Positions 1 to 52,630 of a stretch of 52,630 bases of DNA are shown here, in pieces. The notes below the pieces were generated by a model. It was not told the DNA's origin, did no database searches, and worked only from the letters and a program-made list of their open reading frames with translations. The position numbers were made by a program, and so were the translations under genes. The stretch spans positions 1 through 52,630 of the IMG/VR virus record IMGVR_UViG_3300025093_000028; one strand, 5' to 3'. This stretch comes from a virus (lineage: Duplodnaviria; Caudoviricetes). How positions within the stretch are numbered: position 1 is the first letter of the stretch; each line of letters opens with the position of its first letter.

Positions 1-1
1 C

Positions 2-1003
2 TGAATCACCTTGAAGTCCTGGATTAAGACATCCAAATTGTTGTGATGTAGGTGTATCATCATCTGGTCTTATCACTGCTATAATATCTTCATACACCCA
101 CACAGGACCTGTTGCACTAGCTGCAACTGGTAGTGTTAGACCTGTTTGATTTACTCTTAAATTTCCACAAACACCTTCACCTCTAGCTCCAGAAGTTCTT
201 CCTGATGTCCAGATTTTTGGATTAGTGGCAAATAAGTTATCTAATTCAAGTGTTGTTGCAAACTGTGGGTTGTCGTTTGGTATTATACCATCTAGACCAA
301 TAGGTTGCCAAGACTTGTTATCAATTACATTTTGTTGTACAGAAAATAAAGCAGCATCTACTTTGTTAGTGATTCCTGAAGATTGGTAATATGTTGGAGC
401 ATATCTTACACTTCTTCCAACAATGTTTACTGGAGAAATGTAACCTGCTTGTGTTTCAGTGGCTTGGTATACATTGTTTACTGGATCATAATCATTTGTT
501 ATATCAGCAGGATTTGATAAATTCCTATCACTTGTAAAGTTAGGATTTTCTATAGTTACATGATTATTAGTTAGACCTACTAGTACTCCTGTTGCTGTAT
601 CTTTTACGATTGTACCTAATGTACCTACTGCAGGCCATCCTCTGTCTGAACTCATAGTTATACCTGCTCTAAGTGGCCTAGTAAACTGTCTGTTTGTAAA
701 TTCACCAGAGTTAGCACCACTCCATCCCCCACAAGTTGTACATCCTAATTGATATGCTCGTGATGCTTCAATTACATCTATTTTAATCACTTGATCACCT
801 ACAGTAATTTCAGATGGAAGAATTTCTTCAGGAGATAAGTCTTCAATAGGTTTCTTCTGAGTTACACTACATACAATAGCAGGTTCTCCAGTGGCTGTAC
901 CTCCAGAGACTTTTTCTCCCAAACCTACTGAATTAAGATTAGGATTAGCTTTTGCCATCTCTTTTATCTTATCTTTTATTTCTTGTGTTAATTCTAGTGA
1001 CAT
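2..1003 (-). CDS. Trypsin-like (clan PA, Nal1/Ssy5-like) serine protease with N-terminal pro-domain; 3' end truncated by the window edge
   Basis: Not in ORF track; translated by hand from ATG at 1003 (MSLELTQEIK...). Open for 334 codons to the edge. Contains GTLG...LTNNHV (His), VDAALF (Asp), SGRTSG, and PGLQGDS at the edge (Ser of GDSG). Confidence 0.8.
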   Translation of the reverse strand, partial: MSLELTQEIKDKIKEMAKANPNLNSVGLGEKVSGGTATGEPAIVCSVTQKKPIEDLSPEEILPSEITVGDQVIKIDVIEASRAYQLGCTTCGGWSGANSGEFTNRQFTRPLRAGITMSSDRGWPAVGTLGTIVKDTATGVLVGLTNNHVTIENPNFTSDRNLSNPADITNDYDPVNNVYQATETQAGYISPVNIVGRSVRYAPTYYQSSGITNKVDAALFSVQQNVIDNKSWQPIGLDGIIPNDNPQFATTLELDNLFATNPKIWTSGRTSGARGEGVCGNLRVNQTGLTLPVAASATGPVWVYEDIIAVIRPDDDTPTSQQFGCLNPGLQGDS

Positions 1004-1015
1004 ATTCTATTAGTT

Positions 1016-3766
1016 TTATGCTGGTGTTTCTGCTTCAAACCACGTCCATATTGTATTTACACCTTCAAGTAATGTAGTGGTTGTAGTTGTTGTACTTGGT
1101 GGTGGATCAAATGATCTAATACCATCGCTTATTCTACATTCTGCTCTACTTCCAAAGTCAGCAGCTCCCCCTGGTGTTATTCCTGATGGTGCTTCTTCTG
1201 AAGGAACTAAACTCCAAACACTTGTATTTACATCAAGTCTCCATAAACCATCTAGTGAAGGATCTATAATTAAATCTGGTCTTACAGATATATATATGTA
1301 ATTATCAACCATTCCTATAGATGCAGTACCTTTAATACCTGTTGGTAAATTTATAGTTCCTTCTAATGCACCTGTCAAGTAATCAAATTGTTTTAGATTT
1401 CCAGTATCTAGAAAGCCACCAAATGGAAGACTTGGACTAATTAGTTTATTTGGTGTTACACCATCTTCTTTAAATGTAAGAAGTACATCTCCTGTAAGTC
1501 TAAAATCAGTATTCTCCCACTTTTCAGTAACTTGTAATTCTGTAGTTCCTTCAATAATTTCTACTTCTAAAACTTTATTTATTGAAGAAGTTTGGTAAAG
1601 TGCTACAAATTTAGTGTCATTTATTGTTTCCATGACACCAGGAGCAGGATTAGTCCACTCATTTGGGAATGTATAGAAAACTCCATCCCATGTGATATTA
1701 CCAGGAACACCATTAGTTCCTAATGTGTATCCATATCTTGTCAAATTACCTGGTAGTCCAGTTTGCAGTAAATTACCAATTAAATAGTTTTCACTAACTG
1801 AAAAATCAGGATATGACATATAGCTACCTTGTGGTAATACTATTTCTTCTTTTATAAATGATACAGGATTCCAAGCATATATTCTATTATAACCTGCTTG
1901 TCCAGGATAACATGCTCCAGGATTAGCTGCACAACTATTAACGTAAGCCTCAGGATAAATTAGATTACAAGTTAGAGGTGGTTGAGTACAAGCTAATGCA
2001 ATTGGTCCACCAGTTGGTGCAGTTCCTGATATAGTTAATACAGTGTAATCAGTTTCACAACTTATAATAAACTCTCCATTAGTACTATTATCACTATATA
2101 CTCCTCCTCCAAACTGATTACCTACAACATTAACTCCATAACCAGTTGATATTGTAATGGTTGGAGTTTCTGTATTTGTGTCTGCTTGATAAATATCTCC
2201 TTGGATAAATTCACCGTTTGAAAAAGTGGTGTTTAGTATTCCAACTCTTATTGCAATATTGTTTACAGGCTGAGGAAATGTTATTGTGTAGTCAAAAGGT
2301 TGACCAGAAGGACCAGATAACCCTACACCATTTGCTCTTGGTATAACTAAACCTGTATAAGGTCCAACATAATCTAGTGTATATGATGGATATAAGGTAA
2401 AACCAGTAGGAGGTGATGTTGCTGAAATACTACTTCCCTCAACAGTCATTCCTTGATAATCAAATGATACTGGACCTATATATGGACCACTTGCACCGCT
2501 TTCCTCTCTTACATTTAACCAAGGTAGGACAATAACATCATCACAAGGATCTTCATAATAAAGATCAACATCTGAACAACCAGTTGTTGAGAATACACTT
2601 GGTGCATCTGATGTTACAGTAAAGTCTGCAGCTGCTGTATATGGAGGTTGTTGTTCTACTGTATATAAAACAAGTGTTTCTGGATGAAGAACATACAATA
2701 TACCTTCTCTTGAGAATATATCCATGTACTTTTCACCTGTGTAAGCACTAGTAAATTCTGGAACTCCTAAATCTTGCAACTTCATTGGAGCTGTTATATT
2801 TTCTTGATTAGGTCCTGAATCTAAAGTTTTTTGTTGTATCCAGTTACCTGTTCTAGTATCACCTGGATTATCATAATCAAGTCTGAAATTTGTAATCACT
2901 TGACCATTATTAAGATGTAATACACCTGGATTTGAAACAGTTCCATTACAAGTATTTACAGCTGCTCCAAGACCAATTTTATCAGAAGAAGAACTTGGTA
3001 AACTTAAAGCTATATTACCTGTATCAGATATATCAATATTATACCCAACAACTGTTGGGCAAGTATTAGTGGCAGTTGGTCCACCAAAACCTACTACTAA
3101 AGTGGTATCATTAATAGCAGTTATAGTAGTACATTGAATACCTGTAAAAGTAAGATTACTTTCACTAATATTTGCTAAAGACACATTAATCTCTCTAACA
3201 AAAGATAAAGTTGGAGGATTTGATGTACTATTTATATTATACTCTTTAACTACAAAGTTAAGTGAGGTTTCATCTGTTTCACCAGATAACCACAATTTAG
3301 TTTGTGTTGCACATATTGGTCTAGTAACTCCTTGTGTTACTGTAAAATCATTAGGAACTAATACTGCAGATACTGTATTATTTATCATATCATATACTCC
3401 TATTTCTCCTGAATCTCCTCCAAAACTTGTCCAAGTACATAATGTTGCTGGTGGAAGTGATGTTGTAGTAGTGGTAGTTGGTGGTGGAGTGGTGGTTGTA
3501 GTTGTTGTAACATCACAAATAATAGACCCAGTAAAGTCACAGTTTGGTGTAGCACAAGAATAAATATCTGTTGAACCACAAAGACTATTTAAATTATCTA
3601 ATCTAACAACAGTAGTTCCATCAGGAGCCTCTACTTGATAACCAGCCAATAACGCTGCTTTAGAAACGTTTTGAGCAAACGGTATAGCAAAACCAGTTGC
3701 ATCTGAATACAAATCAAAAGGACCTGTTTCATTGCCTGCAAAACTTAATGTTATTATTATTGTCAT
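1016..3766 (-). CDS. Large tail/fibre-associated virion protein, beta-rich, with poly-Thr linkers
   Basis: 916 aa in the tail region of the late operon; T/S/G/P-rich; Thr tracts after a short N-terminal domain and before the C-terminus. Confidence 0.6.
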   Translation of the reverse strand: MTIIITLSFAGNETGPFDLYSDATGFAIPFAQNVSKAALLAGYQVEAPDGTTVVRLDNLNSLCGSTDIYSCATPNCDFTGSIICDVTTTTTTTPPPTTTTTTSLPPATLCTWTSFGGDSGEIGVYDMINNTVSAVLVPNDFTVTQGVTRPICATQTKLWLSGETDETSLNFVVKEYNINSTSNPPTLSFVREINVSLANISESNLTFTGIQCTTITAINDTTLVVGFGGPTATNTCPTVVGYNIDISDTGNIALSLPSSSSDKIGLGAAVNTCNGTVSNPGVLHLNNGQVITNFRLDYDNPGDTRTGNWIQQKTLDSGPNQENITAPMKLQDLGVPEFTSAYTGEKYMDIFSREGILYVLHPETLVLYTVEQQPPYTAAADFTVTSDAPSVFSTTGCSDVDLYYEDPCDDVIVLPWLNVREESGASGPYIGPVSFDYQGMTVEGSSISATSPPTGFTLYPSYTLDYVGPYTGLVIPRANGVGLSGPSGQPFDYTITFPQPVNNIAIRVGILNTTFSNGEFIQGDIYQADTNTETPTITISTGYGVNVVGNQFGGGVYSDNSTNGEFIISCETDYTVLTISGTAPTGGPIALACTQPPLTCNLIYPEAYVNSCAANPGACYPGQAGYNRIYAWNPVSFIKEEIVLPQGSYMSYPDFSVSENYLIGNLLQTGLPGNLTRYGYTLGTNGVPGNITWDGVFYTFPNEWTNPAPGVMETINDTKFVALYQTSSINKVLEVEIIEGTTELQVTEKWENTDFRLTGDVLLTFKEDGVTPNKLISPSLPFGGFLDTGNLKQFDYLTGALEGTINLPTGIKGTASIGMVDNYIYISVRPDLIIDPSLDGLWRLDVNTSVWSLVPSEEAPSGITPGGAADFGSRAECRISDGIRSFDPPPSTTTTTTTLLEGVNTIWTWFEAETPA

Positions 3767-3792
3767 ATTACTTACTATATTGTGGTTTAATA

Positions 3793-5748
3793 TTAAGGTG
3801 CTCCTGTAAGACCTGTCATGTCCAGCTCTTCAGTAGCAGCAGATTTTACAAAACTTACTGTAGATAACTTACTATCAGTTTCTACTGATGTATCATTTAA
3901 TATAATAGTTCCGTCAAGGGTAGCTCTATTTGTAAATGCAAATGTTCCTGTTTTCTCAGTTTGAATAGTAATTTCTATATCATCTCCAGCGTTACAGAGA
4001 ATTAAACCACTATCATTTGCCATCAATGTACCTGAACTAATACCGTTTCTAGATATTGTTGCTCTAACAACAATAGGTTGTCCACCGTTTGACAAGTCCC
4101 AATTTAATTTAACAGTTGGAACCTCAGTGGTAGTTGTTGTAGTGGTTGTTGGTGCTACAGTTGTTGTAGTTGTAGTGGTTGGTGCACAAGATCCCCACTC
4201 AACAAAGAAGGAGTCAGTGCTTGGATTAAAGTTTTGAAGAATCGAATCAAGATTCTGACCATCTTTATCTATTGATGAGAATTGAAAATCACTAGTGGTA
4301 ATTAGCTGCGGACTATTTGGACGGAAGAAACCATACGAAACATCCACTGCACCAAGAGCCCCATTTTCATAGTTATACCATGCGTCATATATTGTTCCTC
4401 CTATATTAAACTGTACATATACAGGAGTGGATATTCCTGACCAAGAAGTTTCACCTGTTGTGTTTATATCTGGACCAATTGGTGCAGGATTAAGAAGTAA
4501 ACTATTTTTAGTAATGCTAGGATTCGAATTACTATCATACCACGAAGCATAGTTTATATCTTGGCTTGAGTTATTATATAATAAACAATTAGGTGCTACA
4601 GTTGTTGTACTAGTTGTAGTTGATGTACTAGATGTACTAGTTGTAGTTGTAGTTGGTCCAGGACACACATAAAAATCAAGTACAACTCCAGCTAGCGCAT
4701 CAGCTGGAGGAGACAATACAAGTTTTAGTTCACTTATATTTCCACTAACTGGTGAAATTGCTGTAACTCCTGAAGAGGTTACTGGGGACGATGATGCTGG
4801 AATTGTTCCACTTAAATTAACTGTGTTTTGATCTATTTGACTTGTTATATAAGATCCACATGCAATTATTTCAGTGGCAGCAATTTCTTGAGGAGATGTT
4901 ATAGAAAGAATCTCTACGTCTCCTGGTCTTTCAATTGAACCATAACCCCCACTTATAAATGCTATAGCGTTTATTGGAGGATTAAAATTCATTACTAATG
5001 TTGAACCACCCTTCATACCAAGAGCACCTTGTCCACCAGATTGATTTGTCTGGTATGCCCCATTACATACCTCACTAGTACCTGGTGTAAATGGAACATA
5101 AATGGGTGCTAGTCCAAGATAGCTTGTAGTTAATTGAACTCCGTTGCTCAATATTTTAGTTCCATTTCCAGTCTGTACATTAGGGAAACCTTCTGGATCA
5201 GTAAAATCAAATGCTTCTATACAATCAAAAACAATAATTGTAGTGGTGGTTGTAGTTGTACTACTTGTACTACTTGTGGTAGTAGTTGTAGTTAGTTCTT
5301 CAAAACATCCTTCTATTCTACAATCTGGATAGATAGTAGTTGTAGTTGTAGTTGTTGATGATGTGCTAGTTGTCGTAGTGGTAGTACTAGAAGTACTTGT
5401 AGTGGTAGTAGTTGGGTTTGGTACAACATCAACACAACATGTAGTGATTTCACATACAGTTGGTTCATTACATCTGCTAACACATCCAGATGTTAAACGA
5501 ATCACTTTACCAGCAATATCGTTAACAGAAACAGACCCTGCATAATGAGGGTTACAATACTTAAACGTTAGTATACGTTTATACGCTAACAACTGATTGA
5601 TCTCATAAGCAGATATACAGTTACCTAACATGAATACAACATCATTGTATGCATTGTTAGCAAGCTCTGCCAGCTTACAATCAATCTGTTTAAGTAGGTC
5701 AGGAATCTTGTGACAATCCTGACAATTTGTTAATCTGGGTGTTAACAT
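3793..5748 (-). CDS. Tail hub-like N-terminal domain fused to beta-rich domains separated by four poly-Thr/Ser tracts
   Basis: 651 aa; Cys-rich helical N-terminus of about 100 aa; position matches the second hub gene of crAss-like phages (synteny only). Confidence 0.55.
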   Translation of the reverse strand: MLTPRLTNCQDCHKIPDLLKQIDCKLAELANNAYNDVVFMLGNCISAYEINQLLAYKRILTFKYCNPHYAGSVSVNDIAGKVIRLTSGCVSRCNEPTVCEITTCCVDVVPNPTTTTTSTSSTTTTTTSTSSTTTTTTTIYPDCRIEGCFEELTTTTTTSSTSSTTTTTTTIIVFDCIEAFDFTDPEGFPNVQTGNGTKILSNGVQLTTSYLGLAPIYVPFTPGTSEVCNGAYQTNQSGGQGALGMKGGSTLVMNFNPPINAIAFISGGYGSIERPGDVEILSITSPQEIAATEIIACGSYITSQIDQNTVNLSGTIPASSSPVTSSGVTAISPVSGNISELKLVLSPPADALAGVVLDFYVCPGPTTTTTSTSSTSTTTSTTTVAPNCLLYNNSSQDINYASWYDSNSNPSITKNSLLLNPAPIGPDINTTGETSWSGISTPVYVQFNIGGTIYDAWYNYENGALGAVDVSYGFFRPNSPQLITTSDFQFSSIDKDGQNLDSILQNFNPSTDSFFVEWGSCAPTTTTTTTVAPTTTTTTTTEVPTVKLNWDLSNGGQPIVVRATISRNGISSGTLMANDSGLILCNAGDDIEITIQTEKTGTFAFTNRATLDGTIILNDTSVETDSKLSTVSFVKSAATEELDMTGLTGAP

Positions 5749-5763
5749 AATTAAATGTGATGT

Positions 5764-5862
5764 TTATACTCCTTTATTACTACTGTTGCAATGAGCACAT
5801 AGACCGTTTGTTAACTGACATCCACATCCCACCTTTGCACCACAATTTGCACACTGAGCCAT
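5764..5862 (-). CDS. 32-aa Cys-rich mini-protein (MAQCANCGAKVGCGCQLTNGLCAHCNSSNKGV)
   Basis: Not in ORF track. ATG lies 1 nt after the stop of 5864..6436 and the ORF fills the gap to the next gene; CxxC-x5-CxC-x6-CxxC. Confidence 0.75.
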   Translation of the reverse strand: MAQCANCGAKVGCGCQLTNGLCAHCNSSNKGV

Positions 5863-5863
5863 T

Positions 5864-6436
5864 TTATGTAAAGTTTATAATGTAGTTGTTACCGTTACCA
5901 GAACAACCACAATTGGTTTTCAAAAATTGATCAAGCATGTTGCTTGCTTTTGTATATAACTTAAGAGCTTCTTGCTCAGCACAATTATTTGCTGCAGCAA
6001 TTGCTCCTTGAATAAAAAAGTTGATTGTGTTTAAATTCACACTAGCTTGAGTTCTAAGAGCACTATCGCACTCCATCATATCAAGCTTTAAAAACGCATT
6101 GTCAAACTTCTCCTGTAGTTTATCAACACGCATAATAGTCTTCTCAACATAGTTTAGATATGCTGGAGCTATAGAATATTTTAACTTATATATACCGTCA
6201 GGTAGAGCTTGTTTGCAACCATCTTCAGTAATACCTAAAGTGTCAGATGCAAAGATGTTTGTTTCTAACGGTAGGAAGGGTAGTATTTTTGTACCAAAAT
6301 TTGGTACTTCTATTTCAATTGTTGGTGCTGATACAACTGGTGGACTATCTGGGTAGATAGACGCATCTGTAACAGCGAGCAATAGAGTACTATAGCTAGG
6401 AGGAACTATGATGTCTAATTGTAAAGTGGCTGCCAT
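5864..6436 (-). CDS. Tail hub/adaptor-like virion protein
   Basis: 190 aa, beta N-terminal half (LPDGIYKLKYS) and helical Cys-containing C-terminal half; follows the auxiliary capsid gene as in crAss-like gene order. Confidence 0.55.
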   Translation of the reverse strand: MAATLQLDIIVPPSYSTLLLAVTDASIYPDSPPVVSAPTIEIEVPNFGTKILPFLPLETNIFASDTLGITEDGCKQALPDGIYKLKYSIAPAYLNYVEKTIMRVDKLQEKFDNAFLKLDMMECDSALRTQASVNLNTINFFIQGAIAAANNCAEQEALKLYTKASNMLDQFLKTNCGCSGNGNNYIINFT

Positions 6437-6448
6437 TATTATTGTTTT

Positions 6449-6497
6449 AAAAAAAAATGCCAGAGGATATGAGTGTAAATCCTCTCACCTCTGGCAT
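6449..6497 (-). terminator. Intrinsic terminator/attenuator after the auxiliary capsid gene
   Basis: Perfect 10-bp stem ATGCCAGAGG (6457-6466) / CCTCTGGCAT (6488-6497); A-run 6449-6457 gives a U-tract on the - strand. Confidence 0.8.
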
Positions 6498-6536
6498 AGG
6501 TTTATGTTAAAAGTCTATCCCTACTACTAGCTCTAA

Positions 6537-7679
6537 TTATGGAGCAGTTGTAGTAGTTGTAGTTGTAATACAAGTGTTGTCATCAACAACAGCACCCAAA
6601 GCAGATACTAATACAGCTTCTACTAAAGCACCAATACCACTTGTATCAGCATTAGGAACAGCAATGATTACAGTTGAATCTTGCATTACGTAATCTCCCC
6701 ACTGATAAGCAGACTTATCATATTGGTTAAATTTGATGTAATAGCTGTCATAAACAGTTCCATCAGTTACGTAAGATTCAAAGTTCTCATTGTATCCACC
6801 CATACGATACAAAGATTTTAAGTATCCAGCTTGGTAGCTATAGAAGTTCTTTTCTAGTTGCTTGAACTCATCAGATCCTCCAGAAGCATAAGATGCTTTT
6901 TGGATAACAGATGAAGTTGCAACAGGGTTACAGTTGTCTGCAACAATAAAGTCAGCAGTTGTAGCAGGTCCTTCATATACAAAAGTACTAAAGTACATTC
7001 TGTCATACTCGAATGGGAATGCAGCAACATCACATGGTTGACCATATTTAGTTAATGGTTTTCCATGAATACGTAGAATAGTTCCACCAACATTTTCAAA
7101 CTCGAAGAAAGTGTTGAAAGAGATGTTATCTGGGTTGTCACCAGGAGCAGCTTCTTCTAACTTAGCAATAATAGAGTTGATTAGTGCGTTAGTGTCAACA
7201 TCAGTACATACATCACCACCACACTCACAACATGGAGCCTGTACAGTTACAGAACGTGTAAATCCATTGAAGTATAATGTGTCAATGTAAGAAGAGTGAG
7301 CACGTAGTGTTAAAGTTACCACCTCACCACATTGTACTGTAAAACTAGTTACATCTGTAATTTGGTTAGCAGCAGTAGCACATCCTGATACTTTGTACCA
7401 TTCAGTTACGTTTGTTTTTGGGTTGTTACCTGCATTTTGATTAACACCAGAGATTTTGTCAGATCTTTTTGATCCTTGTAAATAAGTGTTTTCTCTACCT
7501 TGAGCTACGTAGAAATAGTTAACACCAGCATCATCGATGTTAGCTGCAGTAGCTAAATTGTAATCAGGTTTAAAGAAACCTACTTGACCTGCAGTAAGAT
7601 CTTGAGTTGAACCAGAGCTAGGGAGAGCAGTCTGCCCTACTGGCACCACGAATAACGTGGTTAATGAAAAATCAGCCAT
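6537..7679 (-). CDS. Auxiliary capsid (stabilisation) protein, crAss-like
   Basis: 380 aa, third gene after MCP, followed by a strong terminator; ends CITTTTTTTAP. Confidence 0.65.
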   Translation of the reverse strand: MADFSLTTLFVVPVGQTALPSSGSTQDLTAGQVGFFKPDYNLATAANIDDAGVNYFYVAQGRENTYLQGSKRSDKISGVNQNAGNNPKTNVTEWYKVSGCATAANQITDVTSFTVQCGEVVTLTLRAHSSYIDTLYFNGFTRSVTVQAPCCECGGDVCTDVDTNALINSIIAKLEEAAPGDNPDNISFNTFFEFENVGGTILRIHGKPLTKYGQPCDVAAFPFEYDRMYFSTFVYEGPATTADFIVADNCNPVATSSVIQKASYASGGSDEFKQLEKNFYSYQAGYLKSLYRMGGYNENFESYVTDGTVYDSYYIKFNQYDKSAYQWGDYVMQDSTVIIAVPNADTSGIGALVEAVLVSALGAVVDDNTCITTTTTTTAP

Positions 7680-7708
7680 TTTTTATGATTTAAAGGTTAA
7701 AAATAATT

Positions 7709-8440
7709 TTATTCATTAGTTTGTATTCTGAACTGTGCACTTTGCACCGCACTAGCGTTTTCAGTATACATTGCAAGATTTTGAACTGTCAGATCTAGAA
7801 GTTCATCTTCTAAGTATTCTGCTAACTCACAATCTTGATTAGTAGATGGGGATCCATCCAACATGATATAACCTGCTTTGTTAATATACACAGGGTATCT
7901 CATATACATTATGTAAATATCTTTGGGAGTAAATGTACCATCAGTATATACGCTGATAGTGTCAGAAGATATAGCATTTAAGGTTTCTTGATACTCAAAA
8001 CTAGGTTTGTAGTGATCATTGTTAAGTAAGAGAGATAGGTCTCCATGCTTACTTAAGTCCTTGTTAATCCATATCTTACGATCTTTGCACTTACCTTTAT
8101 CAGCCAATACATAACTGTCAACATAAAACATGTATTTAGGTTTTAGTGCAGTTAGATCAGCATCCCATTGATGTAGTTCGGTATTAGTTTCTGTTAAAGG
8201 TAGTGGTTGACTTGTAAAATCTATAACTAAATTTTGTAAGTCTTCGTACCTTTTTTTAAAAGCATCAAATCCTAACTTGTTAGGAATTGCAAAACCATCA
8301 ACTTTTTGTTTTATCAACTTGATCTGAGCCTCATTCAAAGCTAAGATCTTGTCTTCTAGTTGAATCTGTTGATGCTCGTTAGTTGATAGTTTATTTAGTT
8401 TCTGGTCTATTTTGTATAATAAACTATCTACTTGTATCAT
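7709..8440 (-). CDS. Tail ring / head-tail adaptor protein
   Basis: 243 aa; helical N-terminus (ALNEAQIKLIKQ), YIMYMRYP and C-terminal CELAEYLEDELLDL pattern typical of ring proteins; synteny. Confidence 0.6.
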   Translation of the reverse strand: MIQVDSLLYKIDQKLNKLSTNEHQQIQLEDKILALNEAQIKLIKQKVDGFAIPNKLGFDAFKKRYEDLQNLVIDFTSQPLPLTETNTELHQWDADLTALKPKYMFYVDSYVLADKGKCKDRKIWINKDLSKHGDLSLLLNNDHYKPSFEYQETLNAISSDTISVYTDGTFTPKDIYIMYMRYPVYINKAGYIMLDGSPSTNQDCELAEYLEDELLDLTVQNLAMYTENASAVQSAQFRIQTNE

Positions 8441-8467
8441 TTATAAAAGAGTTTTAAAACTAGCCCC

Positions 8468-9436
8468 TTATACAGAAGCTAGTTTTTTAGTTTTCAACTT
8501 TCCTTCCAATACTAACAACTCATCTTGGTTGTCCTCATCAGCTAGAAACTTAATTAATTCTTCTTCTTCTTTTGCTATCTCATACTCACCCTCAAAAACT
8601 CTACCATTTGGCTTAACTCTGTAGATGGAATGCTGAATAGCTTGTTTAACTAAATCTTTAATATGGAGTAAATTTTCTTTCATATCAGCGAATCTGTTGA
8701 ACACTTCTACAGGATTTAACCCTTTGAAGTTACCACTTGTCATCTCTGATTGTTTCAACATATTATCAACTTGGTTATATACAACTTCTTCTTTTGTCTC
8801 ATCTGTCACAGGAAGTCCTAAAAGTCTTGCAACTTTCTTTTTCTTCTCAGGAGTCATTGAGTCAAACTTGATAATAGCTTTGTTAATAAGCTGTTTCTTC
8901 TTGTAGACAAGAGCATTTTCTATATCATCATTAACAACATAGAATTGTGTGTCTGCTGGAAACTCACCTCTTTCCCAAGCCTGGTATGAAGATGCAATAG
9001 TTGGATGAACTCTTAACCATGCAAATGCAAGCTCTTGTAAAGGTTGATTCAAGTCAAATAAGTTATCTCCATCTAAAAGTTTTACAGGCTGTACATGTAA
9101 TGAATCATTCACTCCTGTAGATAGTGCATAGTTCCAGAATTTAGCTCTTGGCCCTAAGTCAATATCACCTAGTTTTTGTTGAAGCTTATCACGAAGTTCT
9201 GTTACACGCTCAATCTCCAACTCTTTTTCTGTTGGATCTTGAATACGTCTAATGTAACCAGCATCAGGATCTAATCCTGTTCTGTACTTACCATCTAGCT
9301 CTTTGTATGGATATTTAAAAACTCCTGTTCCAGGAATTCTTGTCATGCCCATGTTGGCAAGATTACTATCCATAGTTTGCAATTGAGAACTGTTATATTG
9401 TTTCTTAATAGTAGAAACTTTTCCTAATTTACCCAT
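8468..9436 (-). CDS. Conserved crAss-like morphogenesis protein following MCP
   Basis: 322 aa directly downstream of MCP; function not recognisable. Confidence 0.55.
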   Translation of the reverse strand: MGKLGKVSTIKKQYNSSQLQTMDSNLANMGMTRIPGTGVFKYPYKELDGKYRTGLDPDAGYIRRIQDPTEKELEIERVTELRDKLQQKLGDIDLGPRAKFWNYALSTGVNDSLHVQPVKLLDGDNLFDLNQPLQELAFAWLRVHPTIASSYQAWERGEFPADTQFYVVNDDIENALVYKKKQLINKAIIKFDSMTPEKKKKVARLLGLPVTDETKEEVVYNQVDNMLKQSEMTSGNFKGLNPVEVFNRFADMKENLLHIKDLVKQAIQHSIYRVKPNGRVFEGEYEIAKEEEELIKFLADEDNQDELLVLEGKLKTKKLASV

Positions 9437-9474
9437 AATGTAGTTTAATTAATAATGTTATTGGTTTATTTTGT

Positions 9475-9618
9475 AGAGTGATCCAATTGAATGGGTAGAA
9501 ACTTAATTCTTCACTCTGGTTGAGAAGGTAGTCCCCTCGTGAGGAGGGACAGTGTGGGATGAGGGGACTCTTCTCTCGAGAAAGAGTTGACTAGGGAAAG
9601 TCAACCGTAGATCTCTTT
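9475..9618 (-). ncRNA. Candidate structured RNA element in the MCP 3' intergenic region
   Basis: Three adjacent paired domains: AGAGTGA/TCACTCT (9475-9517); GAGAAG+AGTCCCCTC / GAGGGGACT+CTTCTC (9522-9575); AAAGAG+TTGACT / AGTCAA+CTCTTT (9581-9618). Confidence 0.5.
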
Positions 9619-9624
9619 TATATT

Positions 9625-11178
9625 TTAGAATTGTGGGATTTCTTCAATCAACACAGTTCTAGATAGATCCTCAATAAATACGTCACATCTATCTTTCATC
9701 CAGATTTCGTATCCTGGGAATTTGTTAGCAGAGCTCATACCTTGAGACTTAGCAAAGCCTAAGTGGTGACGAGTTCCATCAATATAACCCCAAGTCATAG
9801 AAGGAGCACCCTTCATACGTACCTCACGGATGTTGTTTACCATTGATCCATCTGATTGAGGAGATACATCAAATACCATGAATACAGGAGTAGACTTCTT
9901 GTTTTGTCCAAATTCTAAGTTAGTTTGTGGTAAATCTAACTCTTTCAAGTGAACAAGTTCTACACGTCCAGTCTCACGAGTAACCATTGCATCGAAAGCA
10001 AAGTTATAAGTGATAGACTGTCCTTCTCCTTGTAAGTATCTGTTTCCAGAATCAGCCATGAAAGTAAGACCTGAGTTAAGTGCATCATCTTTAAGAGCTT
10101 GTTGGAATACATCGAATCCAGCCTCATTAGTGTACATTTTAACTCTACGATCTTTAACGTCCACTCGTCTGTAGAATAAGTCTCCAAATACTGAACGAAT
10201 CAAGTTTGCAGAGAACTCACCTCTATTGTATTGTACTAAGTTTCCGTTATTTCTCATTCTGTGGTATACACCAGCAGAAGTTCTTTTTAATTCTTGTTTA
10301 GAACCGTTAGTCTTAACTGTTCCAGGCTTAGCCCAGATCATTCTCTTAACTTTCAATTCTAACATAGACTTACGCATCCAGAACTCAACGAAAGGCTCCC
10401 ATTTAACATCGTTTCTTGTTAAAGGAAGTTGATTACGTCTTTGTGGAGCATATACTAAGATGTCTAGTGGCTTACCAGAAGCATCACGCATCATCTTGTC
10501 ATCAGCCCACTCAGTGATTTTGTGCTCATATCCATATGCAGAACCTAAAGATTCGAACATAGTGATTTGCTCACCTAATCGTGGAAGACCTAATAAGTCT
10601 TGGTCAAATTCACCAATTGCAGCATCAACTAGTTCTAACTCGATACCTTGAGCTAAGAACTGAGAACTTACAAAGTCTACAGTTGGATTGTCACTTACTA
10701 ATGTAAAAGTGTACAAGAATCCAGCATTCCAAGGCTGAGGATCTTTGATTACATAGAAACGTGGTCCATACTGACGAGTACCTACAGAAACGATAGCGTT
10801 CTTAGAGAACTCATTAGTATCAAGCACTAATGTAAATTCTTGTCCATCAATACCTGGCTTAGGATTAGCAGCTGTTGAATCAGGGACATCAATGATTTTT
10901 GGGAATTTGTAAGGTACAGCGATTTGCCATTTCCAAGCATCACTATTCGTATCAATGTAATACGGAGTGCTCTTGTTAATCATATCAAGGAAATCATTGC
11001 TGTACAATGAAGATTGAGTATACAGACTGATAATCTTTTTATCATAGTCCGCAGGCTCAGTAGAGTGGAAAGACTCTAAGTGATTTGCGTCTGTTAGCTT
11101 TCCTACAGCACGCTTATCCATAGAAGCTACTCGTGCATAAGTAAAACCAGTTAGACCTGGGATAGTTTGAATTGCCAT
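9625..11178 (-). CDS. Major capsid protein (crAss-like, HK97 fold)
   Basis: 517 aa; portal-scaffold-MCP order; size and sequence character match the crAss-like MCP family as recalled; terminal EIWMKDRCDVFIEDLSRTVLIEE segment. Confidence 0.85.
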   Translation of the reverse strand: MAIQTIPGLTGFTYARVASMDKRAVGKLTDANHLESFHSTEPADYDKKIISLYTQSSLYSNDFLDMINKSTPYYIDTNSDAWKWQIAVPYKFPKIIDVPDSTAANPKPGIDGQEFTLVLDTNEFSKNAIVSVGTRQYGPRFYVIKDPQPWNAGFLYTFTLVSDNPTVDFVSSQFLAQGIELELVDAAIGEFDQDLLGLPRLGEQITMFESLGSAYGYEHKITEWADDKMMRDASGKPLDILVYAPQRRNQLPLTRNDVKWEPFVEFWMRKSMLELKVKRMIWAKPGTVKTNGSKQELKRTSAGVYHRMRNNGNLVQYNRGEFSANLIRSVFGDLFYRRVDVKDRRVKMYTNEAGFDVFQQALKDDALNSGLTFMADSGNRYLQGEGQSITYNFAFDAMVTRETGRVELVHLKELDLPQTNLEFGQNKKSTPVFMVFDVSPQSDGSMVNNIREVRMKGAPSMTWGYIDGTRHHLGFAKSQGMSSANKFPGYEIWMKDRCDVFIEDLSRTVLIEEIPQF

Positions 11179-11208
11179 TTGTTATTCGTTTTAAATTAAA
11201 TTATTAAA

Positions 11209-12495
11209 TTATAAAAACCATGAATTAGGTTTGGTCTTTTTACTTGAAGACTTAGAAGCTGTCTTGCTTCTAGTCACTTGTCTAGCTACTTCCCCAAAGA
11301 GTTGGTTAGACTTTTTAGTCACACCTGTTCTTTGTATAGTAGATAGAGTAGGATCTTTTTCTAATATCTTCAGTAAAAGCCCCACCTTTACTTTCATTTC
11401 ATGGTTCTCAGGTCTTTTCAAATCTAAGATAGCACGATCAAAGTCAGTGAGATTTTCTCCAGCAGGAGTTTTCCACTTGTCTACTAATAGGAAGTCTTGT
11501 AGTTCGTTTGCTAAGTTAGAATTGATTGGTATACCATCAAACTCTTTTTCTTTTAGCTTGTCAGTTAAAATAGTCTGAACGTTGTTTATATATTGGTTCT
11601 TGATAGCAACCTTTTGTTGTTGCAACTCTTCAGCTTCTTTATCTAATTGTTGAAGCTTTTTAGCTTCTTTCTTTACTAGCACCTTGTGATGTCTAGTAGC
11701 TACGGATTCTAAATCACCGTAATTTTGTAATCTTTCGATCTCTTTATCTATGTCTTCTGATTCAAATCCTTGATCAACGAGTGCTTGTTTCATCACTGCC
11801 ACTTGATTCTTTTCATTAGATAAGTCCATTTCTGAGAAACTTACAATCTGGTTGTATGTTCCAAAGTATTCTTTTGGGTCAACTCCTTTTACAAAAATAG
11901 ATTCAAATGCTTGTTGGTAATCTTCACCAAACTGCCCAATGAAGTTTTGAACTAATTCAGATGCACCTTTTTTCTTTTCAGCGTTAAATCTTTCTAGAAA
12001 CTCTTCAGGTGTATTGATCGATACTTCTTCATCTTCACTATCCTTTGTAAAGACTCCTAAGTTAAACAAGTCATTAGCTAAAGCAGTGAATTGAGTTCCA
12101 TCTACTTGCTGTTCTTGTTCTTCTTCTTCAGACTCTTCAACTTTTTCTTCTTCAACTGGCTCTTCTTTTGCAACAGTTGGTTCTTCTTTTTCTTCTTCTT
12201 CTTCTTCCTCTGCATCACTTAAGAAGTCAGCTATCAAAGATTCTCCTGATTGCTTTTCTTCATCAGTTTTACCATCAACACTTTTTGGTGGAGTGATATC
12301 TTTACCTTTTGGTACACCATCATTAGCCTCTGGCTTAGGTGCATCAACTTCATTTACTATAGGTTCAACATCATCAGGGTTTCCTGAAGCAGTTTCTGGA
12401 GCAAGTAAATCATTCAGTAATTGAGTGTCCCCTGCACCAGTCTCAACAGTATCTTGAATACCGAAGTTACCGATTTTATCTAAATTATCAGACAT
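11209..12495 (-). CDS. Putative capsid scaffolding protein
   Basis: 428 aa, very acidic N-terminal half with poly-Glu, coiled-coil C-terminal half; lies between portal and MCP. Confidence 0.65.
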   Translation of the reverse strand: MSDNLDKIGNFGIQDTVETGAGDTQLLNDLLAPETASGNPDDVEPIVNEVDAPKPEANDGVPKGKDITPPKSVDGKTDEEKQSGESLIADFLSDAEEEEEEEKEEPTVAKEEPVEEEKVEESEEEEQEQQVDGTQFTALANDLFNLGVFTKDSEDEEVSINTPEEFLERFNAEKKKGASELVQNFIGQFGEDYQQAFESIFVKGVDPKEYFGTYNQIVSFSEMDLSNEKNQVAVMKQALVDQGFESEDIDKEIERLQNYGDLESVATRHHKVLVKKEAKKLQQLDKEAEELQQQKVAIKNQYINNVQTILTDKLKEKEFDGIPINSNLANELQDFLLVDKWKTPAGENLTDFDRAILDLKRPENHEMKVKVGLLLKILEKDPTLSTIQRTGVTKKSNQLFGEVARQVTRSKTASKSSSKKTKPNSWFL

Positions 12496-12637
12496 ATGTA
12501 GTTAAATTTTGTTACGAAATTGGTTTATTATGTAAAACTATGCTAAGACTATCTAATTTCAAAGCATATTTGCCTAATAAAGGCAACTATTTTTGATAAT
12601 ATAGCATTAACATTTTTTACTCTGCTAATTTAATTGA

Positions 12638-15223
12638 TTAGCTTTTCTTATTTCTTCCTTTTGCATTCTCTTTTGCAACAGCAAGATCATTTGCTTGATT
12701 GTCACGAGCTAGTTTAATTTTCTCTCTTTCAATCTGTAGCTTTTGTTGAGCTATACTATTTTTAGAATTGATGTCAGCCATTTTGCTGTCATAATCCTTT
12801 TGAGCTTTTGTTTGTTGTGAAGCCAGCTTCTCAATCTCAAGTGCATCTGGTGTACCAGACATATCAAGATCAACTGTTGCACCACCTTCTCTAGACATTG
12901 CTCCTATCATAGCTATCTCCTTCTTATTTACACGATCTAGTTCGTTCTGGTAGTTTTCATTAGCTTGCTTCTCTTGAGCCATTCTAGCAGCTTCCTGCAT
13001 TTGAGCTTGTGCAATCTGACCAGCTTGTTCTTGTTGCTGTTGTTGTAATTGCAACTGCTGTTGTTGCTGCTCCATTTGTCTATCTCTAAGATCTTTGAAG
13101 GTTTTCTTCATTTCTCTCATAGACTTGGTGCTATATAGCTCAATTACATCATAAAGTGTGCCACCGTTCTGGATAATAGCCTGAGAAAGTTGTCTAAGCT
13201 CATTAAACATCTGAGTGTCTTCAGGTCTGTTGGTCAAGAACACTTTTAAATCACGAAGTTTTAAGTCTGATCCATTCACTTGAACGAATGCAGACTCACC
13301 TTCGTTTGTTATATATGACAGGGTAGATTGTGGTTTACTACTTTCAATATACAGAGCTGCATCAACAATAGCTTGGTATAATTGACCCATTACATACTCA
13401 TGAGCAATAAATAGAGGCTCTGTCTGAGAGTAACTTTGTGATAATGCTGTTTGTGTACCTGTGGCTGTTTCTGATGCAGCTATGGAGCCCATACGCTGTT
13501 TAGACATACCAATAAGTTCCCAACATTCTATCTTCATTTGTTGTGCTAGTGTATAACGAGCCTGTATCTCTTGTGTTCTTGTAAGATCCAGAGATGTAAA
13601 CTGGTTGAATGAGCTTGGGCTCTTCAAGTTCTCTGGACTATCATCAACAAACACAACACCACGCTCACGAGCTTCCATCTCCCACATGTCTAATGCATCT
13701 TGTGCATCACCATCTTTTGGAATAGGAATATGTCGTAGTGACATGAGTTGCACCTTACCAACTTCTTTCTCCAGAAGCTTGTATAGCTGGTTCATACACA
13801 CGTTATAAATCACCTGGAAGGGTTTCATTAGATCAACCAGAGATCGTGCCTCTGTGTTCTTAACTTCGTACGTAGTACCTATGATTGGACAGTAGTTTAG
13901 AAGTTTATATGGCTTAACGTGGTAGATATCTGGACCAATCTTAGTTCCTTGATACCATTGGTTAATCCATCCCCACTCTAGTGATATTTCTGTAGGCATG
14001 TCACCTGACTTGTATGATTCATCAACAAGTGTTGACTGTTCGTTACCTAACTCATCTGTGTATATAAGCTTACCAATCTTTTTCTTAGAGATCCAGTAGC
14101 TTCTTATAACAACATACTTGTATCCAAATGAAGACACGTTAGATGTAAGACCTAAGAAGTCTTTTAGTCCATCATTGTTCTCCTTCATTTCGCTTTCTAT
14201 AAGCATACGTGTTTGTAACACTAGTGGATCATACGTATCATACATTATTGAATCTTCACCAGGTATAGCATCTGGATTACCAAGGTTGGATTCTCTAACA
14301 TTAATAAGTCCATAGTCTTGCAGAGAGCTTCTTAGATGATCGATCTCTTCTTTTGTGAGGTCTGGGAAGGTTTCAATGATTTGAGACAATTCCATCACCT
14401 CTACTGTACCAGCAGCGTATGCTCCTTGAGCTCTACCTGTTGGATCTGATATATATTTTCTATCTGGTGTTGTAAGGAACCACGTGTTCTTTGGATTAGC
14501 CACCTCTATGTTGAATCCAAGTTTAGAATTGTCTTCATAGATGTGATAGAACTCTCTTGCAGAAATAAGTAAGTCTCTAAATGCATCCTCACTCTTTTCT
14601 TTTAGGTTGAAGTCTGCTTTCTGTGCTGTAAGTGTATGGTTTGCCCACTTTTCAGCCACTGATGTATAACTATCAAGCTGATCCTTCACTTGCTCCATTG
14701 TAATAGCTTCAATGTCTTCCATAGACACTTCTTGTCCAGAAATAGCAGCTTTTGCCATAACTTGCTGCTTAACTTGATTTATTACGTAAGCTTTTAGTGT
14801 ATCTGTTTTAAATTGCAGCTCTTGAGCTTGACTATCATCATCAAATGCCTTCACTCTAAAGCTATCAGGACGTTTTGATATCTCACCAACTAATTCGTTT
14901 ACAGGAGTGGTGATAATTGAGTAGTGCTTTACATAAGCAGGAAGTTCTAAGTCTTCTTGGAGCATGTCTGTAAAACTCTTCACCTCAGGTTCGTCAATTA
15001 AGAAGTCTTCTCTTCTCAATATTCCTTTCATGAGGTCATAGTTTTTTACAAACGTATCTCTGTTCTTAACATATTCAGCATATGCTTTATTTGCAAAATA
15101 GTCCATGGTATTCTTTATCCAGCTATCATCTTTCTTTTGCTTCTCAGTTTTAAACTGATCAGGAAAGATGTTTAGGTAAGCATACCTAATGTTGTCCTCT
15201 TTTGTATATCTAATAATTGCCAT
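12638..15223 (-). CDS. Portal protein
   Basis: 861 aa, overlaps the terminase stop codon; long Q-rich C-terminal coiled-coil barrel typical of P22/crAss-like portals. Confidence 0.85.
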   Translation of the reverse strand: MAIIRYTKEDNIRYAYLNIFPDQFKTEKQKKDDSWIKNTMDYFANKAYAEYVKNRDTFVKNYDLMKGILRREDFLIDEPEVKSFTDMLQEDLELPAYVKHYSIITTPVNELVGEISKRPDSFRVKAFDDDSQAQELQFKTDTLKAYVINQVKQQVMAKAAISGQEVSMEDIEAITMEQVKDQLDSYTSVAEKWANHTLTAQKADFNLKEKSEDAFRDLLISAREFYHIYEDNSKLGFNIEVANPKNTWFLTTPDRKYISDPTGRAQGAYAAGTVEVMELSQIIETFPDLTKEEIDHLRSSLQDYGLINVRESNLGNPDAIPGEDSIMYDTYDPLVLQTRMLIESEMKENNDGLKDFLGLTSNVSSFGYKYVVIRSYWISKKKIGKLIYTDELGNEQSTLVDESYKSGDMPTEISLEWGWINQWYQGTKIGPDIYHVKPYKLLNYCPIIGTTYEVKNTEARSLVDLMKPFQVIYNVCMNQLYKLLEKEVGKVQLMSLRHIPIPKDGDAQDALDMWEMEARERGVVFVDDSPENLKSPSSFNQFTSLDLTRTQEIQARYTLAQQMKIECWELIGMSKQRMGSIAASETATGTQTALSQSYSQTEPLFIAHEYVMGQLYQAIVDAALYIESSKPQSTLSYITNEGESAFVQVNGSDLKLRDLKVFLTNRPEDTQMFNELRQLSQAIIQNGGTLYDVIELYSTKSMREMKKTFKDLRDRQMEQQQQQLQLQQQQQEQAGQIAQAQMQEAARMAQEKQANENYQNELDRVNKKEIAMIGAMSREGGATVDLDMSGTPDALEIEKLASQQTKAQKDYDSKMADINSKNSIAQQKLQIEREKIKLARDNQANDLAVAKENAKGRNKKS

Positions 15224-17244
15224 TATGAAAAAAGTTTATTTTTCTTTCTATCAAACAGTCCTCTTGACTGTGTAAATAGCTTGTTCTTTTTGTTTCTATT
15301 ATGCATAGATGCCAATCTGACATCTTGCTTCTCTCCCACTCTACCAATGATGGGATCTAGTTTCATAGCTAGAGCTATTGCTAACTCTGCTGCAATGATG
15401 CGGTCAAAGTTACCTGACTCATTGTACTGTATCATCTCTTCAAGAAGTACAGGATCTAATATCTTTGCCATTCCTTTGGTTTGAGAAACTATCTCACCTT
15501 CTTCGTTGGTTTCAGAATGGACTATCTCTTCACTATACTTCTTCAAGCATCCATGTAGAAAGTCTCTAATCTTTTCTGATGATCTATGTATACCATAATC
15601 ACGTCTCACCGTGGTGTTTGGTACTATTTCTTTCAGCCAGTTAGGTTGTCTTTCTAAATATTGTGCATCTCCCTTACTAATCATATGATCTATAAAGGAT
15701 ATTTCATCATTTTCACATAATGCTCTAGCATTATAGTACTTTATCAAATATCGAGCCTGTTCTTCCCAGGTTTCTTTCTTATCTGGACGTGCACAATAGC
15801 TTGCAACAAACATATCTTGGTATTTTTCACCAGATATAGCGTGCATACGCTTATATATGTATACAGAACCCAATGATGAACTATATGCTGATTTACCCTG
15901 TCTATATGGGTCAATACCAGCCACATATAGGCCATATGGTGGATTATCTACAGGAAACTCGTATATAACCACAGGAGCATCTTTTAAATCAGTGTGCTTC
16001 AGTGGAAAGTTAGTTATAGGCACCTTATCAGTGAAGTCATGTTTAACACCATCACCATCATCATACAATATTACAGGCGTACCTGTTCTTTCTCCTTCTA
16101 AGAGTCTATACTTCTGACGCTTTGCTGCTTCTATGTCAAAGATGTTTGTATCTTCATTCAAGAATATATCATCCACTTCTTGTGGGTAGTACATCTTCTC
16201 TTTCAGGTATGCAAGTCTATCACCTGCCTTCTTTAGACGCTCTAAGTTAGTATTGGTTACTTCTGTAGCCTTTTCTTCGTTAGAGACCATCATGGGCACT
16301 TCATGTAGTAGAGAATCTGCAGGTTTGTCTAAGAATGCACCCAATGTAGAGTCTTCCTTAGCTTCCATCCTGTATTTATGAGAAATAAACAATCCATGTA
16401 CACGCTTCTCATCTTTTTCGTTATTATACGTAAGAAAGTTAAAATTATCTACGTCAAACATCAAAGTTTTGGCATCCATGAATTTTTTCATGTCTCCACC
16501 TGTTCCTGTAAGAATAGGACTACATCCCCACCCAAATGGTGTTGTAAATCCAGGAACAGCAGCTTGGAAACCTCTTAAAAAGCTTCCTTTACCTATCTCA
16601 TCAATGATCAGTCTACGAGGTTTTGTACCTGCAATAGCTTCTTCATTGTTACCTTCATCTAAGTTACGGATGAGGATCTGTGAGAATGGTATACGTTCAC
16701 CACCTCTAGTCTTTATTCCGAGTGTCACCTGGTTCTTCCAGTTGTCTTCCACTCTTTGCCATCTCCACGCTTGTGGTAAGAAGTTTAGTCCTTTGTCTAT
16801 CTTGTCTGTAATCAGCTTGATATCAGGAGCATTCAGACCAGCAATAATATTTTGTGAGTTCTCATCAAAAGTTGCACCGTGTGCTATGTAACTTGCTTCT
16901 ATTACAGACTTAGCAAAACGTCTAATTCCTAGTATTACAAGTCCTTTCTTTTCTTTGTGAGCTCTATCTATCTCATTTGTAACTAACCATTCGTTATCTC
17001 TGAGCAGTGGGTTAGCATATTTCTGGTTAATTCTACCATATTCATCAATAATGTCCACTTCTGTATGCCATACATTTAAATGCCAATATAAGAAGGGATT
17101 TATATAAACACCGTCCATCATACAACCATTCATACACAATTCCTTGTGAAATGCGTAAAAGGGCTTGTACTCCTCAGACTCTTTGTCTGGAATACGCCCT
17201 TGATTGATGAACCAATCTTTATAGTCTACGTTATGTAGTTTCAT
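15223..17244 (-). CDS. terL: Terminase large subunit
   Basis: RRFAKS Walker A variant, LIIDEIG Walker B, ILTGTGG coupling motif, VAGIDPY RNase H-like nuclease motif, NFDR. Confidence 0.92.
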   Translation of the reverse strand: MKLHNVDYKDWFINQGRIPDKESEEYKPFYAFHKELCMNGCMMDGVYINPFLYWHLNVWHTEVDIIDEYGRINQKYANPLLRDNEWLVTNEIDRAHKEKKGLVILGIRRFAKSVIEASYIAHGATFDENSQNIIAGLNAPDIKLITDKIDKGLNFLPQAWRWQRVEDNWKNQVTLGIKTRGGERIPFSQILIRNLDEGNNEEAIAGTKPRRLIIDEIGKGSFLRGFQAAVPGFTTPFGWGCSPILTGTGGDMKKFMDAKTLMFDVDNFNFLTYNNEKDEKRVHGLFISHKYRMEAKEDSTLGAFLDKPADSLLHEVPMMVSNEEKATEVTNTNLERLKKAGDRLAYLKEKMYYPQEVDDIFLNEDTNIFDIEAAKRQKYRLLEGERTGTPVILYDDGDGVKHDFTDKVPITNFPLKHTDLKDAPVVIYEFPVDNPPYGLYVAGIDPYRQGKSAYSSSLGSVYIYKRMHAISGEKYQDMFVASYCARPDKKETWEEQARYLIKYYNARALCENDEISFIDHMISKGDAQYLERQPNWLKEIVPNTTVRRDYGIHRSSEKIRDFLHGCLKKYSEEIVHSETNEEGEIVSQTKGMAKILDPVLLEEMIQYNESGNFDRIIAAELAIALAMKLDPIIGRVGEKQDVRLASMHNRNKKNKLFTQSRGLFDRKKNKLFS

Positions 17245-17246
17245 AT

Positions 17247-17633
17247 TTACTTTCTATTCTTATAGAAGTCTTCTGCCATAGATCCTAACTGTGCACCGCC
17301 TCTGGTTTCAACCTTCTTCTTCTCTTCCTTCTCACGAAGTTTATCTACTTGCTCTAATAAAGCTAGATAATTCTTCATAGTGTCTTGCACAAACTTACCC
17401 TGGCTCTCAATAGATGCAACCACCATAGGGATTACACCACCTGCCTTAGTTTCTTTGTACTTAACTCTATCTTCTAGTTCATGAAGAGGGTTAGCATCAA
17501 CATATTCTTTCCAAGAACTTAGTTGTTGCTCTGCCCAGTCAAGTTCAGCATTAATGTATGTAGTTTTCTTTGCCATTTGTTTTGTCTTCATTCCATCCAT
17601 CTTCCCAATATATGAAGATGTAGTTGTTATCAA
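17247..17633 (-). CDS. Helical protein upstream of TerL, possible terminase small subunit (start may be 17576)
   Basis: Position directly 5' of terL; helical; C-terminal ETRGG; no diagnostic motif. Confidence 0.4.
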   Translation of the reverse strand: MITTTSSYIGKMDGMKTKQMAKKTTYINAELDWAEQQLSSWKEYVDANPLHELEDRVKYKETKAGGVIPMVVASIESQGKFVQDTMKNYLALLEQVDKLREKEEKKKVETRGGAQLGSMAEDFYKNRK

Positions 17634-17911
17634 TAGGTGTCATCATCATTTAGCTCGTGTACATTACTAATTCTCATACCATCTCTTAGAATCTTTTCTA
17701 TTTCAGACTCATCGTGAGGGACATCAAGGTCTAGACTAATTTGATACTTCTGTAATGCATGATATACATTCTTATCAGTCAAGCCCCATAAATACTTAGT
17801 TTCTATACCATCCAGGGATGTAGCTAAGTGTTTTCCTAAGTTTAGAGAGGGGTGATCTCTTTTGAGTTCCCCTAGTAATTGAATTATTTTGTGATAGTAC
17901 GTTGCGCTCAT
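17630..17911 (-). CDS. Hypothetical protein
   Basis: 93 aa, tightly packed in the late operon. Confidence 0.6.
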   Translation of the reverse strand: MSATYYHKIIQLLGELKRDHPSLNLGKHLATSLDGIETKYLWGLTDKNVYHALQKYQISLDLDVPHDESEIEKILRDGMRISNVHELNDDDTY

Positions 17912-17912
17912 T

Positions 17913-18188
17913 TTAAATCAGATCATCTATGTCATCTTCTGATATAGGGTTTATATCATCAGCTGGTGGTTTAACTTCTGTGACTAAATATTCTGGATCT
18001 GTTTCGCTTTGTTCTTCTTCTGTGTTGTAATACTCAGGTCTAACTGTAACTTTCAAGATGTCATTCTCTTTACCCTCAACAGGTTCACCGTGTATGTCAA
18101 TAAAGTCAGCACCTTCTTCGTACAAGTGTGTTAAAACTTGTATAAGGTTTGCTACAGGTATCTTATTTAGAGTTATTGGCTTGCTCAT
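17913..18188 (-). CDS. Hypothetical acidic protein
   Basis: 91 aa, tightly packed; acidic C-terminus. Confidence 0.6.
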   Translation of the reverse strand: MSKPITLNKIPVANLIQVLTHLYEEGADFIDIHGEPVEGKENDILKVTVRPEYYNTEEEQSETDPEYLVTEVKPPADDINPISEDDIDDLI

Positions 18189-18465
18189 ATTCTTTGTATT
18201 TCATTTCTTCTTCATCTGATAGCACAGCTACCCATTTCTTAATTGGACAAGAGCAAGAAAGACATTTAGTTTTTGCAGATAATGTACATCCACAACTAAC
18301 ACAATGTGCATCTGGTCTAACGCTGCTGTGATTCTTTGAGTGATTCTCACATGCTTCACATATAGCTAAACGTTCTGCACTCACCTGTGCAATCTGTTCT
18401 TTCATAGCTTCAGGAGGAAACAAATTGTTTCTCCATCCTTCGTATATCTCTTTTACCTTTATCAT
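18163..18465 (-). CDS. Cys-rich Zn-binding protein
   Basis: RLAICEAC...CVSCGC.L.AKT...SCPIKKW motif, a common phage Zn-binding family. Confidence 0.7.
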   Translation of the reverse strand: MIKVKEIYEGWRNNLFPPEAMKEQIAQVSAERLAICEACENHSKNHSSVRPDAHCVSCGCTLSAKTKCLSCSCPIKKWVAVLSDEEEMKYKEYEQANNSK

Positions 18466-18818
18466 TCCTTTTCTATTTTTGGTTTTAACGATGATATGGT
18501 TAGGTTAATCTCACTAAGCTTACTTTTTATAAAGTTTGACCTCTTTAGAGGCATTGATCCATCGTCTTCTTTTAACATCTTCTCATAACTGCTTTTGACA
18601 TCTTTTATCTTCTGCAGTTTCTTTTGAGCTTTTTTCTTATTAAACAAGAACTTCCCAAAACCAGAGAGCTCTACAGTGTTGTTGTTCTTCAAAGCATCAT
18701 GTGCACTATCAAACTGGTGTGTTATCACTTGATCTATCACCCTGTGTGACACTACTAGCTTCGTTGACATCTTCCTTGTTATCCACTCTCTGAGTGTCAT
18801 GTCCTTTGGCTTTTTCAT
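18462..18818 (-). CDS. IHF/HU-like DNA-binding protein
   Basis: DALKNNNTVELSGFGKF matches the HU/IHF signature (V.L.GFG.F); IHF-like genes are conserved near crAss-like structural modules. Confidence 0.75.
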   Translation of the reverse strand: MKKPKDMTLREWITRKMSTKLVVSHRVIDQVITHQFDSAHDALKNNNTVELSGFGKFLFNKKKAQKKLQKIKDVKSSYEKMLKEDDGSMPLKRSNFIKSKLSEINLTISSLKPKIEKE

Positions 18819-19167
18819 TGTGCGCTATTCCTATTACTAAGTTTAAATTTTTTTTGAAGTCAAGCACAATAACTGGATTAACCTTCACCTTACCTGACTC
18901 TTTCACAAATATCCCCACCTTCTTCAGCTTAGATACAATATTATTAATCGTAGCAGGGGTGGTGTTATACCTTTCACAAAACTGTGACCGTACATTAGCA
19001 TAAGAGATTGTGCCCTTCACTGCTGTATATGCTACAAGCTCTATCTCACGTTTTGTAAGACGAAGGTTGTTAATAGCAGACAGTATAGAATAATACTGCT
19101 GTGCTATAGCATATTCATCATCTAAGCTCTTCTTTAGCTTTTGAATGACCATCTTTCTTTCTTCCAT
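18709..19167 (-). CDS. Winged-HTH (RepL-like) DNA-binding protein
   Basis: LTKREIELVAY...TTPATINNIVSKLKKVGIF...VKVNP wHTH pattern; first gene of the - strand module. Confidence 0.6.
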   Translation of the reverse strand: MEERKMVIQKLKKSLDDEYAIAQQYYSILSAINNLRLTKREIELVAYTAVKGTISYANVRSQFCERYNTTPATINNIVSKLKKVGIFVKESGKVKVNPVIVLDFKKNLNLVIGIAHNEKAKGHDTQRVDNKEDVNEASSVTQGDRSSDNTPV

Positions 19168-19191
19168 GATTTAGTTATGTTGTGTTTTGTA

Positions 19192-19199
19192 CAAATATA
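19192..19199 (-). promoter_or_regulatory. Bacteroidota-type -7 promoter box
   Basis: TATATTTG on the - strand (TAnnTTTG consensus), 24 nt upstream of the ATG at 19167. Confidence 0.6.
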
Positions 19200-19303
19200 C
19201 AATAAATATTTATATATCATACATTTATTCATTTTTCAATGCTATATTATGTAATATCTAATATCTTTTTACCCCTTCATGGTGTAGTGTATAAGAATAC
19301 ATA

Positions 19304-20040
19304 AGCCCACCCACCCACCAAAGGTATAACATTTTTTTGATACGTTACAAATTTTCTGAAAACTTTTTTTTCTAAAAGGGCCCACCCCATCGTGTGCATA
19401 AGAGAAGAGACCCCTCCCCACAGAGACCCCACGCATGAAAAGCAGGTTGGGGATAGTCCCCCCTGTTTAATAAGTCTAACATTAAAAACAGAAAGAAAAT
19501 GGCTTTAGAATTTAAATTGTACGAACGTACCGAAAGAACTGAATTAGGAACAGTAGCTGAACTAACAGGTGTTGGTGGCAAAATTGGTTTATTACCATCT
19601 AACTTTAACAATCACGACAAGCGTGTTGTTATTATTATGAAGAAAACTGATGGCACAAGTGCCCAAGTGGTTTGTTCTTCTAACGTAAGTAATGGCTTGC
19701 GTGCTAAGGAAATTACCCTCAGCCAAGTGCAAGGCTTTCCAATCGTTGAGCAAATTACGCCTGATGGAGAAATCATCAACATTGTAACAATGCCAAGTGG
19801 TGGTGCTCTTGTTGAGTTCGATGTTACTAACAAGGTTGCTGAGTACCAAGCACCAACCTTTGACCCAAGTGAATTGGTGGCTTTCTAAGCCATCATTTCC
19901 CTTTGGGGATATATATAGGGTGGGAGAAAAGACAAGGGTGGGCTATTAAAACACAAAATGTGGTTTGTTTGTATGTGTTTTATGTGTATGGAAGAGTGGG
20001 TGTGTGAACACCATCCACTTTTTACCACCTTTTACCACCT
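19304..20040. repeat. CCCAC/GGGTG-rich repeats in the divergence region
   Basis: (CCCA)3CC at 19306-19319; GCCCACCCC 19380-19388; GGGTGGG 19918-19924; GGGTGGGCT 19936-19944 is the inverse of AGCCCACCC 19304-19312; TTTACCACCT x2 at 20021-20040. Confidence 0.7.
19499..19888 (+). CDS. Hypothetical protein, isolated first gene of the + strand
   Basis: 129 aa, A-rich leader, flanked by non-coding repeat-rich DNA. Confidence 0.75.
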   Translation: MALEFKLYERTERTELGTVAELTGVGGKIGLLPSNFNNHDKRVVIIMKKTDGTSAQVVCSSNVSNGLRAKEITLSQVQGFPIVEQITPDGEIINIVTMPSGGALVEFDVTNKVAEYQAPTFDPSELVAF

Positions 20041-20079
20041 TGTAAACAGTATGTTTCAATAATAAATATATATAGCATT

Positions 20080-20172
20080 ATGAAAAGAAATGACGACAGT
20101 TGCAACACAGCAGTACTTATACTCACTATACTATGTGTTGTTATGTACTTCTTAGGTAAATATACATCATGA
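20080..20172 (+). CDS. Small single-TM protein (30 aa)
   Basis: Hand-translated MKRNDDSCNTAVLILTILCVVMYFLGKYTS. Confidence 0.5.
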   Translation: MKRNDDSCNTAVLILTILCVVMYFLGKYTS

Positions 20173-20173
20173 T

Positions 20174-20311
20174 ATGGAAGATGATAAGTTTGAATACCAA
20201 GGACGTTCTAAAGAGCAATATGAACGTAATATGAAGATTGGTTGCTTTTCAGCTATTCTCTTTTGGGGCTTAGTTATGGCCATCTTCTTATATAAAATGT
20301 TTTGGGCATAG
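20174..20311 (+). CDS. Small single-TM protein (45 aa)
   Basis: Hand-translated MEDDKFEYQGRSKEQYERNMKIGCFSAILFWGLVMAIFLYKMFWA. Confidence 0.6.
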   Translation: MEDDKFEYQGRSKEQYERNMKIGCFSAILFWGLVMAIFLYKMFWA

Positions 20312-20430
20312 AATGGCTATAAAGCAATAATCAGGTGGTGCATCACCCAACGCTGCAGGAGAGCATGAGCACAGTCTTCTATGCTTCAAAGCATATTAAT
20401 AAATACAGTTAATCAATAAATACAACAACA

Positions 20431-20577
20431 ATGAGAAAAATTAAGTTAACACCTGTAGAGTTTTATAGGTTTAGAAGAGTTGCATTCCTTTATGGAGTGT
20501 TGTTTATGTGTAGCATATCAGACAGTGTCTACACAGTGGAAGCTAAAGATGATAAGCTAGAACAAATAGGTTATTAG
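20431..20577 (+). CDS. Small hypothetical protein (48 aa)
   Basis: Hand-translated MRKIKLTPVEFYRFRRVAF...EQIGY; A-rich leader; abuts the next gene. Confidence 0.6.
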   Translation: MRKIKLTPVEFYRFRRVAFLYGVLFMCSISDSVYTVEAKDDKLEQIGY

Positions 20578-20579
20578 TT

Positions 20580-20915
20580 ATGAAGAGTTTTTTTATGATG
20601 GTCAGCGTGGTGGCTACAATCTATCACGCTACACCATCTCAAACAGATGACACACCATTCATCACAGCATCTAACAGAGTTATCAATAAAGATAATCCTG
20701 CAGGGCATAGATGGATAGCTGTTAGTAGAGATTTAGAACCTTTGGGTTTTGTCTTTGGAGCTAAAGTGTGTGTTGAAAACGCTGGAGATATGGATGGTAT
20801 ATGGACAGTGCAAGACAGAATGAACAAGAGATGGACTAAGAGAATAGACTTTCTTGTTAACACGGACATGAAATATGGTAAGTGGAATAAGGTTTCAATA
20901 AGATTAATACAATAA
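20580..20915 (+). CDS. 3D-domain (MltA-like, DPBB) peptidoglycan lytic protein
   Basis: ATIYH..SQTDDTPFITAS...IAVSRDL...FGAKV...VQDRMNKRW..RIDFLV with the three conserved Asp residues. Confidence 0.8.
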   Translation: MKSFFMMVSVVATIYHATPSQTDDTPFITASNRVINKDNPAGHRWIAVSRDLEPLGFVFGAKVCVENAGDMDGIWTVQDRMNKRWTKRIDFLVNTDMKYGKWNKVSIRLIQ

Positions 20916-20919
20916 CAAA

Positions 20920-21168
20920 ATGGCTAGAGAAGAAATGTTTGACATAGAGTTCTGCAATGTAGTGCTTTTTGTTACAGGATGTTATAGTCCTGAAGAAAAG
21001 AGAGTGATGTACTATCCAGATGGTTCAGGTTATCCAGGTTCACCAGCTACATTTGAAATAAACACGATTCAGTGTGGTAGACAGGATATTATGGACTTAC
21101 TGAGTGGTAGTCAGCTTGAAGATATAGAGAAACTAATACTAAACAATCATTTTAATCATGAGTATTAA
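20920..21168 (+). CDS. Hypothetical protein
   Basis: 82 aa, YYPDGSGYPGSP motif of a common small phage family. Confidence 0.65.
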   Translation: MAREEMFDIEFCNVVLFVTGCYSPEEKRVMYYPDGSGYPGSPATFEINTIQCGRQDIMDLLSGSQLEDIEKLILNNHFNHEY

Positions 21169-21304
21169 AGAACATAAGGTGCTTGCAACAGGTTTGCATT
21201 GCATTACAGACAAGAAAGGACGTGTACATGTTTACACAGAGAAAGAATATGAACACTTATCTTGGTGGGACCATCAACGCATAAAATACTTTGGACATGG
21301 ATAG
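21158..21304 (+). CDS. Small hypothetical protein (48 aa)
   Basis: Hand-translated MSIKEHKVLATGLHCITDKKGRVHVYTEKEY...; overlaps both neighbours by a few nt. Confidence 0.6.
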   Translation: MSIKEHKVLATGLHCITDKKGRVHVYTEKEYEHLSWWDHQRIKYFGHG

Positions 21305-21479
21305 ATATAAGAAAAACCTGAAGGTGGAAGGTGACAAAGTGTACAGTTATGATACACATGTTGCTACAATTGATGAACCAGCTGGACATTTGATTGTTCA
21401 TGGATGGTGGTCAGCTACAACATCTAGACATGTTAGTTATGTTGCACAAGAGTATGGATTAAGACAAAGATATGATTAA
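21297..21479 (+). CDS. Hypothetical protein
   Basis: ATG at 21297; VYSYDTHVA...WSATTSRHV pattern of a common small phage family. Confidence 0.65.
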   Translation: MDRYKKNLKVEGDKVYSYDTHVATIDEPAGHLIVHGWWSATTSRHVSYVAQEYGLRQRYD

Positions 21480-22305
21480 GACACAGAAAACACGTACACT
21501 AGTTACGAAAGATAACAACAATAGTGCTAATTGCATTGCTCCAAACCTCATCTATGGATGTTTTGGAGGTTGTGTGGACACATATTGTTACATGTCTAGA
21601 TATAATGGACGTAGAGTGTTTGTAAACACAAATGTAGAAGACATATTTCAATCTGTTGTTGAGTGGGAGAAAGGATTCAATAAGGTTCCAGACCAACAGG
21701 ATCCAATCTACACTATGGTTGACGTAGCATGCAATACAGACTTAGTGCTTATGCAAAAGCATATGCCTGAGTCTTTGCATGACTATTTGAAGCGTTATGA
21801 TGACCATCCACAACTTAACAGTACTATGGCTACAAAGTATCCAGCGCTGTTAAAGCTTGATGTTACACATTTCAACAAGCCTCCAAGAGTGCGTGTTAGT
21901 CTTATGCCACAAACATATTCTAACGTACTAGAGCCTAAGATGCAGAAGATATCATCTCGTATAGAAGATATTGATCGCTTGAAGGACTTAGGATGGGAAG
22001 TGCACATAAACTATTCACCTGTTGTCTTTCAAAGAAGATGGATACAGGAGTATGATGACTTGTTTGCAGAGGTGAAACGTGTGGCTGGTGTGAATAAATG
22101 TGAAGTGATAGTGCTTACAAACCATAGGAATCAGATGGCTAAAGCATCACCAGAAGCACAAGAGATGATGAAATACAGCTGTGAGATCAAGAATAACAGT
22201 GGTGTGATGCGTTATCCAATACGTGATAAGACTAGATTGCTTTCAAGATGGAAGCAACTATACAATAAGTATTTTGAATTAGAAACAATTAGATATATAT
22301 TTTAA
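21472..22305 (+). CDS. splB: Spore photoproduct lyase-family radical SAM protein
   Basis: GCFGGCVDTYCYM cluster motif; VACNTD (like SplB ACTSD, the H-donor Cys); ATKY; RVRVSLMP; EP...SSRIEDI; GWEVHINYSPVV; terminal RYIF. Confidence 0.8.
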   Translation: MIKTQKTRTLVTKDNNNSANCIAPNLIYGCFGGCVDTYCYMSRYNGRRVFVNTNVEDIFQSVVEWEKGFNKVPDQQDPIYTMVDVACNTDLVLMQKHMPESLHDYLKRYDDHPQLNSTMATKYPALLKLDVTHFNKPPRVRVSLMPQTYSNVLEPKMQKISSRIEDIDRLKDLGWEVHINYSPVVFQRRWIQEYDDLFAEVKRVAGVNKCEVIVLTNHRNQMAKASPEAQEMMKYSCEIKNNSGVMRYPIRDKTRLLSRWKQLYNKYFELETIRYIF

Positions 22306-22306
22306 A

Positions 22307-22540
22307 ATGGAAAGTTACAGAAGAGTAAAAGGTTATGAGTTTAAGTTTGTAGACCAAGGACCAGATGATAGATTCTATCAGTGTCGTGGTGATGTTTATT
22401 ATGATGATGAACATGATGAGATACCTGAACCAGGACTGTGGAAAGCAGCTCTAGAACTAGAACAACAACTAAAAGATGAGGGTTATGTTGCAGATGCAGA
22501 ATACTCTGAGAAAGGTTGGGTAGAAGTAGTATTATTATAA
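22307..22540 (+). CDS. Hypothetical acidic protein
   Basis: 77 aa, starts 1 nt after the splB-like stop. Confidence 0.6.
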   Translation: MESYRRVKGYEFKFVDQGPDDRFYQCRGDVYYDDEHDEIPEPGLWKAALELEQQLKDEGYVADAEYSEKGWVEVVLL

Positions 22541-22552
22541 ATAAAAAAGAAA

Positions 22553-22726
22553 ATGGAAGGAATAAAAGAATTACCAGAAGAGATGGCTAGCAACAGTCAG
22601 CCATACATTATGTGCCCATCTTGTTTTAAAGGAGGCATCAAGTTTAATTATGTTACTAATGAGGGATCATGTGACCATTGTGGTACAAGATTCACTAAAC
22701 ATGGTAACAGCGTAAGATTTATGTGA
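22553..22726 (+). CDS. Small Zn-ribbon protein (57 aa)
   Basis: Hand-translated; CPSC...CDHCG; fills the gap between neighbours. Confidence 0.65.
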   Translation: MEGIKELPEEMASNSQPYIMCPSCFKGGIKFNYVTNEGSCDHCGTRFTKHGNSVRFM

Positions 22727-22727
22727 T

Positions 22728-23234
22728 ATGTGGATAGCTTGTGAATTAGTATTCCGTCACTACAATCCCAAGAAGTTAGAAGAAGGAATGTTATTTATGA
22801 ACGAGCTAAATCCTGGGAATGAAGCGAAGGAACAAGTAGAAGTGTGGGCCCTCAAGGCAGAGAGCATACATGACCAAGTAAGTTATGATATGATGGTGTT
22901 TGAATGTGGGTTTCCTGTTCAACCGTGGCTTATTACAGATGATGGCAGAATAGCTGCTATACCAGATGAGATAGGTTGGTTTGATCCAGGTAAACGTTCA
23001 GAAGAACTAATACCATTCACAATAACTGAAATGAACTTCATCATGCAAGAGTTTGATGGACTACTAGAAATCTTTGTTAACGAAGATGAACTAGAGAGAG
23101 GGATTGTAGATCCTGTATACGAAGATAACTTTGTGATTCTCAGATTCTTAACTGATGATGAGGACGCAGAAGAACTATATTTAGAAGAAGGTTTCGATAA
23201 TACAACTATCGATGACCCAGATGATTTAGAATAA
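22728..23234 (+). CDS. Hypothetical acidic protein
   Basis: 168 aa, strongly D/E-rich. Confidence 0.65.
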   Translation: MWIACELVFRHYNPKKLEEGMLFMNELNPGNEAKEQVEVWALKAESIHDQVSYDMMVFECGFPVQPWLITDDGRIAAIPDEIGWFDPGKRSEELIPFTITEMNFIMQEFDGLLEIFVNEDELERGIVDPVYEDNFVILRFLTDDEDAEELYLEEGFDNTTIDDPDDLE

Positions 23235-23330
23235 GAATAGTATCATATATTGCACATTTATTAAGTTTTGATAGGTTAATCTGTAAAAACTTGACATAAT
23301 GTGCAATAAAATGCACAAAGTACGTACAAT

Positions 23331-23459
23331 ATGGAAGAATTAAGTAATTGCTGTGGAGCTTCAAGATGGGGTGAAACAGACATATGCTCAGATTGTAAAG
23401 AGCATGCAGATTTTGAACCAGATGAAGACTGGGAAAACGAAGTAATAAATAAAAGATAA
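23331..23459 (+). CDS. Small Zn-finger protein (42 aa)
   Basis: Hand-translated MEELSNCCGASRWGETDICSDCKEHADF... Confidence 0.65.
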   Translation: MEELSNCCGASRWGETDICSDCKEHADFEPDEDWENEVINKR

Positions 23460-23462
23460 GAC

Positions 23463-24032
23463 ATGGGAGTAGATATTTATGGTAGAGCACCTAAGCTCAG
23501 ATATGAAAAGCCTGATAAAGATTGGACTAAAATAGAATCAGAAGAAGAAAAGAAAGAGTACTTTGATGAATTAGAGAAGTTTGAAGATGATAATCCTGGA
23601 TACTATTTTAGAAGTAATTGGTGGGGCTGGAGACCTATTGTCTATCTATCAGAGATAGCAATGGAAAATGCAGGACTGGATTATAACACAGACTTGTGGC
23701 ATGAAAACAGCGGTGGTGGACTAGAAGATGGTTTTCAGTGTCTTCAGCTTGCTAATGCATTAGAACACCTTATAGCACAAGATGCAGATTTAGAACAGGA
23801 AGATGATGTGATGTACATTAATCTTGGTTCTTGGTCTACTAGTGGTGGTGAGTTTGTTGAGGAAGACATACAAGAATCTCTAAACAAAGACTGGCCTCTT
23901 GGAGCTGTAAAGTTTACAAAAATGGTTGGAGAAGATGGTAAAATGTATCATCCAACACATTCATCACCAGTGTGGCATATAAAGAATTGGATAAAGTTTC
24001 TAAAAGAGTGTGGAGGCTTTGAGATATATTAA
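23463..24032 (+). CDS. Conserved phage hypothetical protein
   Basis: MGVDIYG...PGYYFRSNWWGWRP...FLKECGGFEIY, a recurrent phage family of unknown function. Confidence 0.7.
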   Translation: MGVDIYGRAPKLRYEKPDKDWTKIESEEEKKEYFDELEKFEDDNPGYYFRSNWWGWRPIVYLSEIAMENAGLDYNTDLWHENSGGGLEDGFQCLQLANALEHLIAQDADLEQEDDVMYINLGSWSTSGGEFVEEDIQESLNKDWPLGAVKFTKMVGEDGKMYHPTHSSPVWHIKNWIKFLKECGGFEIY

Positions 24033-24055
24033 TAACTAATAATTTAATTTTAAAC

Positions 24056-24400
24056 ATGGAAAATTCAACAAAAAAGAGAACTTACGTTCGTTACACAAAG
24101 AAACAAGTGAGTGCAATGCGCAAAGCTTTAAAAACAGAAGAACCTCGTTTAGTGATTGCTAAGCGTTTTTCTAATGATTGGGGTATACCAACTCGCAATG
24201 TTTACCAAAAGCTTAATAGCGTAGCTAGAACAAAGCGTAAGTATACTAAGCGTAGTCCTAAAACTACCAATGTAGCTACAGTTACAAAAAGTGATACTGG
24301 TGTAACTCTTACAAGTGACATGATGTACATACTTGACATGTTCAAGGAACCAACAAAGATAGTGATGTACAAGGATCACGTGAGATATTACTATAACTAA
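24056..24400 (+). CDS. Basic, possibly HTH DNA-binding protein
   Basis: 114 aa, K/R-rich; IAKRFSNDWGIPTRNVYQKL is HTH-like. Confidence 0.55.
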   Translation: MENSTKKRTYVRYTKKQVSAMRKALKTEEPRLVIAKRFSNDWGIPTRNVYQKLNSVARTKRKYTKRSPKTTNVATVTKSDTGVTLTSDMMYILDMFKEPTKIVMYKDHVRYYYN

Positions 24401-24401
24401 G

Positions 24402-24427
24402 TCTTGTAAGAACACAAGAGTTTTTTT
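24402..24427 (+). terminator. Intrinsic terminator
   Basis: TCTTGT-aagaac-ACAAGA hairpin followed by a T7 tract. Confidence 0.55.
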
Positions 24428-24434
24428 ATATTTG
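24427..24434 (+). promoter_or_regulatory. Bacteroidota-type -7 promoter box for the polymerase operon
   Basis: TATATTTG, intergenic. Confidence 0.6.
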
Positions 24435-24453
24435 TAATCTCTCTTGTTATTTT

Positions 24454-24645
24454 ATGGGTAAGTTTATAACATTTCTAATTAGATGGATAGGGTCCAACCT
24501 TGCAGTACCGTTCTGGATGGTTGGGCACATTCACCTATCAACAAACATCTATGAAGATTTGCATGAACTTATTGCGTCCTTTGGGATGAATATTATTGTA
24601 TTGATAGCCTTATGGCTTGATTGGAAAGAACAAAAAGAAGAATAA
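24454..24645 (+). CDS. Small membrane protein
   Basis: 63 aa with two hydrophobic segments. Confidence 0.6.
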   Translation: MGKFITFLIRWIGSNLAVPFWMVGHIHLSTNIYEDLHELIASFGMNIIVLIALWLDWKEQKEE

Positions 24646-24647
24646 AT

Positions 24648-26609
24648 ATGACTGATAGTGTAATTATATATGATATAGAGACAATGCAAGAGTGCTTCAT
24701 CGTTGTATGTATGGAGCCTGAGAAAACACCTCGTAGCTTTGTGGTGAGTAAGTGGCAGAATCAGTTAGATGCGTTTGTAAAGTATACAGACACACACAAA
24801 GATGCCTATTGGGTAGGTTATAACAACTTACGCTTTGATGGTCAGGTGGTTGAGTGGATACTCAGAAACTATGAGCAGTGGCATGAGCTCTCTGGACTAG
24901 AAGTATGTGCAAAGATTGCACAGAAAGCGCAGGATGTAATTCATGATGCAAATTATGATGTGTTTCCTGAGTATAGAGAGTGGGAGCTTTCCTTAAAACA
25001 AATAGATTTGTTCAAAGTTCACCATTATGATAACAAGAATCGTAGAGTGAGTCTTAAGAGATTGGAGTTTGAGATGGACCTAGAGAACATCGAAGAGATG
25101 CCCATACATTATGCAAAGACAGGATTGACAAAAGATGAGGTGTTTTTGTCACTGCAGTACTGTTTTAATGATGTAGATGCAACTTATGAATTCTATAAAG
25201 TAACCCTAGGTGATACAGATCACCCATTATACAAGGGTAATAACCAAATACAGCTGAGAAAAGATATTGAAGAAGAGTTTGGTATACCATGTTTAAACTA
25301 TTCAGATAGTAAGATAGGGGATGAGATAATCAAGAAGTATTATTGTGAGGAGAAAGGTATGGATGTGAGAGATCTTCCACGCAAGGGTTATTTCAGAAAG
25401 AGTATAGACATCAAGAATTGCATAGCGCACTATGTTAAGTTTGAAACTGAACAACTGCAACAGTTCCTCCAGAATATCAAGAGACGCAAACTAGGATTGC
25501 AAGATGATTTCAAAGAACACATACATTTTTATGATAATGTCTATTCATTCATGAAGGGTGGTCTCCACACTGAAAACAAACCTGAAGTGTTTGAAGAAGA
25601 CGAAGAGTATGAAATTATTGACTGGGATGTGGCTAGCTATTATCCTGCTATTATTATTAACAGTGGGAAATATCCTGCTCATTTAGGTAAAGAGTTTTTA
25701 CGTGGGTACAAGCAAATGTTTGAGAAAAGACTGGAGCTTAAACCACAAGCAAAGACAGACAGAAAGATCAAGGGAATCGTAGGAGCACTTAAACTTGCAG
25801 TTAACTCTGTATATGGTAAGTCATCTGATATGAATTCATGGATATATGATAGGCAACTTACTATGTTCACCACTATAACTGGTGAGCTTAGTTTGATGAT
25901 GCTTATTGAGAAATACGAACTGAATGACATACATGTGATCTCTGCAAATACAGATGGTGTAACGATTAAAGTGAGAAAAGACTTGATTCCTAAGATGCAT
26001 GAGATAAATGAGTGGTGGTCCGAGCTAACACAATATGTTTTGGAAAGAACGGACTATAAGAAAATTATCTTTTCAACAGTCAATGATTATATTGCCATCA
26101 TGCCAGATGGTTATGTAAAGAAGAAAGGTGACTTCCTTACAGATTTTGAACTACATAAGAACAAGTCTGCAAGGGTGGTACCTATAGCACTAGAGCAATA
26201 CTATGTAAATGGTACACCTGTCAGAGAGACTATTATGAATCATAAGAACCTCTATGACTTTTGTATTAGAAAGAAAGCATCTAAGGACTTTCACTATGAG
26301 GGTGTAGATGATGATAACAAAGTTACAAAGTATGACAAGCTTATCAGATATTACGTAGGTAGAACTGGTGAGAAAGTGTACAAGGTGAAGAACGAGTCTT
26401 CTGATAGCAAGGCTGCTAAAAGAAGTCAAGTGGAAGCTGGTGAGTGGAAGTGTTATGTATGTAACACTCTACCACCAAACTCACCTGTAGATAATGTCAA
26501 CTTTAACTATTACATAGATAAGGCTGAGAGTATGATAACTAAAATATTGACTAATGGTAAGCGTAAGAAGAGTGCTTACATACCTGGTCAGCTAAATCTT
26601 TTTGGTTAA
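24648..26609 (+). CDS. polB: DNA polymerase family B
   Basis: ExoI YDIET, ExoII GYNNLRFD, ExoIII YCFNDV; Pol motifs DWDVASYYP, KLAVNSVYGK, ANTDGV, KKKG. ATG at 24648 preferred over the TTG at 24621. Confidence 0.92.
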   Translation: MTDSVIIYDIETMQECFIVVCMEPEKTPRSFVVSKWQNQLDAFVKYTDTHKDAYWVGYNNLRFDGQVVEWILRNYEQWHELSGLEVCAKIAQKAQDVIHDANYDVFPEYREWELSLKQIDLFKVHHYDNKNRRVSLKRLEFEMDLENIEEMPIHYAKTGLTKDEVFLSLQYCFNDVDATYEFYKVTLGDTDHPLYKGNNQIQLRKDIEEEFGIPCLNYSDSKIGDEIIKKYYCEEKGMDVRDLPRKGYFRKSIDIKNCIAHYVKFETEQLQQFLQNIKRRKLGLQDDFKEHIHFYDNVYSFMKGGLHTENKPEVFEEDEEYEIIDWDVASYYPAIIINSGKYPAHLGKEFLRGYKQMFEKRLELKPQAKTDRKIKGIVGALKLAVNSVYGKSSDMNSWIYDRQLTMFTTITGELSLMMLIEKYELNDIHVISANTDGVTIKVRKDLIPKMHEINEWWSELTQYVLERTDYKKIIFSTVNDYIAIMPDGYVKKKGDFLTDFELHKNKSARVVPIALEQYYVNGTPVRETIMNHKNLYDFCIRKKASKDFHYEGVDDDNKVTKYDKLIRYYVGRTGEKVYKVKNESSDSKAAKRSQVEAGEWKCYVCNTLPPNSPVDNVNFNYYIDKAESMITKILTNGKRKKSAYIPGQLNLFG

Positions 26610-26872
26610 TGAAACGAAGAGCAAAAATAAATAGAGGTAACATAACTAGACATCTTATCGAATATCAGTTAGATATGGTGGGTAAGAGATTAGTTGATAC
26701 CTTAGATGATGACAAGTGGTATTTCAACTGGACTATAACAAGAGAACAACATGAAGAGTTTAGAAGATATGCTATACGTACATTAAAAAAGGTATTTAAA
26801 TTTAACACGAATAAAGCAAAACAAACGTTCGACTGGTTCTATGAGCAGTTTGGACTAAGAATTAAAAATTAA
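26609..26872 (+). CDS. Hypothetical protein
   Basis: 87 aa, overlaps the polB stop (TAATG). Confidence 0.65.
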   Translation: MKRRAKINRGNITRHLIEYQLDMVGKRLVDTLDDDKWYFNWTITREQHEEFRRYAIRTLKKVFKFNTNKAKQTFDWFYEQFGLRIKN

Positions 26873-26876
26873 AATT

Positions 26877-27059
26877 ATGAAAAGCGAAGTATTATTAGTA
26901 ACACTTATAGCTATGTCACTGGGACTAGCTTACACAATTTATGCAATCTATTTTGATAGCCAAGAGCTACCAGAAGAACCACTACCAGCACCAAAGCGCA
27001 AGAGAGGTAGACCAAAAGGAAGTAAAAATAAAAAGAAGAAAGATGTCAAAGTTAATTAA
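26877..27059 (+). CDS. Membrane-anchored AT-hook protein
   Basis: N-terminal TM (VLLVTLIAMSLGLAYTIYAIYF), E/P linker, then PKRKRGRPKGSKNK AT-hook. Confidence 0.7.
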   Translation: MKSEVLLVTLIAMSLGLAYTIYAIYFDSQELPEEPLPAPKRKRGRPKGSKNKKKKDVKVN

Positions 27060-27267
27060 TGAGGATTGGGAACACGCAGCTTATGCTAATGATAAGTTGT
27101 ATCAAGGAGAACGCCAGTATAGAATGGAACTAGAATGGCAGGAGTGGGAACACGAACAACAGAAAAAGAGAAAGAAACCAGCTACCATAGTGGTAGAAAA
27201 ACCAATTAAAGATGAGAATGCACATAACCCCACAAATGTTCAAAGAGCTCATCAAGAAAAGTTATAA
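27043..27267 (+). CDS. Hypothetical protein
   Basis: Likely start MSKLINEDWE at 27043 within the track ORF 26941..27267. Confidence 0.55.
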   Translation: MSKLINEDWEHAAYANDKLYQGERQYRMELEWQEWEHEQQKKRKKPATIVVEKPIKDENAHNPTNVQRAHQEKL

Positions 27268-27838
27268 TTTAGATTTAATTTATTTACTTAAGTTGATTGA
27301 AGAGCAGTATGACATACAACCATTGTATAATGATAGTATGAAGATTGCTGCTCTCTATCAAACTTTGATAAGAAAAGGTCTTATAACTAAAGATGAAGAG
27401 AAGCTCACACCTGTAGGCGAAAGCTTACTAAAGTTTGTAAACAATACAGACAACGCAAAAATAATAAAACGAAAACCTGTAACGACAGAGTTTGAAGAAT
27501 GGTGGAAGAACTATCCACCTACAGATTCTTTTGAAGTGAATGGTAAGGTGTTTAAAGGCACCAGAGCATTACGTAGAGGAAAAGAAGAATGTAGAAGGAA
27601 GTTCAAAGCTATACTAGAGGAGGGAGATTATACAGCAGAACAGCTCACAAAAGCTCTAAAATATGAGGTAGAACGTAAAATAGAACGTTCACTCAAAGAG
27701 AGAAAAAACTGTATGAGTTTTATGCAAGGATCTATACCCTATCTCAATCAACGTACCTTTGAAGGCTTTATTGAACTAATGGAGCAAGATAAGGATAGAG
27801 AGCCTACAGAGCCCTCAGGAGGTCCTACAGACATTTAA
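27212..27838 (+). CDS. Replisome organiser / replication initiator-like protein
   Basis: wHTH-like N-terminus; FEEWWKNYP and YLNQRTFE motifs typical of phage initiator C-terminal domains; upstream of the helicase. Confidence 0.55.
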   Translation: MRMHITPQMFKELIKKSYNLDLIYLLKLIEEQYDIQPLYNDSMKIAALYQTLIRKGLITKDEEKLTPVGESLLKFVNNTDNAKIIKRKPVTTEFEEWWKNYPPTDSFEVNGKVFKGTRALRRGKEECRRKFKAILEEGDYTAEQLTKALKYEVERKIERSLKERKNCMSFMQGSIPYLNQRTFEGFIELMEQDKDREPTEPSGGPTDI

Positions 27839-27848
27839 AACAATAATT

Positions 27849-28007
27849 ATGGCAGAAGAATTTAACGAATGGATGAAACGTATTAAGAATCAATACTATT
27901 CAGACAATGAAAGAATGACAGACGCTTTTGAAAAACTAAGAAAAATAGCAAAAAACAAGAATTATGAAGATAATAGCAAGTATAATACTATGGCTGGTCG
28001 TAGCTAG
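27849..28007 (+). CDS. Small hypothetical protein (52 aa)
   Basis: Hand-translated MAEEFNEWMKRIKNQYYSDNERM... Confidence 0.5.
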   Translation: MAEEFNEWMKRIKNQYYSDNERMTDAFEKLRKIAKNKNYEDNSKYNTMAGRS

Positions 28008-28083
28008 ATTAATGTTGTGGTTAGGTAAGTTTATCTGGCCAGAAGATAATGGTGATGATGACTTTCACAACTTAAGATATTAG
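27964..28083 (+). CDS. Small single-TM protein (39 aa)
   Basis: Hand-translated MKIIASIILWLVVARLMLWLGKFIWPEDNGDDDFHNLRY. Confidence 0.5.
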   Translation: MKIIASIILWLVVARLMLWLGKFIWPEDNGDDDFHNLRY

Positions 28084-28085
28084 TT

Positions 28086-28322
28086 ATGAAGAAGAGGAAG
28101 TGGACAAACATCAATGGTAAATGGCGCATAGTACCTGATACACAGGAAGCAATGAAGGGTGCAAGATTTATTCCTTGTAATGAGGACAGTCAAGTTTATA
28201 ACTGGCAGAGAACTCACAAGAAAGCATGGGTGAATCATGAGAATGGACCTACAGGTGCATATGTGCCAAGAAGCATGGAAGATGTTAAGAAAGAACTAAA
28301 AAAGAAAAAGAAGAAGAGATGA
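28086..28322 (+). CDS. Hypothetical basic protein
   Basis: 78 aa, overlaps the helicase start (ATGA). Confidence 0.55.
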   Translation: MKKRKWTNINGKWRIVPDTQEAMKGARFIPCNEDSQVYNWQRTHKKAWVNHENGPTGAYVPRSMEDVKKELKKKKKKR

Positions 28323-29383
28323 GTTTTGAATTACTAAAACAGGAAGTGCAAAAAGGTCTTGATGGACGCAATGGAGGTATACCTATGGGTTTTAACAGGC
28401 TCAACAGGTATGTAGGTATCAGAAAGGCTATGTACTATCTTATTGGTGGTCTCACTGGTTCTGGTAAGACTAGCTTCATTGATGATGCTTTTGTTCTTAA
28501 TCCAGTAGACTGGGCTCTATCACCAGAAGGTAGAGCTTCAGGGATTAAAGTGAAAGTGTGGTATAGATCCATGGAGCGTAGTAGAACATACAAGCTTGCT
28601 AAATGGACTGCACGTAAGATATTCTTTGACCAAGGAATTATTATACCAGTGAATAAGCTATTGGGTTGGACAGAAAAGATGACTAAGAATGAGCATGACT
28701 TGTTCCTTATGTATGAAGACTATATGAATGAGCTGTCTGAACTTGTAACAATCATTGATGGTCCTGAGAATCCTGTAGGTATTGCTAAAGAACTCAAAGC
28801 TTATGCACTAGAACGTGGTGAGATAGTACAAGAGGACCAATACAATAAGATATATATTCCAAACAATCCTAATGAGATAACTCTTGTTGTACTAGATCAC
28901 ATTGGTCTACTTAAGACAACTAGAGATCAACCAACTAAGAAACAGGCTATTGACAAGATGAGTGATGAACTTAGATATGCTCGTGACTTCTATGGTCATA
29001 GTCCTGTTGTTGTTAGTCAGTTCAACAGATCTATATCTAATCCCATCAGGATAAAGAATGGTGATGTTGAACCACAGCTAGAGGATTTTGCAGACAGTTC
29101 AAGCACACAGAACGATAGTGATGTATGTATGGCATTGTTTGATCCTATGCGTTACAATGTTGAAGACCCATCTGGTTACAACCTCAACAAGCTAAGAGAT
29201 GAATACGGTGGTAAGTATTTTAGAAGCCTTCGTGTAATTAAGAATAGCTATGGTGAGGATGATATCAGAATTGGTCTTGCATTCTTAGGCCAGATAGGTA
29301 TGTTCAAGGAACTACCTAGACGTAGAAACATAACTGATTCAGACTATGAGTCAGTAATAAACAAATCATTTTTTATATCATGA
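28319..29383 (+). CDS. dnaB: Replicative DnaB-like (SF4) helicase
   Basis: GGLTGSGKT Walker A, SME, VVLDHIGLL, VSQFNR, QNDSDV, IKNSYG. Confidence 0.85.
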   Translation: MSFELLKQEVQKGLDGRNGGIPMGFNRLNRYVGIRKAMYYLIGGLTGSGKTSFIDDAFVLNPVDWALSPEGRASGIKVKVWYRSMERSRTYKLAKWTARKIFFDQGIIIPVNKLLGWTEKMTKNEHDLFLMYEDYMNELSELVTIIDGPENPVGIAKELKAYALERGEIVQEDQYNKIYIPNNPNEITLVVLDHIGLLKTTRDQPTKKQAIDKMSDELRYARDFYGHSPVVVSQFNRSISNPIRIKNGDVEPQLEDFADSSSTQNDSDVCMALFDPMRYNVEDPSGYNLNKLRDEYGGKYFRSLRVIKNSYGEDDIRIGLAFLGQIGMFKELPRRRNITDSDYESVINKSFFIS

Positions 29384-30465
29384 CACTAAGAGATAAACGA
29401 CAAGCAGAGTTTGCTGACATGTGGTGGAATCATGGAAAGTTTGGGATCCTCAACTTATGTCCTAGGTTTGGTAAGATAAGAACTACAATTAACATCTTGA
29501 AGAAGATGAAACCTGATTGTAGTGTTCTTATTGCCTATCCTGATAACAAGATTAAGCAGTCTTGGATAGAGGACTTTGAGGAGATGAAGTATGAGAATGA
29601 TAACATCACATACACGACACACCTGTCTATACACAAACACACAGGTACAGAGTTTGACATAGTTGTTATTGATGAGATACATCTACTGAGTGAAGCACAA
29701 ATAGGTGCATGTGTAGACTTATTCTCTATCAATGATAACATACTTGGTCTCACTGGTACACTATCTAAGTGGACAAAGCGTACACTTAGAGACGATCTAT
29801 CACTATCTGTAATTGCAGAATATCCCATTGAAAAAGCAATTGAAGAGGGTGTTATAGTGGACTACCAGATAACTGTAGTGAATGTACCACTGGACAATGT
29901 TGTTCGCAATGAGTATGGAAAGAAGAAAATCAAGAAGACAGAGTTGCAACAGTTTAAATATCTAACAGGTACTATAAACAGAATGATGTACAGTGGTGGT
30001 AACACTATGTTTATGAGACTAGCAAGGATGCGTCTCATCCAGAGTAGCTTGGCTAAGCTAAACAAAACCAAACAGCTGCTACAGCAGTATAAGGATGAGC
30101 GTGTTCTTGTATTTTGTGGAACTACAAAGATAGCAGATAGTCTAGGTATACCATCTCACCACAGTAAGTCTAAAGACAAAGAAGCTTTTAAGAAGTTTGC
30201 TGAGGGTGAGGGTACACACATGGCTGTTGTGAAGATTGGTAATACAGGAATCACATACAAACCATTGAACAAAGTGATTATAAACTACTTTGATAGTAAT
30301 GCAGAGAACTTAGCACAGAAGATAAACAGATGTATGGCTATGGAATACAACACTCCTAACAAGAAAGCAGACATCTATATCATCTGTTCTAACGAGAGTG
30401 TTGAAGAAAAATGGCTTAATAAAGCACTAGAATTCTTTGACAAAAAGAAGATAAATTACGCATAA
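29380..30465 (+). CDS. Superfamily 2 helicase (DExH)
   Basis: PRFGK motif I variant, VIDEIH, LGLTGT, QKINR. Confidence 0.8.
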   Translation: MTLRDKRQAEFADMWWNHGKFGILNLCPRFGKIRTTINILKKMKPDCSVLIAYPDNKIKQSWIEDFEEMKYENDNITYTTHLSIHKHTGTEFDIVVIDEIHLLSEAQIGACVDLFSINDNILGLTGTLSKWTKRTLRDDLSLSVIAEYPIEKAIEEGVIVDYQITVVNVPLDNVVRNEYGKKKIKKTELQQFKYLTGTINRMMYSGGNTMFMRLARMRLIQSSLAKLNKTKQLLQQYKDERVLVFCGTTKIADSLGIPSHHSKSKDKEAFKKFAEGEGTHMAVVKIGNTGITYKPLNKVIINYFDSNAENLAQKINRCMAMEYNTPNKKADIYIICSNESVEEKWLNKALEFFDKKKINYA

Positions 30466-30470
30466 TTTCG

Positions 30471-30478
30471 TATATTTG
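30471..30478 (+). promoter_or_regulatory. Bacteroidota-type -7 promoter box
   Basis: TATATTTG in the intergenic gap before the ATPase gene. Confidence 0.6.
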
Positions 30479-30511
30479 TAAATATAATAACTACATAATA
30501 AATAAATAAAA

Positions 30512-31180
30512 ATGAGTTCAAAATTGATTGGAGTTGTTGGTGAAACTGGGACAGGTAAATCAACAGCAATTAAACACTTAGATCCAAAAGAGAGCTACAT
30601 TATCAACGTTGCAAAGAAGGAATTGCCTTTCAAAGGATCAGGCAAGCTTTACAATGAAGATAATAGAAACTACAAAGAGATCGATGACCCAACAGAAATC
30701 ACAAGACTTTTAAAGACTATTTCAGAAAAGGCCCCTCACATTAAAAACATAGTTATTGAGGACAGCAATTACCTCATGGGTTTCAGAATGGTAGAGAAAG
30801 CTATGGAAACAGGCTTTACTAAGTTTAGTGTGATGGCTAAAGACATGGTTGACATGTTCAGAACTGCACGCTCACTACGAGATGATTTGTGTATATTCTA
30901 CTTCTCTCATCCAGAGACTATTGAAGATGCTGGTGAGATAGTGGGATACAAAATCAAAACTGCAGGGAAGCTTATTGATAACCAAGTCTTACTTGAAGGC
31001 TTACTAACTGTTTGTTTGTACACAGATGTTGAAGAAACCAAAGATGGTGTAAAATACAGCTTCCTTACAAACAGATATAGAAAGAAGCCTGCTAAGAGTC
31101 CTGATGGTATGTTTCACGAAACAAAAATACCTAACGATTTGCAATACGTAAAAGATCATGTAATAGAATACTATAATTAA
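30512..31180 (+). CDS. AAA/Sak4-like ATPase
   Basis: GETGTGKST, KELPFKG, IVIEDSNY, KIKTAGKL, AKSPDGMF, IPNDL. Confidence 0.8.
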   Translation: MSSKLIGVVGETGTGKSTAIKHLDPKESYIINVAKKELPFKGSGKLYNEDNRNYKEIDDPTEITRLLKTISEKAPHIKNIVIEDSNYLMGFRMVEKAMETGFTKFSVMAKDMVDMFRTARSLRDDLCIFYFSHPETIEDAGEIVGYKIKTAGKLIDNQVLLEGLLTVCLYTDVEETKDGVKYSFLTNRYRKKPAKSPDGMFHETKIPNDLQYVKDHVIEYYN

Positions 31181-31198
31181 TAATTAAAATTTAAATTT

Positions 31199-32080
31199 AT
31201 GAGTACAATTGGAGGAGTAAAAAGAGAATCCGCAATTAACAGTGAAAACACAGCTTACCCAAAGAAGGTGGGCTTATTTGAGGCTAACGTAATAGCCATT
31301 AACCCAACTATAGAAGAATACAATACAGTGCTTGGTATGGAGCTTAATCCAGAAAGTAAAGTTACAGAGTATCTTGGAACAACAAAAGATGGCAATACAT
31401 ATCTTCGTGTAGATGTATGGTTGCAGGACATCAAAAGTCAAGATAACTTCAAGGTGAGCTTCTTCTTGGAAGACAGAGAAAGAGAGAACCGTGATGGGAC
31501 TAAAAAACAATATATTAATAGTGTAGGTGTAACAGCTTGGGCTGCTGATGAGAATGACTTATGGGATTGGTTTACTAATGGACGTGACTATCGTGTTGCA
31601 TACATTGGTGAAGAAGACTTATATGAGTTTATTCGTACGTGGTTAGGAAAGCTAGACTATCGTCATGCAGATACAGTTCTACAGCTAGACTGGAAGAAAC
31701 TTATGCGTGGTAACATCAATGATCTTAAAGGTGAGGTTGATGGTGAATGGTGTAACTCTGTCGTAGCTCTAGCAACTGTTGTTGTTAAAGAGCGTGATGG
31801 TGAGACTAAAGAATACCAAGGTATTTACAATAAAGGATTCTTGTCTGGATACACTATGAAACAATTTAGACTTGTTGACTATACAGATCAACGTACGCTA
31901 AACAGTCTTAGATCTAGAAAGCCACGTGAACTTAAACCACATGAGAAGTTTGTTGTTAGAGTGACAGGAGAATATGGATGTAAAGATTATTACATTCTTA
32001 AAGAGCTTGAGGAATATAATCCTGGAGACAACCTAGTTGCATCTGATAACTATATATCTGATGATGGTTCAGACTACTAA
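31199..32080 (+). CDS. Putative ssDNA-binding protein
   Basis: 293 aa after the Sak4-like ATPase; beta-rich; acidic-aromatic tail (SDDGSDY); followed by a terminator. Confidence 0.45.
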   Translation: MSTIGGVKRESAINSENTAYPKKVGLFEANVIAINPTIEEYNTVLGMELNPESKVTEYLGTTKDGNTYLRVDVWLQDIKSQDNFKVSFFLEDRERENRDGTKKQYINSVGVTAWAADENDLWDWFTNGRDYRVAYIGEEDLYEFIRTWLGKLDYRHADTVLQLDWKKLMRGNINDLKGEVDGEWCNSVVALATVVVKERDGETKEYQGIYNKGFLSGYTMKQFRLVDYTDQRTLNSLRSRKPRELKPHEKFVVRVTGEYGCKDYYILKELEEYNPGDNLVASDNYISDDGSDY

Positions 32081-32099
32081 AAAATAAATGTTTAATCAT

Positions 32100-32133
32100 A
32101 AAAGGTCCCTTTCTTAATTGATGGGGGCCTTTT
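32100..32133 (+). terminator. Intrinsic terminator
   Basis: AAAGGTCCC...GGGGCCTTTT stem with G-U pair, A-run before and T-run after. Confidence 0.6.
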
Positions 32134-32148
32134 CTATTATATAAAACT

Positions 32149-33162
32149 ATGATAGGAGGAGTAAAGAGACAGAATAATAATGTAACAGCAGAAGCTATTC
32201 TATCAAAAATATCAGAGTATGATATCTTCAGGTTTTATATGCCTAACAAGGATTGGAAGCTAGGACAAGCAACCTATTCTCCATTCAGAGATGAGAGAAA
32301 CCCATCATTCCTAATTGGTGTTAGAGGAGACTCTATAAATTTTATTGACTTTGGTGACACCAGTATGAAAGGTGATTGTTTTGAGTTTGTAAAGAAACTA
32401 TACAACGTACGTACATTCAATGAGGTGCTGCGAAAGATTGATTATGATTTCAGTCTTGGTATTGGTTCAGGATCTAATTCACAAGAGTACAAAACTATAG
32501 TGAAGAAATATTCTCAACCAGATGTAGTCTCTAAAGACTACTCTTTTATTCAGGTGAAGACTAGAAACTTTACACATGAAGAGTTAGCCTATTGGAATGA
32601 TTACTATCAGGATATAGATGATCTCAAAGCTAACAACATATATTCTATTGCTGAGGTGTATCTAAACAAGAAGCGTATTGTTATACCAGACAATGAGCTT
32701 AGGTTTGGTTACCTGTATGATGGCCACTGGAAGATATATAGACCATTCTCTGATAGAAGATGGAAGTGGATGCCTAACAATGTACCAATCACTGCTATGG
32801 ATGGTAAAGATGACATCAAAGATTGTGATGTTGCGTTTATCAATAAGAGCAAGAAGGACTACATGGTTATGAAGAAACTATATCCGTGTTGTTGTGCTGT
32901 TCAAAATGAGGGTATGGGATGTTTTTCTGATGAGAATGTACAGTTCTTGAAAGACAACTCAAACAGACAGATACTATCGTTTGACAGTGATGATACAGGC
33001 GTATCAAACAGTAAGAAGGTCACTGAGATGTTTGGTTTTGACTATTGTAATGTTCCCAGAAAGTTCCTTAAAGAAGGAATCAAAGATTGGGCAGATCTTG
33101 CAAAGGTTCATGGACTAAAAGTGATAGAAGAATACTTAATAAATAAAAACATAATACAATAA
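32149..33162 (+). CDS. dnaG: DNA primase (DnaG/TOPRIM, crAss-type)
   Basis: Degenerate ZBD SPFRDERNPSF..FIDFG; KIYRP; NKSKKD; FDSDDTG; KDWAD. Confidence 0.85.
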   Translation: MIGGVKRQNNNVTAEAILSKISEYDIFRFYMPNKDWKLGQATYSPFRDERNPSFLIGVRGDSINFIDFGDTSMKGDCFEFVKKLYNVRTFNEVLRKIDYDFSLGIGSGSNSQEYKTIVKKYSQPDVVSKDYSFIQVKTRNFTHEELAYWNDYYQDIDDLKANNIYSIAEVYLNKKRIVIPDNELRFGYLYDGHWKIYRPFSDRRWKWMPNNVPITAMDGKDDIKDCDVAFINKSKKDYMVMKKLYPCCCAVQNEGMGCFSDENVQFLKDNSNRQILSFDSDDTGVSNSKKVTEMFGFDYCNVPRKFLKEGIKDWADLAKVHGLKVIEEYLINKNIIQ

Positions 33163-33164
33163 AA

Positions 33165-33959
33165 ATGGAAGCAAGAATCAAAAACAGTGCACAAGCTAAA
33201 AATCTATTGTTAAGTGCACCAGTACCCAAAGAAACAAAAACCTACAAACCTGTAAGCCACAGAGAGCTTATAGACTTAACTCTTGAGAGTATATACCAGT
33301 CAGGATATACATTAGAGAGTCAAAGTTATTCTACAGCAAGAAATGGTGATGTTGCTAATGGTAGATATACAATAGCTAATGTTGCTGATAGTGAAATGAA
33401 ATTACAAATAGGTTGGCAGAACAGCTATGATAAGAGTTTAGCTCTTAAGTTTGCTCTTGGTACATCAATCATCATTTGTTCTAATGGTATGGTGAAAGGT
33501 GATCACGGAGCTTTTAGAAAGAAGCACCAAGGAGATATACAAACCTTTACACCAGCAGCTATATCAGAATACATAAAAGGTGGTGGTGATGCTTTTCAAG
33601 ACTTACAGAAAGATCGTGATGCATTAAAGCAATACGAAGCTACAGAACAAACTCAAGCAGAGCTGTTAGGTAGATTGTTTCTTCAGGAAGAAATCATTAC
33701 ATCTACACAGCTAAATATAGTTAAGAGAGAACTTAGAAATCCAACTCATGACTATGGTGCACAGGGAAGCATGTGGGAACTTTACAATCATGTTACATTT
33801 GCATTGAAAGAAGCACATCCATCAGATTGGATGCAAGATCATATAGATGTTCATAACTTCTTTATTAATCACACCAATAATATTACACAAGAGATGCAAG
33901 CAGATGCAGACATGTTTGCAGCTGTACTTAGTAATCAATTAGATATGTTTCAATCATGA
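33165..33959 (+). CDS. DUF932/DUF945-like protein
   Basis: YKPVSH, WQNSYDKS, ICSNGM, WELYNHVTFALK. Confidence 0.7.
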   Translation: MEARIKNSAQAKNLLLSAPVPKETKTYKPVSHRELIDLTLESIYQSGYTLESQSYSTARNGDVANGRYTIANVADSEMKLQIGWQNSYDKSLALKFALGTSIIICSNGMVKGDHGAFRKKHQGDIQTFTPAAISEYIKGGGDAFQDLQKDRDALKQYEATEQTQAELLGRLFLQEEIITSTQLNIVKRELRNPTHDYGAQGSMWELYNHVTFALKEAHPSDWMQDHIDVHNFFINHTNNITQEMQADADMFAAVLSNQLDMFQS

Positions 33960-34189
33960 CAGTTAATGAATATGTAAACAACCTTGTACAGTTGTTAAAA
34001 AAAGATCCTGAGATAGGTGAATTAGAAGTAATCTATTCTCAGGACGCAGAGGGTAACTCTTACCAGAAGGTATTCTACACTCCATCAATTATGAAGACAG
34101 AGGGATTGGAGAATGCATATGTCACAGGAGTGATGAATATAGACCCAGATGAGATAGATGTAGAAACAAGTGCATTATGTATTAACTGA
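33956..34189 (+). CDS. Hypothetical protein
   Basis: 77 aa, SQDAEGNSY motif; coupled to both neighbours. Confidence 0.6.
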   Translation: MTVNEYVNNLVQLLKKDPEIGELEVIYSQDAEGNSYQKVFYTPSIMKTEGLENAYVTGVMNIDPDEIDVETSALCIN

Positions 34190-35070
34190 TGAGACGTACA
34201 TTAGTAACAGGAGGTGTGGGATTCATAGGATCTCATGTAGTTGAAAGACTAACTGAGTTAGGTGAAGAAGTGATCATACTAGATAACTTCAGCACTGGTA
34301 AGATGCAAAACTTACCAAAGCTAGAACCTGCACCTCTCATCACAATATATGAATTGGGAAGCAATCAGTGGGGTGGATTACCTGATATGGACTTTGACAC
34401 TCTTATTCATCTAGCTGCACCTGTATCAGTTGAAGAGAGTTTGTCAAACCCAGATAAATATCATCGTCAAATTGTAGAGGGTAGTGCTCAGTTGTTTGAT
34501 TGGGCAATAAGGAATGGCTGTAAGAACATAGTGGTAGCATCAACAGCTGCTGTATATGGAGATACAGAAACATTTCCTACAACAGAAGATAGTAAGTTAT
34601 CTCCTGGATCACCTTATGCATCATCTAAACTAGCAATGGAAGAGCTTTGTATGCAATATGATGCAAACTTTTCAGTGTTAAGATTCTTCAATGTGTTTGG
34701 AGAAAGACAGAAAGATAGGGGAGGATATGTATCAGCTATACCTATATTCTATAAACAATATGGAAACCGTGATAGCTTAACAGTTACAGGAGATGGTCAA
34801 CAGACCAGAGACTTTGTATATGTTAAAGATGTTGTTGATGCTATTATAGCTTCGATAGGTTACAATGGTATTTGGAATGTAGGATCTGGTGAAGAGGTTA
34901 AGATTATAGATGTAGCTAAAGCATTTAGTGACAATATAGAGTTTATACCTGCTAGAAAGGAAGCTAGGAGATCTCTCAGTGACATCTCTAAGATAAAAGA
35001 AGACTTGGGATGGTCTCCACAAGTAAGTTTAATTAATTGGATAAAATCAATAAAGAATGAAATGGGATAA
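34189..35070 (+). CDS. NAD-dependent nucleotide-sugar epimerase/dehydratase (extended SDR, GalE/WbpP-like)
   Basis: VTGGVGFIGSH, HLAA, STAAVYG, YASSK (YxxxK), LRFFNVFG, GDGQQTRDFVYVKDV. Confidence 0.9.
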   Translation: MRRTLVTGGVGFIGSHVVERLTELGEEVIILDNFSTGKMQNLPKLEPAPLITIYELGSNQWGGLPDMDFDTLIHLAAPVSVEESLSNPDKYHRQIVEGSAQLFDWAIRNGCKNIVVASTAAVYGDTETFPTTEDSKLSPGSPYASSKLAMEELCMQYDANFSVLRFFNVFGERQKDRGGYVSAIPIFYKQYGNRDSLTVTGDGQQTRDFVYVKDVVDAIIASIGYNGIWNVGSGEEVKIIDVAKAFSDNIEFIPARKEARRSLSDISKIKEDLGWSPQVSLINWIKSIKNEMG

Positions 35071-35779
35071 TTTTAAAGAACACTTTCACCCATCGTGGCA
35101 TAATAAAATGAAACCATTTATAGAGAGCAATGAATGTGATGAGATATATGCATTCTTGAAGAAAGAGAGTAAGAGGGGCAAGCAAATTGCTCCTCTGTCA
35201 TCTCAGGTCTATAGATGTTTTAAGGAAACACCACTGGATGAAGTGAAAGCAGTGATTGTGGGCATGTGTCCCTATCACACATTTAAGAACGGATTACCTG
35301 TAGCAGATGGTTTGCTTATGGGATGTTCAATAACAGGCTATGTACAACCTTCTTTGAAGAACTTCTACAAAGCACTAGAGACTGAGTTCCACAGAGGACT
35401 TAATCTAAGTTATGATCCATCTCCTGATGTAGCATATCTAGCAGAACAGGGAATACTAATGCTTAACGTAGCACTCACCACTGAGAAGAACAAAGCTGGT
35501 AGTCACATAGATGTATGGGAACCATTCACAAAGTATTTATTTGAAGAGGTTCTTAATCCACTAGGTGTACCATATGTCTTTCTTGGTAAAGATGCTGGTA
35601 GGTATACGAGATATACAGGAATCTTTGCTCACACATTTGTTGTGAGTCATCCAGCCAGTGCTTCTTACAAGGGTGTTGATTGGGACAGTGAGGGTGTGTT
35701 TACAAAAGTGGATACACTAATTTATGAAAACAACGGATTTAGCATCAACTGGTTAAAAGATGCAGAAGATCCATTTTAA
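35057..35779 (+). CDS. ung: Uracil-DNA glycosylase family 1-like protein with altered active site
   Basis: VKAVIVGMCPYH (canonical GQDPYH), PSLKN, QGILMLNVALT, GSH..WEPF, FLGKDA, SHPAS. Confidence 0.8.
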   Translation: MKWDNFKEHFHPSWHNKMKPFIESNECDEIYAFLKKESKRGKQIAPLSSQVYRCFKETPLDEVKAVIVGMCPYHTFKNGLPVADGLLMGCSITGYVQPSLKNFYKALETEFHRGLNLSYDPSPDVAYLAEQGILMLNVALTTEKNKAGSHIDVWEPFTKYLFEEVLNPLGVPYVFLGKDAGRYTRYTGIFAHTFVVSHPASASYKGVDWDSEGVFTKVDTLIYENNGFSINWLKDAEDPF

Positions 35780-35790
35780 AAACAGAAACA

Positions 35791-36132
35791 ATGATAAGAG
35801 GAACATTAACAGAAGATCCTAGTGTATTAGCACCAGGAGATGAAATTATTACTAACCAAGGCTCAGAGATGAGATGTTATGTAGTGGAAGAAATTCCACG
35901 AGTTAGTAAAAAGAAAGTATGGTGGAACGGTAAAACAAGATATATAGCTGTAAAGTGTAGAGCTGCTATGACACAAAAAACCACGTCACATGTAAATTCG
36001 TGGAATGGTAAGACTTACACTAACACTTACAAAACGTACGAGTTCAGAGTGCCTAATGAGAATGATCCAATAATTAAGGTGGATCTAAACTTTAAACAAA
36101 TGTATATAATTAATAAATTTAACAATGGATAA
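35791..36132 (+). CDS. Hypothetical SH3/KOW-like protein, paralog 1
   Basis: LAPGDEIIT...KVDLNFKQMYII. Confidence 0.6.
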   Translation: MIRGTLTEDPSVLAPGDEIITNQGSEMRCYVVEEIPRVSKKKVWWNGKTRYIAVKCRAAMTQKTTSHVNSWNGKTYTNTYKTYEFRVPNENDPIIKVDLNFKQMYIINKFNNG

Positions 36133-36409
36133 CACAGTAAACAGACCGATTAAGAAAGAAGATCTCCAAGTGGGAGATGAAGTGATTGTACGAGGTGTAG
36201 ACCTCAACTACATGCAAATTGTAAGACCTCCAAAACAAAAACAATCTAAAGATTGGCAGGGAAATCCTTGTACAGTGTGGACATCAGCTGTATGTAATAG
36301 AATCAACAGTAAGTTTGATAAGAAATGGGATACAGATGATAAGGATAATGTAAGATTTGACTTTGAATATAAGTCTATCTGGTTAGTAAAACGAGGAGAT
36401 AATAATTAA
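36125..36409 (+). CDS. Hypothetical SH3/KOW-like protein, paralog 2
   Basis: LQVGDEVIV...RFDFEYKSIWLV. Confidence 0.6.
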   Translation: MDNTVNRPIKKEDLQVGDEVIVRGVDLNYMQIVRPPKQKQSKDWQGNPCTVWTSAVCNRINSKFDKKWDTDDKDNVRFDFEYKSIWLVKRGDNN

Positions 36410-36424
36410 TAAATAAGAACAGAA

Positions 36425-38713
36425 ATGAGATTAGAAAATCAAAAACAATCAAACGTCCTAGCAACAGGACCAGCTAACAAGAGCATAGGAATGTCCTTAG
36501 ACTTAGATTCTGCACAGGTATTGATGCAGATGTTAAGTAAGAATCTGTATTCAGATGCAATAGGCTCTACAGTTAGAGAGTGTGCCAGTAATGCACTGGA
36601 CAGTCATAGAAGAGCAGGAGTGAATAAACCTATAGTGGTGTCTCTTGTAAGAAATGACAGTAATAATTATGAATTCTCTGTTGAGGATTTTGGTATTGGT
36701 TTAGATGCTAATGATGTGGAGAAGATTATCAGTAAGTATGGTAAGTCTACAAAGCGTGACAGTGATACAGAACTTGGTATGATGGGTCTTGGTTTCAAGG
36801 CCCCTCTAGCTTATGCTAGTAGCTTCTATTTTACATGTAGAAAGAATGGTGTAGAGCGTAAGTATATGATGTACGAAGGTGAAGACACTAACACTATTGA
36901 CTTGATATATGAAAAACCAACAACAGAAGGTAACGGTGTAAAAGTGATTATACCTATTAAGTGGGGAGATAGATATGACTTTGTAAATAAGATTAAAGAG
37001 CAGCTTGCTTATTTTGAGCATGTGTATTTCAATGTGGATGACATAGATAATAACTTTGTGATTCACAGATCTAATTTGTTTCAGTTCTCTGAACTATCTT
37101 CTGATAGCTATCTACATGTATGTCTTGATGATGTTTATTATCCACTAGACTTCAAGAAGCTTGGCATGGGTAAGATAGAAATACCTGTAGGTTTGAGACT
37201 TAGTTTGACAGATGGTGTGTTTCCTACACCAAACCGTGAGGCTCTTAGATATACACCTGAAGCAAAAGCAGCTATTCTAGAAAAGATACAGCGCTTTGCT
37301 AATGTAATGACACAACGGTATAATCAATCAGTCACTGTAAATAGTGATGTGTATGCTGTACTGAAGTATTACACAAGCAACAGTAGATATATCAATATGT
37401 TTGGTAAGCAGTTTGACTATAATCAACTTGCTCCATTTGCTACAGCTAGAATTGCTACACCTAAGATACCTGGTGTAGATACATTGGAATTACATACGTT
37501 ACAAGGATATGCATTTGGTGCATTACTTAACAATTACAGACGTTCTTACAAGTATGAGAATGGTAGAATGTATGAGATAAAAGCTGATAATACTTGGTCT
37601 TCACGTGTTGATTGGGATGCAAAAGATAGAAGACACTATATTCTTAATGGTGACATGCGAGGACATAAGAAAGCCTATCTTAGAGAACTTGCAGAAGATC
37701 ATGAAGATAGATGTGTATATTTTATTAAGGAGAAAACTAAGCAATTGGCCAGAATGCAACTTAAAGGAAGCAAGGGCTATAAAGAGCTTCTAAAGCTTAA
37801 CAACTATCCTAAAGATCAATGGAGAACTGTAATCAAAGAGTGGCAGCACATTGAGAGTCTTCTACTTGCTGATGTTATTGATGCTGATGCTATTGAGGTA
37901 CCTCAAGATTGGATAGATGCTAGAAAGCAGACCAAAGTGGCTAAGATGAAAGCAACTAAAGCTGCTAAAGGTGCAAAGTTAGCAGGTGATTTCAATTGTA
38001 AGAGAGCTGAAAATCTTCTTAGATACAATGATGGTAGAAACTGTAAGTTTGTTGCTGGTCGTCTTAATGTTCAAACAATAGAAGAGGGTAACACTCTTTA
38101 TGTTTATACACATCACGATGACTTTATGAAGCTTGATAAGATGTATGAGGATACCAAAAAGATGGGTATTGAATACATTACACTATCTCAACGTGAGCTT
38201 GATGTTATAGAAGATTCAGGAGAGACAGTGGACAATCTAGTATCTTATGATGATTTTGTTAAAGGTCATGAGAAGTTTGTTCAGATAGTTACAGCTGTAC
38301 GCATTCACAGATTCTGTAATAACTATAGTAATGTGTTTGATAAGAGAAGTTATATTAAAGAAGTTAATTTAGAACTTGCAACTGATCTAAAGAATCTTAC
38401 AGATTACCGAGCACTCTACCTATATCCTACTAAGTATAGTAGTTTTGGAGATCTTGATGATTTGATGAAGATAGCTGAAGAGAACAACTTGTTTGATGAT
38501 ACATATTATCAACTACAAGAGAAGGTTCATCAACTATTAAAGACTCACTATTATTTCAATACACTTGCAAACGTGATGAATTATTCTCACACCTCTAGCG
38601 GACTTCTAGATTGTATGGCACAACTAATGACTTGTAATGGGTTAGAGGTGAATCCAAACTATGAGTATAACTATCTAAAGAAAGCGCTGAAGGACAGCGA
38701 AGAAACAGAGTAA
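36425..38713 (+). CDS. rIIA: rIIA-like protein (GHKL/HSP90-type ATPase N-terminus)
   Basis: LYSD...VRECASNALDSH, EDFGIGL, YGKSTKR, GMMGLGFKAP, TPNREALRY; followed by an rIIB-like gene. Confidence 0.85.
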   Translation: MRLENQKQSNVLATGPANKSIGMSLDLDSAQVLMQMLSKNLYSDAIGSTVRECASNALDSHRRAGVNKPIVVSLVRNDSNNYEFSVEDFGIGLDANDVEKIISKYGKSTKRDSDTELGMMGLGFKAPLAYASSFYFTCRKNGVERKYMMYEGEDTNTIDLIYEKPTTEGNGVKVIIPIKWGDRYDFVNKIKEQLAYFEHVYFNVDDIDNNFVIHRSNLFQFSELSSDSYLHVCLDDVYYPLDFKKLGMGKIEIPVGLRLSLTDGVFPTPNREALRYTPEAKAAILEKIQRFANVMTQRYNQSVTVNSDVYAVLKYYTSNSRYINMFGKQFDYNQLAPFATARIATPKIPGVDTLELHTLQGYAFGALLNNYRRSYKYENGRMYEIKADNTWSSRVDWDAKDRRHYILNGDMRGHKKAYLRELAEDHEDRCVYFIKEKTKQLARMQLKGSKGYKELLKLNNYPKDQWRTVIKEWQHIESLLLADVIDADAIEVPQDWIDARKQTKVAKMKATKAAKGAKLAGDFNCKRAENLLRYNDGRNCKFVAGRLNVQTIEEGNTLYVYTHHDDFMKLDKMYEDTKKMGIEYITLSQRELDVIEDSGETVDNLVSYDDFVKGHEKFVQIVTAVRIHRFCNNYSNVFDKRSYIKEVNLELATDLKNLTDYRALYLYPTKYSSFGDLDDLMKIAEENNLFDDTYYQLQEKVHQLLKTHYYFNTLANVMNYSHTSSGLLDCMAQLMTCNGLEVNPNYEYNYLKKALKDSEETE

Positions 38714-38715
38714 TC

Positions 38716-38750
38716 ATGTGGGAGATTGTTTGACAGTCTCCCATATTTTT
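38716..38750 (+). terminator. Hairpin/terminator between rIIA and rIIB
   Basis: TGTGGGAGATTGT-ttg-ACAGTCTCCCATA followed by TTTTT. Confidence 0.7.
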
Positions 38751-38782
38751 CGTATATTAATAAATAAATAACAATTAAAAAC

Positions 38783-40297
38783 ATGAGTAAATTTCTAAGT
38801 TTGGAATGGTTCAAAAACAAAGTGGACCATTCAGTAGAGAAGGTAATTGAGAAGAAACTTGATGCCTTAATGAACCAGCAAGATGAAGAAGCTGGACAAC
38901 CATTCAGCAGCGCTAAGCTTGTAAATGATGTACTAACTGTTGTAATGAACGATGGTTCTGTAATTACCAAGATGGATGCTACAGAGGATCACTATGCAGC
39001 TGTACAGGTAGCAAAGAATGTAGCAGAGCTGTATTCTATTGTTAGTGACCCTAGTGTTGTTAGTGAGAAGATTGAAGAAGAGAAGAAGTTGGCAAGACTT
39101 AAAGCTCTTCGTGAGGGACTCTCTGTTCTGAAAGAGAGTGGTGAGTTCACAGTGGATGGAGATAGTGTATACTTCAAAGGTATATCTAGATCTCTACCAC
39201 AACTACTAGTTGAAGAACTTATCGATGAGGTGAGTCGTGCTAAAGAGTTGGGTATTCCACTAAATGATTCTGATGGATATCAGTCTCTCAAGCGATTCTT
39301 TATGTGGTGTGCACTTAATCCAAGAGCTGAGGTGGCACATGAGCTATACAGATTCTTGAAAGAGAACAGCTTCCGTATCACTAAGCAAGGATTCTTTGTA
39401 GCACTACGTAATGTTGTTACACTACATGGAAGCCCAGAGCTTGTACACTTTATCTCTAATACTTACAACAAGGTGAAAGCTGTCTGGAAGAAGAGCCCAG
39501 ATGACTACACTGTGTTCCTAGAAAATGGTGAATACAAGCTTGTACATGATGATAAGCTATATCGTGAAGAAACACACACTAGTACAAGTTGTCAAGAGTG
39601 CTTGGGAGAAGGTGGTTACTATGATGATGGTGATTATTATGAAGATGAAGATGAATGGAATGAAGGTGAGTGGATAGAATGTGATACATGTGGTGGTACA
39701 GGTGAAGTGGAACCTTATGAAGTAACAAACACTGTACGAGTAGATCATGGAGAAGAGATAGGTAAACTTACAGAGCTCTATCTAGACCTACCTAACAGAC
39801 ATGAGAATCGTTTCACAGATGATTGGACTAAAACATTTGATATTCGTGTAGGTAAGGTGGTTAACATGCCTAAGGAAAGTTGTAACTGGTCAACACAAGA
39901 TTGTGCTGCAGCTGGTTTACACTTCACTTCTGACCAGATACACTATGTAGGATGTGGTGATCAGTCTGTACTTGTTCTTATCAATCCTATGAAGGTAGTT
40001 GGTATTGGTGCACACAAGGGTAGATGCTATGAGTATTTACCAATCATGACTGTACCAAGAGATGAGGCTACAGAGATTCTTCATGACAATCAGTTTGACA
40101 CTCTACAGCTTGATGAAGAGTATGCAATCCGTGAGCTTGAAAACCTTGAGATTAAGGTGCAAGAAGGATTTGTAGCTGAGACCAGTAAGTATGAATTCAA
40201 CTTACCAAATGTTAGCAGTTCTGACATACGTAATATTGTAGGAAGCTTAGAGGATATGAAGGCTGAGATACGAGATAGAATCGTATCTTTAGATTAA
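38783..40297 (+). CDS. rIIB: rIIB-like protein with inserted DnaJ-type Zn finger
   Basis: NPRAEV..ELYRFL...ITKQGFFVALRNV; VGKVVNMPK; CAAAGLH; VLINPMKVV; KGRCYEY; insertion CQECLGEG...CDTCGGTG. Confidence 0.8.
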   Translation: MSKFLSLEWFKNKVDHSVEKVIEKKLDALMNQQDEEAGQPFSSAKLVNDVLTVVMNDGSVITKMDATEDHYAAVQVAKNVAELYSIVSDPSVVSEKIEEEKKLARLKALREGLSVLKESGEFTVDGDSVYFKGISRSLPQLLVEELIDEVSRAKELGIPLNDSDGYQSLKRFFMWCALNPRAEVAHELYRFLKENSFRITKQGFFVALRNVVTLHGSPELVHFISNTYNKVKAVWKKSPDDYTVFLENGEYKLVHDDKLYREETHTSTSCQECLGEGGYYDDGDYYEDEDEWNEGEWIECDTCGGTGEVEPYEVTNTVRVDHGEEIGKLTELYLDLPNRHENRFTDDWTKTFDIRVGKVVNMPKESCNWSTQDCAAAGLHFTSDQIHYVGCGDQSVLVLINPMKVVGIGAHKGRCYEYLPIMTVPRDEATEILHDNQFDTLQLDEEYAIRELENLEIKVQEGFVAETSKYEFNLPNVSSSDIRNIVGSLEDMKAEIRDRIVSLD

Positions 40298-40323
40298 TTA
40301 ATTGGGGGATAGCATTTATTTTG

Positions 40324-40331
40324 TATATTTG
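40324..40331 (+). promoter_or_regulatory. Bacteroidota-type -7 promoter box inside a hairpin
   Basis: TATATTTG with TTGG 18 nt upstream; flanked by GGGGGATAGCA/TGTTATTCCCC. Confidence 0.55.
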
Positions 40332-40354
40332 TTATTCCCCATTAATTTAAACTT

Positions 40355-40756
40355 ATGGCAAAGAAATCAACAAGAAAGCCTAGAGTTCCTAGGACTAGAA
40401 ATGCTGGCACAATGACAGAAGCAGCATTCTGGTCTATGATTAGAAGCGCTCTAAGGCAGAAAAGCAGATGGTGGAAGCCAATTGCTGAATGTAAGAAGCT
40501 TGCAAGGCGAGCGTACAAAGGAAAGAATAAAAGGCAGAGGTGGGAATACAAATGCAATAAATGTAAGGAGTGGTTCAAGAGTGATCAAGTTAATGTTGAT
40601 CATATAGAACCTGCAGGAAGTTTGAATTGTTCACAGGACTTACCATCTTTTGTGGAAACACTCTTTTGTGAACAAGAGAACTTACAAGTGTTGTGTAAAA
40701 CTTGCCATGACCAGAAAACAAAACTGGAAAAACAATTAAAACAATTTAAGAAATAA
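40355..40756 (+). CDS. HNH endonuclease
   Basis: CNKC...VDHIEP...NLQVLCKTCHDQKT. Confidence 0.85.
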   Translation: MAKKSTRKPRVPRTRNAGTMTEAAFWSMIRSALRQKSRWWKPIAECKKLARRAYKGKNKRQRWEYKCNKCKEWFKSDQVNVDHIEPAGSLNCSQDLPSFVETLFCEQENLQVLCKTCHDQKTKLEKQLKQFKK

Positions 40757-40983
40757 TGAACAGAGAATTATTGAGATCGCTCACAAAGCCTGAGCACTAT
40801 GATTCACAGACTAATATAGATGTAATAGACATATGTCATATGTACAACATATCTTTCTCTCGTGGTAACATAATCAAATATGTTATCAGGGCAGGTAAGA
40901 AGAACGATGAGTTGAAAGATCTATATAAGGCTTTGGATTATTTACAAAGGGAAATACAATACATTAAAAACCAATCACAATGA
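40756..40983 (+). CDS. DUF3310 (SaV / T7 gp1.7-like) protein
   Basis: PEHY...IDVID...GNIIKYVIRAGKK..LKDLYKALDYL. Confidence 0.85.
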   Translation: MNRELLRSLTKPEHYDSQTNIDVIDICHMYNISFSRGNIIKYVIRAGKKNDELKDLYKALDYLQREIQYIKNQSQ

Positions 40984-42035
40984 TAAAGGGACAAACAAAT
41001 ACAGAAGCAAACTATAGGGCTGTCATGTTGGACAGCTCTAGTTCTTTAAAGGATTTTTCACTTGATAGAAAGAAATACTATAGAAAATATATCCTTAATG
41101 AACCAATTAATGAGAAAGAAACAGCAGCTGCTAACATGGGTAGACTAGTGGAGACACTATTGTGGGAACCAGATCTTTTCGAAGAGAAGTTCTTTCTATC
41201 TTCTTGTGCAACACAACCAACAGGACTTATGTTGGAGTTCGTTGAAGCGTTGTACAGAGTGACTAGAGATTCTACAGATGAGTCTGGAGAGGTGACTAGA
41301 GACTTTGAAAGCTTATCAAGAGAAGCATATGATCTATCTTCCTTCAAGATAAAGTATGAGGCTGTCATCAAGAAGTTTGTAGGTAGTGATGCAGAGCTAT
41401 ACTATCATGAAATCAGAAAGGTGAGAGCAAACAATCTAACTGTAGTGAACAGCTTAGATGTAACTATGGCTGAAAAGATCGTAGAAACACTTAAGCAAAG
41501 CACTGTCACATCAAAACTTGTCACTCTTGTCAATAGTGCAAGATACAATGTGTTTTGTCAAATGCAAGTTGAAGACTATGTTATAGATGGACATGCTTTT
41601 AAGTCTATGATGGACTGGGTAGTGGTAGATCATGATGCTAAAACTATTCAGGTGTATGATTTGAAGTGCACATGGAATGTAGAGAACTTCTTTGAGGAAT
41701 ACTATTTGTATAGAAGAGCATACATCCAGGCATTCTTGTATAAGAAAGCTGCACAACACATGGCTAATGATGACATGCTTGAATACTATGGGTATGAAGT
41801 ACTCAATCCTAGATTTATTGTTTGTGATAGTGCAAACTTCTATAGTCCAATAATATATACATTGTCTGAGGAAGACATGAATGATGCTAAGAATGGCTTT
41901 GAGTACAAGGGTAGAACCTATCCTGGTGTTAAAAGCTTGATTAGTGATTTGAAATGGGCAACAGAGAATAACATGTGGGATGTTAGCCAAGGAACATTCG
42001 AGGCTGATGGAGTAGTTAACATACGAAATAGATAA
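40980..42035 (+). CDS. PD-(D/E)xK exonuclease (RecE/RecB-like)
   Basis: SSSSLK, MGRLVE, KSMMD...YDLK, YIQAFLY. Confidence 0.8.
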   Translation: MIKGQTNTEANYRAVMLDSSSSLKDFSLDRKKYYRKYILNEPINEKETAAANMGRLVETLLWEPDLFEEKFFLSSCATQPTGLMLEFVEALYRVTRDSTDESGEVTRDFESLSREAYDLSSFKIKYEAVIKKFVGSDAELYYHEIRKVRANNLTVVNSLDVTMAEKIVETLKQSTVTSKLVTLVNSARYNVFCQMQVEDYVIDGHAFKSMMDWVVVDHDAKTIQVYDLKCTWNVENFFEEYYLYRRAYIQAFLYKKAAQHMANDDMLEYYGYEVLNPRFIVCDSANFYSPIIYTLSEEDMNDAKNGFEYKGRTYPGVKSLISDLKWATENNMWDVSQGTFEADGVVNIRNR

Positions 42036-42037
42036 TA

Positions 42038-42601
42038 ATGACAATTAAGAAAACGATAACCAGTATATTTATGGTTCCAACTCTAAGGATTCCAAAAAAC
42101 GCATTGAAAAATAATGGGTTTATAAATGGTTATGTTGAAGATGCAGAGAGAGATTTTCAGTATCCTGATGCTGTTTATCTCTTGTTTCTGCCTAAAGACA
42201 TACCAAAGTTTAGAGAGTTCCTTGATGATGAGTATGAACGTACAGAAAACATTATTGAGGATTATGATTATGAAGGAGGATTTGTAGTTGTTGTATACAA
42301 ACTTGACAGTAGATGGAGAAAAGACTATACTCTTATCAAACAGGGTAAGTATTCTAAAACCTCTGACAGCTTTCAGAAGCTGTTTCCAAAGGTTATAAAA
42401 ATTATGAAGAATGGCTTACATAGAGATGAGGTGTCCCTGCAGTATCGAGTGTTCAATAAGACAGAAGATATGATTGACTACTGGGAGAACAAGATAGGTA
42501 TTGAATGGGATGATGAGTTTGAAGTGTGGGAAGGATATGACAAGAACAAAGAAATACTTCATATAAACAAGTTAAAAGATAGTGTAACAGATAAAGTATA
42601 A
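42038..42601 (+). CDS. Conserved hypothetical protein
   Basis: 187 aa, GKYSK.S motif; no function recognised. Confidence 0.65.
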   Translation: MTIKKTITSIFMVPTLRIPKNALKNNGFINGYVEDAERDFQYPDAVYLLFLPKDIPKFREFLDDEYERTENIIEDYDYEGGFVVVVYKLDSRWRKDYTLIKQGKYSKTSDSFQKLFPKVIKIMKNGLHRDEVSLQYRVFNKTEDMIDYWENKIGIEWDDEFEVWEGYDKNKEILHINKLKDSVTDKV

Positions 42602-42603
42602 TT

Positions 42604-43002
42604 ATGAATGCAAAACAATTATTAGAAGAAAACCCTTTATCAAAAGATAAGTTGAAACTGTGGTTCACAAACCAACTAACAGCTCAGCTTGAAAACTTTG
42701 AGGAGGATGATAACTTCAAAGAGTTTATGGTAAAGTCAGGAATCACTGATGACCAGATAGAAACTATATTCACCAAAGGAGGTAGAGGTTGCCTTGATTT
42801 CTTTGATGAAGAAGGTTTGATTATATCAGTGGTACATAATTGGAAAGACAAAACCTTTTCATATTATGTTAATGATGATAAGCCCCAAGGATCATTCAGT
42901 AAGAGAACAGATGCAGAAACTGCTGTTCTTCAGGAATGTATCAAGACCCTTGAACAAACATTAACTGAAAAAGAGGAGACAGATGACAACTCAGAGAATT
43001 AA
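42604..43002 (+). CDS. Hypothetical protein
   Basis: 132 aa, in operon. Confidence 0.6.
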   Translation: MNAKQLLEENPLSKDKLKLWFTNQLTAQLENFEEDDNFKEFMVKSGITDDQIETIFTKGGRGCLDFFDEEGLIISVVHNWKDKTFSYYVNDDKPQGSFSKRTDAETAVLQECIKTLEQTLTEKEETDDNSEN

Positions 43003-43369
43003 AGAACTAGTAGAAGATTATTTCAATGTAGATCTATCAGAGAAAACCAGGAAGAGAGAGCTAGTTCATATCAGATTTTTATATTATAACTTAGCATATC
43101 ACCACGCATCAGATGGTTTAAGTCTAACTGCTGTAGGTAACACTATTGGTGGTTTTGATCATGCCACTGTGTTGTATGGTCTTAGACAGTATAAGAATCT
43201 GTATGAATTTGACAAGCCTTTTAGACGCAGAGTTAATCCTTTTCTAAACGAAATAGAAGAAGAGATTAACAAGAGTAGTGTCAACAGTAGAAGAACTATA
43301 CACAGACAGATAAGGCGATTGAAGGAGAGAATTCTTCAGATGGAGAAACAATTGGAAGATATAGAATAA
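42983..43369 (+). CDS. Stand-alone DnaA domain IV (C-terminal HTH)-like protein
   Basis: IKELVEDYFNV...KTRKRELVHIR...SLTAVGNTIGGFDHATVLYG resembles the DnaA signature SL..IG..FGGRDHTTV.HA; C-terminal coiled coil. Confidence 0.8.
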   Translation: MTTQRIKELVEDYFNVDLSEKTRKRELVHIRFLYYNLAYHHASDGLSLTAVGNTIGGFDHATVLYGLRQYKNLYEFDKPFRRRVNPFLNEIEEEINKSSVNSRRTIHRQIRRLKERILQMEKQLEDIE

Positions 43370-43384
43370 ATTTTACAAATAATT

Positions 43385-43564
43385 ATGAGAACAATTGGAA
43401 AAATTATAGTAGATTTGCTTTCTAGCAATCACATTTCAGCTGACGAAGCTGAGTTAATGATCAATAAACTTTCTAGGGATGGTAAGTCATTAGGTTTTCA
43501 ACCTAAGAGGACTGCTAGTCCCTATTGGTATCAAACAAATACAATGAACGATGAGAACAGCTGA
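43385..43564 (+). CDS. Small hypothetical protein (59 aa)
   Basis: Hand-translated MRTIGKIIVDLLSSNHISADEAELMI... Confidence 0.6.
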   Translation: MRTIGKIIVDLLSSNHISADEAELMINKLSRDGKSLGFQPKRTASPYWYQTNTMNDENS

Positions 43565-43883
43565 AGAATTCAATCTAACATATGAGCTAGTTATGGATGG
43601 TCCAGGGCTAGTTATAGAAGTTCCTGCAGTGGTTCAATATTTGAATCAAGTATTTGATGATCTACTAAAGATAGAGGGATTTAAGTGTAAAGAGATATCT
43701 ACTATCCGTGGTATACCACGTGTAGAAACTAACCTCAATGAGATTTTACCATTCGTTGGTAGAATAATCAATGAGCAGTTAGAGGAGAATCTTAGTCTTA
43801 TGTTGAAAGTGGAATTCGAAGTAGAGCAACGATTGCTATCGTTGAATTTAGACAAACACGGTAAACCTATAAATCATGAATAA
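43551..43883 (+). CDS. Hypothetical protein
   Basis: 110 aa, overlaps the nrdB start. Confidence 0.6.
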   Translation: MRTAEEFNLTYELVMDGPGLVIEVPAVVQYLNQVFDDLLKIEGFKCKEISTIRGIPRVETNLNEILPFVGRIINEQLEENLSLMLKVEFEVEQRLLSLNLDKHGKPINHE

Positions 43884-44856
43884 GAACATTTTTATGCCAA
43901 GGGTCAATATTCTCCCTTATGAATATCCACAATTACTAGACTACAAAGATGCAATCAGACACTCGTATTGGATTGATACAGAGTTTAACTTCACTGAAGA
44001 CATACAAGACTTCAAGGTGACAATTACAGATGAAGAACGTGATGTTATCAAGAAGACTATGCTTGCTATAGCTCAGATTGAGGTGAATGTAAAAACCTTT
44101 TGGGGTGATTTGTACAAACGTATGCCTATTACAGAAATAGGTGATGTGGGATTCACATTTGCTGAATCAGAAGTGAGACATAAAGATGCATATGCCAGAC
44201 TGTTAAGAATTCTTGGGCTAGAAAAAGAGTTTCAGAATGTAGTTGAGGTGCCTGCTATAGAAGGGCGCATCAAATATTTGAAGAAATACTTAGATGGTAC
44301 AAGATCTAGAGACAACAAGATGTACACTAAGTCTGTGCTGTTGTTTTCTTTATTCATAGAGCACGTTAGTTTGTTTAGTCAATTCCTCATTATGATGAGC
44401 TTTAACAAAGAGAAGAATGTCCTGAAGGGGATATCTAATGTTGTTGAGGCTACAAGTAAAGAGGAAGAGATACATGGTAACTTTGGAGCAGAGCTCATCA
44501 ATATTATTAAGAAAGAGAACCCTGAGTGGTTTGATGAAGAGTTTGAAAACCTTATATACTCAGCATGTAAGAAAGCTTACGCAGCTGAGTGTGGTATATT
44601 AGATTGGATCTTTGAAAAAGGAGAACTTGAGTTTCTACCAAAGGAAACAATCCAGCACTTCATCATGAACCGTTTCAACAACTCACTTAAAAAGATTGGA
44701 ATGAAGCCAATGTTTGGTGTGGACAATGAGTTATTAGCATCAACTAAATGGTTTGACATAGAAATCACTGCTACTAAAGAAGGAGACTTCTTCTATAAGA
44801 AGCAAGTGGATTATAATAAAAAGAGTAAGAGTATAACTGTAGACGATTTATTTTAA
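43876..44856 (+). CDS. nrdB: Ribonucleotide reductase beta subunit, class Id (NrdBi)-type
   Basis: PYEYP, AQIE69VNVK73, E99VRH102KDAY106, IEHVSLFSQF, KEEEIH, DFF.K..VDY. Confidence 0.92.
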   Translation: MNKNIFMPRVNILPYEYPQLLDYKDAIRHSYWIDTEFNFTEDIQDFKVTITDEERDVIKKTMLAIAQIEVNVKTFWGDLYKRMPITEIGDVGFTFAESEVRHKDAYARLLRILGLEKEFQNVVEVPAIEGRIKYLKKYLDGTRSRDNKMYTKSVLLFSLFIEHVSLFSQFLIMMSFNKEKNVLKGISNVVEATSKEEEIHGNFGAELINIIKKENPEWFDEEFENLIYSACKKAYAAECGILDWIFEKGELEFLPKETIQHFIMNRFNNSLKKIGMKPMFGVDNELLASTKWFDIEITATKEGDFFYKKQVDYNKKSKSITVDDLF

Positions 44857-44857
44857 A

Positions 44858-46486
44858 ATGGAATATAAAAGATATTACTGGCTTAATGAAGACAGTAGAA
44901 TGTTCTTGTCCAGGGGATATCTAGATGAGTCCCCTGAGCAAAGAATACGAGATATAGCAAACGTAGCTGAGAAGTATCTAAACATGCGTGACTTTGCACA
45001 CAAGTTTGAAGACTACATGTCTAGAGGTTTCTATAGCTTATCAACACCTGTATGGATAAACTTTGGTAAAAGAAAGGGTTTACCTATCAGTTGTTATGGA
45101 TCTAATGTAGATGATACACTAGATAGTATACTAAATGCAGGACGTGAGATAGGTATGATGTCAAAGAATGGTGGTGGTACAAGCGCCTATCTAGGAAACA
45201 TTAGACCAAGAGGAACTAGCATTAGTACAGGAGGTAAGGCTGATGGACCAGTGCATTATGCAAGAATCTATGACACTGTTGTAGATGTTTGTAAACAATC
45301 TGCAGCTAGACGTGGAGCATGTGCTGTCTATCTACCTGTGGAACATGCAGACATAGAAGAGTTTCTAGACATTGGTACAGAGGGTAATCCTATTCAGAAT
45401 CTTCAGTATGGTGTTACAGTTAGTGATGCCTGGTTGAAGAGTATGAAAGCTGGTAGTAAAGAGAAACGTAAGATATGGGCTAAGATTATTCAAAGGCGTA
45501 ATGAATTTGGATTCCCATATATTATGTTTAAGGACAACTCAAACAATGAGACATCTCCTTATAAAGAACTAGGGTATGAAATTACAGCTAGTAATTTATG
45601 TAGTGAAATACAGCTTCCTACAGACAGCTTCCATAGTTTTGTGTGCTGTTTAGGATCTATCAACTTGTTACACTGGGATGAGATAAAAGAAACAGACGCA
45701 GTGGAAACATATGTGTTGTTCTTAAATGCAGTGATCAATGAGTTTATACAAAAGGCAGAACACCTTCCAGGTATGAAGCGAGCTTGGAGATTTGCCAGAG
45801 AACACAGAGCTATTGGTGTAGGTGTACTAGGATATCATTCCTACTTCCAGTCTAAGCTTATAGAGTTTGAATCACTAGAAGCTAAACAACTTAACCATCA
45901 GATCTTCAAGACATTGAAAGAACGTACAGAAGATGCTTCTAGATGGTTACATGATGCTAAGGGGTATAAGTCTATTAGAGAAGGCTTTGCTAACACTACA
46001 CTTATGGCCATAGCACCAACTAAATCTAGTTCGTTCATCCATGGTCAGGTGAGTATGGGTATTGAACCTATCAAGTCTAACTACTTCATCAAGGATCTTG
46101 CTAAGAGTAAGACAGTGTATAAGAATCCGTTCTTAGAAGCTGAGCTTGAGAAGTATGATATGAATAACGATGAAACATGGGAGTCTATTCTTAAGAAGGA
46201 TGGATCTGTACAGCATCTAAAGTTTCCAACTAAGGCTGTATTCAAATCCTTCATAGAGATAAGTCCTAAAGAACTAGTTCTGCAGGCTGCTCAAAGACAG
46301 AAGTTTATTGATCAGTCACAGAGTCTAAACTTAATGATACACCCAACTGTATCTGCTAAGGATATCAATCAATTATATCTTTATGCACATGAAGAAGGGG
46401 TAAAAACACTCTATTATCAGTTCAGCCAGAGCTCAGCTCAAGCATTTGCAAGAAACATTCTTGACTGTGCAAGCTGTGAAGGCTAA
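44858..46486 (+). CDS. nrdA: Ribonucleotide reductase alpha subunit, no ATP cone
   Basis: PISCY, SNLCSEI, VCCLGS, AIAPT, FIDQSQSLN, KTLYY, C-terminal CASCEG. Confidence 0.95.
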   Translation: MEYKRYYWLNEDSRMFLSRGYLDESPEQRIRDIANVAEKYLNMRDFAHKFEDYMSRGFYSLSTPVWINFGKRKGLPISCYGSNVDDTLDSILNAGREIGMMSKNGGGTSAYLGNIRPRGTSISTGGKADGPVHYARIYDTVVDVCKQSAARRGACAVYLPVEHADIEEFLDIGTEGNPIQNLQYGVTVSDAWLKSMKAGSKEKRKIWAKIIQRRNEFGFPYIMFKDNSNNETSPYKELGYEITASNLCSEIQLPTDSFHSFVCCLGSINLLHWDEIKETDAVETYVLFLNAVINEFIQKAEHLPGMKRAWRFAREHRAIGVGVLGYHSYFQSKLIEFESLEAKQLNHQIFKTLKERTEDASRWLHDAKGYKSIREGFANTTLMAIAPTKSSSFIHGQVSMGIEPIKSNYFIKDLAKSKTVYKNPFLEAELEKYDMNNDETWESILKKDGSVQHLKFPTKAVFKSFIEISPKELVLQAAQRQKFIDQSQSLNLMIHPTVSAKDINQLYLYAHEEGVKTLYYQFSQSSAQAFARNILDCASCEG

Positions 46487-46540
46487 TCAAATTAAGTAAA
46501 AAATGTGTAGTTAAGGGTTGTATATACCATATACATTTTA

Positions 46541-46548
46541 TACATTTG
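46541..46548 (+). promoter_or_regulatory. Bacteroidota-type promoter upstream of a short transcript
   Basis: TACATTTG with TTG ending 20 nt upstream. Confidence 0.5.
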
Positions 46549-46620
46549 AACAATGAAAGATATTACTATCTTGAATTCTGATAATTTGGATTAAATATTT
46601 CTGTTCTGTTTTTAATTGTG

Positions 46621-46654
46621 AAAGGGGCCTTGGAGAAATCTAAGGCCTTTTTTT
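46621..46654 (+). terminator. Intrinsic terminator
   Basis: GGCCTTGGA-gaaa-TCTAAGGCC followed by T7. Confidence 0.85.
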
Positions 46655-46679
46655 GCTTGGAAAATAGACTAGAATTAAC

Positions 46680-46687
46680 TATATTTG
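46680..46687 (+). promoter_or_regulatory. Bacteroidota-type promoter for recA
   Basis: TATATTTG with TTGG ending 19 nt upstream. Confidence 0.65.
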
Positions 46688-46710
46688 TATGTAATAATAA
46701 ACAATTAAAA

Positions 46711-47811
46711 ATGGCAAAAAAGCAAGAATCAACCGTAGACAAGTTCCAGGAAGCACTGGAAAAACTAAACAAACAGTATGGAAAGGGAACCGTACTAGCA
46801 CTAGACAGCAAAACAGAAGGCACTTATGATGCAATCAGTACAGGGTCAATTGGATTTGACTGGATTACATTAGGTGTTGGAGGTTTTGTAAAAGGTAAAA
46901 TGTATGAACTTATGGGCTGGGAGGGCACAGGTAAATCTACAATATGTGGACATGCTGTAGCTAGCTGCCAGACTAAAGGAGGAAAGGTAGTTTATATTGA
47001 TGGCGAACATGCTGTTGATAAAAACTATTTTGAAGCACTAGGTGTAAATACATCAGAGATGTTAATTGCTCAACCATCATCAGGTGAAGAAGGTTTTAAC
47101 ATTGCTGTAGAGATGATGCAGTCAGGAGAAGTAGATTTAGTAATCATTGACTCAGATAGTTCACTTATTCCTAAAGCTGTGTTAGATGGTGATGTTGGAG
47201 ATCATGCAATTGGTAAGAAGGCAAGACTAAACAGTGGTGCCTATCCAAAGATTAAAAGCATTGCTCATAGTACAAACACATGTGTTATTGTAATCTCTCA
47301 GTATCGTGAGAAGATTGGTGTTATGTTTGGTAACCCAACTACTACACAAGGAGGACATGCTCTTAAGTTTTATTCTGATTGTAGAATAGAAGTGGGCAGA
47401 TCTCTAGCAAAAGAAGGACAAGAAGTGTATGGTAACATCACAAGAGTGAAAGCTACCAAGAACAAGATGAGTCCTCCATACAAGAAATCAGAGTTTGAGA
47501 TTGTGTATGGTGTAGGTATTGATAAGGTGGGTGAAACTTTACAGCTGCTGCATGAGTTTGGATTAGGTCGTAAGTATGGTAAGACATATACATTTGATGA
47601 TGTAAAATATGACCTAGAGGAGTTCAAGCAGATGATACTAGAAGATGTTGAGTTCTTTGATAAACTAAAGACTACAATTGTAAACGCTATTCGTGGTGTA
47701 GAAGAGGAAGAAAAAAAAAGTGAAGTTGTGAACTATGAGCAGGCTAAAACTATTGAAGTGGTAGCGCCTGAAGAGCTTACACCAGATCTATTTGATATAC
47801 CTGAGTTATGA
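46711..47811 (+). CDS. recA: RecA recombinase
   Basis: AISTGS, GWEGTGKST, YIDGEHAVD, IAQP..GEE, QYREKIGVMFGNPTTTQGGHALKFY, KNKMSPPYK. ATG at 46711 follows an A-rich leader. Confidence 0.95.
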   Translation: MAKKQESTVDKFQEALEKLNKQYGKGTVLALDSKTEGTYDAISTGSIGFDWITLGVGGFVKGKMYELMGWEGTGKSTICGHAVASCQTKGGKVVYIDGEHAVDKNYFEALGVNTSEMLIAQPSSGEEGFNIAVEMMQSGEVDLVIIDSDSSLIPKAVLDGDVGDHAIGKKARLNSGAYPKIKSIAHSTNTCVIVISQYREKIGVMFGNPTTTQGGHALKFYSDCRIEVGRSLAKEGQEVYGNITRVKATKNKMSPPYKKSEFEIVYGVGIDKVGETLQLLHEFGLGRKYGKTYTFDDVKYDLEEFKQMILEDVEFFDKLKTTIVNAIRGVEEEEKKSEVVNYEQAKTIEVVAPEELTPDLFDIPEL

Positions 47812-48221
47812 AATGTATAGTGTGTGGAGCAAATTCAGAGTCTGAATACTGCTTCAAACATAAGCCTAGAAAACAACTGTCTGGCAACAGGGGATTTAAA
47901 AAGCCAACACTAGCTACCAAACCTACAGTTAGTGTTGGTAAATCCCAACCAAACACAGACCATATAATATTCAAAGAGGTTTGGAAAGAAAGACCTCACA
48001 AGTCTGAAGTTAGTGGTGCATATCTAGGTAAGGAGGCGCTAAGTTTGTATTTTCATCACATACTTCCTAAAAGTAAGTACCCACAATTTAGGAATCTTAA
48101 AGAAAATATCATACTTTTGACAGCTGATGAGCACGCTAATGTAGAAAGTGACATCTATAGATATGAAAAAATAAATGAGATACGAGAGTATCTAATTGAT
48201 AAATATAAACTAAACATATGA
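47808..48221 (+). CDS. HNH/NinG-like nuclease
   Basis: FHHILPKSKYP...ENIILLTADEH; N-terminal CIVC..CFKH finger. Confidence 0.65.
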   Translation: MKCIVCGANSESEYCFKHKPRKQLSGNRGFKKPTLATKPTVSVGKSQPNTDHIIFKEVWKERPHKSEVSGAYLGKEALSLYFHHILPKSKYPQFRNLKENIILLTADEHANVESDIYRYEKINEIREYLIDKYKLNI

Positions 48222-48526
48222 AAAACCAATTCTTTTACACTCGTAAAGAAGCTGTACAGGGAACAGATCCTGTAGAGTACAAAGAGTACACGGACAGCAT
48301 CAATCTTAACAAAGTAATTCGTAGCGTTCAGATGAATGATGACTCAATTGTTGTGTTATTAGATGACATGCATGAGCGTATTACAGAAGTACCTAACATC
48401 AATCCTAAGAACAACAAGGTGATTGGTACAAAGAAGAAGGTAGATGTATACCAGACAGAAGCCTATCTATATGGAGAAGATATAGAACGATTTAGAAAAC
48501 TAACAAATATTGAGAACAATGGCTAA
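48218..48526 (+). CDS. Hypothetical protein
   Basis: 102 aa, in operon. Confidence 0.65.
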   Translation: MKNQFFYTRKEAVQGTDPVEYKEYTDSINLNKVIRSVQMNDDSIVVLLDDMHERITEVPNINPKNNKVIGTKKKVDVYQTEAYLYGEDIERFRKLTNIENNG

Positions 48527-48815
48527 AAAACCATACAAAAAACTTCTTGGAAACCGCATCTATGTAGAGATTCCTAAGAAGGAAGAGACTAAATTAATTG
48601 TTGATGAAAACACCAAAGAAGCTCTGCAGCGTGAAATGCTAAAGAGAATGTCTAAGCTCACTGTATTTGATGTAGGAGACCTAGTAACTAACATTAAAGC
48701 AGGTGATGTTATACTTGCAGATCCAGGCAAACTAAAAGATGCTATGGTGATTCCTTTATCTGATGATAAAGATGTACTACTTGTGTCCCCATTTGACGTA
48801 ATACACGTTTGGTAA
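48519..48815 (+). CDS. GroES-like co-chaperonin
   Basis: KLLGNRIYVE..KKEETKLIV...VFDVGDLVTNIKAGDVIL...DVIHVW follows the Cpn10 pattern. Confidence 0.7.
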   Translation: MAKKPYKKLLGNRIYVEIPKKEETKLIVDENTKEALQREMLKRMSKLTVFDVGDLVTNIKAGDVILADPGKLKDAMVIPLSDDKDVLLVSPFDVIHVW

Positions 48816-49579
48816 TGAGCTCCCTCCCTTTTATATCGTGTAAGTGTATCACATACGGACGAGTGGATACACTAGAAGAAGCACTGTATAGCTTTCTCAT
48901 ACAGGACTATCCTAAAGATAAGTGTGAATTAGTTATAGTGAATGATTATCCTGAGCAAGAATTAGTCTATGATCATCCTCAGGTGACCATTTACAATCTG
49001 GATAGTACATTTCCTTTGATAGGAGAGAAAGAGAACTATGCTATTGAGCGATGTAAAGGGGAGCTTATTGCTGTTTGGGACGATGATGATGTAGCTATGT
49101 CTAATCATCTTCAGAACATAGCTAAACACTGGCAGCCAGACACTAACATTATACACTGGGAAACAGGTGTGTTCTATAATGAACCATCCATTACGTCTAT
49201 AAGTGGTGTAGGTAACTCAGGTATAGTGTATAGTAAAGATGTATGGGAAAGAATAGGTAGAAGTCCACTAGAAAATGCTGGTGGAGATATGACACTTACA
49301 AATAGAATACATGCACTAGGAGGTAAACTTAATGTAAAGATGCCACCAGATCAAGCTTCTTGGTTTTATATGTGGGGTGGTAGAGGATATCACCAGTCAG
49401 GTATGGGCACAGATGATGGTAGCAGACCTAACATTATAGAAAGACACTCAGCACATATAGAGAAGCTTAGAAGACAAGGTGTGATTCCTACAGGACGTGT
49501 ACATCTTAGTCCTAAGTGGAAGAAAGACTACGCACAAATGTTAAAAGATTATGTCTCAAATTCATTTACTTCTAGTTAA
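48815..49579 (+). CDS. Glycosyltransferase family 2 (GT-A)
   Basis: TYGR..LEEALYSFLIQDY..ELVIVND; GEKEN.A...KGELIAVWDDDD. Confidence 0.85.
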   Translation: MSSLPFISCKCITYGRVDTLEEALYSFLIQDYPKDKCELVIVNDYPEQELVYDHPQVTIYNLDSTFPLIGEKENYAIERCKGELIAVWDDDDVAMSNHLQNIAKHWQPDTNIIHWETGVFYNEPSITSISGVGNSGIVYSKDVWERIGRSPLENAGGDMTLTNRIHALGGKLNVKMPPDQASWFYMWGGRGYHQSGMGTDDGSRPNIIERHSAHIEKLRRQGVIPTGRVHLSPKWKKDYAQMLKDYVSNSFTSS

Positions 49580-50192
49580 TAGAAATCTTCTAGAGACAAC
49601 CAAGAACACTGTAGAATTCCTACGTAAAGAACAAAGAGTCAAGATACATATACTTGATCAAGGATCTACATACCCTCCCTTATTAGAATGGTATAAAACT
49701 ATACCAGAAGATATTATCTACTGTGGTAATGAAGGGCCATATTCATGTTGGCACCCAAAATACAAACATTTTAGAAAAAACTACTTCATTGTAGCAGATA
49801 GTGACTGTATATATAATGGAGTTCCTGATGACTGGTTAGACGTTATGCTTAATGCACTAGACCACTCAGGAGCATTCAAGGTGGGATTCTCTCTAGAGAT
49901 AGATGATTTACCTAACAGTGAGCTTGGTAGGGAAGCACATGCACATGAGAGTAAGTATTGGGAAAAGAAAACACCTTATGGGTGGGATGCTCACATAGAC
50001 ACTACATTTGCTCTGTACAAGAGCTATTCACCCTTCTCTTACGATGGACTTAGATTAGATAGACCATACACTATACAACATGCACCGTGGTATTTAGATG
50101 TTTGTTGTATCCCTGAAGAGTGGGAATATTATTTAGAACATGCATCCTCTGTATCTACATGGGGAAGTAAAATTAAAAAACAGAAGAAATGA
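49551..50192 (+). CDS. Glycosyltransferase family 2-like (GT-A)
   Basis: VNRN, IHILDQGSTYPPLLEWY, VADSD (DxD), KVGFSL, IDTTFALY, HAPWY. Confidence 0.75.
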   Translation: MSQIHLLLVNRNLLETTKNTVEFLRKEQRVKIHILDQGSTYPPLLEWYKTIPEDIIYCGNEGPYSCWHPKYKHFRKNYFIVADSDCIYNGVPDDWLDVMLNALDHSGAFKVGFSLEIDDLPNSELGREAHAHESKYWEKKTPYGWDAHIDTTFALYKSYSPFSYDGLRLDRPYTIQHAPWYLDVCCIPEEWEYYLEHASSVSTWGSKIKKQKK

Positions 50193-50533
50193 AAAGAAAA
50201 TGTAATAAGTGCAAGAAGAAAAGACCTTCTTGGATGTTTAAAACAGACGACAAGAAAACTTGCAGAAAATGTGAGTATAGATGGTGGCGTGAAGTGCTTA
50301 AGATGATGGTGAGGGATAGAAGACTTTCTCCTGTAGAAAGACTAGCTACAAGACTAGGATATATGGGTGTAGGCTTTCTTATAGCAGGTCAGTGGACTAT
50401 TAATCCTGTATTGTATATGATGGGATTCTGTTGTGTGCTTATACAAGTTGCAACAAGAAGACAATGGAATCTGGTGCTATTACAACTCAATGGGTTGATA
50501 GCATGGACCATACACTTCTTTAACTCTCTATAA
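50189..50533 (+). CDS. Zn-ribbon plus multi-TM membrane protein
   Basis: CNKC...CRKC followed by about three hydrophobic helices. Confidence 0.6.
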   Translation: MKRKCNKCKKKRPSWMFKTDDKKTCRKCEYRWWREVLKMMVRDRRLSPVERLATRLGYMGVGFLIAGQWTINPVLYMMGFCCVLIQVATRRQWNLVLLQLNGLIAWTIHFFNSL

Positions 50534-50534
50534 T

Positions 50535-50563
50535 AAAAAAGCCCCAATCAAGGGGCTTATATT
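50535..50563. terminator. Terminator between convergent modules (U-tract on the - strand)
   Basis: A6, then GCCCC-aatcaa-GGGGC, then TTATATT. Confidence 0.75.
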
Positions 50564-50879
50564 ATTTACATCCGTATTTACATTTCTTTTTTACAGACTT
50601 ACCTTTCTTTGCATAACCCATTTTGTTACGCACAGCTGTAGGTAATTTTTTAAGTCCTACTTGTTTAGCTGTAGGCTTCTTTAACTTCTTACCAGCCTTA
50701 GCTTTCATTTTGGATTTAGGTGGTACCATAGAGGCAGCTTTGCCACCATAGCCCATCTTTTTAACTTTCTTACCAGCTTTGGCTTTCATAGACTTACCAT
50801 AGCCAGCTTTCTTTACTTTGGATCCTGACTTAGCTTTTTTCATAGTTTTGCCATATCCTGCTTTTTTATGCATTGCCAT
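50562..50879 (-). CDS. Histone H1-like, Lys-rich repeat protein
   Basis: 105 aa with no acidic residues; KK(A/M)GYG-type repeats. Confidence 0.7.
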   Translation of the reverse strand: MAMHKKAGYGKTMKKAKSGSKVKKAGYGKSMKAKAGKKVKKMGYGGKAASMVPPKSKMKAKAGKKLKKPTAKQVGLKKLPTAVRNKMGYAKKGKSVKKKCKYGCK

Positions 50880-50898
50880 AATTTTATAATTTGAGAGG

Positions 50899-51198
50899 TT
50901 AACATTTCCACCTACGTCTAGCTTGTCTTATTCTAGAGTTAGGATTATTTCTAGTTTTTGCACTACTTCTTTTTAACTGTCCCAAACTACGAGCGCAATA
51001 AGACTTACGTCTCTTTGCAGCTTTAGATCCCTTCTTCACCTTTCCTGTAACAGCAGTTTTTAACTTGCTTCCAGGATTAGCTTTTCTATAGGCTTTTACA
51101 CCTTTCTTAGTCATACCAGCACCCTTCTTGGTAGGTCTGTAGTTAGCACCTTTACCCTTAGTGGTTTTTCTGATAGGATTTTCTTTCTTACGAGCCAT
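50899..51198 (-). CDS. Highly basic small protein
   Basis: GAGMTKKGVKAYRKANPGSKLKTAVT...RRKSYCAR...ARRRWKC, a family recurrent in aquatic phages. Confidence 0.75.
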   Translation of the reverse strand: MARKKENPIRKTTKGKGANYRPTKKGAGMTKKGVKAYRKANPGSKLKTAVTGKVKKGSKAAKRRKSYCARSLGQLKRSSAKTRNNPNSRIRQARRRWKC

Positions 51199-51200
51199 GG

Positions 51201-51473
51201 TTATTTCTTCTTTTTAGTAGATCTCTTACGCTTTCTAAGCGCACTAGTCCTCCTACCCATGCCCACTCTTTTCTTTTCAGCTACAACAGCAGCTTTACGT
51301 TTACCAACACCTTTCCATGTAACTGGTGTTTTCTTACTAATTTTCTTTGTAGGACGACATTTCTTAACGCCTTTATTCTTGGAAGATCCACAGGGGTTAC
51401 CCTTTTCATCTTTCCACTTTTCCTTAAACCAACGTTTAAGAGCAGCGCCTTTCTTTGTCTTCCTTACAGCCAT
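51201..51473 (-). CDS. Highly basic small protein
   Basis: LKRWFKEKWKD...PCG...KCRPTKKISKKTP. Confidence 0.75.
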   Translation of the reverse strand: MAVRKTKKGAALKRWFKEKWKDEKGNPCGSSKNKGVKKCRPTKKISKKTPVTWKGVGKRKAAVVAEKKRVGMGRRTSALRKRKRSTKKKK

Positions 51474-51733
51474 TAGTTCTTCACTGTTCGTTTGTTAATG
51501 ATTCGTTTACCTTTACGATTCATTATCTTAACATAGTCAGTCGTTAGTTTTTTTTTAATGATGATTTCTACATCCTCATTAGCATAAACTTTTTGTATTA
51601 CATTGATTATGGGGTTGTCCTCATTTGATTCTAACCACTCAGTAGTTGCTGTGATGTCTTTCTCAGCCACCACTTTACCACTTCCACAACTTGTTAGTAA
51701 TACAACTGCTAATATTAAGATTAACTTTTTCAT
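51473..51733 (-). CDS. Lipoprotein
   Basis: ATG at 51733: MKKLILILAVVLLTSC, a type II signal peptide with lipobox. Confidence 0.7.
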   Translation of the reverse strand: MKKLILILAVVLLTSCGSGKVVAEKDITATTEWLESNEDNPIINVIQKVYANEDVEIIIKKKLTTDYVKIMNRKGKRIINKRTVKN

Positions 51734-51737
51734 AGTG

Positions 51738-51818
51738 TTATTTTTTAAGTGTACACCATCCAACACATACAGTCTTGAAAGTGGTGTAGTATATTAATTT
51801 ACATATGAACTTCTTCAT
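51738..51818 (-). CDS. 26-aa Cys-containing mini-protein (MKKFICKLIYYTTFKTVCVGWCTLKK)
   Basis: Hand-translated; fills the gap with 5- and 4-nt spacers. Confidence 0.55.
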   Translation of the reverse strand: MKKFICKLIYYTTFKTVCVGWCTLKK

Positions 51819-51823
51819 GATGT

Positions 51824-51904
51824 TTACTTTAAGTGTGAACCATCACAATATCCATTAGGATCTTGCGTATTTCCACATCCACATTTAGGTCTTTCAGTTT
51901 TCAT
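51824..51904 (-). CDS. 26-aa CDGSH-type [2Fe-2S] mini-protein (MKTERPKCGCGNTQDPNGYCDGSHLK)
   Basis: Hand-translated; ATG 1 nt after the upstream stop; CxCx2T...P..YCDGSH. Confidence 0.75.
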   Translation of the reverse strand: MKTERPKCGCGNTQDPNGYCDGSHLK

Positions 51905-51905
51905 A

Positions 51906-52127
51906 TTATTTCTTTTTTCCTGCTCTACGTTTTCTGCATTTAGCAATAGCTCCACTGGCATAAGCAGAGGGAAATACCTTATACTGTGCTTTCACCTTGT
52001 GGTAACAAGCATCGTGATTAGGTTTAGAAGACTTACCCTTTTTAGCTTTGGGTGTTGCTTTCTTAGCCACTCTCTTACGAACTGTAGCTTTCTTTCTCCC
52101 TCTTACTTTAGATTTTCTAACTGCCAT
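51906..52127 (-). CDS. Highly basic small protein
   Basis: K/R-rich N-terminus plus DACYHKVKAQYKVFPSAYASGAIAKCRK. Confidence 0.75.
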   Translation of the reverse strand: MAVRKSKVRGRKKATVRKRVAKKATPKAKKGKSSKPNHDACYHKVKAQYKVFPSAYASGAIAKCRKRRAGKKK

Positions 52128-52136
52128 TGTGTTTTA

Positions 52137-52400
52137 CTATTTTAATACTTCCATAGCTGGTTCCTCCACGCTAACTTGTGGTGGTTCAGGTGCTTCTTTA
52201 ACAGTGCCTGTTTCAACTCCTTTAGCCATTATTTGTTCAATAACGTCATTAGCTCTCATCATAAGTTGGTATTTACCAGCTTCTTCAGTTGCTAAAAAGG
52301 TTCTTACAGTGTTTAAGAATAGTCCGAATTCTTGTCCAGATAGTTCAAATTTGTCTTCTGGAGCCCATGTGTAACGTTTGTTTGGATCGTACTGTGCCAT
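52137..52400 (-). CDS. Hypothetical protein
   Basis: 87 aa, first gene after the promoter at 52434-52465. Confidence 0.7.
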   Translation of the reverse strand: MAQYDPNKRYTWAPEDKFELSGQEFGLFLNTVRTFLATEEAGKYQLMMRANDVIEQIMAKGVETGTVKEAPEPPQVSVEEPAMEVLK

Positions 52401-52433
52401 AATTTTTAATTTATTGGTTTATAATAATTCTAA

Positions 52434-52465
52434 CAAATATATAAAATATCTGTTAGTCTTGCAAA
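52434..52465 (-). promoter_or_regulatory. Complete Bacteroidota sigmaA-type promoter
   Basis: TTTG (52465-52462), 20-nt spacer, TATATTTG (52441-52434) on the - strand. Confidence 0.75.
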
Positions 52466-52629
52466 TCTATCTTGAACACAATAGTCCCTGTGGACTTTAT
52501 GCTTTTTGATATGTCCAACTTTATTCTAAACATGTTATGGAGTCTAAGAATTTCTTCTAACAACATATCATTATATCTAGGCATACTAGGTGCCAGTCTA
52601 AATATATATGCATTGTTTGTCCTGGTTAT
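52453..52629 (-). CDS. Hypothetical protein, 5' end truncated
   Basis: Open frame from the window edge ...ITRTNNAYIFRLAPS...FKIDLQD-stop. Confidence 0.55.
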   Translation of the reverse strand: MTRTNNAYIFRLAPSMPRYNDMLLEEILRLHNMFRIKLDISKSIKSTGTIVFKIDLQD

Positions 52630-52630
52630 T

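Follow-up and report, generated by a model that had tools for sequence, protein, structure and literature searches.

The question raised by this locus is what a predicted serine protease might do when it is encoded among the fibre genes of a phage. The window, which is the whole stretch of DNA analysed, is an entire 52,630-bp record, and the end of this contig breaks the protease gene after codon 334 of 443 (Table 1). No other open reading frame (ORF) of at least 60 aa overlaps with it. The first-pass annotation of this DNA had recommended extending the contig, and near-identical contigs carry the frame past the edge to 443 aa with no early stop. One of these contigs, L003, shares 996 of 1003 bases with the window, and its frame runs on to a stop at 443 aa, so the break at 334 aa is the end of the record and the gene itself is whole. 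The 109 missing codons were read from the near-identical contigs, and the complete protease is present in P0001 and at L003:3702-5033. Ninety-five homologues were found at E <= 1e-3, of which the top one was 443 aa long and differed at 1 of 334 positions. On the basis of these sequence comparisons, the ORF is far beyond chance.

The same annotation had read the ORF as a chymotrypsin-fold serine protease carrying His, Asp and Ser in trypsin-fold order, and this reading was borne out by structure prediction and by family conservation. The AF2 model of the protease had a pLDDT of 84 and a pTM of 0.89, and the plant protein NAL1 was matched by the model in Foldseek at E 2.4e-16. The VIA comparison with NAL1 gave a Z of 29.0 over 329 aligned residues (rmsd 3.5; model 1-402 with NAL1 90-454). 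The protease domain was also superposed almost completely on streptogrisin B (3SGB chain E; Z 17.7, rmsd 2.1, 182 of 185 residues) and on alpha-lytic protease (Z 17.5, 191 of 198 residues). The three putative catalytic residues were near-invariant among the aligned family members (His148 in 271/272, Asp216 in 271/272 and Ser334 in 271/271), in a set of 277 collected members of which many are close relatives of one another. The TN(x)HV motif of the His and the GDSGS motif of the Ser align with NAL1 H234 and S385, and Asp216 is probably the counterpart of the NAL1 triad Asp, judged by its order and invariance. The protein has the chymotrypsin-fold two-barrel domain with a His-Asp-Ser triad by which NAL1-type serine proteases are recognised, and the ORF is predicted to encode a catalytically competent enzyme of this type.

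Table 1. Positions of the predicted protease gene, its neighbours and their parts in the window
Feature	Position (nt)	Strand	Basis
Predicted gene for a NAL1-type serine protease (443 codons, 1-334 in the window); ORF of 334 aa with ATG at 1003, open at window edge	2..1003	-	ORF and homologues
N-terminal helix and beta domain, aa 1-108; putative counterpart of NAL1 ATP-binding/trimerisation domain	680..1003	-	profile and structure matches
Protease domain of chymotrypsin fold (aa 109-396), part present in the window, aa 109-334	2..679	-	model superposition and conservation
K31	911-913	-	
K50	854-856	-	
D76	776-778	-	
His148, in TNNHV (aa 145-149)	560-562	-	
Asp216, in VDAAL (aa 215-219)	356-358	-	
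Ser334, in GDS (aa 332-334)	2-4	-	
916-aa fibre-type partner protein (w916)	1016..3766	-	ORF, module comparison, core model
Beta-propeller and beta-sandwich core of 916-aa protein, aa 103-598	1973-3460	-	
Poly-Thr linker and conserved C-terminal tail of 916-aa protein, STTTTTTTLLEGVNTIWTWFEAETPA	1019..1096	-	tail comparison
Tail core TIWTWF	1037-1054	-	
651-aa Thr-linked modular protein	3793..5748	-	ORF; modules recur fused behind protease in L049, L065/L066

Streptogrisins and alpha-lytic protease are secreted enzymes whose precursors carry a signal peptide and an N-terminal pro-region that is cleaved off. The phage protein differs from these enzymes (3SGB, 2ALP, 5MRR) in its overall sequence, with 14-19% identity, and in its N-terminus (MSLELTQEIKDKIKEMAK), which is charged, was modelled as a helix and is not signal-like, as judged by inspection. 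Its N-terminal domain matches instead a domain that NAL1 retains. The NAL1_N profile of Pfam (PF25608) hit the window protein at E 0.0021 and 18.2 bits, which is under the cut-off of 27, and it was recorded in three of six scanned relatives (17.6, 18.6 and 12.4 bits). In a PDB profile search, NAL1 was found at E 3.7e-4 (query 25-151 with NAL1 116-238), and residue 1 of the model aligns with NAL1 residue 90, which places the beta domain directly ahead of the protease domain. The NAL1-like character that the first-pass annotation had seen in the N-terminus, in a string VGLGEKVSGG...QKKP beginning at aa 26, is supported by these matches and by the Z of 29.

The further claims made there for this region fared less well. 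It had been called the pro-domain of a possibly self-activating protease, and by homology it is the counterpart of the ATP-binding/trimerisation domain that NAL1 retains (PMC12012508); no sign of cleavage or self-activation was seen. A likeness to the pro-region of Ssy5 had also been proposed, and Peptidase_S64 (PF08192) was absent at E <= 1 from the window protein and six relatives. The sole link to Ssy5 was a Peptidase_S64 label carried by a minority, 22%, of the proteins in a single cluster of bacterial look-alikes.

Rice NAL1 (8PMI, 8PMG, 7Y77, 8HAS; PMC12012508) shares with the phage protein a beta domain (aa 89-172 in NAL1) and, behind it, a serine protease domain with two barrels. The two proteins differ in that they have ~18% identity, that the phage protein lacks the first 88 residues of NAL1, and that it has an extra C-terminal mini-domain of ~45 residues after the streptogrisin-like protease domain. 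The phage protein is also viral and encoded in a fibre gene block, and its relatives are often fused to binding-domain arms. Three residues of the phage protein align with ATP/Mg ligands of NAL1: K31 (with R120; present in 260/267 family members), K50 (with K139; 268/268) and D76 (with D166; 268/268). Conserved counterparts were found for only three of the six aligned NAL1 side-chain ligands, and the counterparts of R122 and K123 vary. The N-terminal domain may bind a nucleotide, with the incomplete ligand set counting against this.

The domain formed by NAL1 aa 1-88, which joins two trimers into the active hexamer, is absent from the phage protein, and nothing of at least 100 aa precedes the protease unit in 58 of 60 long relatives. 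According to PMC12012508, NAL1 needs these 88 residues for the active hexamer, and its trimers are inactive when they are free and lack this domain. That it is missing here counts against the docked protease proposed below.

The protease is the last gene of the window in a minus-strand operon with the order TerL, portal, MCP, virion proteins, two Thr-linked proteins and protease. Beyond it, the near-identical L003 carries a tail-fibre PHROG protein, CrAss_Ring_2, CrAss_Ring_1 and crAss_MUZ. The phage, which is marine and uncultured, is crAss-like, as ring and muzzle genes lie downstream in the near-identical contigs. By its crAss-like affiliation only, its host is probably a marine member of the Bacteroidota. 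The earlier placement of the protease inside the tail gene block is supported, as it sits among Thr-linked fibre-type genes. The neighbouring appendage proteins share an N-terminal module of ~65 aa, which the protease does not have. In PhiCrAss001, the head and tail fibres gp21, gp29 and gp22 attach via short N-terminal segments, according to its structure paper (PMC10172136). The window phage resembles PhiCrAss001 in having ring and muzzle homologues and fibre-type proteins that share an N-terminal module. It differs in its protease, as a search of the same paper for the terms 'protease', 'proteoly' and 'cleav' gave no occurrence (PMC10172136).

Over the 74 loci with a protease identity below 85%, the median identity was 45% for the protease and 39% for the upstream protein, against 93% for the MCP and 88-89% for the ring proteins. 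Such divergence is, at the level of sequence, the pattern of host-range genes. The location in the structural operon, together with the PHROG scan of the window ORFs, in which no other protease was seen, might indicate a prohead (capsid) maturation protease. This function is extremely improbable. Relative to the capsid gene, it is encoded 8.6 kb further downstream, a distance of seven genes, and its gene adjoins neither portal nor scaffold, the protease and the capsid protein show no co-conservation, and a tblastn search with P0001 gave zero matches in 50,697 phage records, which we take to include cultured crassviruses. To our knowledge, a chymotrypsin-type fold is not among the usual prohead protease folds. 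The lack of protease terms in the PhiCrAss001 structure paper also speaks against this function.

The divergence also bears on another possible function, that of a peptidoglycan-lytic enzyme for entry or lysis. Alpha-lytic protease and the Lysobacter proteases L1 and L5 are bacteriolytic S1E proteases, and they were among the next-best structures after NAL1 (Z 16.9-17.5, model 109-396). However, NAL1 was a far better match, no cell-wall-binding domain was found by Pfam in the window protein and six relatives, and peptidoglycan is conserved among hosts, whereas the protease diverges like a host-range gene. A peptidoglycan-lytic enzyme is very improbable on this evidence.

The gene immediately upstream of the protease encodes a 916-aa product that consists of the ~65-aa shared N-terminal module, a poly-Thr linker, a beta-propeller and beta-sandwich core, a variable C-terminal part, a second poly-Thr linker and a tail. 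Only 12 nt lie between its stop codon and the ATG of the protease. A similar gene is immediately upstream of the protease in 58 of 64 testable loci, including loci with a differing gene order. At 71 of 73 loci, the upstream protein has a poly-Thr linker near its C-terminus together with T[IVL][WFY][TIM]xF within the final 20 aa, and the same test on other ORFs gave 1/1249, this one being the upstream ORF of L073; these counts overstate independence, as the motif was defined after the tails were seen and the loci are related, with 45 distinct tails. A tail type that follows the protease clade would be no proof of co-evolution, because linked genes share ancestry and, even if their products never touched, would produce such a pattern. 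The core could be assigned to no specific family, as the fold is generic and GH43 enzymes, paraoxonase, LRP6 and the phage phi11 receptor-binding protein were mixed among its top matches (Z 11-13). A complex prediction of the protease with the core alone (aa 100-600) of the 916-aa protein gave a score of 0.10 and a mark of 0.32.

This tight linkage of tail and protease could reflect fibre maturation. The upstream fibre's tail would then be the substrate, which the protease would trim, alone or in place of further Thr-linked proteins of the appendages, while particles are assembled in the infected cell, and the enzyme would not be needed on the particle. This is the main rival to a fibre-docked protease, and we regard it as somewhat unlikely. 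The S1 pocket of many chymotrypsin-fold enzymes takes Trp, Phe or Tyr, and the aromatic residues of the tail core would suit such a pocket. The apparent lack of a signal peptide and the translational closeness of the two genes agree with an enzyme acting during assembly. There is also a precedent in kind, since phage fibres and endosialidases carry self-cleaving C-terminal chaperone domains (peptidase S74). On the other hand, a tail of ~18 residues behind a poly-Thr linker would be an odd target for removal, and trimming leaves unexplained why a housekeeping assembly enzyme should diverge at the speed of a fibre. It also leaves unexplained the long relatives of the protease, in which the enzyme itself forms the head of an arm.

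Members of at least 550 aa accounted for 60 of the 277 family members. In 57 of these 60 the protease is at the extreme N-terminus and is followed by a C-terminal extension of at least 100 aa, with Thr/Ser/Pro runs in 37 of the 57 extensions. Pfam domains were found in 10 of 22 scanned extensions, and include PKD, DUF285, DUF642, RCC1, FG-GAP, YncE propeller, Laminin_G_3 and cadherin. The crAss-like loci L049-L055 and L065-L073 encode protease ORFs of 779-1285 aa, which consist of the protease, a poly-Thr/Ser linker and modules like those of the 651-aa protein of the window.

These fusions are also difficult to reconcile with a free enzyme, which might leave the cell at lysis and remove receptors or surface proteins from debris or nearby cells, or might act inside the cell on host proteins, as NAL1 does on plant regulators. 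Consistent with a free enzyme, the protease has no recognisable anchor module, ATP, if bound, would imply cytoplasmic folding, and NAL1 and the bacterial look-alikes are intracellular or signal-less (for NAL1, PMC12012508). However, the gene belongs to a late structural operon, where fibre genes flank it, its presence goes with the tail on a fibre protein, and its relatives are fused to Thr/Pro linkers and to lectin-, cadherin-, PKD- and propeller-type domains. A free enzyme is therefore improbable. A role in the virion or fibre gains likelihood from the fused forms and from the tail conserved on the upstream fibre. The substrate may be a host surface (glyco)protein or the Thr-linked proteins, the two candidates proposed in the first-pass annotation.

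The reading that we prefer, with a probability of roughly 0.4, is that of a fibre-docked virion protease that acts on a host surface protein. The protease would be one of the appendage proteins with which this marine crAss-like phage recognises its host, and would form a functional pair with the beta-propeller fibre protein of the adjacent upstream gene. The C-terminal tail of this fibre (poly-Thr linker, ..NTIWTWFE..) may be the site at which the protease docks, at the fibre's distal end. On the protease, the conserved strand 194-201 (R200/Y201/P203) or the N-terminal domain would be the candidate contact surface. Carried on the virion, and probably trimeric, the protease would then cleave a host cell-surface protein during adsorption, and in related phages the protease unit is extended via Thr/Pro linkers into more binding domains. 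As the protease lacks the shared ~65-aa module, its attachment would depend wholly on the putative docking of the tail. Counting against docking, an enzyme with a chymotrypsin fold might just as well cut the aromatic-rich tail.

Depolymerase tailspikes and the adaptor-docked tailspikes of the CBA120/G7C type are enzymes encoded among fast-evolving host-recognition genes. The protease resembles them in this respect, and in being probably docked by a short element to a neighbouring fibre. It differs in being a serine protease and in the putative docking element, which is a C-terminal tail on the partner, whereas enzymes of the CBA120/G7C type are docked by an adaptor at their own N-terminus. The virion-borne host-entry enzymes known to us are almost all glycan-degrading. 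If the fibre-docked reading is true, an intact, conserved protease in fibre arms would represent a different attack on the host surface, and a fibre-tip protease would be the protein-cutting counterpart of the glycan depolymerases. The conserved tail on the partner fibre offers a concrete handle on peptide binding versus cleavage.

A more far-reaching version of the fibre-docked reading would be a nucleotide-stabilised, trimeric NAL1-type protease on the fibre tips of many uncultured crAss-like, T4-like and jumbo phages, clipped to a conserved C-terminal 'TIWTxF' strand on the receptor-binding fibre next to it. The strand would replace the N-terminal strand through which NAL1 assembles into its active form, docking would activate the enzyme, which would shave proteins off the host surface, and the whole would hint that NAL1 has its root in a prokaryotic virus. 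We consider this combination unlikely. NAL1 is a rice yield protein, and comparison with the phage family could show the purpose of its ATP-binding domain and its activation by assembly.

Literature searches turned up no study of NAL1-like or trypsin-like proteases, either from crassviruses or from phage fibres, and a cluster look-up of the protease returned only 'hypothetical protein' names. A tblastn search of the phage records with a second family member, P0079, gave one weak match (25% identity), in an unannotated uncultured 484-kb phage. A scan of one genome per prokaryotic species, made with one peptide pattern and saying little about absence, detected one relative only, encoded on a MAG contig of 3.7 kb. 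Bacterial look-alike clusters are listed in the Atlas. The protease family has 437 cluster representatives at E <= 1e-30 and by this measure is widespread, and its sequences make it the closest non-plant relative of NAL1 found in the present analysis.

The protease gene lies at the end of the record (52,630 bp, linear, estimated to be 46% complete), all of which the window covers, where its ORF is overlapped by no other ORF of at least 60 aa in the window. The His, Asp and Ser motifs and the N-terminal string named in the first-pass annotation were all located in this ORF. Among 2930 candidates in a protein database search, 95 homologues were found at E <= 1e-3, and the best of them (P0001, 443 aa) has one difference over the window's 334 residues. 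The near-identical IMG/VR contig L003, which agrees with the window at 996 of the first 1003 bases, carries the full 443-aa ORF followed by further genes; the frame therefore runs past the window edge with no stop right there. As L003 and P0001 carry the complete version, the gene is genuine and not naturally truncated; the window just stops within it.

Features located in the window and in related phage contigs (L-numbers denote loci with protease relatives)
Feature	Position	Strand	Remark
Protease ORF	ATG at 1003 to window edge, base 2	minus	334 aa, open at edge
TNNHV motif	aa 145-149 of protease		
VDAAL motif	aa 215-219 of protease		
GDS motif	aa 332-334 of protease		window's last codons
VGLGEKVSGG...QKKP string	from aa 26 of protease		N-terminal part
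C-terminal mini-domain	aa 397-443 of protease (P0001; past window edge)		conserved ..GKTYWQxGLT..; Q432 and G434 near-invariant
Partner tail	core nt 1037-1054	minus	STTTTTTTLLEGVNTIWTWFEAETPA
RIIA-like and RIIB-like genes	36425-40297	plus	762 aa (E 1.7e-55) and 504 aa
Class I ribonucleotide reductase subunits	43876-46486		
UvsX-like recombinase	46618-47811		
99-aa ORF	50899-51198	minus	best match phrog_10346, E 1.1e-24, profile positions 431-525 of 525
SbcD-like DNA repair exonuclease	L003:8454-9692		phrog_704, E 9e-54
Tandem protease, first	L048:10004-11272		NAL1-type
Tandem protease, second	L048:11286-12572		NAL1-type; also matches phrog_20754, E 8.5e-16
phrog_4417 protein	L048:6447-7511, L056:6989-8005, L063:7198-8214		function unassigned, E about 1e-54

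Judged from their matches, sequence profiles tell little about the identity of the protease: Pfam gave NAL1_N alone, below threshold (E 0.0021, 18.2 bits against a cut-off of 27), and PHROGs gave phrog_20754, labelled 'protease' (E 2.5e-12). The leading matches of a profile search against PDB sequences were nine distinct rice NAL1 sequences (E 3.7e-4 to 1.5e-3), in which the His motif and GDSGS aligned. The AlphaFold2 model, built from an alignment of 33 relatives, was confident (pLDDT 84.0, pTM 0.89), and Foldseek ranked NAL1 chains first (E 2.4e-16), followed by streptogrisins and alpha-lytic protease (E about 1e-7). VIA-align superposed model residues 1-402 on residues 90-454 of NAL1 (8PMI chain B; Z 29.0, rmsd 3.5, 329 residues) and residues 111-394 on streptogrisin B (Z 17.7, rmsd 2.1, 182/185 residues); alpha-lytic protease scored Z 17.5. 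A peptidoglycan-lytic enzyme of the alpha-lytic kind is a less likely reading. His148, Asp216 and Ser334 were invariant among the 33 relatives, and across the 277 family members collected here, many of them closely related to one another, the triad was kept in 271/272 (His), 271/272 (Asp) and 271/271 (Ser) aligned sequences. Conservation and predicted structure together show an intact, strongly conserved protease of the NAL1 type. Past the triad, the T-Y-W core of the C-terminal mini-domain bears a loose likeness to the T-I-W tail of the upstream fibre-type protein, and Cys stands at the last position in 116 of the 119 members having a residue there.

According to PMC12012508, aa 1-88 of NAL1 form its N-terminal domain and aa 89-172 an ATP-binding domain that keeps the trimer together through contacts with the protease domain (aa 184-458; triad H234, D291, S385). 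The phosphate ligands of NAL1 include R120 and K139, D166 lies in a Mg/water site, and the enzyme is active only once an extra strand of the protease domain is paired with an N-terminal strand that another subunit supplies (PMC12012508). Because residue 1 of the phage protease aligns with about residue 90 of NAL1 in VIA-align, its first ~108 residues are the counterpart of the ATP-binding domain. The family-invariant K31, T38, K50 and D76 align with NAL1 R120, T127, K139 and D166 in the PDB profile search (K31 is kept in 260/267 members, K50 and D76 in 268/268 each); the residues opposite R122 and K123 vary. Nucleotide binding by this domain is plausible. The first-pass annotation was right about the serine-protease fold and the NAL1 resemblance and wrong about a Ssy5-like pro-domain: the region corresponds to a domain that NAL1 retains, no sign of its cleavage was seen, and the Peptidase_S64 profile had no match at E <= 1 in the window protein and the relatives scanned. 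The two proteins share a two-domain architecture, and by analogy the phage protease may work as NAL1 does. Unlike NAL1, it has no N-terminal domain and falls below the Pfam cut-off, and it is for this reason called NAL1-type and not counted as a member of the curated NAL1 family.

The minus-strand operon of the window starts with the terminase large subunit, the portal and a 428-aa protein, continues with the major head protein and four virion-type proteins, and ends with two large poly-Thr-linker proteins (651 and 916 aa) and the protease. Beyond the protease, L003 encodes a 364-aa protein with matches to tail and tail-fibre PHROGs, a number of small proteins, an exonuclease and, further on, CrAss_Ring_2 (E 1.4e-18), CrAss_Ring_1 (E 8e-7) and a crassvirus muzzle protein (E 2.4e-29). 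On these matches the phage is crAss-like, and the protease gene, placed among fibre-type genes as had been proposed, belongs to an appendage block with capsid genes on one side and tail-barrel genes on the other. The exonuclease, which is SbcD-like, lies mid-operon among structural genes, flanked by small fibre-type genes and tail ring genes, a position conserved in 52 loci. Elsewhere the window encodes RIIA- and RIIB-like proteins, ribonucleotide reductase and a UvsX-like recombinase. The only matches of a 99-aa ORF are to seven PHROG families of unassigned function, in each case at the C-terminal end; the ORF may be a stand-alone version of the domain found there.

Protease relatives are encoded by 197 IMG/VR stretches, and in the 79 loci examined the gene order around them was mostly kept. 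For the 74 loci with a protease less than 85% identical to that of the window, median identity to the window or L003 proteins was 93% for the capsid protein, 88-89% for the ring proteins, 55% for the downstream fibre protein, 45% for the protease and 39% for the upstream 916-aa protein. By these values the protease evolves in the pattern of a host-range gene, unlike a core morphogenetic enzyme. The divergence rate, together with the gene position and the lack of any match in 50,697 phage genome records (tblastn, P0001 query), makes a prohead protease less likely.

The 916-aa protein (1016-3766, minus strand) has a relative immediately upstream of the protease gene in 58 of the 64 loci with enough upstream sequence. 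The pairing persists at loci with another gene order around it (L060-L062, L074-L080), and large phages that are unrelated in other respects (L048, L059, L063, L070) have it too. The conserved core of this partner (aa 103-598) is predicted to comprise a beta-propeller and beta-sandwiches (pLDDT 82), with no specific family indicated: GH43 enzymes, paraoxonase, LRP6 and the phage phi11 receptor-binding protein all scored Z 11-13. Several small proteins encoded downstream (86, 360, 74 and 71 aa in L003) begin with a version of its first ~65 residues (37-50% identity), and such modules also begin several ORFs in L009, L050 and L065; the stretch has the look of an anchor module that these proteins share, with poly-Thr linkers behind it. 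Three large phages that lack crAss-like structural genes (L048, L056, L063) encode a phrog_4417 protein ahead of the propeller protein and the protease, which suggests a three-gene unit.

The partner stop codon is 12 nt ahead of the protease ATG in the window. Of the 73 loci that could be tested, 71 (45 distinct sequences) encode an upstream protein with a poly-Thr linker near its end and, behind the linker, a short tail with a T[IVL][WFY][TIM]xF motif within the last 20 residues, even where the remainder of the protein has no detectable similarity to that of the window (L056, L071, L081). Among 1249 other stop-terminated ORFs of at least 100 aa in the same loci the motif occurred once, in the ORF upstream of the L073 protease, left out only for its short upstream sequence. 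Although the motif was defined after the tails were viewed and the loci are related to one another, the contrast in these sequences is very large. The two exceptions are the upstream proteins of L026 (1437 aa), which stops just past its poly-Thr stretch (..TTTTTTTVTPV), with the tail seemingly lost or displaced, and of L027, which has a Cys-rich C-terminal sequence.

Sixty of the 277 family members are at least 550 aa long. Of these, 57 begin with the protease unit and continue for 100 to 1260 residues beyond it, and only 2 have an N-terminal extension of at least 100 aa. Thr/Ser/Pro runs occur in 37 of the C-terminal extensions, and 10 of the 22 long forms scanned had Pfam matches, including PKD, DUF285, DUF642, RCC1, FG-GAP, YncE-like propeller, Laminin_G_3 and cadherin domains. 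The same-synteny crAss-like loci L049-L055, L065-L069, L072 and L073 have protease ORFs of 779-1285 aa, in which the protease is followed by poly-Thr/Ser linkers and modules resembling the 651-aa protein. Architectures of linkers and binding domains are those of surface-exposed binding proteins, in phage particle appendages; a free or intracellular enzyme is less likely.

We infer that the C-terminal tail of the partner would dock the protease onto the distal fibre end; the particle would then carry a protease cutting a host surface protein during adsorption. Counted in support are the position in a variable appendage block, the N-terminal placement in arms and the pairing with a tailed fibre protein. 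Docking would explain how a protease without the shared anchor module gets onto the virion, and why the protease unit keeps its N-terminus free. As a speculation by analogy with the NAL1 strand pairing, the tail might pair with the conserved protease strand 194-201, by which R200, Y201 and P203 are invariant among the 33 relatives. The main rival to docking is that the aromatic tail is a substrate and that the protease trims the fibre during assembly. The literature searches found no paper that describes a protease of this kind in crassviruses or on the fibres of phages, and a term search of the PhiCrAss001 structure paper (PMC10172136) gave zero occurrences of 'protease', 'proteoly' and 'cleav'.

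A profile search of 1.84 billion representatives returned 5595 proteins at E <= 1e-3 and 437 at E <= 1e-30. The nearest BFVD viral model was an uncharacterised Virus NIOZ-UU157 protein (45% identity, TM 0.92), and ESM Atlas look-alikes were viral clusters first and then bacterial clusters, minorities of which are labelled Nal1_C, NAL1_N, Trypsin_2 or Peptidase_S64 and serve as leads only. A 113-kb non-crAss phage contig (L048) carries two NAL1-type protease genes in tandem. The single relative in a one-genome-per-species collection (L082; 30% identity, E 5e-34) is on a 3.7-kb contig from a MAG labelled Bifidobacterium breve, and is probably phage DNA binned into that MAG.

What the first reader, a model, noticed from the sequence alone, without database searches (positions are those of the whole stretch)
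51824..51904. Minimal 26-aa CDGSH iron-sulfur protein
Seen: MKTERPKCGCGNTQDPNGYCDGSHLK, too short for the ORF track and coupled to the upstream stop (TAA-T-ATG). Known: CDGSH/NEET domains (C-x-C-x2-S/T-x3-P-x-C-D-G-S/A/T-H) bind a labile 3Cys-1His [2Fe-2S] cluster and can transfer it; here the loop is one residue longer. Inference: essentially the bare motif as a whole protein, acting as a phage Fe-S carrier, iron store or redox sensor.
Basis: partly seen in the sequence, partly recalled or inferred. Interest (0 to 1): 0.7.

Follow-up and report, generated by a model that had tools for sequence, protein, structure and literature searches.

The report
Motif-only CDGSH microprotein in a phage
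A marine phage carries a real, conserved 26-residue gene that is little more than the metal-binding loop of the CDGSH iron-sulfur proteins, and the same tiny gene is widespread in marine Bacteroidota; whether it holds an iron-sulfur cluster or zinc is untested.

Summary
The ORF exists as described, on the minus strand (51824..51904), one base after the stop of the upstream gene. It is not chance: 0 of 100 shuffles of the window give the motif.

It belongs to a large microprotein family with the motif CGCG-x8-CDG[ST]H. I found it in 76 IMG/VR contigs (25 as stand-alone 25-33 aa ORFs) and in 118 of 120 fetched cellular loci, mostly marine Flavobacteriales. Synonymous sites are saturated (pS 0.72) against pN 0.24, which indicates purifying selection on a protein.

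Homology to the CDGSH cluster-binding loop is supported:
- The family profile retrieves canonical multi-CDGSH proteins (E 1e-7).
- The same one-residue-longer loop sits inside bona fide two-motif CDGSH domains.

It lacks the beta-sandwich, N-strand and lid-proline motif that define a complete CDGSH domain, and no member reaches Pfam's threshold.

In bacteria the gene is coupled to a YceI-like gene (66 of 118 loci) and to an FMN reductase gene (18 of 118), with fused forms of both.

Cluster binding remains untested; a zinc knuckle is a serious rival. Structure and dimer predictions were uninformative. I rate it a new variant of a known kind, of moderate interest.

The parts
51824..51904 (-). 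26-aa microprotein gene (with its stop): MKTERPKCGCGNTQDPNGYCDGSHLK
   Evidence: Conserved as a stand-alone 25-33 aa ORF in 25 of 76 viral loci and in about 100 of 118 cellular loci. pS 0.72 against pN 0.24 in the 8 codons the search pattern did not fix.
51833..51883 (-). CDGSH-like metal-binding motif, CGCG-x8-CDGSH (3 Cys + 1 His; loop one residue longer than the canonical motif)
   Evidence: single match, 0 of 100 shuffles. In 103 sequences C, G, C, G, G(-2), C, D, G and H are invariant, and T and S are at least 90% conserved.
51906..52127 (-). Upstream 73-aa lysine-rich gene (weak DUF5872 match); its TAA stop lies one base before the microprotein's ATG
   Evidence: PF19197, E 0.0027, below the cut-off. 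The pairing is not general: 0 of the 80 fetched loci with relatives of this gene carry the motif.
51738..51818 (-). Downstream 26-aa Cys-rich hydrophobic ORF (MKKFICKLIYYTTFKTVCVGWCTLKK), starting 5 bases after the microprotein's stop
   Evidence: Conserved in L024 with 4 synonymous and 2 non-synonymous changes. In L024 its ATG overlaps the microprotein's TGA stop.

Best explanation
The ORF is a translated, selected gene for a 26-residue microprotein that consists of a CDGSH-type 3Cys-1His metal-binding loop and nothing else. The loop is a variant one residue longer than the canonical motif, with an invariant Gly two residues before the third Cys. The same variant also occurs inside ordinary two-motif CDGSH iron-sulfur domains. 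The family is native to marine Bacteroidota, where the gene is translationally coupled to a YceI-like gene and often to an NADPH-dependent FMN reductase gene. Tandem two-module forms occur in Opitutales. Phages of these bacteria carry the module either alone, as here, or fused to other small domains. My committed mechanism is inferred, not shown: the peptide binds a solvent-exposed, labile [2Fe-2S] cluster through Cys8, Cys10, Cys20 and His24. It works in pairs (homodimer or tandem) or docked on a partner, as a very small redox or electron-carrier module at the cytoplasmic face of the membrane. The phage copy supplies or replaces this host function during infection. Sub-confidences: real conserved protein 0.95; homologous to the CDGSH cluster loop 0.85; binds [2Fe-2S] rather than Zn or a single Fe about 0.5; acts in pairs about 0.4.
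For: Coding and conservation:
- 76 viral loci carry the motif. By my count are stand-alone 25-33 aa ORFs, behind different upstream genes whose stop abuts or overlaps the ATG.
- 118 of 120 cellular loci carry it.
- Across 112 distinct DNA sequences the 8 unconstrained loop codons give pS 0.72, pN 0.24. Every other frame has stops in 31-106 of 112.
- Window against L024: all 4 substitutions in the 26 sense codons are synonymous; a fifth changes the stop codon.

Homology to CDGSH:
- All 5 PDB matches of the family profile at E<=10 are CDGSH proteins, aligned on the ligands with a one-residue gap (not significant, best E 0.51).
- 53 of 103 members hit Pfam zf-CDGSH at E<=10, and no other metal-finger family appears.
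- The profile finds 251 cluster representatives at E<=1e-3, among them canonical multi-CDGSH proteins P0104 (E 1.2e-7) and P0155 (E 6.5e-6).
- P0120, P0108, P0136 and P0102 are Pfam-positive CDGSH proteins (49-87 bits against a cut-off of 29.5). Each has one motif with this same x9 loop and Gly at -2.
- P0120 matches the solved type-6 CISD 3tbn at E 1.3e-21 and human CISD3 6avj at E 7.6e-16, with the single gap inside motif 1.
- The residues that Lin et al. list as universally conserved for iron coordination and structure maintenance (C, C, S/T, C, D, G, S/T/A, H) are invariant or at least 90% conserved here.

Redox context:
- A YceI-like gene lies directly upstream in 66 of 118 cellular loci (Pfam confirmed on 3 of them).
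- An FMN_red gene starts 62-68 nt after the first Cys codon in 18 of 118 loci, and 12 loci have both (Pfam on 1).
- A module-TM-YceI fusion forms a cluster of 130 members. One module-FMN_red fusion was found (P0055).

Pairing:
- Tandem two-module proteins occur in 16 Opitutales or other Verrucomicrobiota loci. This parallels the single-motif-dimer versus tandem-motif-monomer rule stated for CDGSH domains (PMC3174974; PMC5859297).
Against: - No member reaches Pfam's gathering score. The window peptive itself gives no hit at all, its 45-aa reading gives 14.2 bits, and the best E among 103 members is 0.0052.
- Only the last third of the Pfam profile (positions 29/32-48 of 48) is matched.
- The N-strand, the hydrophobic residue before the first Cys (here Lys or Gln), the conserved loop Pro at its canonical place, the GP-phi-x-phi lid-proline motif and the beta-sandwich are all absent. 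Lin et al. state that the module requires that sandwich.
- A cluster on a 26-residue hydrophilic peptide would be fully exposed.
- Fusion partners include ribosomal protein bS16, Rho_N/HeH-like domains (weak, below cut-off) and other small phage domains. By my own knowledge, not a tool result, such partners together with the basic flanks are what one expects of a structural zinc knuckle.
- JGI's automatic name is 'CDGSH-type Zn-finger protein'.
- The phage record holds neither YceI nor FMN_red, and the phage neighbourhoods share nothing with the bacterial one.
- Transcription evidence is weak. Contigs from one RNA-library sample cover 51684-51885 and 51631-51891, but DNA carry-over cannot be excluded.
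- The FMN_red fusion is a single contig and could be a sequencing error at the stop codon.
Confidence: 0.5

Rival explanations
1. It is a structural zinc (or mononuclear iron) knuckle. The Cys3His set binds one metal ion that folds the peptide, and the microprotein acts as a small adaptor that binds a partner protein, the ribosome or nucleic acid. It has no cluster and no redox chemistry.
For: - The peptide has no hydrophobic core and no beta-sandwict to shield a cluster (the requirement is stated in PMC3174974).
- It has basic flanks.
- The module is appended to ribosomal protein bS16 in 2 loci, to Rho_N/HeH-like domains (weak, E 0.014-0.025, below cut-off) and to other small phage domains.
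- The automatic annotation reads 'Zn-finger'.
- From my own knowledge: short Cys3His knuckles bind Zn readily.
Against: - The whole CDGSH signature is kept (T after CxCxx; D, G and S between the third Cys and His), at invariant or at least 90% levels. A generic Zn site would not need it.
- The same loop variant replaces a canonical motif inside bona fide CDGSH iron-sulfur domains.
- The gene is coupled, and in one case fused, to an FMN reductase.
- No zinc-finger family other than zf-CDGSH is hit by any of 103 members.
Confidence: 0.35
2. The real product is the 45-aa protein that starts at the ATG at 51961, as gene callers record it. The CDGSH loop would then be its C-terminal half.
For: The frame is open from 51961, and a 45-aa protein identical to this reading is on record (P0001). 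L024 has the same longer open frame.
Against: - The extra 19 codons lie inside the upstream gene. Against L024, 3 of the 4 substitutions there are synonymous in the upstream gene's frame and change the residue in the alternative frame.
- Family members in other contexts start 3-10 residues before the first Cys and have unrelated upstream sequence.
Confidence: 0.05
3. It is not a gene: a chance ORF, or a conserved non-coding element that happens to be open.
For: The ORF is very short. tblastn against 50,697 phage records found nothing, and neither PHROGs nor NCBIfam has a family for it.
Against: - 0 of 100 shuffles give the motif.
- Hundreds of copies show wobble-position variation and conserved residues.
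- The module is fused in frame to other proteins.
Confidence: 0.02

Closest known systems
CDGSH iron-sulfur domains (CISD/NEET proteins; Pfam PF09360 zf-CDGSH; solved examples 3tbn, 3tbm, 6avj)
   Same: It has the 3Cys-1His ligand set in the same order, with the same CxCxx(S/T) start and CDG(S/T)H end. The family profile retrieves canonical repeat proteins. The identical long-loop variant is found in Pfam-positive two-motif CISDs that match 3tbn at E 1.3e-21. Single and tandem forms both exist, as in class I and class II CISDs.
   Different: The loop is one residue longer (x9), with an invariant Gly at -2 instead of the conserved Pro-hydrophobic pair. There is no hydrophobic residue before the first Cys. 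There is no N-strand, no lid-proline motif and no beta-sandwich: the protein is 25-33 residues against about 60-130. It scores below Pfam's threshold. Cluster binding is untested.
Rubredoxin-type small iron electron carriers that work with flavin reductases (recalled from general knowledge; functional analogy only)
   Same: It is a very small cytoplasmic Cys-ligated metal protein whose gene is coupled to an NAD(P)H-dependent flavin reductase gene (18 of 118 loci; one fusion).
   Different: No sequence relationship was seen (no Pfam hit). The ligand set is different (3Cys-1His). It is about half the size, and no activity is known.
FeoB-associated Cys-rich membrane protein (Pfam PF12669)
   Same: Membrane-anchored variants of the module (L075, L042, P0126) consist of one transmembrane helix followed by a short Cys-rich tail. 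L075 matches PF12669 at E 8.7e-4.
   Different: The match is below the cut-off (19.9 against 27 bits) and covers residues 3-36, mostly the helix. The window's protein has no helix.
SecA-type metal-binding domain (SEC-C motif, Pfam PF02810; recalled from memory as a lead)
   Same: It is a roughly 20-residue Cys-rich knuckle that appears at the ends of many unrelated proteins and also as small stand-alone proteins.
   Different: None of the 103 members matched PF02810 at E<=10. The spacing and the CDGSH signature differ.

Membership tests
CDGSH iron-sulfur domain (PF09360 / CISD) | Three Cys and one His in the order C-x-C ... C-x3-H | tested here: met
   (Cys8, Cys10, Cys20, His24). These are invariant in 103 sequences.
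CDGSH iron-sulfur domain (PF09360 / CISD) | 17-residue motif spacing, with 8 residues between the second and third Cys (PMC3174974) | tested here: not met
   There are 9 residues here and in the whole family. The same x9 variant does occur in Pfam-positive CISDs P0120, P0108, P0136 and P0102.
CDGSH iron-sulfur domain (PF09360 / CISD) | Conserved (S/T)7, D14, G15 and (S/T/A)16 of the motif | tested here: met
   T16 and S26 are at least 90% conserved; D24 and G25 are invariant, in the numbering of alignment A2.
CDGSH iron-sulfur domain (PF09360 / CISD) | Hydrophobic residue before the first Cys, and the conserved Pro-hydrophobic pair before the third Cys (the dimer-interface residues) | tested here: not met
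   Lys or Gln precedes the first Cys. The loop Pro is shifted by one position and is not conserved (L, N, A, E, S or K in some members). Gly at -2 is invariant instead, and the residue at -1 is mostly Y, F or H.
CDGSH iron-sulfur domain (PF09360 / CISD) | Beta-sandwich dimerisation module with N-strand and lid-proline (GP-phi-x-phi) motif | tested here: not met
   Only 7 residues precede the motif and 2 follow it. Pfam aligns only profile positions 29/32-48 of 48.
CDGSH iron-sulfur domain (PF09360 / CISD) | Score at or above Pfam's gathering threshold (29.5 bits) | tested here: not met
   The 26-aa peptide gives no hit and the 45-aa reading gives 14.2 bits. 53 of 103 members hit at E<=10, with a best E of 0.0052.
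CDGSH iron-sulfur domain (PF09360 / CISD) | Binds a [2Fe-2S] cluster | not testable with these tools
   This needs reconstitution and spectroscopy. The AlphaFold2 models were of low confidence (pLDDT 64.7 and 56.3).
SEC-C motif metal-binding domain (PF02810) | Match to the family profile | tested here: not met
   0 of 103 members match at E<=10.

The most novel reading that the evidence does not exclude
This would be the smallest natural iron-sulfur protein. A 25-30 residue peptide holds a [2Fe-2S] cluster with the CDGSH ligand set but without any beta-sandwich, and works in pairs. In marine Bacteroidota it would shuttle electrons between an FMN reductase and a membrane YceI/isoprenoid-quinone system. 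Phages would carry their own copy to hold up or redirect that redox or iron circuit during infection.
Probability: 0.3. Interest if true: 0.8.

Novelty: new variant of a known kind. Interest (0 to 1): 0.55.

Why it matters
If the peptide binds a cluster, the CDGSH cluster-binding loop can stand alone. That contradicts the published view that it needs a beta-sandwich partner module (PMC3174974). It would also give a natural 26-residue scaffold for studying labile 2Fe-2S chemistry and minimal or ancestral Fe-S proteins.

Whatever the metal, this is an abundant, overlooked microprotein of marine Flavobacteriales. One 30-aa form is on 228 contigs. It has a clear genetic partner, YceI, a family whose function is itself poorly understood. 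It recurs in phages, so it is a tractable case of a phage-borne host microprotein that standard gene callers and family libraries miss.

No Pfam, NCBIfam or PHROGs family captures it. Six full-text searches found no paper on a phage-encoded or motif-only CDGSH protein. Supplementary files of Lin et al., including their 'orphan' CISD alignment, could not be seen and might list such sequences.

Tried and rejected
- tblastn of the 26-aa peptide and of the 46-aa P0003 against 50,697 phage records: no match. Short, low-complexity queries are probably filtered, so this says little.
I used the window's own 45-aa reading and a degenerate DNA pattern instead.
- PF09360 search of the phage record: no match.
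- Synteny with the upstream DUF5872-like gene: 0 of the 80 fetched relatives' loci (the best 80 of 594 confirmed) have the motif. That pairing is local to this phage and L024.
- AlphaFold2 of the 30-aa form with 103 sequences gave pLDDT 64.7 and no secondary structure. Foldseek against the PDB gave no match, and VIA-align against 48,161 chains gave no Z>=2.
- AlphaFold2 of the tandem form gave pLDDT 56.3. The models were too poor to compare ligand geometry, and coordinates are not returned.
- Complex prediction with two copies plus two 2Fe-2S clusters gave no verdict (score 0.25 against a mark of 0.42, controls not run). This is no evidence either way.
- The ESM Atlas returned only the protein's own unnamed clusters, plus a 46-aa zf-CDGSH cluster at 0.80, which is a lead only.
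- NCBIfam and PHROGs have no family for it.
- RNA: contigs from one metatranscriptome sample (X15 and X16) cover most of the ORF. Contigs cannot show a transcript and DNA carry-over is possible. Parts of the stretch without cover say nothing.
- RiPP precursor or metallothionein readings were considered and dropped. There is no leader/core variation, there are only four ligand residues, and no modifying enzymes are among the conserved neighbours.

Full report
**Observation.** The minus strand of 51824..51904 encodes MKTERPKCGCGNTQDPNGYCDGSHLK followed by TAA. The upstream minus-strand gene (51906..52127, 73 aa, a weak DUF5872 match) ends AAG AAA TAA. The degenerate DNA pattern for CGCG-x8-CDG[ST]H occurs once in the window and in none of 100 shuffles.

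A longer 45-aa reading from the ATG at 51961 is open, and it is the form on record in protein collections (P0001). But it lies inside the upstream gene. Against the close relative L024, 3 of the 4 substitutions in that stretch are synonymous in the upstream gene's frame. All 4 substitutions in the 26 sense codons are synonymous; a fifth changes the stop codon to a sense codon and extends the L024 protein by 3 residues. The 26-aa gene is the real unit.

**The window.** The window is an IMG/VR virus record, linear, with an estimated completeness of 46%. It is a genuine tailed-phage fragment. It encodes a large terminase, portal and major head protein, and also a DnaB-like helicase, class I ribonucleotide reductase subunits and RecA.

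**It is a family, not a singleton.** The pattern scan of IMG/VR returned 76 loci, and all 76 carry the motif in an open frame. My count:
- 25 loci have a stand-alone ORF of 25-33 aa. The consensus is M-x(2-6)-[DE]-[KR]-P-[KQ]-CGCG-[NC]-[TS]-x-[DN]-P-x-G-[YF]-CDG[ST]H plus 2-5 more residues.
- 31 loci have the module at the N-terminus of a 108- or 109-aa protein.
- 12 loci have it inside other 82-142 aa proteins. Some follow an N-terminal Rho_N/HeH-like segment (weak Pfam and PHROG hits). Others have a C-terminal helix-rich segment.
- The remaining 8 are 40-63 aa forms, two of them with an N-terminal transmembrane helix, plus one copy cut by a contig end.

The stand-alone copies sit behind unrelated upstream genes whose stop abuts or overlaps the ATG. 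Their neighbours are phage genes and share no homology with the bacterial neighbourhood.

Of these, 118 carry the motif in frame:
- About 100 are stand-alone ORFs of 21-42 aa, in Flavobacteriaceae, Cryomorphaceae, Polaribacter, Formosa and other Bacteroidota.
- 16 are two modules in tandem (44-63 aa as read from the ATG nearest the first motif), joined by a Pro/Ala-rich linker. These are in Opitutales and other Verrucomicrobiota.
- 2 are C-terminal extensions of ribosomal protein bS16 in Coraliomargaritaceae (Pfam Ribosomal_S16, E 1e-22).
- The two Micromonospora loci matched the DNA pattern but not CDG[ST]H.

A word-based protein search found 18 relatives. One is a 30-aa form seen on 228 contigs that JGI names 'CDGSH-type Zn-finger protein'. 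A profile of 103 members found 251 cluster representatives at E<=1e-3 among 1.84 billion.

**Selection.** Across 112 distinct DNA sequences I looked at the eight loop codons that the search pattern did not fix. They have pS 0.72, which is saturated, and pN 0.24. The other five frames contain stops in 31 to 106 of the 112 sequences. A Gly two residues before the third Cys was not imposed by the pattern, yet it is invariant in 103 sequences. A Pro two residues before the first Cys, the Thr after CGCG-x, and the Ser of CDGSH are each at least 90% conserved. This is a protein under purifying selection.

**Is it CDGSH?** Taken alone, the peptide is too short for significance:
- Pfam gives nothing for the 26-aa form and 14.2 bits (cut-off 29.5) for the 45-aa reading.
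- 53 of 103 members hit zf-CDGSH at E<=10, with a best E of 0.0052. No other metal-finger family appears.
- The family profile against all PDB sequences returns five hits at E<=10. All are CDGSH proteins (3tbm, 3tbn and three CISD2 entries), with a best E of 0.51, aligned on the ligands with a one-residue gap.

Two stronger results settle homology for me. First, the profile retrieves canonical-spacing multi-CDGSH proteins library-wide: P0104 with four motifs at E 1.2e-7 and P0155 with six motifs at E 6.5e-6. Second, the same long loop (nine residues between the second and third Cys, Gly at -2) occurs as one of the motifs inside ordinary CDGSH proteins. P0120, P0108, P0136 and P0102 score 49-87 bits on Pfam zf-CDGSH with 2-3 matched stretches. 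P0120 matches the solved type-6 CISD 3tbn at E 1.3e-21 and human CISD3 (6avj) at E 7.6e-16, with the only gap of the first motif falling in this loop. So the long loop is a natural variant of the cluster-binding module.

**What it lacks.** In the passages of Lin et al. 2011 that I read (PMC3174974), a complete CDGSH domain is defined by several things. These are the 17-residue motif, a hydrophobic residue before the first Cys that belongs to an N-strand, a Pro-hydrophobic pair before the third Cys, a GP-phi-x-phi lid-proline strand and a beta-sandwich dimerisation module. [quoted passage not shown]

Here seven residues precede the motif and two follow it. The residue before the first Cys is Lys or Gln. 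The loop Pro is shifted by one position and is not conserved. It is therefore a homologue of the module, not a member of the domain family as defined.

**Context in bacteria.**
- In 66 of 118 cellular loci the gene directly upstream on the same strand is one family. Three members that I checked are YceI-like (PF04264, E 4e-24 to 1e-27). Its stop lies 21-36 nt before the first Cys codon in most loci, which puts it at or overlapping the microprotein's ATG.
- In 18 of 118 loci an NADPH-dependent FMN reductase gene (PF03358, E 3e-24 on the one checked) starts 62-68 nt after the first Cys codon, which is at the microprotein's stop. Twelve loci have both genes.
- Fusions say the same. P0167 is module + transmembrane helix + YceI domain (Pfam YceI, E 7e-23). 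It stands for a 90%-identity cluster of 130 members, and NCBI names one of them 'YceI family protein [Flavobacteriales bacterium]'.
- P0055 is module + FMN_red (27.2 bits against a cut-off of 24). It comes from a single contig, so it needs caution.

The phage record has neither YceI nor FMN_red, and no Radical_SAM match either. The window's 22-residue core is 21/22 identical to a copy in a Cryomorphaceae genome that has the YceI neighbour. That points to exchange between phages and Flavobacteriales.

**Mechanism.**
- Shown: a selected microprotein with a CDGSH-type ligand set, homologous to the cluster loop, linked genetically to YceI and an FMN reductase, and existing in single and tandem forms.
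- Inferred: it binds a labile [2Fe-2S] cluster through Cys8, Cys10, Cys20 and His24. It works in pairs or on a partner, as a minimal redox module at the inner face of the membrane. The phage copy substitutes for or perturbs that function.

The main rival is a Cys3His zinc (or single-iron) knuckle acting as an adaptor. The missing sandwich, the hydrophilic sequence and the bS16 and Rho_N/HeH-like fusion partners favour it. The full retention of the CDGSH signature and the reductase link argue against it. I put the cluster reading at about 0.5 and the knuckle at about 0.35.

**What did not help.** The AlphaFold2 models were of low confidence (64.7 and 56.3). Fold searches found nothing. The dimer-plus-cluster job gave no verdict. 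RNA-library contigs from one sample cover most of the ORF, but they cannot prove transcription.

**Novelty.** The motif and its chemistry are known, and one annotation pipeline already labels some copies. But no curated family captures the microprotein. Six full-text searches found nothing on a motif-only or phage-borne CDGSH protein. The supplements of Lin et al., which hold their 'orphan' set, were not available to me.

My verdict is a new variant of a known kind, with interest 0.55. It would rise to about 0.8 if a cluster is demonstrated.

Noticed in passing
window 51738..51818 (-): A second 26-aa ORF (MKKFICKLIYYTTFKTVCVGWCTLKK, hydrophobic, 3 Cys) starts 5 bases after the microprotein's stop. 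It is conserved in L024 with 4 synonymous and 2 non-synonymous changes. In L024 its ATG overlaps the microprotein's TGA. It may be another unannotated microprotein in the same coupled chain.
   Followed up: partly
window 51473..51733 (-): An 86-aa gene with a lipoprotein-type signal peptide (MKKLILILAVVLLTSCGSG; only a weak LPAM_1 hit) is present in the window. It is absent from the otherwise collinear relative L024, where the alignment breaks down exactly over it. This is an indel or moron between close phages.
   Followed up: partly
window 50562..52127 (-): A run of four very lysine-rich small genes (105, 99, 90 and 73 aa) surrounds the microprotein. The 99-aa one is 70-77% identical in DNA to genes of 17 Pelagibacter phage records. 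Its last 70 or so residues match the C-terminal ends of several much larger PHROG families of unknown function.
   Followed up: no
L199:957-1514 (+); L225:7221-7823 (+): In two Coraliomargaritaceae genomes, ribosomal protein bS16 carries a long Ala/Glu/Pro-rich C-terminal extension that ends in one CGCG-x8-CDGSH module (Pfam Ribosomal_S16, E 1e-22).
   Followed up: partly
L164, L166, L176, L187, L188, L202, L207, L213, L215, L216, L235, L248, L250, L254, L267, L270: Opitutales and other Verrucomicrobiota encode two modules in tandem (44-63 aa), joined by a short Pro/Ala-rich linker.
   Followed up: partly
P0167 and its cluster; P0099: Flavobacteriales proteins of 220 aa fuse the module, one transmembrane helix and a YceI domain. 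The cluster has 130 members and is annotated only as 'YceI family protein'.
   Followed up: partly
P0023 (94 aa): This protein has three modules in a row behind a 30-residue Ala/Arg-rich N-terminal extension that looks like an organelle targeting peptide. That would suggest a eukaryotic (algal?) member. The origin is not known.
   Followed up: no
L011:2815-2898 (+) and L012:376-459 (+): In two viral contigs the microprotein gene sits 7 bases upstream of a gene of about 530 aa. By eye its N-terminus resembles a GroEL-type chaperonin. This was not checked against Pfam.
   Followed up: no
L001 and 30 other viral loci (for example L001:2301-2624): The commonest viral form is a 108- or 109-aa protein: the module followed by a conserved domain of about 85 residues with no Pfam or PHROG match. 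One of these contigs carries a giant-virus MAG label (L003).
   Followed up: partly
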